This document shows, piece after piece, positions 1-26,108 of a stretch of DNA of 26,108 nt (within the stretch, counting starts at the first letter, position 1; the number at the start of each line of letters is the position of its first letter). The notes below the pieces were generated by a model. The model had not been told where the DNA came from. It did not search any database and saw only the letters and a program-made list of their open reading frames with translations. This DNA comes from a virus. The translations under genes and the position numbers were made by a program. The stretch spans positions 1-26,108 of the IMG/VR virus record IMGVR_UViG_3300016476_000505. One strand, 5' to 3'.

Positions 1-245
1 GATACTTGGACTTCAAACGTTGCCGTGAAAATGAACAAGCGAGTACGTATGCGTAAACCAAGAAGTAAAGCACCACCACTAAAAGAATTAGCGTTGCCCA
101 AAAGCGCAATGCACAAACCACTGCACGAACATGAAACGCTTGATGAGGCTGGGATGAGTAAGGTGGTACACAAAGATGGAACGCCCAAAAATCGCACCAC
201 CAAAGTACGACCCATTGAAGACGGGAAATCGTATCAGACTTGGAT
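1..245. repeat. Terminal direct repeat, copy 1. Same sequence as 25864..26108, implying a 25,863-bp circular, permuted or terminally redundant genome.
   Basis: Read by eye, 'gatacttggacttcaaacgttgccgtgaaaatgaacaagcg...gtatcagacttggat' is present at both window ends with no mismatch noticed. Confidence 0.9.
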
Positions 246-600
246 GAAATCGACAGGTCTAAAGCGAGCATTCCTGGCAGTCTACTCTGAATGTGGTAAT
301 TCTATATTGGCGTGCAATATTGTCGGACTTCACCCACGGCAAATCACTATATGGTTACGGGATGAGGACTTTGCAGAAGACTTTGATGTTGCAACGGAGT
401 ATGCAGTGGGATTATTAGAGCAAGAAGCCCGTAATCGTGCATTGGGTGGTTCTGATAAGTTGTTGGAGTTTTTGTTAAAGTCATTGAAGCCCGAAGTGTA
501 TCGGGAACGATACGAAGTCAAACAGGAAGTGGTTGGGGATTATGTCATTGACATCAGCATACCGCAACAAGAAACCAAGGACAGTACTTCGGACAGTTAA
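25..600 (+). CDS. terS: Terminase small subunit (putative, helix-turn-helix type)
   Basis: Sits immediately upstream of, and overlapping, the large terminase. Basic N-terminus. The segment 'GLHPRQITIWLRDEDFAEDF...LLEFLLKSLKPEVYRER' resembles HTH-type small terminases from memory. Assignment is mainly positional. Confidence 0.6.
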   Translation: MKMNKRVRMRKPRSKAPPLKELALPKSAMHKPLHEHETLDEAGMSKVVHKDGTPKNRTTKVRPIEDGKSYQTWMKSTGLKRAFLAVYSECGNSILACNIVGLHPRQITIWLRDEDFAEDFDVATEYAVGLLEQEARNRALGGSDKLLEFLLKSLKPEVYRERYEVKQEVVGDYVIDISIPQQETKDSTSDS

Positions 601-1759
601 GCATAGTAATGCAACAAAAGCGCAATACGAGTTTTGGACTTGCCCTGCTGAATACCGATTGTTTGTCGGTGGTCGTGGTTCTGGTAAGACCCGTGGTGGT
701 GCTGTTGAAGCGTTGCGTATGCCTGCCAATAGTCGTGGTATGGTAATCGCACCAACGTATATGATGTTGCGTGACGGCGCAATCGCAACACTGTTGGAAT
801 TGGCGCAACGTGCAAACATCCTAGAAAGTTGGAACGCAACACACTACGAAATGACGCTGTTGGGTAATCGCAAGATATTTTTCCGTAGTGCCGAACACGT
901 TGACAGAATCCGTGGTAACAACGTTGGGTGGTTGTGGTTTGACGAAATGGCATACTGTAAGAAAGAAGTGTGGACAGTTGCACTTGGAACACGGCGTGCA
1001 TCACCAATGAAAGTGTTCGCAACTACTACACCCAATGGTATGGATTGGGTATATGAATTGTGGCATAACGGCGACCCTGAACAATTTGCCATTATCCGTA
1101 GCCCAACCGCTGACAACGTCTTTGTACCACCATCGTATGTCGAAGCGTTGCGTAGCCAAATGACAGAGGAAATGTTTCGGCAAGAGGGTTTGGGCGAGTT
1201 CATTAACCCATCTGGTATGATGTTCAACCGTTCGTGGTTCACTATCACCGAAGAAATACCAACTGACTTACAGTGGTATAGATATTGGGATTTGGCAATG
1301 ACAACAAAACAGTCAAGCGACTACACCGCAAGTGCATCAGTAGCATTAGACAGTAGGGGTATACTATATGTAAGGGATGTAATTCGCACCAAGTCTGAAT
1401 ACCCCGAAGTCAAGCGGTTGATTGTGCAAACGATGTTGCAAGAACCTGACACAATTGTTGGCATTGAAGAAGCCGTTAGTGGATATGCGGCTATTCAAGA
1501 ATTGCGAAGATTGCCCGAAATTGCCAACATCACCCTGCGAGGAGTACGGGTAGACAAAGATAAAAAAACCCGTGCAATGCCGTGGTCTGCCAAAGCAGAA
1601 CAAGGATTGGTTGCACTACAGTACGATAAGAATTGGAATCGTATGTTCCTAGATGAAGTAGCGTCATTCCCAAATGGGATTCACGATGACATGGTTGATT
1701 CTGTTTCGGGAGCATTGGGAATGATTTCGCAACGCAAGTTAGATTGGGGGATTATGTAG
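542..1759 (+). CDS. terL: Terminase large subunit (ATPase plus nuclease)
   Basis: Walker A 'VGGRGSGKT', Walker B-like 'WLWFDEMAY', and a C-terminal RNaseH-like nuclease region ending 'FPNGIHDDMVDS'. The track starts the ORF at TTG 533. ATG 542 is equally possible, so the start is uncertain. Confidence 0.9.
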   Translation: MSLTSAYRNKKPRTVLRTVKHSNATKAQYEFWTCPAEYRLFVGGRGSGKTRGGAVEALRMPANSRGMVIAPTYMMLRDGAIATLLELAQRANILESWNATHYEMTLLGNRKIFFRSAEHVDRIRGNNVGWLWFDEMAYCKKEVWTVALGTRRASPMKVFATTTPNGMDWVYELWHNGDPEQFAIIRSPTADNVFVPPSYVEALRSQMTEEMFRQEGLGEFINPSGMMFNRSWFTITEEIPTDLQWYRYWDLAMTTKQSSDYTASASVALDSRGILYVRDVIRTKSEYPEVKRLIVQTMLQEPDTIVGIEEAVSGYAAIQELRRLPEIANITLRGVRVDKDKKTRAMPWSAKAEQGLVALQYDKNWNRMFLDEVASFPNGIHDDMVDSVSGALGMISQRKLDWGIM

Positions 1760-3787
1760 ATGCCAATACAATCATTACCGTATTGGGTAGACCAACTGAA
1801 AACAGATGGTAAGTTGGCAGGAACGATTGACGCTTACGAGCGCAACCCTGTTGTGTATCGTGCTGTCAATTTACGATGTGATGCAATCAGTAGTGTACCG
1901 TTCAAAGTCGAACGCAATGGTGAAGAGAGTGATTGGCACTTTACCACACCGTTGCCGTCATTGATTCGTGATACCGAACGGAGTCTACTGTTGACGGGAG
2001 CAGCATTTTGGTTGCGATTAAAGCGTGGCAAAATCCTGTTGGGATTCCGTGTATTGAATCCACTGACAATGCGTGTGCATTACAATCAGCAGGATTATGA
2101 CCCAATGAATCCACTTGCATCATTCCGCTTTGAGCAAGTCGTTGGTGCAAACAAGTGGACGTTCACAAGTGAAGACATTGTCTACTTCCGTGAACCAAGT
2201 TTCACCGATGAAGTAAAAAGTGGTTTAGCACCTGCCGAAGTAGCGCAACAATCAGCGCAACTGAATTACTACTTGGAACGCTTTAACAGTGCGTTCTTCG
2301 AGCATGGTGCGCAACCAATCACTATCATGTCAATGCCATCTGACGTGACACAAGCGGAAGCGCAACGGTTCGAAAACGATTGGCGAAGCAAAGTTACAGG
2401 GCTTATCAATTCATTCCGAACTGTCTTTATCCGTGGGGGTGACATTAAGACCACGGTGATTACACCACCATTGAAAGATTTGATGTTGCCTGAATTGTAT
2501 GACAACACCGTGAAGTCTATTTCAATGGCACTTGGAGTACCACGAACTATGTTGGAGGCGAGTGCTGCCAACTATGCTACTGCTGAATCCGACAGAAAGT
2601 CGTTTTGGCGAGAAACCGTTATTCCACGTATACCACTGTATGAGTACAACATCAACGACCAACTGTTATCTGAATTGGGGTATCGCCTGACATTCCAACC
2701 TGAAGCGTTGGACGTGATGCAAGAAGATGAAAATCAGCGTGCATCGTCATTGAAGTTACTTACTGACGCTGGTGTACCACTGAAAGATGCCATGATTATT
2801 CTTGGTTTCGATTACGAGATTACACCGCAAACAGTGTTGCCACCAAGTGTAAGCGAAGATGTGTACGTTGAAGAACCACCACGGGAAGTAGAAGTCGCAA
2901 GCGTAACAGAGGAAGTGGTTGAATCAGAAGTAGACAAACCACTGCCACGTTCATACAAGTTGTGGCGCAAGAAAGCAGAGCGTCAAATCAATGCTGGAAA
3001 GTCAATGGACTTTGTTTTCGTGAGTGAAGAAATTGATGCTGAAGACCATGCGTGGATTTCGTACAATCTTCAGTTATGTAAAGACTCCCACGATGTCAAG
3101 CATTTGTTTGACTCCCTGAAAGCAAGCATTAGTGAATCAGAGCGACCACTGTATAACGCTGTTGTTGCGACATTGAAGTCCATTGGTGATGACTTTATTG
3201 CCAATGTGATTCCTATGATTTCTTCTGGTTCGGTGCAAGAAGATGACGCACTGTTTGAGGAATTGGAAGTGGTAATGCGACCACTACTGTATCAGCGAGC
3301 GTTTAATCGGTTATCGGAATTGCAAGACCGCTACACCATTGACATTGATGATGCGTTGGAAGCCACGTTGATTAACGAGCAAATTGATGCGTACATGCCA
3401 AAAATGATTAAGGGAATGACAGATACCACCTACGCATTGGTTAAGCAGATTATTGACAAGGCGCGACTTTCTGGTGGGTACACCAACGAGCAACTTGTTG
3501 CATTACTGTCACCTGCATTTGGGAAGCGACGTGCTGAAATGATTGCGGTAACAGAGTACACACGTTCCGCTTCAATGGCTACTACGGTCTATAGTAATTA
3601 CTTGGCTGACTTTGGGGTGAAAACGGTTCGGGTATGGAATACCGAAAACGATGAAATTGTGAAGCGTTGCCCAATCTGTTATCCGTTGAACGGCAAGACA
3701 GATGATGTGTGGAGTGAGAAATACCCTGATGGCGCACCTGCGCACCCACGTTGCCGTTGTGACGTGTCAATAAGGATTGTACGATGA
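1760..3787 (+). CDS. Portal protein (HK97-type) fused in frame to a MuF/SPP1 gp7-like head morphogenesis domain
   Basis: The N-terminal ~400 aa look portal-like ('YERNPVVYRAVNLRCDAISSVPFKV') and sit right after terL. An acidic linker follows. The C-terminus 'WNTENDEIVKRCPICYPLNGK...PAHPRCRCDVS' is the hallmark MuF/gp7 motif. Confidence 0.8.
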   Translation: MPIQSLPYWVDQLKTDGKLAGTIDAYERNPVVYRAVNLRCDAISSVPFKVERNGEESDWHFTTPLPSLIRDTERSLLLTGAAFWLRLKRGKILLGFRVLNPLTMRVHYNQQDYDPMNPLASFRFEQVVGANKWTFTSEDIVYFREPSFTDEVKSGLAPAEVAQQSAQLNYYLERFNSAFFEHGAQPITIMSMPSDVTQAEAQRFENDWRSKVTGLINSFRTVFIRGGDIKTTVITPPLKDLMLPELYDNTVKSISMALGVPRTMLEASAANYATAESDRKSFWRETVIPRIPLYEYNINDQLLSELGYRLTFQPEALDVMQEDENQRASSLKLLTDAGVPLKDAMIILGFDYEITPQTVLPPSVSEDVYVEEPPREVEVASVTEEVVESEVDKPLPRSYKLWRKKAERQINAGKSMDFVFVSEEIDAEDHAWISYNLQLCKDSHDVKHLFDSLKASISESERPLYNAVVATLKSIGDDFIANVIPMISSGSVQEDDALFEELEVVMRPLLYQRAFNRLSELQDRYTIDIDDALEATLINEQIDAYMPKMIKGMTDTTYALVKQIIDKARLSGGYTNEQLVALLSPAFGKRRAEMIAVTEYTRSASMATTVYSNYLADFGVKTVRVWNTENDEIVKRCPICYPLNGKTDDVWSEKYPDGAPAHPRCRCDVSIRIVR

Positions 3788-4242
3788 ATGTTACAGTGAC
3801 TATACCAAAGCACTTGTTGAGCAACCTACGAGGGCTTTCCAAGCATGTTGTAGAACCAACATTGGTAGCAGTGGCAACTGAAACTATGCACAAGTTACAA
3901 TCGCAAAAACCACCACCGCCACCACGGGGCAAGATGCGTTTCAAATCGGAACGTCAACGCAAGTTTGTTATGATGTCTATCCGCAACGGGAGCATTGACG
4001 TTCCATACCGACGTGGTATATCTGCCAATTCACAACGAATGAACCGTTCGTTTCGATTAGTGAAGTCACCACAAAGTGTGTACCTAACTAACACCGCTAC
4101 CTACCATCGGTATGTGATTGGCGACAAACAAGCGGAAATCCATCGTAATCGTTGGAAAACCGCAACCGCAATGGCAAGGGAAGTTATGTCAAGCGGTGTT
4201 GTTGAGCAAGTGTTGAAGACCACCATAGAGAGGATGTTTTGA
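3784..4242 (+). CDS. Hypothetical head-module protein
   Basis: ATGA overlap with the portal gene. 152 aa, basic, with a poly-Pro stretch. No family recognised. Confidence 0.5.
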   Translation: MNVTVTIPKHLLSNLRGLSKHVVEPTLVAVATETMHKLQSQKPPPPPRGKMRFKSERQRKFVMMSIRNGSIDVPYRRGISANSQRMNRSFRLVKSPQSVYLTNTATYHRYVIGDKQAEIHRNRWKTATAMAREVMSSGVVEQVLKTTIERMF

Positions 4243-5045
4243 TGCCAACATACGTACCACCGCAAGAAGTGGCTGATGTTGCAAAGGAAGCGTTGCAGGT
4301 GCGCCAATCCAAACCACCAAGTCAACGTGGTGGAACTACGATTGGGATTGCCCGTGCAAACCAACTTGCCAATCGCAGACCAATCAGCATTGAAACGATT
4401 TATCGCATGGTTTCCTACTTCGACAGACACGAAGTCGATAAACAAGGAAGTACATGGGATGAATATGGCAAGGGAAAACAAGCATGGAATCTTTGGGGTG
4501 GTGATGTTGGCAGAACGTGGGCAAACCGTATTGTTAAGGAGTATGAAATGCAAGACAAGAAGTCATTGGTAGTCGTGGAATCAGAGCATGAGGGTAATCC
4601 GATTTGGTGTGTTGATTACGATGACCCTGAATCCATTGAGCCACTTGCCTGTTTTATGTCGCAAGAAGAAGCCAATGCGTTTAAGTATGGTATGGACTAC
4701 GCAATGGAGTCAATGGGTGAATCAGAAGACATGGTGGAAGTTGAAGTGGAAACCAAAGTCGATATGACGATGGCAGAGCGTGATGCGTTGCCTGATGAAG
4801 ACTTCGCAATTCCGTCAAGCCGTAACTTCCCTGTTGCCGTACCGCAAGACGTTGCAGATGCAGTGTCTTCGTGGGGTAGGTATCGTGGTGATGTGTCATT
4901 TGAAACATTCAAAGAGAACCTGATTCGTATTGCCAAGCGCAAGGGGCGCGACTTCTACGCAATGCTGCCTGAATTGTGGCGCAACGAGTTGGAAGCGCAA
5001 GACATGGTTGCGAAATCATTTGCCCGTAAAATCTTGGGTGCTTGA
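4242..5045 (+). CDS. Hypothetical head-module protein (possible scaffold-related or accessory)
   Basis: TGATG overlap with the previous gene (the track uses TTG 4239). The acidic middle and C-terminal 'LPDEDFAIPSSRNFPVAVPQDVADAVSSWGRY' resemble a motif I recall near phage protease/scaffold genes. Not verified. Confidence 0.5.
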   Translation: MPTYVPPQEVADVAKEALQVRQSKPPSQRGGTTIGIARANQLANRRPISIETIYRMVSYFDRHEVDKQGSTWDEYGKGKQAWNLWGGDVGRTWANRIVKEYEMQDKKSLVVVESEHEGNPIWCVDYDDPESIEPLACFMSQEEANAFKYGMDYAMESMGESEDMVEVEVETKVDMTMAERDALPDEDFAIPSSRNFPVAVPQDVADAVSSWGRYRGDVSFETFKENLIRIAKRKGRDFYAMLPELWRNELEAQDMVAKSFARKILGA

Positions 5046-5077
5046 CATAAAAGTTATAATGATAGTAGGAGGTAATA

Positions 5078-6676
5078 ATGGACACATTGGTTCGGACGTT
5101 CACATCAGAAGTTAAATCGGTTGGTGACTATACCATCAAAGGACGTGCAATCGTTTTCGGTGGCAAAGACTTGGTTGGTGATAGGTTCACCAAAGAAACT
5201 GACTTGGGTGCAAGTCGTTCGTTCTTGGGGTTGCCCGTATATTACGACCACGCACTAGGTGGTGCAAAGAAACAGATTGGGCAAGTCAAGACTTGGGAAA
5301 TCACTGACGATGGCATTGATGTTGAAATCGAAATCGACAAACGTGTATCGTATGCTGACAAAGTGATGGAACTTGTGCGTAAAGGCGTTCTTGGAATGTC
5401 CACGGGTTCGTTGCAACACTTGGTACACCGTCAAGACGGTGAATTGAAGCGGTGGGTAGTAGGAGAGTTATCGTTAACCCCTACCCCTGCAGAGCCACGT
5501 ACCATTGCCCGAAAATCATGGAAGACGATTGGGAATCCATCGTTAAGTGAAAAGGGTGGTAATAATAATGATTCGACACACAACACTGTAGGAGTTACTA
5601 CAACTATGAACAAGGATGAATTGAAGAAAATGTTGGCGGAAATTGCCAACGATGAAGCCGTTGGTGAGCCTGTTAACGGCGGTGGTGTTTACACGGGTGG
5701 TGCGCCAAGCGTCAAAAAGCACACCAAGATGGGTTTCAAAGACGACTTGAAGAGTGCGCAACTTCACTACCTGCGAACAGGTCGTGAGAACGAAGCCGTC
5801 AAAGCCACGTTGCAGGAAGATTCTGGCACGGGTGCGTTGTTGGTGGAAAAAGATTGGGAGCGTGAAATCACTGCCAAGCGTAACGAGAAAAGTATTCTTG
5901 GTGCATTTCCCATTACCCGTCGTACTGTAAATCGTGAGTACTACGATGTTAACGCCGAGGACGGACAGAGCGATTTCGCCTTTGTCGCTGAATTGGGTAG
6001 TGCCAACGTAGACGAGCCCACGTTTGCTCAACGTTCGATTCGGTTGTACAAGGCTTCATTGGCGATGCGTATTTCCAACGAGTTGTTGGAGGATACCACT
6101 TCGAACTTGGAAGACTTCCTTACTGAATCAATCGCCCGTGCATACGCCCGTAACGTCAACAACTACTTCTTGACAGGTACGGGTTCTGGTCAACCACAGG
6201 GTATTGTGCCCCGTGTAACCAACATTGTTACCCTTGCCACTACCACGGGCTTGTCGGTTGACAACATCGAAGCCATGTACCACGCCTTGCCAAGTGCTTA
6301 CCATCAGAACGGTGAGAACGGTTGGGCAATGCGTATGGCAACGTTGGGGGCTATTCGTGGATTGCAGTTGAACGGTTCGTTTGCGTATCAGAACACCCCT
6401 GCTGGTGGTTCAACCGCCAATGGTCAAGAGCAACTGAAGTTCAAGACCGTTCTGCCAACTGATGGTATGCCTGCAATGGCGGCTAGTGCCAAGTCAATTA
6501 TCTTTGGTAATTGGACGTATGCACGCTTCATTGAGCATAGCGGTGGCTTGAAGATTTCACGCAACCCGTATGTGTACGAGGCGACAGGTGAAACCGCTTT
6601 CTTCGTGACCGCCCGTTGGGGTTCGGACTTGATTCTCCCCGAGGCAATGGTCATTGGGCGCAACGCCGCTTCATAG
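5078..6676 (+). CDS. Prohead protease (HK97/S78-like) fused to an HK97-fold major capsid protein
   Basis: Strong RBS 'taggaggtaataATG'. The N-terminal ~150 aa are protease-like ('GRAIVFGG...VYYDHA...GMSTGS'). A low-complexity linker follows. The C-terminal ~350 aa are capsid-like ('FVAELGSANVDEPTF...LAMRISNELLED...TGTGSGQPQG'). Confidence 0.8.
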   Translation: MDTLVRTFTSEVKSVGDYTIKGRAIVFGGKDLVGDRFTKETDLGASRSFLGLPVYYDHALGGAKKQIGQVKTWEITDDGIDVEIEIDKRVSYADKVMELVRKGVLGMSTGSLQHLVHRQDGELKRWVVGELSLTPTPAEPRTIARKSWKTIGNPSLSEKGGNNNDSTHNTVGVTTTMNKDELKKMLAEIANDEAVGEPVNGGGVYTGGAPSVKKHTKMGFKDDLKSAQLHYLRTGRENEAVKATLQEDSGTGALLVEKDWEREITAKRNEKSILGAFPITRRTVNREYYDVNAEDGQSDFAFVAELGSANVDEPTFAQRSIRLYKASLAMRISNELLEDTTSNLEDFLTESIARAYARNVNNYFLTGTGSGQPQGIVPRVTNIVTLATTTGLSVDNIEAMYHALPSAYHQNGENGWAMRMATLGAIRGLQLNGSFAYQNTPAGGSTANGQEQLKFKTVLPTDGMPAMAASAKSIIFGNWTYARFIEHSGGLKISRNPYVYEATGETAFFVTARWGSDLILPEAMVIGRNAAS

Positions 6677-6688
6677 GAGTAACGTGTA

Positions 6689-6895
6689 ATGCAGGTAAGA
6701 CTAAACGTGTCGATTGCCTACTACGTTGATGGTAGCCTGCGTACCGCTGGCATCGGGCAGGTCGTAACAGACCTGCCCGTGTCGGACGCTATGCGACTGA
6801 TTCAAGATGGTAGTGCGACAGAGGAAACACCGCCTGAAGCACCATCAACGGAAGCCGAACCGCAACCAAAACGGCGAACCCGACGAGGTGAATAA
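6689..6895 (+). CDS. Small hypothetical protein after the capsid gene
   Basis: AGGAG lies 9 nt upstream. 68 aa with a Pro/Glu-rich and basic tail. Translationally coupled to the next gene. Confidence 0.45.
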   Translation: MQVRLNVSIAYYVDGSLRTAGIGQVVTDLPVSDAMRLIQDGSATEETPPEAPSTEAEPQPKRRTRRGE

Positions 6896-7512
6896 TGGCA
6901 TACGTAGAAGTTTCTGACATTAAGGCGTTCTTGGAAATTGAATCCAATGCAGATGATACGATTATCGAAAATCTCATTGAGGCAAGTAAGAAAGTCATTG
7001 ATGAGCATTGTGGTCGTACATTTGAGAGTTGGGGCGACATCAATGAACATGGACATCGGCATACTATTTATAGATACACCCCATTACCGCAAAAGTATGG
7101 TGGTGACATCTTGGCAGATGGGTTGACGTTGATGCTGGGCGATGATTGTTGCGAAGTACATGAAGTAATCAACGGGGATAACGTTGTAATTCCGTCAACG
7201 GAGTACATCACACTCCCTGCCAACGTTTCACCAAAGTATGCAATCAAGTTGCGCCAATCTTCTACGTACCGTTGGACATATAGCATTCACCCCGAACAAT
7301 CAGTACGTGTTGAGGGGGTATTTGCATTTAGTATGCACGCACCCGAAGACATTATTCAAGCATCACGGTTGCTGGTAAAGTATTTCTACACTACCCGTGC
7401 AGATTCTAGTGACTCTGACCGCACGATTGTTTCTGGTGGTGTAACAATGACCCCATCACAGATTCCAAAGAGCGTCTTGTCAATATTGAAACCGTATGTG
7501 AGGTTGAGTTAA
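6895..7512 (+). CDS. Head-tail connector / adaptor (gp6-like N-terminal domain)
   Basis: 'VSDIKAFLEIESNADDTIIENLIEASKKVIDEHCGRTF' matches the typical gp6-like head-tail connector opening. Position after the capsid gene fits. Confidence 0.65.
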   Translation: MAYVEVSDIKAFLEIESNADDTIIENLIEASKKVIDEHCGRTFESWGDINEHGHRHTIYRYTPLPQKYGGDILADGLTLMLGDDCCEVHEVINGDNVVIPSTEYITLPANVSPKYAIKLRQSSTYRWTYSIHPEQSVRVEGVFAFSMHAPEDIIQASRLLVKYFYTTRADSSDSDRTIVSGGVTMTPSQIPKSVLSILKPYVRLS

Positions 7513-7970
7513 TGGGAAGTAATCTTGCAACAATCGTGAATGCGATTTCAGCATTGCCAATACAGTACGATGGGAAAACCATTGATATTCGTATTGGTTC
7601 GACATTGCCTGAAACACCAAGCATTGCGGACTTACCAATGCGTATGATTAGTGCAATGCAATCAAGCGGTGGGCAAGTCAAACGGTTGACGCTTGGTTCA
7701 AACCCTGTTATCAACTTCCGTTGGCAAATCACCGACATTCTTCTTGGGCAGCAGGTTGGATTAAATCGTGGTATTAAATCGCAATCTGGTGCGTTATTCA
7801 CTTACGCTTCCACGTATGCACAACAGATTCGTAGTCTAGTAACTAACACTTGGCAAATCGAAGATGTTGCAATCAGTGTTGACGTATTGGAACTTCCAAG
7901 TGAATCTGGGAATTACTACTACGGGGTTCGGTGTGATTTGACGGTCAAAGAAATAGTACAAGGAGCATAA
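7512..7970 (+). CDS. Putative neck / tail-terminator-type protein
   Basis: TAATG coupling and a position between the connector and tube genes. No motif recognised. Confidence 0.35.
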   Translation: MGSNLATIVNAISALPIQYDGKTIDIRIGSTLPETPSIADLPMRMISAMQSSGGQVKRLTLGSNPVINFRWQITDILLGQQVGLNRGIKSQSGALFTYASTYAQQIRSLVTNTWQIEDVAISVDVLELPSESGNYYYGVRCDLTVKEIVQGA

Positions 7971-7974
7971 TCAC

Positions 7975-8415
7975 ATGGCACAAACGACAGGTGCAATGAC
8001 GGGAGCGGTTGCAACGCTTGAAATCAACGTCAACAATTCAACTTGGGTGAGCATCGCTGGTTCTACCCAATCAGTAGACAGTGTTGACTTTGCGGTTGTC
8101 CGTGGAAACCGTGGCACGTTGGATGGTGCAACCAATATCATTCTGACAGGACGGCAAGAAGAAACCACCGTAACGGTCAATGCGTTGTACACCGAAGTTG
8201 CTGATGAAGCGTTGCTGAAAGCAATCGGTTCTATCAAAAACAACTACCCGTGTAATGTACGATGGTCACCTGCTGGTGCTGGTGGTGCAACATACACTAC
8301 CCAAAACGGTTTGGTATCAAACGTGCAACTTCCCAATGCTGATTCTTCGGCTGGTGAACCATTGATGTTTAGCCTTACCATCTTGTGTGGTGGTATTGCC
8401 ACTAGCATTTCATAA
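7975..8415 (+). CDS. Major tail (tube) protein, paralog 1
   Basis: RBS 'aaggagcataatcacATG'. 146 aa. Position upstream of the chaperones and tape measure. Clear paralogy with the next ORF. Confidence 0.6.
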   Translation: MAQTTGAMTGAVATLEINVNNSTWVSIAGSTQSVDSVDFAVVRGNRGTLDGATNIILTGRQEETTVTVNALYTEVADEALLKAIGSIKNNYPCNVRWSPAGAGGATYTTQNGLVSNVQLPNADSSAGEPLMFSLTILCGGIATSIS

Positions 8416-8428
8416 GGAGTAGACTACT

Positions 8429-8896
8429 ATGGCACAAACGACAGGGGCAATTACGGGAGCAACGGGGAAAATCGAAATGTCGGTTGACAACGGAAGTACG
8501 TACATTGACATTTCTGGTTCGGCATCGTCTATTGATGGTATTGACTTTTCCCGTGTAACAGGTTCGCAGACTACGTTTGCAGGTGAGTATCGCATTATTA
8601 CCGCTGGAAAGCAACTTCCAACGACCATCACCATCAATGCGTTGTATACCGAAGTCAACCAAGAATCAGCAAAACTTGCGGTGTCTGGGTTGAAGAACAA
8701 GCAACCAATTAAGTTGCGATGGCAGTATGCTGACGTTGGCGCAACCACGTATTACCGATGGTTCAACATTGGAACGGGGCGTGTCGGTGTGGTAACACTG
8801 CCTGAATCAAACGCTGAAAACGGCGAGCCAATCATGGTTTCGTTTACCGTTGAAGTTGGCGGTGTTGACTACGAACTAATTGAGCCTGAAGAGTAA
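8429..8896 (+). CDS. Major tail (tube) protein, paralog 2
   Basis: RBS 'aaggagtagactactATG'. 155 aa. Shares 'MAQTTGA.TGA', 'S.D..DF..V.G', 'T.T.NALYTEV' and 'GEP.M.S.T' blocks with 7975..8415. Confidence 0.6.
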   Translation: MAQTTGAITGATGKIEMSVDNGSTYIDISGSASSIDGIDFSRVTGSQTTFAGEYRIITAGKQLPTTITINALYTEVNQESAKLAVSGLKNKQPIKLRWQYADVGATTYYRWFNIGTGRVGVVTLPESNAENGEPIMVSFTVEVGGVDYELIEPEE

Positions 8897-8935
8897 TGAT
8901 TTCTCTAGTGTTGTATAATGGTAGTGAGTGGATAA

Positions 8936-9223
8936 ATGTCATTCACTACCATTGTACCGATAGGAGCAAACGCTGTGAGTACTGCTAAAAAGACTACGAA
9001 GCCACAAATCGAAATCGAAATCGACATCGACAAACTGATGGTTGAAGACTTGGAAATTATCGACAAGGCGACCCGACGTGAAGCGTCGTTGAGTGACGAA
9101 ATCGAAGTATTTGACCGTGTGGTTGTTGGCGGTGTACGTGGCAAATATAAGGCATCGCAGATTCGCATGATTCGTGATGCGGTATTGGATGCGTTAGTAA
9201 GTGATGTTAACGACCCAAACTGA
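8936..9223 (+). CDS. Tail assembly chaperone (gpG-like)
   Basis: Small acidic protein directly between the tube and tape measure genes. Ends at TGA right after a slippery heptamer. Confidence 0.7.
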   Translation: MSFTTIVPIGANAVSTAKKTTKPQIEIEIDIDKLMVEDLEIIDKATRREASLSDEIEVFDRVVVGGVRGKYKASQIRMIRDAVLDALVSDVNDPN

Positions 9224-9432
9224 TTAAGCGGTTGTATGCGTACTTCTACACAAGTGGCAAGCAACCGCCTGAATATCGAACGTACTTTTGGTGCATGAAA
9301 CTGCAATGCACACCGCAAGAACTACCACCTGCCAAAACTATCCTGTTATGGGAGAAGATTATGAGCATTGAATCAAAGGTGGCAAAAGCCCGTGCTGATT
9401 CTGCCCGAAGTAAAGCAAAAGGTGGTAGATAG
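8936..9432 (+). CDS. Tail assembly chaperone frameshift product (gpGT-like), made by a -1 slip at 9214..9220
   Basis: The -1 frame is open from 9211 to TAG 9430..9432, directly abutting the tape measure ATG at 9433. The heptamer C_CCA_AAC is in the correct zero-frame register. The predicted fusion is about 165 aa. Confidence 0.7.
9214..9220 (+). promoter_or_regulatory. -1 programmed ribosomal frameshift slippery heptamer CCCAAAC (X_XXY_YYZ)
   Basis: The zero-frame codons are gaC CCA AAC TGA. After the slip the ribosome reads CCC AAA then CTG ATT AAG and onward into the frame of track ORF 9232..9432. Confidence 0.7.
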
Positions 9433-11964
9433 ATGGCGCAAGATGTTGTAATTAGGTTTGTAAGCCAAGACAATGTCACGCAAACTGCAAACAAAGTCGC
9501 AGGGAGCATTGAAAAAGTTGATAGTGCTGGCAAAAGTGCTGGCAAAAGTTTTTCGAACCTCACATCGTCGTTTACTGCGATTAGTGGTGGGGTAACTGCG
9601 GTTCTTGCATTGGGGGCTGCTGTTGGTGCGGTTGCAGTAAAAGCCACCAACGTCTATGACAAGTTTGAAAATGTTCGCAAGTCATTGGGGTTGATGACAG
9701 GTTCAAAGCAAATTGGCGACGAACTTTTTCAGACCATGAAGAACCTTGCCGAACGTACTCCATTTTCTTTTGACGATATTGCGCAGGGAACGCAAAAACT
9801 GTTGGCAATGGGTTTTGCCGCCGAACAGATTCCTGAATTGATGACCACCATTGGTGACACTGCCGCCGCAACAGGTAGTGGTGCTGATGGTGTAAATCGC
9901 ATTACCCTTGCACTTGGGCAAATGCAGGCAAAGGGTAAGATTACCACCGAAGAGATGATGCAGTTGCAGGAACTTGGTATTCCTGCATTTCAGTTGTTGG
10001 CGGACGCAACGGGATATACCACCCAAGAATTGATGGATATGGTATCAAAGGGTATTGTTCCTGCTGGCGAAAACATGAACATTCTTGTTGACGCAATGCA
10101 GGGAGAGTACGGTGGTATGATGGCAGAGCAAATGGGCACTGCTACACAAGCGCAATCAAACTTCTACGATGCTGTTGATAATTCTCTGGCTAGACTTGGT
10201 GAGTTGTTGAGCCCTGCTACGATTAGTGGTTGGGGTACAATGACTACTGCCATTAACGGGGCAACTGACGCAACCATAGGGTTTGCTGATTGGCTGAAAA
10301 AGGCTTACGACAATTACAACTACAATGTCGAAGTCAACAAGGAAATAGCAAAGAACCAAGGTTGGTTTACGGGGATGACCGTTGAGCAAGCAAGGGCAAA
10401 TGTTGACGCAAGAAGGGCGCAAGAACAAGTAAATCAAGCAGTGCAAAGTGGTGCTGGTTCAACATACGCCGCCGCTTATGCTACGAACATGTACGCATCG
10501 TCAACAGGGAAGTCAACAAAAGAGTTGGTGGTGAATACCACTGCTGCCAAGGGTAGTACTTCTGCCAACAACAACTTGGCAAACAGCGAGCGACAGTTGA
10601 AGACCGCTGTTGATTCGTTGCGTATGTCATACCTGAATATTGCAAGTGCGCAACGTGATGTAAAACGAACACGGGAAGCGTTGGAGGATGCGGCTAATCC
10701 TGAAACGCTTGAACAATATGCGATTGCGGCTGACAGGGCGTTCTACAACAATGAATTGCTCAAAAACGAAATCACCCGTATGAAGACACGTCAAACCCAA
10801 GTCCGAAAGGAATTGGAACGTGGTTCGTTGACCCAAGAAGAACGCAATGCGTTGATGGTTGAAGATGCGCAAATCACCGAAGATTTGATTGGTAAAAATC
10901 TTGACATGCGTGAATCTGTCATTAACTTGCACAAGGCGCAAAAGGACTTGGATAGAGCCCGTGACCCTGCACGCATTGAGGAGTACGCAGATGCGCACAC
11001 GGTGGCAAATATTCGGTTACATGAATTGCAAGCCACGCAATCTGACACTATTACTACCGTTGAAAACCTAAATGGCACGTTGGGCGCAAACGTTAATGTG
11101 ATGGGCGTATTGGGGAATGCTGCTTCGTTGACCGCTACACCGCTTGACGGAATACGGGTTGAAGGTGCTGACATTACAAAAACCTATGGTGGCACTGGCG
11201 GTACAAATGCAACATTGCAATCAACCGCAACATACGTGCAACAAATTGCCGTCAATGCACCAAACGCATCTGCTGGAATTGGAAAACTAAATGAAGCGTT
11301 TGGGCAACTGAATGTCGGAAACTTAACAGGTAGTTCGTCTTCATTGACAGCGATTGGTGCGGCGTTTGGTGCAATATCGACAGGTGTGTACAATCTGTCA
11401 CGCAGTGATATGAGTACCACGCTAAATGAATTGTACAATCGAACAAAGCCATTGACTGAATCTATATATGTACTTGGAATCACTTCAATGGCATCGGCGT
11501 TTAGCCTACTTGCATCGTCAATTAAATTATTGGCAGGAATTGATTACAACAAGATTATAGAAGGATTGGCTGGTATTAACCCGTCAATGGTAAGTGATTC
11601 CTCAAAACTTGCACGATTAGTTTCTAATCCATCAGCAGTTTCAGCAGCATTGTACATTGGTGCTGAATCAAGGGATGCTAGCCCTACTAAACTTGGTGAG
11701 TTTATGAGTGCTGGGTTTGGTTTGAGCCAAAAATGGTCAAACGAAGTATATGACATGTGGGATTTCTTGGATAAGAACAATCGCTCACAAGGCATGGGTA
11801 TTGGAACGCAAACAGGAATGAGTGCTGATACTGCATTGGCTAATCGTGGTGCTGGTCAAAGTATTGTAATCAACTTGAACTATGGCAATGCACCTGATAG
11901 CACCAATCCACTTCGTGATGTAGAGAATTACATTCAAGCGCAAGGAGGGTTGTTGCGTATATGA
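9433..11964 (+). CDS. Tail tape measure protein
   Basis: 843 aa. The core 'TPFSFDDIAQGTQKLLAMGF...GQMQAKGKITTEEMMQLQELGIPAFQLL' is typical of TP901-type tape measure proteins. Long coiled-coil middle and hydrophobic segments. Confidence 0.9.
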   Translation: MAQDVVIRFVSQDNVTQTANKVAGSIEKVDSAGKSAGKSFSNLTSSFTAISGGVTAVLALGAAVGAVAVKATNVYDKFENVRKSLGLMTGSKQIGDELFQTMKNLAERTPFSFDDIAQGTQKLLAMGFAAEQIPELMTTIGDTAAATGSGADGVNRITLALGQMQAKGKITTEEMMQLQELGIPAFQLLADATGYTTQELMDMVSKGIVPAGENMNILVDAMQGEYGGMMAEQMGTATQAQSNFYDAVDNSLARLGELLSPATISGWGTMTTAINGATDATIGFADWLKKAYDNYNYNVEVNKEIAKNQGWFTGMTVEQARANVDARRAQEQVNQAVQSGAGSTYAAAYATNMYASSTGKSTKELVVNTTAAKGSTSANNNLANSERQLKTAVDSLRMSYLNIASAQRDVKRTREALEDAANPETLEQYAIAADRAFYNNELLKNEITRMKTRQTQVRKELERGSLTQEERNALMVEDAQITEDLIGKNLDMRESVINLHKAQKDLDRARDPARIEEYADAHTVANIRLHELQATQSDTITTVENLNGTLGANVNVMGVLGNAASLTATPLDGIRVEGADITKTYGGTGGTNATLQSTATYVQQIAVNAPNASAGIGKLNEAFGQLNVGNLTGSSSSLTAIGAAFGAISTGVYNLSRSDMSTTLNELYNRTKPLTESIYVLGITSMASAFSLLASSIKLLAGIDYNKIIEGLAGINPSMVSDSSKLARLVSNPSAVSAALYIGAESRDASPTKLGEFMSAGFGLSQKWSNEVYDMWDFLDKNNRSQGMGIGTQTGMSADTALANRGAGQSIVINLNYGNAPDSTNPLRDVENYIQAQGGLLRI

Positions 11965-12923
11965 CCTACACTGCCACAACGTTCGGTATTACATATACTG
12001 TAAGAAACAAGACGTATACCCTAGACGGGTATGATGCAACCACGGGATTAACTATCAACATGGTTAATATGAGTGGTTGGGGATTACCTGCTATTACACC
12101 CATTGTCAACCGTGGTGCGCAACAAGATGGTGATACCCAAGTAGGGTATCGGCTAGACGCACGGACATTTACGCTGTCATTGTTTGTGGATAATGACAAT
12201 TACTTTGATTACCTACGTTGCCGTGAAACGTTGGCATCAATGTTTGCCCCAAGCATGAGCAAGGGAACGATTGCACTAACGTACACCGCAACAAATGGTG
12301 GTATCACGCAAACAATTAGACGGTCTATTGACGGCTACATTGTTGGTGGTTTATCATTTGATGATGATGTAAGCAATGGGTGGTTCGTACTTGCCAACGT
12401 GCAATTTCGTGCTGACGACCCAACGTTTTATGACCCTACGCCAAATAGTGTAACCGCAACAGCGACTATTACAGGTGATGCTACACCAATTCCCAAGACA
12501 TACCCTGTTCCGTATGGTTCGGATGTGATTAACCAACAAACAGTGGTGAATTACAGTGGTTCTTACAGTACATATCCAATCATAACTATCAACACTGGAT
12601 TGCATGGATTTACTTCAATGACAATCACAAACTTGACAACTGGAAAGAGTCTTTCCTTTGCAAACTTGGATGCAAACAATATTTATACGGTTGATTTGCG
12701 CTACGGTTTCAAAACGATTGTAGACCAAAATGGAAACAATGCGTTTGAAAAGGTGGTTGCTGGTAGTAATCTTGCGTCATTCAATATTGCAGATTCACGA
12801 ACCGTCAATGATGGAATTAACGTGATTTATGTTGATGCGATTTTAGGTAATCCATCAATTCCAACAGTTGGTAGCGGAGAGTCTGTTGTAATTTCCTACT
12901 TTAATCGTTATTCTGGTATTTAA
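11961..12923 (+). CDS. Distal tail protein (Dit-like)
   Basis: ATGA overlap with the tape measure gene. Size and position are typical of siphovirus Dit. Assignment is mainly positional. Confidence 0.55.
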   Translation: MTYTATTFGITYTVRNKTYTLDGYDATTGLTINMVNMSGWGLPAITPIVNRGAQQDGDTQVGYRLDARTFTLSLFVDNDNYFDYLRCRETLASMFAPSMSKGTIALTYTATNGGITQTIRRSIDGYIVGGLSFDDDVSNGWFVLANVQFRADDPTFYDPTPNSVTATATITGDATPIPKTYPVPYGSDVINQQTVVNYSGSYSTYPIITINTGLHGFTSMTITNLTTGKSLSFANLDANNIYTVDLRYGFKTIVDQNGNNAFEKVVAGSNLASFNIADSRTVNDGINVIYVDAILGNPSIPTVGSGESVVISYFNRYSGI

Positions 12924-12934
12924 GGAGTACATTT

Positions 12935-13942
12935 ATGGCAGAGCAATCGCTTGGATGGTCAACAAATGGAGTTGGCGATGGTGTTAATGGTGGATATAAC
13001 ACCGCACGCATGACCGCAATGGAAAATAAAACATTTAGCGACGGTGTGTTCTTGGGTGGTGGCAATTTTGTTGCAACCAACAATACTACTACGTTTACAA
13101 TCGCTGATGGTTCGGCATTGGTTAATGGGTATTTTTATGAAAATACTAGCCCTGTAACTTTCACGCCTGCATGGTCAACGGGTGTAAGATATGTTTGCGT
13201 TATTGCAAACTATGGAACTTCACCAATAACTGTTACGCAGTGTATTGCGGCAAACAATCCATCAGGTACTACCATTGCCCCATATACTGTTCGTCTTGGA
13301 GTAGTAGAAACGCTTACAGCACCTGCAAACGTGAAGTACATTCCATTATGGGAAATGACTAGGGAAATTACTGGTATAACAGCGATGTTGGATATACGTC
13401 TTTGGGCAAACAGCCCTGCGCAAGCATATGGCGTGTTAAACCCAATAAGCCCGTTCACCAACACTGGGTTTGCTTACATGACCAAAAGTACTACGCAAGC
13501 AATCGCTAATAACACTACTACTCTTATCACTGCTTGGAGTGCAAATCAGGGTAGTGGTGATGGTATTTGGACACCAAATATGACATCTGGTCAAATTGAG
13601 TTCAATGGAAATCGTGCGGCTATCATGTTTGATGCGTTAGTGAATTGGGATAACAACACTACAGGTAGTAGGCAGTTGGAAATCTGGACTTCACTTACAG
13701 GTCAGACTTGGGCATATGGAATGAACCAATACCATAGCACGGGCATGTTGGCAACCAACGTATCAATTCTTGGACCCGCTAGCACCACTGCGCAACGCTT
13801 TAGTGGAATAATCATGTTGTATAGACCTGTTATCACCGTTGCATTTACCAACCCTGCTGGTATTGGATTGGCGGTGCGACAGAATAGTGGTGCAAGTCGT
13901 AACATCGTAAGTGCGCAACTTGCTGTTGCTAGAATTGGGTAG
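12935..13942 (+). CDS. Minor tail / putative fiber or receptor-binding protein
   Basis: RBS 'taaggagtacatttATG'. Asn/Thr/Gly-rich and beta-rich. The N-terminal 'GWSTNGVGDG...ADGSALVNGYFYEN' resembles minor tail proteins I recall. Unverified. Confidence 0.4.
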   Translation: MAEQSLGWSTNGVGDGVNGGYNTARMTAMENKTFSDGVFLGGGNFVATNNTTTFTIADGSALVNGYFYENTSPVTFTPAWSTGVRYVCVIANYGTSPITVTQCIAANNPSGTTIAPYTVRLGVVETLTAPANVKYIPLWEMTREITGITAMLDIRLWANSPAQAYGVLNPISPFTNTGFAYMTKSTTQAIANNTTTLITAWSANQGSGDGIWTPNMTSGQIEFNGNRAAIMFDALVNWDNNTTGSRQLEIWTSLTGQTWAYGMNQYHSTGMLATNVSILGPASTTAQRFSGIIMLYRPVITVAFTNPAGIGLAVRQNSGASRNIVSAQLAVARIG

Positions 13943-13944
13943 TA

Positions 13945-15039
13945 ATGGTTGAATATACCATGAACATCTACTCTGCGAGCGGTACACCGCTAGGAATCAT
14001 TACTGATTTCAGCGAAATACAGATTGCAGGGATTGTGAACGGGTATGACGTGTTGAATTGTACGGTGAAATATTCTTCACCGTACACTTCATACTTGGTG
14101 CAAGGCAATGTGGTGGAAGTCTACCGACAGAACACCGACATTGGCATTACATCACACTTGGTATTTTCTGGTTTCATACAAGGAACGTCATTTACATCGT
14201 CACAACAAAAACAGTGGTCGATTGTTGCGTTTGGGTATGAACACATTCTCTCCTACCGTGTGATTGCGTGGGATGAGGCAATCGAAAACGTCACCCAATG
14301 GAATAACGTCTACGCAAGTACGATTATTGACAATATCCTAGACAAGAACTTCCGATTAGGTTCACAAACCGTTGGTGTTGGCGGTCGTGCGGTTGACGGG
14401 TATATCTTGGGATTTCCAACGGTGAATCAGTTGGGTATTGGGAATCAGTTGTCGATTTCTGGCGTGTCATACAACAACTGTTTGACCGCAATCCAAAATG
14501 TCGCCACACAAGGGAATATTGACTTTTCACTAACACGTACATACTATGGTGGAATGAACTTCTTGGTTGGGAGTCCAATACTTGGTACTGATAGGACTGA
14601 TAGTGTTGTGTTTTCTATTGAAGCCGACAGTATTTCTTCTCTCACCGTGTCATATGACTACACACAGTATGCTAATACTGCCATTGTGCGAGGATATGGG
14701 AGCGAAAATAGTGTAGTGCGAGTTGTACGTCCTGCTACACCGCTAACAGGTCTATCAATGCGTGAAACGTTTGTTGATGATAGTCCATCTGGTAACAACA
14801 CAGTATTGCTTTCAGCAACAGGTGACTTGGCACTGTCCGAAATCGCATTGAACACCCGTACTGTTGACGTGCAAGTTATTCAGCAACCACAGGTGCTTTA
14901 TGGTAAACACTATTTTCTTGGCGACTTGGTTTCGGTTGACATTGGCGATGACATCATTCCAATGCTGATTCACTCTGTTCGATTGTCTTTCAATAGTAGT
15001 GGTGTAGAATCAGTGAACGTGGAGTTAAACGATGAGTAA
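13945..15039 (+). CDS. Tail-tip / baseplate hub-like protein (siphovirus Gp37/Tal N-terminal-like)
   Basis: 'MNIYSASGTPLGIITDFSEIQIAGIVNGYDVLNCTV' resembles the start of Gp37-like tail proteins. The true start may be ATG 13960. Confidence 0.45.
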   Translation: MVEYTMNIYSASGTPLGIITDFSEIQIAGIVNGYDVLNCTVKYSSPYTSYLVQGNVVEVYRQNTDIGITSHLVFSGFIQGTSFTSSQQKQWSIVAFGYEHILSYRVIAWDEAIENVTQWNNVYASTIIDNILDKNFRLGSQTVGVGGRAVDGYILGFPTVNQLGIGNQLSISGVSYNNCLTAIQNVATQGNIDFSLTRTYYGGMNFLVGSPILGTDRTDSVVFSIEADSISSLTVSYDYTQYANTAIVRGYGSENSVVRVVRPATPLTGLSMRETFVDDSPSGNNTVLLSATGDLALSEIALNTRTVDVQVIQQPQVLYGKHYFLGDLVSVDIGDDIIPMLIHSVRLSFNSSGVESVNVELNDE

Positions 15040-15523
15040 AAGCAAAGTTATCCAAGCGTTATCGCAAACCCAAAAACAAGTAAATGACATTAGTCGCATT
15101 CCGTTGTATACATGTGGTGCGACTATTACCCATTCCGTTACCCGTACATTGACAGGTGCGGCTCAAATACTCCCATTTGACACGGTGATTCGCACTTCTG
15201 GTATTGCATGGAATGGTACTACGTGGACGGTTGGGGCATCTGGGATGTATGCGTTGCATTTGTCGTTTGTAACAGGTGCTGCTGTTGGGTGCTTTATTCA
15301 AATCACTTTAGACGGTTTGCCAACAAGTCCTGTTGCAACGTTCACATCAGCGCAAGCAGGAACAACACAAGCGTTTAATCTGATTCGGTATTTCACTACA
15401 GGGCAAACCGTGTCGATTATCCTAAACTTTGGTACAGGTACAACGATGTTTAAAACCAATGAGGGATTGACAGGTGAGTCACCAATACTTACCATCTGCC
15501 AACTAACACCAAAAATAGTGTAG
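15032..15523 (+). CDS. Distal tail protein with a C1q/TNF-like jelly-roll signature (putative receptor-binding tip)
   Basis: GGAG lies 8 nt upstream. 'ILPFDTVIRTSGIAWNGTTWTVGASGMYALHLSF' follows the C1q-like pattern F-D-x-V-x3-G-x-Y/W-x5-F/W-T-x-P/G-x-G-x-Y-x-F/L. It is the last gene of the late block. Confidence 0.4.
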   Translation: MSKSKVIQALSQTQKQVNDISRIPLYTCGATITHSVTRTLTGAAQILPFDTVIRTSGIAWNGTTWTVGASGMYALHLSFVTGAAVGCFIQITLDGLPTSPVATFTSAQAGTTQAFNLIRYFTTGQTVSIILNFGTGTTMFKTNEGLTGESPILTICQLTPKIV

Positions 15524-15554
15524 GAACTATCAAGAATTACTTGACCGTTCCTAC
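15520..15554 (-). terminator. Intrinsic terminator between the convergent blocks
   Basis: GTAGGAAC (15520..15527) pairs with GTTCCTAC (15547..15554), with an inner tcaag/cttga stem. On the minus strand it is followed by 'actattttt'. A second hairpin, aatggga/tcccatt, lies at 15571..15590. Confidence 0.65.
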
Positions 15555-15577
15555 AATGTTATGTAAACCTAATGGGA

Positions 15578-16273
15578 TTATTTTCCCATTTCCTCTATCA
15601 TGACTTGCCACAAGATACCATAATGGTCTTCGCAGATAGTGTTTACCGCTTTTGCGTACCGTTGGATAATTCCCTGTGCATCGGGAGCGTTCCGTAGGTT
15701 CACAAAGTGGTACAACGCTTGTGGACTTGCCGTCCAAAAGAACTCTGTCATTGCACCCATTGGCAGGATAAATCTGGCTTCTTCGGTTGCAATTCCATCG
15801 TCAATCATTTCGTTGTATAACTTATATACTTGTTCATTTAATGCGTGCCATTTGAGCAAGTAGTCGTTGCCACGCTTGTGGATTTCACTACTTGCACCCT
15901 GCTTTTTGGTTGGTGCTTGGCAGTGGAGTACTTCTGGTACGTAGACATCGGTATTTCGCACATAACGACCACTGACTTCGTTAAAACCCGTGTCTTTGAA
16001 CGTGTAATCACTCCCTACGATATGCTTGTACCACTGCATTGCAATAACTTTTGGGCAGCGAACTTGCAGCGTGATTGGTGAGTGTCGGAACGGTGATGTG
16101 TGAAAGTGTTTTGCCAACCACCGCAACAACTTTTCATCTTTGGGAGAAAACTCCCCAACCACTTTTGCGAAAGAAGCCCGTGCGACGTTGACCGCTTTCA
16201 ACGCCGCAGGCATCTTCATTGTGTCATACAAGTTTACCCAACCATAACCACTGTCTTCAATTCCGATGCGCAT
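15578..16273 (-). CDS. thyX: Flavin-dependent thymidylate synthase homolog (ThyX family, divergent)
   Basis: 'HTSPFRH', 'FNEVSGRYV', 'EEARFILPMGAMTEF' and 'LRNAPDAQ' align with ThyX blocks. The canonical RHR is 'KHI' here, followed by an ~8-aa insertion. Start chosen at ATG 16273 with 'aggagtaaaaATG'. The track start at 16306 lies inside dcd. Confidence 0.7.
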   Translation of the reverse strand: MRIGIEDSGYGWVNLYDTMKMPAALKAVNVARASFAKVVGEFSPKDEKLLRWLAKHFHTSPFRHSPITLQVRCPKVIAMQWYKHIVGSDYTFKDTGFNEVSGRYVRNTDVYVPEVLHCQAPTKKQGASSEIHKRGNDYLLKWHALNEQVYKLYNEMIDDGIATEEARFILPMGAMTEFFWTASPQALYHFVNLRNAPDAQGIIQRYAKAVNTICEDHYGILWQVMIEEMGK

Positions 16274-16281
16274 TTTTACTC

Positions 16282-16893
16282 CTACTTTGGTAGTGTTGGG
16301 CGACATTCTTGATTCTGATACTTCCCTTTGATTTCCTCGTATGACAGGTTACATGGGTTACCACGAAAGAATTGCGCTTGGGCAATTCCCTCGTATGCAA
16401 ACACTTTGATTGGCATATCGGTAAGGTTCGCTAATTCAATGGTCAAATACCCCTGCCAACCTGCTTCCATTGGCGTACAATTTACCATTAGCCCACACCG
16501 TGCATATGTTGACTTACCAACCACGATTGCGGACACATTGATTGGCAATGAGAAGCGTTCTACGCTACACCCTAGTGCATACCCCCGTGGTGGTAAAATG
16601 TAGTACTCCTCGCCCGTCTGGTGGTCTTTATGGGGGTGTATTTCTTTGACGTTCATACGGGCAAATTGCTTTGGGTTTATTGGCGGTGATTCATCGTTGC
16701 CACGGAACGTTGGGGTTTCGAACAAGTACATGTAGCCACCTGCCAAACGCATATCGTACCCGAAGTGCCCTACACCGTAAGACAGTACCGAACGGGTAGT
16801 AATTGGTGAGTACGAAACTTTTTCCTCAACAAACGGGAATATCATTCCTTTGTTTGCGTACTCTGCGATTTCCCTGTCATTCATGATTGTCAT
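16282..16893 (-). CDS. dcd: dCTP deaminase (Dcd/dUTPase superfamily)
   Basis: 'SYGVGHFGYDMRL', 'GKSTYARCGLMVNCTPMEAGWQGYLTIELAN' and 'GIAQAQFF' match Dcd signature blocks, including the catalytic Glu context. Confidence 0.8.
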   Translation of the reverse strand: MTIMNDREIAEYANKGMIFPFVEEKVSYSPITTRSVLSYGVGHFGYDMRLAGGYMYLFETPTFRGNDESPPINPKQFARMNVKEIHPHKDHQTGEEYYILPPRGYALGCSVERFSLPINVSAIVVGKSTYARCGLMVNCTPMEAGWQGYLTIELANLTDMPIKVFAYEGIAQAQFFRGNPCNLSYEEIKGKYQNQECRPTLPK

Positions 16894-17113
16894 CAGCGTC
16901 TTCCCTCATTTGTGTTGCAAGTCCAATTACATCTTCTATGATAGCATCAATTCTTTCTTTGTCATTTTCGCACCTGAATAGTCTACCACGCATCACCACT
17001 TCGGCTTCGTCTTCACCATACCGCATGATTTCGTAGGTGTTCTTGTTGATGTAGACTTGGTACTCGTAGATTCCGTACACGATATTTTTTGCGAATAGAT
17101 TTCTCCAACACAT
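16877..17113 (-). CDS. Hypothetical protein (78 aa)
   Basis: RBS 'aggagtataactATG'. Coupled to dcd by a 17-nt overlap. Confidence 0.5.
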   Translation of the reverse strand: MCWRNLFAKNIVYGIYEYQVYINKNTYEIMRYGEDEAEVVMRGRLFRCENDKERIDAIIEDVIGLATQMREDADDNHE

Positions 17114-17115
17114 AG

Positions 17116-17385
17116 TTATACTCCTTGCTGTAATACTTCAATGGCTTCTTTTGCGGTACGAACAACATGCACTGTCCCTTTCCAATCACCATGCCACTTG
17201 ACTTGGGGTTCTGTAAGTTTCCCCTTTAATGTCTTGACTTCGATTAGGTAGTTGCGATTGCGCCACCCTACCAACAAATCTGGCACTCCCTGTCCGACAG
17301 GTGCAAGCGATTGAACACTTGCACCGATAGCCCGTAACGCTTCAACAACGGCTTTTTGATTTAAGTCTACTTTGGCATTTCTCAT
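17116..17385 (-). CDS. VRR-NUC domain nuclease
   Basis: 'GVPDLLVGWRNRNYLIEVKTLKGKLTEPQVKW' carries the PD-(D/E)xK-type VRR-NUC core (PDL...E-V-K...Q). ATGA overlap with the upstream gene. Confidence 0.75.
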   Translation of the reverse strand: MRNAKVDLNQKAVVEALRAIGASVQSLAPVGQGVPDLLVGWRNRNYLIEVKTLKGKLTEPQVKWHGDWKGTVHVVRTAKEAIEVLQQGV

Positions 17386-17834
17386 TCTTTTCCCCTACTC
17401 TTTGGATTAACATTCCACTTGCGAATCCACGCTTCAAATGTTGGAGTACGAACCGTAATTGACTTAAAGAGAATATCCTCGTAGCGTTGCATTGTGTTGA
17501 CGTGATTCCACCACGCATCAAGTGTTGCTGATACCGCATCACCATTGGCAATCGTACGGTGCAAACGGGCTTCAAATCCTTTAATGGCATCTTTGCGTTG
17601 GGTAGGAAATGCAATATCCTGAATCTCACGCCAAACAGTCCAAACTCTGTCTACCCGTTTTGCGGACGCATCGTCAAGCGTTGCGTACAACGTGGTGTAT
17701 GACTCCCCGTATGCTGATGCGTTGGTGTACGTGTCTTCGATAATTGTTGGCAGATTAGCCACGCATTGCTCGCAACAATTCAATGTAGCATTCCCAATCT
17801 TTGTCATTACGCTATTACACAGTGTGCATTTCAT
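17382..17834 (-). CDS. Hypothetical protein with an N-terminal zinc ribbon (CxxC...CxxC)
   Basis: 'MKCTLCNSVMTKIGNATLNCCEQC'. Start chosen at ATG 17834, 7 nt after AGGAG. The track's extension to 17873 runs through the intergenic hairpin. Confidence 0.55.
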   Translation of the reverse strand: MKCTLCNSVMTKIGNATLNCCEQCVANLPTIIEDTYTNASAYGESYTTLYATLDDASAKRVDRVWTVWREIQDIAFPTQRKDAIKGFEARLHRTIANGDAVSATLDAWWNHVNTMQRYEDILFKSITVRTPTFEAWIRKWNVNPKSRGKE

Positions 17835-17853
17835 TGTCATTCTCCTTTGATGT

Positions 17854-17881
17854 GGTAGCGTGTGGATTGCCACACGCTACC
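17854..17881 (-). other. Perfect 12-bp GC-rich hairpin with a 4-nt loop between the primase-helicase gene and the next gene
   Basis: GGTAGCGTGTGG-attg-CCACACGCTACC. No U-tract follows on the minus strand. Possible RNA processing, attenuation or stability element. Confidence 0.6.
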
Positions 17882-17892
17882 CTGATTACTTG

Positions 17893-20628
17893 TTATTCCC
17901 AACCGTATGCTGACTTGGTTTCGTCCGTTGCTTTGTAGTTGGTTGGATACTCTGGGTTTGGCTTGTACAACAATCCAACGGAAACCATGTACTCGCAAGC
18001 CGCAAACAATTCATCTAACGTTGGCATTGGCTTGATTGCGTAGCGCATCGTATTTGGAGTAGCGTGTGGGCGTTGCTTGTGGCTCGTCCACTTGCAGATG
18101 TGTGGAATAAGTTCTTTAATGCGTTCCTCGCTGACCGTTGGCATTACTGATTGTTCTGGTGTCTTCTCTGGTTCGGGCGTTGTGTGTGTCATTGTTTCCT
18201 CTTCTTCTGATTCTGGTTCGTTATCCGAAAGTTCGTTTTCCGTAAGCAATCGGTAACCAAGATAGCACTTGTTATCCGTACCACCTGTTACTTTGTAATC
18301 CTTGCCGTGGATTTCACGAATCTTATCGCCGATTTTGTTCTTCACTTTTTGAGCGTCCATGTCATTGTCAATGCCTTCTGCATACAACCACGACTTCCAC
18401 GCATCGTACACTTTATTCTTGTTGACAAACCCCATACCAACGTATCGCATACGTTCTTTGATAAAACGCCCAACCACGTCTTCTTCATCAACGTACTGCT
18501 GGGTAGCGTCATCCACTGCACGACACTTGGGAAGCCCCTCTTTGTACCATGCAATCGCACCCTCAACTGCCCAAGCCAAGATACCCTCCAATTCATCGTC
18601 AAAGTTCTGAATCATGACTTCTTGCGGTATCATGTCTTCTTTCTTGAACGTGACATTGAACGGAATCATTTTGATACGTCGCCAAAAGCCGTGGTTTGAC
18701 TCTTTGACACGCAATTTGTCATTGGCACTTACCCACATTTTGAAACGGGGAGTAAACGAAATTGGTTCTGCATTGAGCGTTCGGACTTTAATGCTTTCAC
18801 CGCCCGTCAAGTCTTTTACCAATGACTCCTTAAACGACTTCTTCAAATCTGGTTCGGTAACAGCGACCATACGCTTGTCAACAAGTTGGGTGATAAATGG
18901 TTGTGGTTTTGAGCCGTCCATTGGTTGCGACAGGATTACTTCAGCGTCAATTTTGTCATAGTAACGACCCTGACCCAACAAGCGTTGCATCATCGTGTTG
19001 AAGATACTCTTACCGTTCGCACCCGTACCGTACATGTAGAACAAGCATTGTGAACGGGTTGACCCTGTAAGGGTATATCCGATAGCGTGCTTAACGAACC
19101 GAATCAGTTCGCTGTCACCTGCGAATATGTCATTCATAAACTTGTCTAGGAACGTATGCTTGGCTTCTGGGGTATAGTTAATGTCAAGCATCTTGGTAAA
19201 CAGATAGGTGCGATTGTGTGGCAACAACTTCCCTGTTTGCAAGTCCACCACCCCGTTCTTTACACACAACAAGTCAATATGTTGGTTGAAATCGGTGGTC
19301 TTCACTTGGATAGCAGGGGTGGACTTAATCATCTTCACGATTGGCGAAATCTTGACTATGTTCAAATAGTTCGTGACAATCTTCAACAACTTTGGTGATG
19401 CAATCGAATTAGCGTATGCAACCAAGTCGTTGACGATTTCCATATACCGTTCCATAATGATGGTAATGTCATTGCGGTTCCCCTCTTTCCAAACCTTGCC
19501 GTCCCATAGCAGGAACATGTCTAGGTTTTGGTCGTACCGCAAGTTATCATTGAAGTTACGAATCACATACCCTGAAAAGTACGCATCGGTAAAAAACTCT
19601 GCATAGTATTCAGTTTCCAACCATTGCCGTTCGTTACTATCCATCATGCCACCAACCGTTGGTTCACTTGCAATTTGTTCAATGGTACGTGGCAATTCTT
19701 GGTTGGCAGCATCTTTCTTTGGTGTTGATGGTTTTTGCGGTGTTGCCAATGGTTTCTCTTTCATTGGTGGCAGTTCCAATGGATTTCGCAACCCATTTTC
19801 GAACCCCCATATAATCACGTTCATTTCCTTACGCTGTGCGCCTTTGGCTGGAATGTTGGCATTGTACAAACGGCGTATAATGTCATCTTCATCTACCCGT
19901 GATAACCCTGCGTTCATTACCGCTTGAGCATATCCACCAACAACCCGTGCATTGGCACGTCTGGTATCGTGTCGGTTGCTATTCCCTGCCATTGCGATAT
20001 TGTGAACCGCATCTTGGATTTTGTTTTCCAAGAAGCGTTCCAACCACAACGTGTTATACCCCGTGGTTTGGGCGTTTGCCACCACCGCCCGTACTGATTG
20101 CGTTGGTGTTGGTTTCGGGAATGACTTTAGTACATCGTCTAGTTCTGCATCACGTTCTTCAATGGTAAGTGGTGAATTAGCGATAGTGTTGCCCGTGATA
20201 GTGAAATACCGATGGGTGTTGTAGACTTCCATATCCAAGTCATCTGCGATTGGGAAGCGACCTGTTTCACTTGGAGTGCCAATCAGCAGGATATGAATAC
20301 CATTGCCACTAGGGGAAAACTCTGTATAGGAATTGATGTGGTTTATGATGCGTGATACTCTGGCATCAATAACCCCGTCTGCCACACAATGGTCAAAGTC
20401 CAAACCGACAATCCCTGATTCAATGTCGAATTGAAAACCAATGCCATTGAAGCCACGGGCGTTGACGCATTCCTCGTATGTTGACCACGTTGACTTATCG
20501 TTTGACTTGGCAGGCAACCCATTTGGCTGATACGGTGTTTTGTCTAACTTCCCATCCTTATACCCACGACCCCAACATACCCAATTTTTGTACGATTTCA
20601 AAAGTTCCATAGCAGGTAGATTTTCCAT
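17893..20628 (-). CDS. Bifunctional primase-polymerase (prim-pol) fused to a D5_N/P4-type SF3 helicase
   Basis: N-terminal 'WVCW...KTPYQPNG...GIGFQF...VGLDFDHC' is prim-pol-like. Walker A 'YGTGANGKS' and Walker B-like 'RMVAVTEPD' indicate a phage/plasmid P4-family helicase. Start at ATG 20628 with 'aaggagtatcacATG'. The track's extra 17 aa cover the promoter. Confidence 0.9.
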   Translation of the reverse strand: MENLPAMELLKSYKNWVCWGRGYKDGKLDKTPYQPNGLPAKSNDKSTWSTYEECVNARGFNGIGFQFDIESGIVGLDFDHCVADGVIDARVSRIINHINSYTEFSPSGNGIHILLIGTPSETGRFPIADDLDMEVYNTHRYFTITGNTIANSPLTIEERDAELDDVLKSFPKPTPTQSVRAVVANAQTTGYNTLWLERFLENKIQDAVHNIAMAGNSNRHDTRRANARVVGGYAQAVMNAGLSRVDEDDIIRRLYNANIPAKGAQRKEMNVIIWGFENGLRNPLELPPMKEKPLATPQKPSTPKKDAANQELPRTIEQIASEPTVGGMMDSNERQWLETEYYAEFFTDAYFSGYVIRNFNDNLRYDQNLDMFLLWDGKVWKEGNRNDITIIMERYMEIVNDLVAYANSIASPKLLKIVTNYLNIVKISPIVKMIKSTPAIQVKTTDFNQHIDLLCVKNGVVDLQTGKLLPHNRTYLFTKMLDINYTPEAKHTFLDKFMNDIFAGDSELIRFVKHAIGYTLTGSTRSQCLFYMYGTGANGKSIFNTMMQRLLGQGRYYDKIDAEVILSQPMDGSKPQPFITQLVDKRMVAVTEPDLKKSFKESLVKDLTGGESIKVRTLNAEPISFTPRFKMWVSANDKLRVKESNHGFWRRIKMIPFNVTFKKEDMIPQEVMIQNFDDELEGILAWAVEGAIAWYKEGLPKCRAVDDATQQYVDEEDVVGRFIKERMRYVGMGFVNKNKVYDAWKSWLYAEGIDNDMDAQKVKNKIGDKIREIHGKDYKVTGGTDNKCYLGYRLLTENELSDNEPESEEEETMTHTTPEPEKTPEQSVMPTVSEERIKELIPHICKWTSHKQRPHATPNTMRYAIKPMPTLDELFAACEYMVSVGLLYKPNPEYPTNYKATDETKSAYGWE

Positions 20629-20656
20629 GTGATACTCCTTTACTAGTACTATTGGT

Positions 20657-20686
20657 ATTGTACCATAGTTCTTTCCCATTAGTCAA
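20657..20686 (-). promoter_or_regulatory. Sigma70-type middle promoter for the primase-helicase operon
   Basis: The minus strand reads TTGACT-N18-TACAAT with a TG extended -10 ('tggtacaat'), about 30 nt upstream of the RBS. Confidence 0.6.
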
Positions 20687-20691
20687 TAGGC

Positions 20692-20727
20692 GGAATACCC
20701 CTACCACATTGGCAGTAGGGGTATTCC
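20692..20727 (-). terminator. Perfect 13-bp hairpin after the 270-aa gene (putative terminator/attenuator or processing site)
   Basis: GGAATACCCCTAC-N10-GTAGGGGTATTCC, immediately followed on the minus strand by the promoter -35. No U-tract. Confidence 0.5.
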
Positions 20728-20735
20728 AAATGATT

Positions 20736-21548
20736 CTAGAACATATCGTCTTCGTTGTCTTGGATTGCAATAGGAATGTTCTTTGCTGGTGGTGTTGATT
20801 GTGGTGATTGCGCTGATGGTGCATCGGTGGTACGGGTTTGCAACCGCCACTCCCCGTGGTCTTTCCACGCCTGATGGCACTTTTCAAGCATATCCTTGCC
20901 AACATACAACTTTAGTGCGGTTTCACGGGTAACAGGTTCACCGATTGCCAACACGGGTGGTGTAACAAACGAACCGTACTTGGTTTCCTGATATTCTACA
21001 CGACCATTTTTCTTGGCGCAAGAAATTGGAATCCAAAATGAAAATGGTGGAAGTTTCGCACCCTTTTTCATGGTCTTCTTGGCTTCTGCCATAACGGAAT
21101 CCGCAAACATGGCAAACACGCCCGTGGTCTTCCCTGTCAACGCCTTGCCCGTAAGACCCTTTACCGCAAGAATAACCAACCCGTCATACCCCTGCATAAA
21201 GCAAAGGATTTCGGTATACAGACTTGCACCATCTTCCCATTTATCCAACCACACTTTGCGTTTGCGGTCGTTGGCATCACGGTGGAACGCCTGATACCGC
21301 TTACGAATAGGAATGATGCTCAACTTTTCAGTCACATACCCGTCACCGTCTTGGAAGCGTTGCACTTTTGTCCACGGTGCGCCCAATGGAGTGTCGAACT
21401 CGTTCTCTGACGTGTAGAAGTGTCCTGCTGTGCCTGCCTGCTTAACCCCGTTGAACCACCAAATACGTGGATAACCCTGATACCCTACCTGCTCGTCGTC
21501 TTGGAAGTCGAAATCGTTCAACCCGTTGAAATCTTCGTTGTATGTCAT
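20736..21548 (-). CDS. Hypothetical protein, possibly ssDNA-binding (SSB-like acidic C-terminal tip)
   Basis: RBS 'aaggagtaatgcaATG'. A Pro/Ser/Thr/Gln-rich linker is followed by the terminal '...QDNEDDMF'. The fold was not recognised. Confidence 0.35.
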   Translation of the reverse strand: MTYNEDFNGLNDFDFQDDEQVGYQGYPRIWWFNGVKQAGTAGHFYTSENEFDTPLGAPWTKVQRFQDGDGYVTEKLSIIPIRKRYQAFHRDANDRKRKVWLDKWEDGASLYTEILCFMQGYDGLVILAVKGLTGKALTGKTTGVFAMFADSVMAEAKKTMKKGAKLPPFSFWIPISCAKKNGRVEYQETKYGSFVTPPVLAIGEPVTRETALKLYVGKDMLEKCHQAWKDHGEWRLQTRTTDAPSAQSPQSTPPAKNIPIAIQDNEDDMF

Positions 21549-21574
21549 TGCATTACTCCTTATTGTTCTCGTTA

Positions 21575-21826
21575 TTACTGTTGCTTGGCTGATTCTTCTG
21601 CTTGGGCTTTTTCCAACATGGTTTCGGTGATTGCACGTTGCGCCTGTTGACGTTCGTACTCTGTTGCGCTATCCAACAGCAGATTAGTAATCAGTTGCCC
21701 GATTGTTACTGCATGTCCCTTAAGCGACATTGACGAAATGCGTTGGCGCATAATCATGTGCGCTTCTGACGAAAGCAGCATATACGTTGGAACTTGCTTA
21801 AGGCGGTCTAGGTTCTTTCTTGCCAT
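21575..21826 (-). CDS. Hypothetical protein, possible ribbon-helix-helix DNA-binding protein
   Basis: RBS 'aaggagtagccaccATG'. 'KQVPTYMLLSSEAHMIMRQRIS...AVTIGQLITNLL' fits a strand-helix-helix pattern. The C-terminus is a Gln/Glu-rich helix. Confidence 0.3.
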   Translation of the reverse strand: MARKNLDRLKQVPTYMLLSSEAHMIMRQRISSMSLKGHAVTIGQLITNLLLDSATEYERQQAQRAITETMLEKAQAEESAKQQ

Positions 21827-21831
21827 GGTGG

Positions 21832-22050
21832 CTACTCCTTATTATAAACTAAATTGTCATCAACGATTGCCAAATGTCCCATACCAACAACGTGTAACTT
21901 TTGCTCTGGAAGTGTTGCGATAATTTCCCGTATTTCTTTCCATTGCCCGTTCGCAAGTTCTTGAAAGAACTTTGATTCAGTTACCGCAATCTCCCATACT
22001 CCCAACATCTCGTACAACATCTGTTGCATCCGAACTTCTTCATTGGTCAT
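21832..22050 (-). CDS. Hypothetical protein (72 aa)
   Basis: Tightly packed in the early operon, overlapping the upstream gene by 11 nt. No motif recognised. Confidence 0.45.
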   Translation of the reverse strand: MTNEEVRMQQMLYEMLGVWEIAVTESKFFQELANGQWKEIREIIATLPEQKLHVVGMGHLAIVDDNLVYNKE

Positions 22051-22675
22051 AATTCCTCTTTTCTAGCATCGTAATCAAACGTTCGATTTTACTCTCAATG
22101 CTCAATAGCACTGCATGATTGTCTTTGGATTGGTGATTCAACGATTTCCGTGGGTTTGGTAAGTCAACGACTTTGAACTCGTATACCATATGTTTGGCAT
22201 TTGGATTCTTACCCGTGGCAACCATCGCTTGTTCAATCAGTGAATAGTCTACCCGTAATTGGAACATTTTCCATATTGGGAGTCCAATTCCGTTCTGAAA
22301 TGAACTAGACATCGCAACGTCTTTCAATACCCCGATAAGTTGGTCTGCCGCCAATGGTCGCTTATCGTACTCTGTAAGCATTGATACGCCACCACTGTGT
22401 CCGCAATACTGTCCGTGACGGAACTTATTGTCAATAAGTTGGCATTGGTGATACGCAAAAAGCGTTTGCATTACCACTTCGTTCTTACTGCCATACTCCC
22501 AACCAACGTTGAACTTTGATTCATGCAACAAGTAGTGTGGCTTCCAATCTACGAACAGCGTGACAATCTGTGGTTCGTTGCTGAAATAAGGCTTGCAATC
22601 AACGCTGATACGCATCCAAGTGTCTTCTATCCGTACTTCGGTATCGCCTCTATACATCGCAATTCTCCTATTCAA
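22040..22675 (-). CDS. Hypothetical early protein (211 aa)
   Basis: Long ORF with codon usage like its neighbours and an 8-nt overlap with the upstream gene. No motif recognised. Confidence 0.55.
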   Translation of the reverse strand: MNRRIAMYRGDTEVRIEDTWMRISVDCKPYFSNEPQIVTLFVDWKPHYLLHESKFNVGWEYGSKNEVVMQTLFAYHQCQLIDNKFRHGQYCGHSGGVSMLTEYDKRPLAADQLIGVLKDVAMSSSFQNGIGLPIWKMFQLRVDYSLIEQAMVATGKNPNAKHMVYEFKVVDLPNPRKSLNHQSKDNHAVLLSIESKIERLITMLEKRNYDQ

Positions 22676-23093
22676 ACACTACTTGGTTGGGGTGTTCTGC
22701 ATCCAACAAGTACGCAATGTGGATTTGGGCTTCTTCAACATCATCGCACCATGTGTGGTGTACGATTGCGTCATCCTCATTGCCAATGGTGTACTTGGCA
22801 GATTCAATAATCAATTCCTCAAACTCGTAGGTCTTAAGCAGCCGAACTTCGTGGACTTGGTCTTCATTCTTGACTTCGGTGTACTTCCAACCAAGCATGG
22901 TTTCGTCTTCTTCGGTCTTCCATACCGTGCGCTCAAAGTAGTATTGGTTCGCATGGTCGTAACTACCACCCAAGCGTTGCAATTCTTTCATCAACTTAAT
23001 CCGTGTTGCCCGAAGTGAACTGCCAATGCGATTTACTAGGTTCTCAATGCGAAATGTTCCGTCATTCATCGTCTTCTCAAAATCTTCGCTCAT
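22668..23093 (-). CDS. Hypothetical early protein, first gene after the consensus promoter
   Basis: Start at ATG 23093 (GTG 23096 in the track). Acidic, 141 aa. No motif recognised. Confidence 0.55.
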   Translation of the reverse strand: MSEDFEKTMNDGTFRIENLVNRIGSSLRATRIKLMKELQRLGGSYDHANQYYFERTVWKTEEDETMLGWKYTEVKNEDQVHEVRLLKTYEFEELIIESAKYTIGNEDDAIVHHTWCDDVEEAQIHIAYLLDAEHPNQVVFE

Positions 23094-23151
23094 CACAAAC
23101 TCTCTTTCACTCTCATTGTTAGCGTAGGATAGATTTCTATCCTTACATGTA

Positions 23152-23180
23152 ATTATACATCTATTCTACGATACTGTCAA
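23152..23180 (-). promoter_or_regulatory. Early leftward promoter with perfect sigma70 consensus
   Basis: The minus strand reads TTGACA (23180..23175), a 17-nt spacer, then TATAAT (23157..23152). An AT-rich UP-like stretch lies upstream. A 7-bp hairpin, aggatag/ctatcct (23126..23143), lies at the predicted 5' end of the transcript. Confidence 0.75.
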
Positions 23181-23293
23181 TAGGATTGTTGCAATTTGTT
23201 TTACGAATATTGAAATCCGCGCGCCCCGCGACCGCCGACCGAACCGCGAACGTCGTCTAGCAGTAGGCAGCACTCTTTCTGCTACCATGAAGT

Positions 23294-23569
23294 GAATTAA
23301 GGGCTTACTTAATTCCATTATTTGGCTTCCTATTGCGGTAAATGACACTTAATTAGGGAATTAAGGGTGCAATTAAATCAGATTTATTTTCACAACTATT
23401 GTATATACACCAATGTAAAACATTATTTTTAAAATTACGATTCATTACTATATTGCCTTAATTCCTTAATTAAGATAGTAATATAAGTGATTAGGAAGCC
23501 AAATACCGCAATTAAGGGTTGAATTAAGATTGGGAATTAAGGCTTAATCCAATGAAGCCCCTTAATCCC
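23294..23569. repeat. Array of AATTAAG/CTTAATT sites: 10 exact and 3 degenerate copies in both orientations
   Basis: Exact AATTAAG starts at 23295, 23359, 23468, 23510, 23522 and 23535. Exact CTTAATT starts at 23308, 23348, 23457 and 23465. Degenerate copies are at 23371, 23543 and 23561. The array includes the 10-bp palindrome CTTAATTAAG at 23465..23474. Confidence 0.85.
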
Positions 23570-23631
23570 AAGCACCCCTTATACCGCTGGAAATACCCCG
23601 TAATCGTACCTGAAATCGTGGTTTTGGCTAG

Positions 23632-23785
23632 TTGACATAATAATTATTCATTACAGCGGTTTTATTATGTCAATCAAAAATCATGATTATGTCAACTAAA
23701 ACCATTTTATGTCAAGCAGATTTCGTATTATGTCAAGCAAAGTGGCACTTTTTATTATGTAAATCTGTATCTGTGATTATGTCAA
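23632..23785. repeat. Iteron array: TTATGTCAA with 5 exact direct copies, 1 degenerate direct copy and 1 exact inverted copy
   Basis: The inverted TTGACATAA is at 23632..23640. Direct copies start at 23665, 23687, 23707, 23728, 23755 (TTATGTAAA) and 23777. Start-to-start spacings are 22, 20, 21, 27 and 22 nt. Confidence 0.9.
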
Positions 23786-23807
23786 CACTTGCACTACAGG
23801 GTATAAT
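23779..23807 (+). promoter_or_regulatory. Putative rightward (late/lysis) promoter
   Basis: ATGTCA (4/6 match to TTGACA, inside the last iteron), a 17-nt spacer, then perfect TATAAT (23802..23807). It lies about 90 nt upstream of the endolysin gene. Confidence 0.5.
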
Positions 23808-23897
23808 AAGAGTAGAGGATAGTGTAAACCCCACGTACATTTCCTCAATGTAGTGGTCTACCACTGATGGATGGTTCGAAGACTAGTACCGTGACAC

Positions 23898-24461
23898 ATG
23901 GGGTGTGTGCGTATGGCATTTTTGTCGCAAATTGAACAATGGCGAACTGTTGATGCGTTCAACAATCACCTACTGCAACACGCCCCCGTGGTGTCTTCTT
24001 GGGCAACAGGTGTGGTAATTCACCATACGTGGAAACCAACGCCTGCGCAATGGCGTGGCAAGTCTACGATGAATGCGATTCAACAGTACTACATGAATAA
24101 GAAACCTGTATGGAACGCCGCACCACACTTGTTTATCGTGAGTGGCTCACCTGATGCGTCTAATGATGGTATATGGCAAATGACACCGCTCAACGAGCGT
24201 GGGATTCACGCTGGTGCATGGAATAGCACCCATTGGGGTATCGAAGTGGTTGGCAACTATGATGCTGAATCGTGGTCGCCTGCTACCCGTGCATTGGTCT
24301 ATGGCGCAATCACATCACTATTCCGTTGGCGGTCAATTCCCTACAACCGCTTTGCAATTATTGGACATCGTGAAACAGGTTCAAAGAAGACTTGCCCTGG
24401 TAAGTGCATAGATATGAATCAGATTCGTGGTGATATGCAACAGATTCTTGGTGGTGCATAA
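23898..24461 (+). CDS. N-acetylmuramoyl-L-alanine amidase endolysin (Amidase_2 / T7-lysozyme-like)
   Basis: 'VVIHHTW', 'HAGAWNSTHWGIEVVGNYD' and 'IIGHRETGSKKTCPG' provide the His/His/Cys zinc ligand context. ATG 23913 is an alternative start. Confidence 0.85.
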   Translation: MGCVRMAFLSQIEQWRTVDAFNNHLLQHAPVVSSWATGVVIHHTWKPTPAQWRGKSTMNAIQQYYMNKKPVWNAAPHLFIVSGSPDASNDGIWQMTPLNERGIHAGAWNSTHWGIEVVGNYDAESWSPATRALVYGAITSLFRWRSIPYNRFAIIGHRETGSKKTCPGKCIDMNQIRGDMQQILGGA

Positions 24462-24491
24462 CCACAGCTTGAAAGACCAAAGGAGAAATCG

Positions 24492-24719
24492 TTGGTGGCA
24501 AGTGAAGTACATGACATTGCTATTGGTATGGCAGAATTAAAAGCGACTATGATTCAACGACTAGATGACATTGTGCGACGCATTGACAACTACGAACGGC
24601 GCAATGACAAACTAGCAGAGGAAGTAGACAAACTGAAAACACAAGTCAACTTGTGGAAAGGCGGTCTACTTGCACTCTCACTGATTTATCCGATAGCAGT
24701 GAAATACTTTTTACCGTAG
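24492..24719 (+). CDS. Small coiled-coil protein with a C-terminal transmembrane anchor (lysis accessory?)
   Basis: AGGAG lies 6-9 nt upstream of the TTG/GTG start. Heptad-like 'LDDIVRRIDNYERRNDKLAEEVDKLKTQV' is followed by the hydrophobic 'GGLLALSLIYPIAVKYFL'. Confidence 0.5.
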   Translation: MVASEVHDIAIGMAELKATMIQRLDDIVRRIDNYERRNDKLAEEVDKLKTQVNLWKGGLLALSLIYPIAVKYFLP

Positions 24720-24729
24720 GAGTAACCCA

Positions 24730-24906
24730 ATGAAGAAGTGGTATCAAAGTAAGACGTTGTGGTTCAATGTGTTGACCCTGTTGGCTATGGTGCTGGCAAC
24801 GGTGGCAGGGTGGCAGGAAGTAGAAGACTATGCGAACTACCTGCTGTATGCTGTCAACGTAATCAACATTATCTTGCGATTTATGACAGTGAATGGGATT
24901 AAGTAA
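24730..24906 (+). CDS. Putative holin, 58 aa with two predicted transmembrane helices (below the ORF-track size cutoff)
   Basis: My own translation is MKKWYQSKTLWFNVLTLLAMVLATVAGWQEVEDYANYLLYAVNVINIILRFMTVNGIK. GGAG lies upstream. It fills the gap between flanking genes exactly and is adjacent to the endolysin. Confidence 0.6.
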   Translation: MKKWYQSKTLWFNVLTLLAMVLATVAGWQEVEDYANYLLYAVNVINIILRFMTVNGIK

Positions 24907-24908
24907 AT

Positions 24909-25919
24909 ATGCCACCACAAAGAACCCACAACAAGTGGAGATTCATTGTGCGTGAAAATGGAAGTAGGAAGTGGAAGTCTTTTGACGACTATGAAACCTG
25001 CTACGCTGAATGGGTTGCGTACCACAACCGCAACAAAGCAACATCACCCACATCAGTAGAAGTTAATTACATTGAACAGTATACTGATGTGGGAACGTTG
25101 TGGGATTATGCCACAAGTAATCCTAGCGTCAAGCGAAAAGACATACCATTTGTTACATTCCCTGCCAATGAATCGTTCGCAATCGTATTCCTCTCTGACT
25201 TGCACATTGGCAACGCCGCAACTGACTATGAGAATCTGCGGCGTGATGCTGAAATCATTCGCACTACTGACAATATGTATGCGTTCTTTCATGGTGATGG
25301 AATTGATAATTGGATTGTAGGAAAGTTACAATCTTTGCAACGAGGGCAATCCATACCGTTCGACAGCGAGATGGCATTGTTCCAAGCGTGGATTACGACC
25401 ATACAACCAAAACTAATAGGTGTAGTAGCAGGGAATCACGATAATTGGACAAAGAAGATGGCAGGGATTGATTACCTAAAGCATATCAGTCCACCATTTG
25501 CCATGTACGATGCAAACGAAGTGATATTTCGGCTGCTTTGGGGAAGTAACAGTAAGACCATTGCCGTTCGTCATAAGTGGCGTGGTACATCAATCCTGAA
25601 CCCTACGCATGGTATGGAGCGTGCAAGTAAGGATATTGATGCGGACATATACGTTGGCGGACATACCCATATCGGTACACTATTCCGTGACTTCGTGGTA
25701 CGTCAACGTGACCGTATTGCAGTGCTGACAGGTACGTACAAAGTGGTTGATTCCTATGGTGATGAATTAGGATTGCCACCACCGCAACATAGTGGGTGTG
25801 GTGCAATCGTCTTTGACCCTGATGGTTCAATGACGGTGATGCGCAACCTGACAGAAGCAGCACGATACTTGGACTTCAAACGTTGCCGTGAAAATGAACA
25901 AGCGAGTACGTATGCGTAA
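24909..25919 (+). CDS. Calcineurin-like metallophosphoesterase with an AP2-like N-terminal extension
   Basis: All metallophosphoesterase (MPE) motifs are present: 'SDLHIG' (DxH), 'HGDGID' (GDxxD), 'AGNHDNW' (GNHD), 'VRHKW' and 'GGHTH' (GHxH). The N-terminal 'NKWRFIVRENGSRKWKSFDDYETCYAEWVAYH' resembles the AP2/integrase-type DNA-binding pattern. The 3' end overlaps the terS start in circular coordinates. Confidence 0.8.
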   Translation: MPPQRTHNKWRFIVRENGSRKWKSFDDYETCYAEWVAYHNRNKATSPTSVEVNYIEQYTDVGTLWDYATSNPSVKRKDIPFVTFPANESFAIVFLSDLHIGNAATDYENLRRDAEIIRTTDNMYAFFHGDGIDNWIVGKLQSLQRGQSIPFDSEMALFQAWITTIQPKLIGVVAGNHDNWTKKMAGIDYLKHISPPFAMYDANEVIFRLLWGSNSKTIAVRHKWRGTSILNPTHGMERASKDIDADIYVGGHTHIGTLFRDFVVRQRDRIAVLTGTYKVVDSYGDELGLPPPQHSGCGAIVFDPDGSMTVMRNLTEAARYLDFKRCRENEQASTYA

Positions 25920-26108
25920 ACCAAGAAGTAAAGCACCACCACTAAAAGAATTAGCGTTGCCCAAAAGCGCAATGCACAAACCACTGCACGAACATGAAAC
26001 GCTTGATGAGGCTGGGATGAGTAAGGTGGTACACAAAGATGGAACGCCCAAAAATCGCACCACCAAAGTACGACCCATTGAAGACGGGAAATCGTATCAG
26101 ACTTGGAT
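25864..26108. repeat. Terminal direct repeat, copy 2. It contains a second, truncated image of the terS 5' end from 25888.
   Basis: Same sequence as 1..245. The terS ATG at 25 corresponds to 25888. Confidence 0.9.

Follow-up and report, generated by a model that had tools for sequence, protein, structure and literature searches.

What is a dense cluster of short inverted words doing in the one large non-coding region of a phage genome, and which protein would read it? The DNA analysed here, referred to throughout as the window, is a stretch of 26,108 bases. It closes on itself through a terminal overlap of 245 bp, so that a single circular assembly, complete at 25,863 bp, is represented. The same phage appears in four further public contigs, which are more than 99.9% identical, have different break points and add nothing to a comparison; samples that contain it are JGI 3300007177 and 3300007171, ENA ERZ27292626 and SRR6423808. 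The late genes are on the plus strand and encode an amidase, two small membrane-like proteins, a metallophosphatase, TerS, TerL, portal, capsid and tail proteins. The early genes are on the minus strand and encode five small proteins, a 928-aa primase-helicase, a VRR-NUC nuclease, a dCTP deaminase and ThyX. On the circle no gene was found for a DNA polymerase, an integrase, a repressor, a partition protein or a separate initiator, nor for a transposase, ParA/ParB or ParM/ParR. Pfam, PHROGs and NCBIfam gave no family match for any of the five small early proteins, the first of which (142 aa) comes close to being an orphan. The whole window was scanned for tRNAs and against Rfam without a match, and an RNA gene and a tRNA-based attP are therefore rejected.

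The phage is a virulent-looking siphovirus and belongs to an uncultured freshwater family of about 26 kb, to which no sequenced isolate is closely related. A DNA similarity search of INPHARED gave no match for the window, and the best INPHARED protein matches for the primase and TerL are 26-34% identical. No relative turned up among 185,579 species genomes when they were searched with a portal alignment. The next-best primase-helicase among 5.8 billion database proteins is 34% identical, and metagenomic relatives of TerL, portal and amidase reach 50-67%.

The early and late operons diverge from the single large non-coding region (23097-23897). Exact copies of AATTAAG or its complement CTTAATT occur 11 times in the whole window, ten of them at 23295-23541. 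The original prediction had counted ten exact and three degenerate 7-mers in 276 bp, and every copy could be given its position (Table 1). It had set this number against 0.03 copies expected under uniform composition; the arithmetic is right, but with matched composition about 0.24 copies are expected. Across 2000 shuffles of 23294-23569 that preserve dinucleotides, AATTAAG/CTTAATT was found 0.24 times on average and three times at most, and no 7-mer of any sequence attained ten copies. An equal density in composition-matched shuffles, the outcome that the prediction itself had named as speaking against it, did not occur. The sites share an extended consensus of 7-9 bp, about GAATTAAGG, and are of mixed orientation and irregular spacing. 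Read from left to right the orientations are + - - + (+) on one side of the AT-rich core and - - + + + + (-)(-) on the other, with the degenerate copies in brackets, a split of five sites to the left and eight to the right.

Table 1. Positions of the sites, neighbouring elements and candidate initiator gene in the window
Feature	Position	Strand	Description
Primase-helicase, 928 aa	17893..20679	-	PrimPol + D5_N/SF3 helicase + C-terminal winged helix
Coding part of the winged helix	about 18235-18477	-	within the primase-helicase gene
Early promoter	23152..23180	- (leftward)	TTGACA-17-TATAAT, 12/12 matches
Left site cluster	23294..23377		+23295, -23308, -23348, +23359, degenerate +23371; two local palindromes
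Exact AATTAAG copies	23295, 23359, 23468, 23510, 23522, 23535	+	
Exact CTTAATT copies	23308, 23348, 23457, 23465	-	
Degenerate copy AATTAAA	23371	+	
Degenerate copies CTTAATC	23543, 23561	-	
Partial mirror copy of box 1	23321..23332	+	TTTGGCTTCCTA; in the left arm
TACCGC box, left-arm copy	23332..23343	+	ATTGCGGTAAAT; inverted partner of AAATACCGCAAT; read from the sequence
AT-rich core, candidate DNA unwinding element	23378..23456		dyad centre, midpoint about 23411
Right site cluster	23457..23569		-23457, -23465, +23468, +23510, +23522, +23535, degenerate -23543, -23561
Box 1, conserved scaffold box	23485..23503	-	TTTGGCTTCCTAATCACTT; 10-13 nt spacer, then tandem site pair
TACCGC box, right-arm copy	23501..23512	+	AAATACCGCAAT
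Second site family	23632..23785		TTGACATAA at 23632, then five TTATGTCAA and one TTATGTAAA; spacing 20-27 bp
Late promoter	23789..23807	+ (rightward)	TTGCAC-N7-TATAAT, -10 at 23802-23807; GTAGAGGAT downstream

The sites are arranged in nested inverted repeats. Three local palindromes (23294..23315, 23348..23365 and 23465..23474) are present in the sequence as claimed, and the right cluster holds a CTTAATT tandem pair whose members (-23457/-23465) are 8 bp apart. The imperfect inverted repeat of 23308-23332 with 23492-23516, first given as 20 of 25 positions, matches at 22 of 25 on recount. A second inverted pair, 23348-23366 with 23456-23474, matches at 18 of 19 positions, and a larger dyad of 23308-23366 against 23456-23516 at 47 of 61 columns with a 2-nt indel. 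Folded as a single strand, the region scores z = -5.1, a value that only restates the inverted repeat. Recounting also bore out the figure of 15 G+C in 80 nt (19%) for the centre: the segment 23371-23450, at 18.75%, is the genome-wide minimum among segments of this length. By nearest-neighbour free energy, the least stable duplex in the 25,863-bp circle is found at 23394-23494, about 5 SD from the mean with segments of 60, 80 and 100 nt.

Two promoters face away from this structure. The early promoter is leftward, and its -35 element is 115 bp from the nearest AATTAAG site; the cluster therefore lies upstream of the early promoter and is not transcribed from it. An open reading frame of 60 aa (23166..23348, minus strand) was taken to be spurious, since it shares sequence with the left cluster, its position is upstream of the early promoter, and none of the relatives has an equivalent. 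The late promoter is rightward and has an unusual layout common to all relatives; the nearest AATTAAG site is about 210 bp away. Placed between the two promoters, the cluster has no overlap with either of them. The separate iteron array reported beside the cluster is real: it is formed by the TTATGTCAA family (23632-23785), and its last copy overlaps the late promoter. A spacing of about 21 bp is confined to this array and is not seen among the AATTAAG sites. DnaA boxes (TTATNCACA) with at most one mismatch are absent from 23097-23897.

The syntenic region upstream of the amidase gene was recovered from several metagenomic relatives. Relatives that are about 60% identical at the protein level carry an element at the same position with a shared scaffold, which consists in order of box 1 (TTTGGCnTyCTAATCACT), a spacer of 10-13 nt, a tandem pair of words 7-9 bp apart, a ATATAGTAA-like sequence, the AT core and inverted sites. 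The scaffold is kept in the syntenic regions of L123/L217, L133/L124 and L135, each of which has its own site word. This word is AATGGAAAT in L123/L217, GTGGAGAT in L133/L124/L223 and GATTGAGG or AATTGAGG in L135, the last being one base from the word of the window. Box 1 is present in L123, L133 and L124 and degenerate in L135. The (T/A)TACCGC box is also found in L133, L124 and L135 (TTTACCGCT), and there are four copies of it in L225/L226. In L221, whose contig is cut at the core, the word AATGGAGAA surrounds an AT-rich stretch, and a box-1-like sequence can be made out by eye. In the window the module running from box 1 to the tandem pair reads on the minus strand, from 23503 down to 23457. 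Either the central module is therefore inverted with respect to the flanking genes or the mirror copy became the better-preserved one.

The words are nearly confined to this region, with 8-mer counts in the region and in the whole locus of 9/9, 7/8, 10/10 and 7/8. In the loci of the closer relatives, the mixed-orientation cluster of a single 7-mer with the most copies is the one in that region, and a weaker cluster of five copies is found elsewhere once each in L123/L217 and L133. L133 and L124 are 88% identical overall and 93% in this region, and their changes fall on none of the 56 shared exact-site columns and on 34 of the 456 other columns. Between L133 and L135 the flanking genes are about 77% identical and the region gives no alignment at all. 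It follows from these two comparisons that the sites are under selection and that the word is replaced as a set. A search between L133 and L135 for an early protein that covaries with the word yielded only two small proteins of unassigned function and the N-terminal tail of TerS. Scanning IMG/VR for three spaced copies of AATTAAG gave 110 hits, which are giant-virus tandem repeats or unrelated iterons, and a scan by primase alignment returned an unrelated, abundant phage group. The motif scan also brought up L006/L034, which carry four copies of AATTAAGG and CTTAAGG sites.

In three lineages beyond these, comparable dyads are found at the ends of replication genes. In L218/L220 and in L228 all genes are co-directional, and the equivalent dyad lies directly 3' of the stop codon of the primase-helicase gene. 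These dyads are built from words of 7-8 bp, in tandem and inverted, around an AT-rich centre. In L236 a cluster of eight copies of AATCCGA/TCGGATT is located within the 3' end of a non-homologous primase-helicase gene of the Toprim+AAA_25 type. From L218 to L220 all four site copies have changed together and symmetrically in both arms, from TACGATGG/TACGATTG (TACGATKG) to TACGAATG, and the rest of the element is conserved. The C-terminal regions of the two primase-helicases are 92% identical with 19 differences, of which 6 fall in the 35 residues of the predicted recognition helix and wing as against 13 in the 217 residues elsewhere (Fisher p=0.033). The joint change of sites and winged helix is indirect support for specific binding of the sites by the primase-helicase. 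A second dyad, element B, is present in L218, L220 and L249 with 2+2 copies of CAAACTCCCATTTTA. It is invariant despite the divergence of the primase-helicases (only 35% identity between L249 and L220 over the C-terminal 250 residues), and therefore not every dyad in the region follows the primase-helicase.

Canonical DnaA boxes in the same intergenic region of relatives mark it as replication-related. The box TTATCCACA occurs three times in L218, twice with a degenerate third copy in L220 and L249, and four times in L238, and L116 has three copies of TTATGCACA. The DnaA boxes of the relatives sit between the dyad and the late promoter, which is the position of the TTATGTCAA array in the window. 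That two site families suggest two binding proteins, as first proposed, is supported by this comparison, in which the AATTAAG family varies and the TTATGTCAA-like family is conserved at the DnaA-box position. The TTATGTCAA array is a second, separately recognised element and may serve for the binding of an auxiliary factor or for the control of the late promoter.

For the AATTAAG family, the leading candidate is a protein encoded by the phage itself. The primase-helicase contains PrimPol, D5_N, DUF5906 and SF3 helicase domains and a Pox_D5-like C-terminal region. Among solved structures the best match of the window protein is PriRep5 of SaPI5 (PDB 7OLA, E=1.1e-26), which is matched in two stretches, the best-scoring being the N-terminal primase domain (residues 22-174). 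A family profile, for which the C-terminal fragment of the window protein was combined with full-length homologues from the database, aligns with nearly all of 7OLA (E=1.9e-100). In the AlphaFold model of residues 690-928, the confident part is about residues 700-820, with pLDDT around 90. The best Foldseek matches of the model are winged-helix DNA-binding domains, namely the RFX DNA-binding domain and the C-terminal domain of the ASFV primase-helicase, and are weak (best E=1.9e-3). In SaPIs the C-terminal winged helix of Rep binds 6-12 penta- or hexanucleotide iterons, half of them on each side of an AT-rich region and at least two per side in opposite directions, and Rep then loads itself as a helicase at the AT-rich region and starts replication (PMC9371898). 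The original prediction had left both binding proteins without a name; for the AATTAAG sites, the choice can now be narrowed by inference to the C-terminal winged helix of the primase-helicase, a candidate assignment drawn from sequence and fold comparison.

The cluster and its AT-rich centre are thus read, with somewhat better than even confidence, as a probable phage replication origin of the SaPI type, at which an SF3 helicase would load itself. The origin-like layout proposed from the sequence is the best-supported reading, by virtue of a conserved architecture with phage-specific words, of dyads at the ends of primase-helicase genes and of homology to the SaPI initiators; a pac site and an operator array remain its rivals. 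The architecture agrees with a SaPI-type origin at several points. Such an origin has at least six short iterons (5-8 bp), and the window has its ten exact and three degenerate 7-mers; sites lie on both sides of the AT-rich region, and at least two iterons per side face in opposite directions. A Rep-family SF3 helicase with a C-terminal winged helix is encoded, with fold matches that are weak in E-value. In L218/L220 and L228 the element has the SaPI position directly behind the rep reading frame, but in the window it does not: 2.4 kb separate the cluster from the start of the primase-helicase gene, whose stop codon is followed by only 19 nt. It is by architecture only that the window's cluster may be assigned to the primase-linked type of dyad. 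The features of a classical iteron/DnaA theta origin were looked for as well, and the window has neither DnaA boxes at the AT-rich region nor direct-repeat iterons of 17-22 bp in helical phase.

If the cluster is such an origin, the winged-helix domain of the primase-helicase would recognise the 7-9 bp sites (GAATTAAGG), and oligomers of the protein would assemble on both of the oppositely oriented site clusters. The core of roughly 80-90 bp between them would melt, and helicase rings would load there. The N-terminal PrimPol domain would then prime, and the primers would be extended by the host polymerase, because the phage encodes no DNA polymerase. A more far-reaching and rather doubtful version holds that the origin is modular, with about ten sites replaced as a set several times on a scaffold of box 1, TACCGC box and AT core, and with TTATGTCAA/TTATGTAAA where the relatives carry DnaA boxes. 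Were this true, the family would switch between DnaA-assisted initiation and initiation that needs phage proteins alone, box 1 would be read by a conserved factor, and the dyad might serve packaging as well.

Packaging is also the basis of the main rival explanation, an unlikely one on the evidence at hand, in which the cluster is a pac site. TerS (25..600) would bind the sites by its helix-turn-helix around a bendable AT core, and TerL would make its first cut there. Two clusters and a core do resemble known pac sites, the region heads the late operon that includes terS and terL, and the circular assemblies are compatible with headful packaging. The nearest characterised TerL is that of psiM2, a pac-type phage. 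Contig ends in the relatives carry no information on where virion DNA would be cut. Among relatives the N-terminal/helix-turn-helix region of TerS varies and its C-terminal part is nearly invariant. The recognition helix starts with PR in the window and in L135, whose words are one base apart, and with PS or PA in L123, L221 and L133 (the GTGGAGA/AATGGA group), a correspondence in the few cases available that counts against the origin reading. Element B of L218, L220 and L249 likewise goes with the late module and not with the primase. Against this, pac sites are usually in or beside terS, and the cluster is neither in nor directly beside that gene: it is 2.3 kb upstream of it on the circle, with four genes in between (amidase, a 75-aa and a 58-aa protein, and metallophosphatase). 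Extreme duplex instability is not required of a pac site. The equivalent dyads of L218/L220, L228 and L236 are at the ends of replication genes, and the four sites that changed together between L218 and L220 did so with identical TerS recognition helices. Moreover, the binding of SPP1-type TerS is largely sequence-independent (PMC4737164).

A position between divergent early and late promoters would also suit a set of operators, at which a phage-specific regulator of the early-to-late switch would act by looping or through a multi-site nucleoprotein complex. This explanation is distinctly improbable. Differing site words among related phages are typical of immunity and operator systems, several small early proteins have no assigned function, and the AT core of L133 and L124 carries a canonical rightward promoter, TT(G/T)ACA-17-CATAAT. 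Models for regulators of this kind are p4/p6 of phi29 and the Mu repressor. However, operators are expected to overlap or abut the promoters that they regulate, and the sites in the window do neither, the nearest being 115 bp from one promoter and about 210 bp from the other. The core of the window contains no canonical sigma-70 promoter, and no repressor-like or helix-turn-helix protein was detected among its early genes. Between ten and 13 sites around a melting-prone core would be atypical of operators, and the L218-type dyad lies behind a co-directional gene, outside any divergent promoter region.

A mobile element with MITE-like terminal inverted repeats, an attP and a partition site can hardly be credited and are rejected, for although the long imperfect inverted repeat (47/61) around the core is superficially like terminal inverted repeats, and sites around a core recall the arm-type sites of attP or the arrays of parC or parS, the cognate genes (integrase, transposase, ParA/ParB or ParM/ParR) are missing, there is no tRNA or Rfam match, position and scaffold are the same in relatives about 60% identical at the protein level, and the word cluster is not repeated elsewhere, the IMG/VR hits being unrelated tandem repeats.

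If the origin reading is correct, a probable origin and a probable pair of initiator and site have been located for an uncultured family of freshwater siphoviruses of about 26 kb. The logic of the SaPI-type origin would be carried from satellites to complete phages. The swapped site words on one scaffold would provide a natural series for studying how the specificity of initiator and origin co-evolves. Current views are not overturned by this element, and its value lies mainly in annotation and in the series of words.

Several known systems share parts of this architecture. The pac site of phage P1 has clusters of four and three hexamers that flank the cleavage region. That of SPP1 is organised as pacL-pacC-pacR (PMC4737164). 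Both resemble the element of the window in that short, phage-specific words are clustered on either side of a centre of about 90 bp, and differ from it in that they are packaging sites bound by terminase, are located in or beside the terminase genes and need no melting-prone core. The origins of iteron plasmids and of the lambda type also have specific initiator sites beside an AT-rich unwinding element, to which the relatives of the window add DnaA boxes. In the window, by contrast, the sites are only 7-9 bp long, inverted and on both sides of the core, and there is no DnaA box.

The origins of SaPIbov1, SaPI1 and SaPI5 have, like the window, many short iterons in opposite orientations on both sides of an AT-rich centre (PMC9371898). 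The Rep/PriRep proteins and the window protein are alike in being SF3 helicases with a C-terminal winged helix, and the site words are specific to each element in both cases. The sites are 5-6 bp long in SaPIs, whereas in the window they are 7-9 bp long and 10-13 in number. The SaPI origin is downstream of rep, and that proposed for the window is 2.4 kb away between divergent promoters; further differences are its conserved scaffold boxes and the second array of sites beside it. SaPIs are satellites, whereas the window comes from a virulent-looking siphovirus.

In phage P4 the alpha protein likewise combines a primase with an SF3 helicase, and its C-terminal origin-binding domain reads repeated octamers. 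P4 requires two separated cis elements, ori and crr, and not two inverted clusters around one AT-rich core. The core origins of polyomaviruses and papillomaviruses have short inverted pentamers or hexamers beside an AT tract, at which the SF3 helicase (large T antigen or E1) assembles as a double hexamer. They function in a eukaryotic host, have a more compact core (about 64 bp) and are read by unrelated origin-binding domains. The resemblance to the P4 and polyomavirus origins is looser than that to the SaPI origin. This type of origin is already known, and the element described here is a probable new member of it in an uncultured phage family.

Next to the putative replication origin formed by the AATTAAG/CTTAATT sites, the window carries a second site family whose copies are spaced 20-27 bp apart, the final one overlapping the late promoter. 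The AT core of the putative origin in the related metagenomic contigs L123, L133 and L124 holds similar words (TTATGTAAA, TTTACATAA and TTGACATAA). At the equivalent position four other relatives (L218, L220, L249 and L238) have canonical DnaA boxes TTATCCACA, and L116 has the canonical box in the form TTATGCACA. The window's own copies may be bound by DnaA, by a phage protein or by sigma factor. L116 is the only one of the relatives in which the phage-specific site cluster was not found; its early region contains a LAGLIDADG homing endonuclease gene. Coordinates are collected in the table.

Coordinates of the elements and genes in the window and in related contigs
Feature	Location	Strand	Description
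Second site family	window 23632-23785		seven copies: one TTGACATAA, then five TTATGTCAA and one TTATGTAAA
Late promoter layout	window 23789-23822; L123 6108-6140; L133 6454-6490; L135 7131-7165; L116 7157-7190; L218 3480-3500		
GGATAG-ATTT-CTATCC	window 23127-23142		palindrome directly downstream of the early -10 element
AGGATAG	window 23816-23822		downstream of the late -10 element, at the same distance as the palindrome from the early one
TTTGGCnTyCTAATCACT	window 23485-23503	-	conserved 19-nt box
Same box in relatives	L123 5674-5692; L133 6155-6173; L124 ~607-625; L135 6863-6881		
G+C-rich block CCGCGCGCCCCGCGACCGCCGACCGAACCGCGAACGTCG	window 23217-23256		40 nt, ~80% G+C
Element B	L218 3170-3310; L220 925-1070; L249 4120-4260		near-perfect 150-bp palindrome
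Tandem AATTAAGG	L006 198-240; L034 1981-2020		four copies, IMG/VR contigs of ~4.2 kb
LAGLIDADG gene	L116 2449-3171		
270-aa protein	window 20736-21548	-	directly upstream of the primase-helicase
Primase-helicase tail	window 17893-18220	-	residues ~820-928

The late promoter is built alike in all relatives, with a TTGACN-like hexamer just 7 nt, rather than 17, upstream of TATAAT and a conserved GTAGAGGA(T) 4-5 nt downstream of it. This odd layout and the downstream element, common to the relatives, suggest that the promoter is factor-dependent. The GGATAG palindrome at the early promoter and the AGGATAG at the late promoter pair up as an inverted repeat, and these elements may represent a shared operator or a 5′ leader element.

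The conserved 19-nt box and the tandem site pair keep a constant spacing in the window, L123, L133, L124 and L135, despite the differing site word. No match to a known binding motif was recognised for it. The G+C-rich block, set in a genome of 45% G+C, separates the early promoter from the left site cluster and is unchanged in all five contigs of the window's phage.

Element B carries two plus two copies of CAAACTCCCATTTTA flanking a T-rich centre. L218, L220 and L249 carry this element unchanged, and their primase-helicases share just 51% identity (35% across the last 250 residues). Possible readings of element B are a terminase recognition (pac) site and a site for late regulation. In two motif-scan matches, L006 and L034, an (ATA)n tract comes after the tandem AATTAAGG copies, together with several CTTAAGG/CCTTAAG sites that point either way. 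These form a small, unrelated element with a word much like that of the window.

Positions 1-245 of the window are repeated exactly at 25864-26108, and this 245-bp terminal overlap shows that the assembly is circular and complete, with a length of 25,863 bp. Other assemblies of the same phage have different break points. Three contigs of one relative from different samples (L119, L120 and L122) share their first base, 92 nt upstream of the 58-aa gene, and L125 reaches beyond this common start. The shared start marks either the junction of a mosaic or a physical end of the DNA.

Past its predicted winged helix the primase-helicase continues with an acidic linker and about 75 additional C-terminal residues. 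This extra segment is missing in its database homologues and is modelled with low confidence. The 270-aa protein has no family matches and is 54% identical to its counterpart in L123/L217. Its last residues (...QDNEDDMF) form an acidic tail similar to the tip at the C terminus of single-strand DNA-binding proteins.

Follow-up and report, generated by a model that had tools for sequence, protein, structure and literature searches.

Does a cluster of short repeats in the control region of a phage genome belong to the replication origin, or does it control the onset of late transcription? This question is raised by a stretch of 26,108 bp (IMG/VR record IMGVR_UViG_3300016476_000505; the whole stretch is referred to below as the window), in which copies of the 9-mer TTATGTCAA form an array. 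Both readings were put forward in the preliminary description of the sequence. The operator for an early-to-late switch is the better supported of the two, on the evidence that the array abuts the core of the late promoter, that the same word is found in the promoter of the capsid gene and that relatives carry DnaA boxes in the equivalent place. Our tentative interpretation is that the array regulates the late promoter in cis, is specific to this lineage and is bound by a putative sequence-specific protein; we rate this explanation, the best one found, at somewhat below an even chance.

Bases 1–245 of the window are identical to bases 25864–26108, and the phage therefore has a circular (or circularly permuted) genome of 25,863 bp. 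Other assemblies of this phage are 25,863 and 26,004 bp in length, and the TerS gene runs across the circle junction. The genome is of the siphovirus type, in which an 800-bp control region separates a single early operon from a single, divergent late one. The early operon is located on the minus strand (23096 to 15578) and encodes five small domainless proteins, a prim-pol/D5_N/SF3 primase-helicase, a VRR-NUC nuclease, a dCTP deaminase and ThyX. The late operon, 17.5 kb in length, is located on the plus strand, from 23898 round the circle to 15523; its first gene encodes an endolysin, and its other products are two small proteins, a metallophosphoesterase, TerS, TerL, portal, capsid and tail proteins. 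Several additional elements of the control region can be noted. A perfect palindrome, GGATAGA-nn-TCTATCC, is located at the start of the early transcript (23127–23142), and a half-site, AGGATAG (23816–23822), lies 8 nt past the late −10 box, the distance at the early promoter being equal; these sequences could act as an operator or as a 5′ RNA hairpin. Between the early promoter and the origin-like module described below, there is a 32-nt G+C-rich tract, CCGCGCGCCCCGCGACCGCCGACCGAACCGCG (23217–23248), in A+T-rich surroundings. Scans of the whole window against Rfam and for tRNAs yielded no matches. A 56-aa ORF at 23683–23853 was rejected as coding content; it has no ribosome-binding site and is not called in any assembly.

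The seven copies of the 9-mer reported at 23632–23785, six exact and one with a single mismatch, were confirmed (Table 1), as were three subtypes of flanking sequence, which follow one another in the order a-b-c-c-a-b. Three other details needed correction. The start-to-start distances of the direct copies R1–R6 are 22, 20, 21, 27 and 22 nt, and the suggestion that these copies lie on one face of the helix, computed at 10.5 bp per turn, holds for R1–R4 (phases 0, 0.1, 0 and 0 turns) but not for R5 and R6, which are in phase with each other and offset from R1–R4 by about 0.6 turn. The TTGACA hexamer ascribed to the opposite strand of every copy is present in six of the seven, R5 having TTTACA instead. 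Finally, the array, placed between the divergent promoters, is in fact off-centre: it abuts the rightward promoter, spanning approximately −29 to −182 relative to the inferred late start site, and some 450 bp separate it from the leftward promoter. The conserved part of each repeat unit is 9–11 bp only.

The number of copies is far from what would be expected by chance. The 800-bp control region contains seven matches with at most one mismatch, compared with 0.49 expected from block shuffles, and none of 2000 shuffles reached seven. Genome-wide, TTATGTCAA and the neighbouring word AATTAAGG are the two most clustered k-mers. The array region is identical in five independent metagenome assemblies of the same phage and is therefore no assembly artefact, and no variation among the five was found anywhere in the control region. 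The array is real and clearly exceeds chance, and it is an ordinary kind of element, a predicted phased protein-binding repeat.

Table 1. Features of the control region and related sites in the window, with the repeat words of the origin-like modules in the window and in related phages
Feature	Position	Strand	Description
First early gene, 141 aa	22668..23093	−	weak candidate binder
Early promoter	23152..23180	−	perfect TTGACA-17-TATAAT; same in relatives
Origin-like module, separate from the array	23295..23569		12 CTTAAT/AATTAAGG words in both orientations
R0, inverted copy	23632..23640	−	exact; plus strand reads TTGACATAA; about −178 from the inferred late start site
R1–R4, four direct copies	23665..23736 (starts 23665, 23687, 23707, 23728)	+	exact TTATGTCAA
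Leftward sigma-70-like promoter match	23686..23715	−	TTGACA of R3, 18 nt, TG-n-CATAAT of R2; 11/12
R5	23755..23763	+	one mismatch, TTATGTAAA
R6	23777..23785	+	exact TTATGTCAA; late promoter core begins after a 3-nt gap
Late promoter core (candidate)	23789..23819	+	TTGCAC (23789–94), 7 nt, TATAAT (23802–07), 4 nt, GTAGAGGA (23812–19)
Solitary 9-mer copy	4184..4192	+	TTATGTCAAGC, inside a 152-aa gene
Second late-type promoter (candidate)	5042..5072	+	before the capsid gene (ATG 5078)
Origin-module word, window			AATTAAGG
Origin-module word, L278			GATGGAGG
Origin-module word, L295			AATGGAAA
Origin-module word, L284			AGTGGAGA
Origin-module word, L299			CCTCAATC
Origin-module word, L285			CCTCAAGA
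Origin-module word, L296			AAATGGGAG

Relatives for comparison were not easy to find. INPHARED contained no close relatives, searches of IMG/VR with the primase-helicase and TerL as single queries gave nothing useful, and a word-indexed primase search reached identities of 34% at best. The sole IMG/VR primase match, L001, was discarded as a comparator; its genome layout is different and uninformative. Relatives were reached via the 270-aa early protein, with homologues of 40–58% identity, and then via an endolysin profile, which revealed at least 118 related contigs in IMG/VR. Contigs with homologues of the 270-aa protein represent syntenic phages, whose late proteins are 55–65% and primase-helicases about 32–45% identical to those of the window. 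The same control region was found in L278/L295, L284/L300–302, L299, L285–288, L296/L298, L303 and L342. As for the 270-aa protein itself (20736–21548, minus strand), its gene immediately precedes that of the primase-helicase, and it contains no recognised domain. No other early protein of the group is as widely conserved: it is found in many contigs, including phages that have a Toprim/DnaB-type primase-helicase instead (L291).

The position of the array relative to the late promoter (P_late) is the first piece of evidence for a role in transcription, R6 being its immediate upstream neighbour. P_late has a perfect −10 box and no good −35 box at the normal distance. In all control regions of relatives examined (L278, L284, L285, L296, L299, L303 and L342), the core reads TTGACA-N7(6)-TATAAT-N4-GTAG. 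A wider consensus, TTGACA-N7(6)-TA(T/C)AAT-N4-GTAG(A)GGA, precedes both the first late gene and the capsid gene, and the core was also found in L286 and at more distant IMG/VR loci, e.g., L319, L343, L345, L375 and L378. The −35-like hexamer of these late promoters is about one helical turn nearer to the −10 box than in normal sigma-70 promoters, whereas the early promoters of the same phages keep the 17-nt spacer. We know of no described promoter class with the TTGACA-N7-TATAAT geometry.

The second piece of evidence is the recurrence of the word at another promoter of the same class. Two exact copies of the 9-mer are located outside the array, at 4184 (plus strand) and 5042 (minus strand), and each is part of an 11-mer, TTATGTCAAGC, that represents the R3/R4 subtype; base composition predicts about 0.016 occurrences of this 11-mer. 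At 5042, the word provides the upstream element of the capsid-gene core, GCTTGACATAA-aagt-TATAAT-gata-GTAGGAGG, in which GCTTGACATAA, identical to the c-subtype word of the array, supplies TTGACA, followed by 7 nt, TATAAT, 4 nt and GTAGGAGG. The same element is located at the same place, before the capsid gene, in the relative L286. A relaxed core pattern is matched at two sites in the 25.9-kb genome (23789 and 5042) against approximately 0.6 expected by chance, and both sites are late-sense and directly upstream of late genes. Both promoters are candidate assignments made from sequence and conservation, with inferred start sites. The geometry of the 9-mer differs between them: it is located at about −33 and reversed at P_late, and at about −21 and forward at the 5042 promoter. 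The 4184 copy lies 858 bp upstream of the 5042 copy and is inverted relative to it, and the pair flanks a 268-aa gene.

When the control regions of the relatives were compared, the 9-mer was found to be enriched in that of L295 (seven copies observed, 0.42 expected), in L278 (six copies) and in the L284 group (three copies, P = 0.002). Enrichment in L342 (two copies) is marginal, and no copy is present in L285, L296 and L303. The regular 21-bp array exists in the window lineage alone. The copy number, direction, spacing and position of the 9-mer vary by lineage; some of the relatives' copies are located between the origin-like module and P_late, and some are located within the AT-rich centre of the module. 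The copies nearest to P_late in L278 and L295 end in C or G where a −10 box requires T, yet they preserve the 9-mer, which makes this word, and not a −10 box, the unit under conservation.

The main alternative is that the array is an element of the replication origin, that is, iterons or accessory sites for the C-terminal domain of the primase-helicase or for another initiator, acting together with an AT-rich module in the manner of P4 ori and crr. We consider this unlikely, although it retains some weight. The phage encodes a prim-pol/D5_N/SF3 helicase, the nearest solved relative of which is PriRep5 of SaPI5 (7OLA, E = 8e-27), and such primase-helicases bind iterons via a C-terminal winged helix (PMC9371898, PMC2777425). 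The array, with a period of about 21 bp that is typical of iterons, is located only 60 bp from the origin-like module, and the presence of 9-mer copies inside the AT-rich centre of this module in L278, L295 and L284 would suit a replication role and argues against the late-promoter reading. P4 has a distant second iteron cluster, which the outlying copies at 4184 and 5042 recall.

It is the neighbouring module, however, that has the anatomy of an origin. SaPI origins contain six to twelve iterons of 5–6 nt, half on each side of an AT-rich region and in opposite directions, and the helicase binds them through its C-terminal winged helix (PMC9371898). The CTTAAT module, located between the early promoter and the array, reproduces this layout: its words flank a centre (23380–23455) of 80% A+T, and a large imperfect palindrome is present (DNA fold z = −4.4). 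The array does not have such a layout; its six direct copies are all located to the right of the single inverted one, and the DNA between them contains no such AT-rich centre. Since the SaPI-type anatomy matches the CTTAAT words, the module is a better origin candidate than the array. Its layout is kept in every related lineage, while its word differs in each (Table 1), and in L296, as in SaPIs, it directly follows the primase-helicase gene. A lineage-specific word is the behaviour expected of an initiator with its iterons. In addition, an island GGCTTCCTA(ATCAC) can be noted in the arms of the module (23324–23332 and 23492–23500), which is kept in L278 and L284 despite their differing repeat words.

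The distribution of the 9-mer also speaks against iterons of the primase-helicase. The word does not covary with the initiator: TTGACATAA is constant among the window, L278, L295 and L284, whose module words all differ and where primase-helicases are 35–45% identical. Nor does it occur wherever the replicon does, as L285 and L296 carry the enzyme and the origin module with no 9-mer; the array is likewise absent from L303. The match of the primase-helicase to the winged-helix family PF03288 is below threshold (E = 0.0016), and its C-terminal 202 residues have no match among PDB sequences, including the P4 alpha domain. The origin-iteron reading of the preliminary description is therefore disfavoured, and the presence/absence pattern of the motif is, on sequence grounds, that of an accessory regulatory site rather than a core origin element. 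The array also differs from plasmid iterons of the Rep_3/RepA type, in which a whole unit of 17–22 bp is conserved and is accompanied by a rep gene, DnaA boxes and an AT-rich stretch: only 9–11 bp are conserved in each unit, and the window contains neither a Rep_3-type gene nor DnaA boxes of this kind.

The third piece of evidence for the late-promoter reading comes from sister phages, in which the space occupied by the array holds sites of another factor. Perfect DnaA boxes are located upstream of P_late in L296/L298 (three boxes; 3420–3450 and 1671–1701, respectively) and in L342 (four boxes; 3349–3421), that is, where the 9-mer is missing or sparse. Three perfect DnaA boxes (179–220, minus strand), together with TGTGGAAAA, adjoin the capsid promoter of L286; as the origin-like module is about 7 kb away, these boxes belong to the promoter and not to the origin. 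This suggests that the sister phages may use host DnaA as a regulator of late transcription. The array itself is not a cluster of DnaA boxes. Although the box and the 9-mer both start with TTAT and occupy equivalent places upstream of the same type of promoter, TTATGTCAA departs from TTATNCACA at three specified positions, in the CACA half, where a box would be allowed one or two mismatches at most. The window has no DnaA-box cluster, with six matches observed against 9.5 expected, and L342 carries boxes and 9-mer copies side by side, which indicates that they are distinct sites.

Another explanation is that the array binds the RNA polymerase of the host, its copies either starting leftward transcription across the origin module, for activation or priming, or sequestering polymerase beside the late promoter. 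Read leftward, each repeat is TTGACATAAT, a −35 hexamer fused to an extended −10-like TGnCATAAT, with TTGACA in six of the seven copies and CATAAT in five; R3 and R2 together give an 11/12 promoter match with TG. The persistence of the word in different lineages would also be accounted for if a universal host enzyme recognised it. In the AT-rich centre of the module, the L284 group has a pair of copies, spaced by 19 bp, that makes up a canonical TTGACA-N17-CATAAT promoter. This pair, seen in L284, L300 and L301, is located about 270–310 nt upstream of the endolysin gene and could, as far as its sequence goes, produce an origin-activating or priming transcript. Nevertheless, we regard the polymerase reading as improbable. 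Tandem sigma-70 promoters would need spacers of 16–18 bp, and only R3/R2 qualify, the other spacers being 19, 20, 20 and 25 nt. The copies nearest to P_late in L278 and L295 retain the 9-mer without the T required by a −10 box, and the direction of the word relative to the origin module and P_late varies among lineages.

The array might also have no sequence-specific function: it would be a recent tandem duplication of the promoter-proximal segment that has persisted by chance or serves only as upstream DNA that is bent and A+T-rich. Growth by duplication is evident from the a-b-c-c-a-b order and from a 37-nt duplication with 78% identity (23660–23696 and 23750–23786), and the regular array is confined to the window lineage. 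Arrays in which any 9-mer recurs about every 21 bp abound in databases: triple TTATGTCAA arrays with periods of 19–25 bp gave 34 genome matches and more than 120 metagenome matches, and composition-matched control 9-mers gave three and six viral matches compared with eight for TTATGTCAA. However, the spacers have diverged while the 9–11-mer is exact, the word is enriched in three other lineages, the exact 11-mer recurs at two distant sites and the region is identical in five samples, which makes a functionless array highly improbable. The database matches are mostly unrelated tandem repeats in unrelated contexts and, with control words about as frequent, were rejected as evidence of a conserved binder. 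Among them, 11 copies of TTATGT[CAT]AAC with variable spacers can be noted upstream of feoA in Lachnospiraceae (L127, 5080–5390, minus strand), as well as conserved three-copy arrays of the same word, likewise unrelated, in Pseudoalteromonas chromosomes (L130, L133 and L145). An array in L262, located beside a homologue of the 336-aa protein, led nowhere. Finally, it is extremely improbable that the array is a packaging (pac/cos) site or a partition site, recognised by the small terminase or by a ParB/ParR-like protein. Such sites typically contain repeat arrays, and the array heads the operon encoding TerS and TerL. However, terS itself follows only 2 kb further downstream, the early and late genes examined included no partition genes, and the motif is missing from relatives with terminases 57–65% identical.

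Arrangements of this kind have precedents. RinA, LtrC, ArpU and Alt of TP901-1 are late activators of Gram-positive phages that need short direct repeats upstream of the late-operon promoter (PMC3753634). The present array resembles these sites in consisting of short direct repeats upstream of the promoter for packaging, morphogenesis and lysis genes. It differs in having seven copies of 9–11 nt with a period of about 21 bp instead of three to four copies of about 7 nt; their repeats are located just after the activator gene and next to terS, while here the promoter heads the entire late operon with the endolysin gene first. Domain scans detected no homologues of RinA, Ltr or ArpU in the window.

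In the small virulent phage phi29, divergent early and late promoters share one control region, with p4 sites located between A2b/A2c and A3, and the late promoter lacks a normal −35 box and has several regulator sites upstream. The divergent promoters and the regulator sites before a late promoter without a normal −35 box are common to both phages. In contrast, p4 sites are inverted repeats, phi29 replicates from its ends by protein priming, and no p4 or p6 homologue was found in the genome studied here. Activators of the PhoB/OmpR type use tandem sites with a period of about 20–22 bp per dimer, the proximal site replacing the −35 box. The array shares with them the period and the proximal site in the place of the −35 box, and its TGTCA core resembles a pho-box half-site; unlike them, it has one clear half-site per 21 bp, matches the pho box at 5/7 positions and is not accompanied by an encoded response regulator. 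SaPI/P4-type origins are similar in the encoded SF3 primase-helicase and in the short repeats close to an AT-rich region, but the features described for them belong to the adjacent CTTAAT module and not to the array (PMC9371898).

As to the protein that would read the 9-mer, the earlier view that no binder can be assigned from sequence still stands: the early proteins have no recognisable DNA-binding domain, and the first five of them have no matches in Pfam, PHROG or NCBIfam. The 83-aa protein (21575..21826), singled out previously as a candidate, has no homologue in any relative carrying the motif, and nothing supports its by-eye reading as a ribbon-helix-helix protein. Both it and the 141-aa protein are orphans in libraries of 5.8 billion and 1.84 billion proteins. 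Single-sequence AlphaFold models of the 141-aa and 83-aa proteins are of low confidence (pLDDT of 52 and 59, respectively), and Foldseek found no fold match for these unreliable models; a profile of the 141-aa family also had no matches in Pfam and PDB. Homologues of the 141-aa protein are present in L278, L295 and L284, the motif lineages that could be checked, and none is present in L285, where the motif is absent; this association covers four to five lineages only. The 141-aa protein is thus a weak candidate, judged by co-occurrence, and the only one with any support. A host factor as the binder is equally possible.

Taken together, the late-promoter reading is preferred because the 9-mer does not covary with the primase-helicase, is dispensable in lineages with the same replicon and abuts the late core, and also because the word is built into a second late promoter and its space holds sites of another factor in sister phages. 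A putative protein, either a phage early protein or a host factor, would bind the 9–11-bp word. It would do so at the promoter-proximal copy, centred at about −33, directly upstream of TTGCAC-N7-TATAAT, and cooperative binding to the phased upstream copies would set the firing time of the 17.5-kb late operon. The same protein would act at the capsid-gene promoter, where the word overlaps the upstream element. As regards the sign of regulation, we lean towards activation, because the late core has no −35 box at the normal distance and the early promoter has a perfect consensus. The array may instead mediate repression that is later relieved, e.g., when replicating genomes titrate the repressor. 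A site that differs in position and direction between the two promoters does not fit easily with a simple activator and would also suit a repressor.

A bolder version of the late-promoter reading can be formulated, which we consider quite unlikely. The late promoters of the family, with TTGACA one helical turn too near to the −10 box (N7 in place of N17), would be unusable by the unmodified host polymerase, and each lineage would plug in a docking array, consisting either of host DnaA boxes or of TTATGTCAA copies bound by the 141-aa orphan family. DnaA or the new factor would then be a timer coupling late transcription to the stage of infection or to genome copy number.

The interest of the locus lies in the context of the array, namely, the promoter geometry and the exchange of DnaA boxes and 9-mers, rather than in the array itself. 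The origin-like module provides a clean prediction of where the origin is located. If the late-promoter reading is true, a very simple phage with two operons, belonging to a family not characterised before, has its switch point at the array. This family seems to swap sets of upstream factor sites before one conserved, oddly built late promoter, and it would provide a natural comparative system for the timing of late transcription in small phages that have no polymerase or sigma factor of their own.

Follow-up and report, generated by a model that had tools for sequence, protein, structure and literature searches.

What would a metallophosphoesterase (MPE) with a putative DNA-binding module at its N terminus do for a virus that places its gene immediately before the gene for the terminase small subunit (terS)? 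The question is raised by the window analysed here, a stretch of 26,108 nucleotides whose ends overlap by 243 bp, which makes it a circular contig of about 25.87 kb. A sequence-only reading of this locus had proposed an AP2-like domain fused to an MPE, acting as a targeted nuclease in packaging or homing, and our analyses partly support this interpretation.

The open reading frame (ORF) at 24909..25919 (+) begins with ATG, ends with TAA and encodes a complete protein of 336 amino acids. It is a genuine gene, as its product matches Pfam Metallophos (PF00149) and PHROG 7339 and has 234 homologues, and the ATG at 24909 is backed by an N terminus (MPPxKxxNKWRF) that is kept in homologues P0002-P0022. 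The start codon of terS (ATG, 25912) precedes the MPE stop codon (25917-25919), so that the two genes overlap, as had been claimed, and do so by 8 nt within ATGCGTAA. This end of the window carries the 5ʹ part of terS (25912..26108, +) and, because the window ends overlap, the gene resumes at 46-600; its identity is given by PHROG 4044 (terminase small subunit, E 6e-17). Directly upstream of the MPE gene is a lysis cassette (23898..24906, +) that comprises an Amidase_2 endolysin (23898-24461, +; Pfam Amidase_2 E 9e-17, PHROG endolysin) and two ORFs for small membrane proteins, recognized by their sequence (24492-24719 and 24730-24906, both +), and only 2 nt separate its last stop codon from the MPE start. 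The MPE gene shares its strand, presumably the late one, with the genes for lysis and structural proteins, and it is tightly enclosed by lysis genes on one side and packaging genes on the other. A search for terminator-like sites on this strand returned none, and shuffled sequence contains promoter-like sites at least as often as the gene does. A location among lysis and packaging genes would be odd timing for an early host-takeover nuclease, which speaks against a nuclease reading.

The catalytic core of the protein spans residues 90-313 (25176..25847, +), as delimited by invariant columns, Foldseek matches and an hhalign alignment to gp110 of phage P23-45. Its motifs are D97-x-H99, G129-D130-x-x-D133, G175-N-H-D178, H222 and G251-H252-x-H254. 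These five motifs, already recognized in the sequence-only reading, are invariant across an alignment of 61 homologous sequences (D133 at 90% or more), and the core also carries the family-specific motifs VRHKWRG and TGTYK. Profile and structure comparisons agree with the motifs: the Pfam Metallophos score of 24.5 bits (E 4.3e-5) exceeds the cut-off of 21.5, PHROG 7339 (‘DNA repair exonuclease’) matches residues 84-294 with an E value of 7e-39, and the AlphaFold2 (AF2) model of the protein (pLDDT 87, pTM 0.83) matches MPE proteins in Foldseek with E values down to 2e-10. On the basis of motifs, profile score and fold, the protein belongs to the calcineurin-like MPE superfamily, and its active site is intact. 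The core is followed by a long C-terminal helix (residues 314-336, 25848..25916, +; AF2 helix 314-335, pLDDT above 90).

The best structural match in the PDB is the archaeal PolD subunit DP1 (E 2e-10, TM 0.51), and other matches include LpxH (2e-7), Mre11 (7e-6) and SbcD (1e-4). The nearest structures are thus nucleic-acid MPEs (DP1, Mre11, SbcD), which supports a nuclease function, although LpxH, a nucleotide-sugar pyrophosphatase whose presence among the best matches counts against such a function, is also found. Neither phmmer nor a full-length profile search of PDB sequences returned an MPE match at E<=1, the sole matches being insignificant ones to the non-MPE proteins methionine gamma-lyase and GapR, and our view of the substrate therefore derives from the fold, a further point against a nuclease reading. 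With Mre11/SbcD and DP1 the protein shares the calcineurin-like fold and the metal-ligand motifs, a similarity at the level of fold, as phmmer and the profile search against the PDB gave no sequence-level match to any of them. It differs from these enzymes in its N-terminal domain and in that no capping domain is evident in its predicted secondary structure, and scans of 31 ORFs across the complete genome gave no sign of Rad50/SbcC, a PolD large-subunit partner or an SMC/ABC ATPase. The sequence-only reading had named the fold of both Mre11/SbcD and lambda phosphatase. Foldseek agrees with the former, whereas the lambda phosphatase/PPP signature (GDxxDRG and GNHE) is absent, the window MPE having GDGIDNW and GNHD in its place, and lambda phosphatase was not matched in PDB sequence searches or among the top 50 Foldseek matches. 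No NCBIfam or PADLOC model matched the window MPE.

For the N-terminal region, approximately 90 residues of which had been described as AP2-like, profile searches and structure prediction gave a mixed outcome. Residues 1-45 (24909..25043, +) form a putative DNA-binding module whose AF2 model contains strands at 4-6, 9-16 and 19-25 and a helix at 28-44, a fold that was repeated in full-length and isolated-domain runs (pLDDT 83-91). The predicted model has the AP2 topology, namely a three-stranded antiparallel sheet on one helix. When a profile of 58 N-termini was searched against the PDB, the AP2/ERF chains 5wx9, 1gcc, 2gcc and 7et4 (ERF096, two chains of AtERF1, and TEM1) occupied ranks 1-4 and WRI1 (7wq5) ranked sixth, with AP2/ERF E values ranging from 0.0024 to 0.13. 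Foldseek searches with the isolated 50-residue domain likewise placed AP2 domains at ranks 1, 2 and 6, but with E values of at least 1.1, which are not significant. The Pfam AP2 model (PF00847) had no match in the 90 N-terminal residues of the window protein even at E<=10, and matched just one of 68 homologue N-termini (E 0.0075). A search of 5.8 billion proteins with the N-terminal profile yielded only three matches (two fragments of the same family and one tandem AP2-like protein), as a domain this short is not informative at such a database size. Topology together with coherent, low-scoring profile matches thus gives moderate support to the label ‘AP2-like’ for residues 1-45; the weakness of the assignment at the sequence level is a point against a nuclease reading. 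Residues 46-89 (25044..25175, +) are instead a linker, defined by alignment and AF2, with a conserved helix at 61-69 (LWDYA). This helix is kept in family members regardless of the type of N-terminal domain, and W65 is the only invariant N-terminal residue of the family.

The architecture of the wider family is consistent: the N-terminal domain varies, being AP2-like, HTH-type or absent, and is followed by the conserved linker and the MPE core. The family divides at 50% identity into about 2,600 clusters, of which 533 match at E<=1e-30, and a contig profile scan of 185,579 species-representative genomes found no relative. Curated models beyond the generic PHROG label do not cover it. Among the best 150 cluster representatives, 17 have AP2-like N-termini, in about 20 the N-terminal stretch is too short to accommodate a domain, and many of the others look HTH-like by eye; at the same position, homologues match Sigma70_r4_2, HTH_23, HTH_24 or Myb-like domains (best E 1e-8). 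The N-terminal domain is therefore modularly exchanged within the family. Its exchange for HTH domains argues for exchangeable DNA targeting and, because HTH domains fill the same place in homologues, the AP2-like module is very likely DNA-binding. A literature search for AP2-MPE fusions returned nothing.

Does its position before terS indicate a function in packaging? In many HK97-like cos phages, according to the sequence-only reading, this slot holds an HNH endonuclease required for terminase cleavage, and HNH genes that adjoin cos and terminase genes are on record (PMC3592412). The MPE might accordingly be a packaging cofactor that replaces the HNH protein in cos cleavage or otherwise assists terminase, and several observations fit this idea. 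The gene lies directly upstream of terS with the 8-nt overlap in the window and 9 close relatives, shares its strand with the lysis and structural genes, and resides in a genome that was correctly described as devoid of HNH genes, as none was detected in PHROG scans of the 31 ORFs of the complete genome or by phmmer searches with two HNH proteins against its six-frame translation. The window TerL, however, is a T4-like Terminase_6N/6C protein that contains an RNaseH-like nuclease domain of its own, and the portal carries a fused Mu F-like domain. We take this TerL and portal to be a headful-type set rather than a terminase of the HK97 type, which acts together with an HNH protein encoded next to it. 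The terminase associated with HK97 gp74 is HK97-type. The gp74 arrangement resembles the present one in that a putative nuclease gene sits immediately upstream of terS, but the fold and motif are HNH there and MPE here, the terminase here is Terminase_6, synteny with terS is not conserved, and the MPE is dispensable in relatives.

Comparison with related phages also argues against an involvement in packaging. In six sister loci the gene order is dcd-MPE-lysin-holin-terS, such that the lysis cassette separates the MPE gene from terS, and the gene therefore occupies two different intergenic sites (dcd-MPE-lysin and holin-MPE-terS). Furthermore, 20 relatives with homologous terS, terL and portal genes, whose TerL proteins are 42-62% identical, lack the MPE: the family HMM had zero matches at E<=10 in these phages versus 64 in the control set. 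These relatives were found by a TerL scan of viral contigs, which returned nothing with a single sequence but succeeded with an alignment as the query. In four of them (L075, L078, L082 and L086) the holin gene abuts terS. The MPE is present in about 17 relatives of this same phage type. Most family members belong to modules for replication or nucleotide metabolism that are remote from any terminase. The dcd gene is immediately upstream of the MPE gene in seven loci, and ThyX is within about 1.2 kb downstream in 17. Elsewhere the gene follows primase, DnaB, PolA, RecA and a Cas4-like nuclease (L071) or DCD-Thy1 (L069), or lies among ThyX, RNR, MazG, a methylase and the beta clamp (L067), and in a Pseudomonas phage it is an early-region gene that comes after replication genes and the gene for a RusA-type resolvase.

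The MPE gene is thus an accessory gene with no conserved linkage to terS, and its site before terS results, in this lineage, from the compactness of the genome and does not point to a role in packaging. Comparative genomics has largely refuted the packaging cofactor, which we regard as very unlikely. Because the same gene shifts or vanishes among relatives, a place just before terS in a compact phage genome says little about what a gene does. The most likely reading of the locus is a variable accessory slot at the boundary between replication or lysis genes and packaging genes; five of the 20 relatives without the MPE carry a DNA methyltransferase upstream of their lysis and packaging genes.

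Several known phage systems bear on what the enzyme might do. Gp110 of Thermus phage P23-45, also annotated in P74-26 and G20c as ‘metal-dependent hydrolase / DNA repair exonuclease’, belongs to the same MPE family (PHROG 7339), as hhalign aligns it with the window family over 208 columns that include VRHKWRG and TGTYK (probability 98.7%, E 2e-16). The gp110 gene also follows endolysin and holin genes, but its product has 270 residues without an N-terminal DNA-binding domain, and it is not near a terminase. A literature search on the function of gp110 returned nothing.

Stand-alone phage MPEs have now first been tied to function through T5 A1, Bxb1 gp47 and A10ZJ24 gp48. The mycobacteriophage protein A10ZJ24 gp48 is a counter-defence DNase that breaks down host DNA both in vivo and in vitro (PMC12287305). 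Replication of phage DNA requires Bxb1 gp47, whose gene lies among replication genes. The protein is a weak exonuclease, and its structural neighbours, DP1, Mre11 and LpxH (PMC11795197), are also those of the window MPE. Both of these cluster A proteins carry all five motifs, as does the window MPE, but neither has a fused DNA-binding domain, and gp47 doubles as the RDF of a serine integrase, whereas the window lacks an integrase. T5 A1 is a predicted metallophosphatase that is both required and sufficient for degradation of the host chromosome, and A2 is a DNA-binding dimer that binds both DNA and A1. Together they constitute an MPE and a DNA-binding function that act jointly on DNA, and the window protein could be a fused equivalent of the pair. 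The T5 system differs in that A1 has 556 residues, its DNA-binding function is a separate protein, and A1 is encoded by a pre-early gene, in contrast to the window MPE, whose gene belongs to the lysis/packaging operon. Alignments of the window family by hhalign gave a probability of 4.7% with Bxb1 gp47, confined to motif V and indicating no specific sequence relationship, and of 0.9% with T5 A1, again around motif V only. The likeness to T5 A1, Bxb1 gp47 and A10ZJ24 gp48 would thus be one of action rather than of demonstrable relatedness. That a relationship to gp47 or A1 cannot be demonstrated beyond motif V counts against a nuclease reading, as does the fact that bulk DNA degradation needs no sequence-specific DNA-binding domain.

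Given an intact MPE fused to a module that is very likely DNA-binding, a DNA-targeted nuclease is the most reasonable enzymology, and this part of the sequence-only reading survives without the proposed packaging role. We consider the protein to be an accessory, DNA-tethered MPE, most likely a metal-dependent DNA nuclease and not a terminase cofactor, with a probability of approximately 0.5. From the evidence above we infer DNA binding, nuclease activity and a biological role as follows. The 45-residue AP2-like module would dock the protein on DNA, the conserved linker helix would connect it to the Mre11/DP1-like core, and the core would hydrolyse phosphodiester bonds. The enzyme would then most likely serve phage DNA metabolism or host takeover, either by degrading or nicking host DNA or by processing replication or recombination intermediates, and the family context, with dcd, ThyX and replication genes nearby, favours DNA metabolism over packaging. 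If the domain truly targets the enzyme to DNA, the family would represent a natural set of modular nucleases and could account for the way in which many uncultured phages attack the DNA of their hosts or process their own.

A more specific proposal, which we regard as unlikely, is that the family constitutes a new class of domain-guided, site-specific nucleases built on the MPE fold, in which AP2-like or HTH modules set the target. Such enzymes could be homing-type selfish elements, or could process phage-specific DNA at the iterated motifs at 23.1-23.9 kb or at defined host sites. The homing form of this proposal, in which the swappable domain aims the MPE at a site in relatives that lack it or at a phage-specific site, seems rather improbable. 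The architecture of the window protein is nonetheless suggestive, as its DNA-binding and nuclease-like domains lie at opposite ends, an arrangement described for phage homing endonucleases, including the free-standing HNH-AP2 (IPA-HNH) proteins (PMC10448857). In the IPA-HNH proteins, however, the nuclease is HNH and the AP2 domain is C-terminal, whereas the window protein has an MPE and an N-terminal module that is missed by Pfam AP2. Phage HNH-AP2 homing endonucleases were reportedly described by Magnani et al. in 2004, and we know of no MPE shown to act as a homing endonuclease. The alternation of AP2-like and HTH modules, the presence/absence polymorphism and the two intergenic positions also fit homing, an option raised in the sequence-only reading. 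Opposed to this, pairwise identities of MPE and TerL co-vary (r=0.91, 36 pairs), such that the MPE co-diverges with core genes and shows no sign of recent horizontal spread, its position next to ThyX is stable over 17 loci, and no degraded copies were seen. If homing were nevertheless true, free-standing homing genes would include a nuclease class that had not been described before.

Many MPEs are small-molecule phosphodiesterases, and it is possible, albeit unlikely, that the protein is a phosphatase, pyrophosphatase or phosphodiesterase acting on the dNTP/dNMP pool, on nucleotide-sugars or on cyclic-nucleotide immune signals, with the DNA-binding domain serving autoregulation or localisation. 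The gene repeatedly adjoins those for dCTP deaminase and ThyX, the window yielded no dUTPase gene, the UDP-sugar pyrophosphatase LpxH is among the best structural matches, and the methyltransferases of the five relatives without the MPE suggest an anti-defence accessory slot. However, a pool enzyme leaves unexplained why most of the 150 representatives carry an exchangeable, lineage-specific DNA-binding domain, and the best structural matches are to DNA-acting MPEs. The failure of PADLOC and NCBIfam models to match also weighs against this option, as does the fact that the phage dTMP/dTTP hydrolases known so far have other, non-MPE folds (PMC12697855, a paper on dU-DNA enzymes).

Two further features of the window deserve mention. 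The control region at 23.1-23.9 kb (23097-23897) contains the iterated motifs TTATGTCAA and AATTAAGG, six copies of each. These intergenic iterons are not kept as exact words in relatives, and we therefore draw no link between them and the AP2-like domain. Finally, a ‘thymidylate synthase’ PHROG match had raised the prospect of a hypermodified-base pathway, which was rejected because the ThyX of the window is ordinary (TIGR02170) and adjoins an equally ordinary dCTP deaminase (TIGR02274).

The open reading frame at 24909-25919 on the plus strand (ATG start, TAA stop, 336 amino acids in the ORF list) had been read from sequence alone as a metallophosphoesterase (MPE) with a full motif set, and both the exact coordinates and the motifs held. 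Every metal-ligand residue (D97, H99, D130, N176, H177, H222, H252 and H254) is invariant in an alignment of 61 homologues, as are the family-specific positions R221, W224, N231, T233, E237, R260 and Y277. The protein passes the Pfam Metallophos threshold (24.5 bits versus 21.5), and PHROG 7339, labelled ‘DNA repair exonuclease’, matches residues 84-294 (E 7e-39). When the 61-homologue alignment was used as input for AlphaFold2, the resulting model (pLDDT 87, pTM 0.83) matched the PolD DP1 proofreading exonuclease in a Foldseek search of the PDB (E 2e-10, TM 0.51), followed by LpxH (2e-7), Vps29, Mre11 (7e-6), the B subunits of Pol zeta and delta, and SbcD (1e-4). Among viral models, the matches are uncharacterised phage MPEs, some of which bear the label ‘DNA polymerase II small subunit’. 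PDB sequence searches, including one with a profile, returned nothing significant, and NCBIfam and PADLOC contain no model for this protein. By these comparisons, the family is a divergent branch of the metallophosphoesterase superfamily.

The N-terminus had been proposed to carry an AP2-like pattern over approximately 90 residues. The motif is present but extends only over residues 1-45, which we assign as an AP2-like module with moderate confidence. AlphaFold2 models of both the full-length protein and the isolated domain place strands at 4-6, 9-16 and 19-25 before a helix at 28-44, which is the AP2 topology. Pfam AP2 does not match this N-terminus, but AP2/ERF domains rank first when a profile built from 58 family N-termini is compared with all PDB sequences (ERF096, E 0.0024; AtERF1, 0.021 and 0.024; TEM1, 0.04; WRI1, 0.13), with an alignment that covers strand 3 and the helix. 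A Foldseek search with the 50-residue domain model places AP2 domains at ranks 1, 2 and 6, none of them significant (E>=1.1).

A stronger argument for DNA binding than AP2 similarity comes from other homologues, which hold Sigma70_r4_2 (best E 1e-8), HTH_23, HTH_24, Myb-like and further HTH domains at the same position. Seventeen of the 150 best cluster representatives are AP2-like, and in approximately 20 the N-terminal stretch is too short to accommodate a domain; many of the others are HTH-like as judged by eye. This comparison argues that the AP2-like module likewise binds DNA. Every N-terminal variant is followed by a conserved linker in which W65 is the sole invariant residue. The database copy of the protein (P0001, 323 amino acids) is called from an internal GTG at 24948 and so loses strands 1-2, or half of the AP2-like domain. 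The fusion would therefore go unseen in automatic annotation. The ATG at 24909 is supported as the start because the N-terminal sequence MPPxKxxNKWRF is conserved in more than 20 homologues.

The ends of the window are identical over 243 bp (1-243 and 25866-26108), and the window is thus a complete genome of approximately 25.87 kb, either circular or circularly permuted. Because the junction falls inside the 3ʹ end of the MPE gene and terS, this repeat represents an assembly overlap rather than physical ends. The plus-strand arm begins with an Amidase_2 endolysin (23898-24461) and continues with two small membrane proteins, MPE, terS, terL, portal, capsid and tail genes. A 58-residue two-transmembrane protein ends 2 nt before the MPE gene, whose stop overlaps the ATG of terS within ATGCGTAA; terS (plus strand; PHROG 4044, E 6e-17) continues at 46-600. 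Next on the same strand are terL (533-1759; Terminase_6N/6C with an RNaseH-like nuclease domain) and a 675-residue portal (1760-3787) fused at its C-terminus to a Mu F-like/SPP1 gp7-like head-morphogenesis domain that is usually encoded by a separate gene. PHROG and Pfam scans place an HK97-fold major capsid protein of 532 residues at 5078-6676 (plus strand). Its N-terminal extension of approximately 250 residues weakly matches head-maturation protease and scaffold families (PHROG 80, 7015 and 4523), and the genome yielded no separate gene for a protease or scaffold. The minus strand encodes ThyX, dCTP deaminase (Dcd), a VRR-NUC nuclease, a DUF6782-like protein and a 928-residue primase/D5-type helicase. 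The minimal 89-residue VRR-NUC protein, a candidate junction resolvase, and the DUF6782-like putative metallopeptidase (163 residues) lie at 17116-17873, between the primase-helicase and Dcd/ThyX genes. Among cultured viruses, TerL is closest to those of the archaeal Methanobacterium phages psiM2 and psiM100 (29% identity), and the psiM2 genome (26,111 bp) is almost equal in size. The host is presumably bacterial, since the endolysin is of the bacterial Amidase_2 type.

What had made the MPE attractive was the hypothesis that it serves packaging in place of a terminase-associated HNH endonuclease. Terminase type, synteny and presence/absence agree in contradicting this role, and a link to packaging is not supported. 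The Terminase_6 TerL and Mu F-like portal form what we take to be a headful-type set, not the HK97-type enzyme that acts together with a neighbouring HNH protein. HNH genes are described in one account as often adjoining the cos site and terminase genes (PMC3592412).

The slot directly upstream of terS is genuine in the window, yet among 63 IMG/VR loci recovered with MPE the order lysin-TM-TM-MPE-terS is limited to nine close relatives (58-65% identity). In six sister loci (50-60% identity) the order is dcd-MPE-lysin-TM-terS-terL, such that a holin-like gene rather than MPE abuts terS. Three loci carry dcd-MPE with no terminase within 6 kb, and in 17 others MPE is followed by a small ORF and then ThyX. 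In larger phages, MPE is located in replication or nucleotide-metabolism regions: after DnaG-like primase, DnaB, PolA, RecA and Cas4-like nuclease genes in one, amid ThyX, RNR, MazG, methylase and beta clamp in another, and after DCD-Thy1 in a further one. In a Pseudomonas phage it belongs to the early region, where replication genes and a RusA-type resolvase gene lie upstream of it. In a pooled Pfam scan of 143 neighbour proteins from 17 representative loci, PolA, ThyX, RecA and PDDEXK appear four times each and Terminase_6N three times.

A TerL-seeded search recovered 20 additional relatives (TerL 42-62% identical) that share homologous lysin, holin, terS, portal, capsid, dcd, VRR-NUC and primase genes. 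None of the 20 has MPE by tblastn, and the family HMM gives no match at E<=10 in six-frame translations, whereas the same HMM yields 64 matches in the MPE-seeded control loci. In four of these relatives (L075, L078, L082 and L086) terS follows immediately on the holin gene, and in two (L076 and L093) dcd and lysin lie too close together for MPE to fit between them. Therefore, this terminase does not need MPE, which is an accessory gene in a variable slot. In five MPE-less relatives (L080, L083, L088, L091 and L092) an N6/N4 DNA methyltransferase, accompanied in L091 by a beta sliding clamp, is encoded upstream of the lysis and packaging genes, which identifies the module boundary as the site of a variable accessory locus.

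With its patchy presence among relatives, two insertion positions, and a DNA-binding domain joined to a nuclease, the gene resembles free-standing homing endonucleases (PMC10448857) and could be read as such an element. We do not favour this reading, because MPE and TerL pairwise identities correlate across nine genomes (r=0.91) and no degraded MPE copies were seen. The correlation indicates that the gene, where present, has diverged at the pace of a core gene. Experimental work on stand-alone phage MPEs points to DNA in each case. The A10ZJ24 protein gp48 is an early-expressed DNase that degrades host DNA and enables the phage to replicate in M. tuberculosis (PMC12287305). The predicted structure of Bxb1 gp47 has DP1, Mre11 and LpxH as neighbours (PMC11795197), the same as those of the window protein, and the gp47 gene is located in a group of replication genes. 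Degradation of the host chromosome by T5 requires the predicted metallophosphatase A1, which also suffices for it and which acts together with the DNA-binding dimer A2. Outside motif V, however, no relationship to gp47 or A1 is detectable, and the likeness is one of action rather than membership. We propose that the AP2-like module anchors a metal-dependent nuclease on DNA, much as if A1 and A2 were fused into one protein; the enzyme would take part in attack on host DNA, in counter-defence or in the processing of intermediates of phage DNA. A nucleotide-directed activity is kept as a rival to this tethered nuclease, given that Dcd and ThyX are recurrent neighbours and that LpxH is among the structural matches.

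The packing of MPE between lysis and packaging genes, the lack of any terminator-like site on their strand, and a frequency of promoter-like sites inside the gene no higher than in shuffled sequence together suggest late expression. Such timing would suit the processing of replicated DNA more than early takeover. The two divergent arms are separated by an 800-bp gene-free region (23097-23897) that contains two groups of iterated motifs. TTATGTCAA occurs six times, at 23632 (minus strand), 23665, 23687, 23707, 23728 and 23777, with a spacing of approximately 21 bp among the four copies at 23665-23728 and just two further copies elsewhere in the genome. (G)AATTAAGG(G) occurs six times at 23295-23542 and is absent from the rest of the genome. 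Neither motif is preserved letter for letter in relatives. Both are candidates for origin iterons or operators, and a phage DNA-binding protein, for example the AP2-like module, may target them. Facing the minus-strand early/replication genes is a promoter that matches the sigma-70 consensus perfectly (TTGACA, 17 nt, TATAAT; 23152-23180, minus strand).

The MPE family comprises 2,643 clusters at 50% identity with E<=1e-3, or 533 with E<=1e-30, and a scan of 185,579 species-representative genomes detected no member. Phage MPE nucleases are already known; the new element is the architecture in which an exchangeable AP2-like or HTH domain is joined to the MPE, for which no description was found in the curated libraries or literature searched. 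The MPE of Thermus phage P23-45 belongs to the same family (hhalign probability 98.7%) and follows endolysin and holin genes in a 9.5-kb stretch without an annotated terminase gene. Adjacency to lysis-type genes recurs in very distant phages: MPE comes directly after endopeptidase and holin in P23-45 (genes 108-110, locus L001), and directly after a 90-residue ORF with a weak holin Pfam match in the approximately 100-kb phage type of locus L069, with which the contig of homologue P0045 is syntenic.
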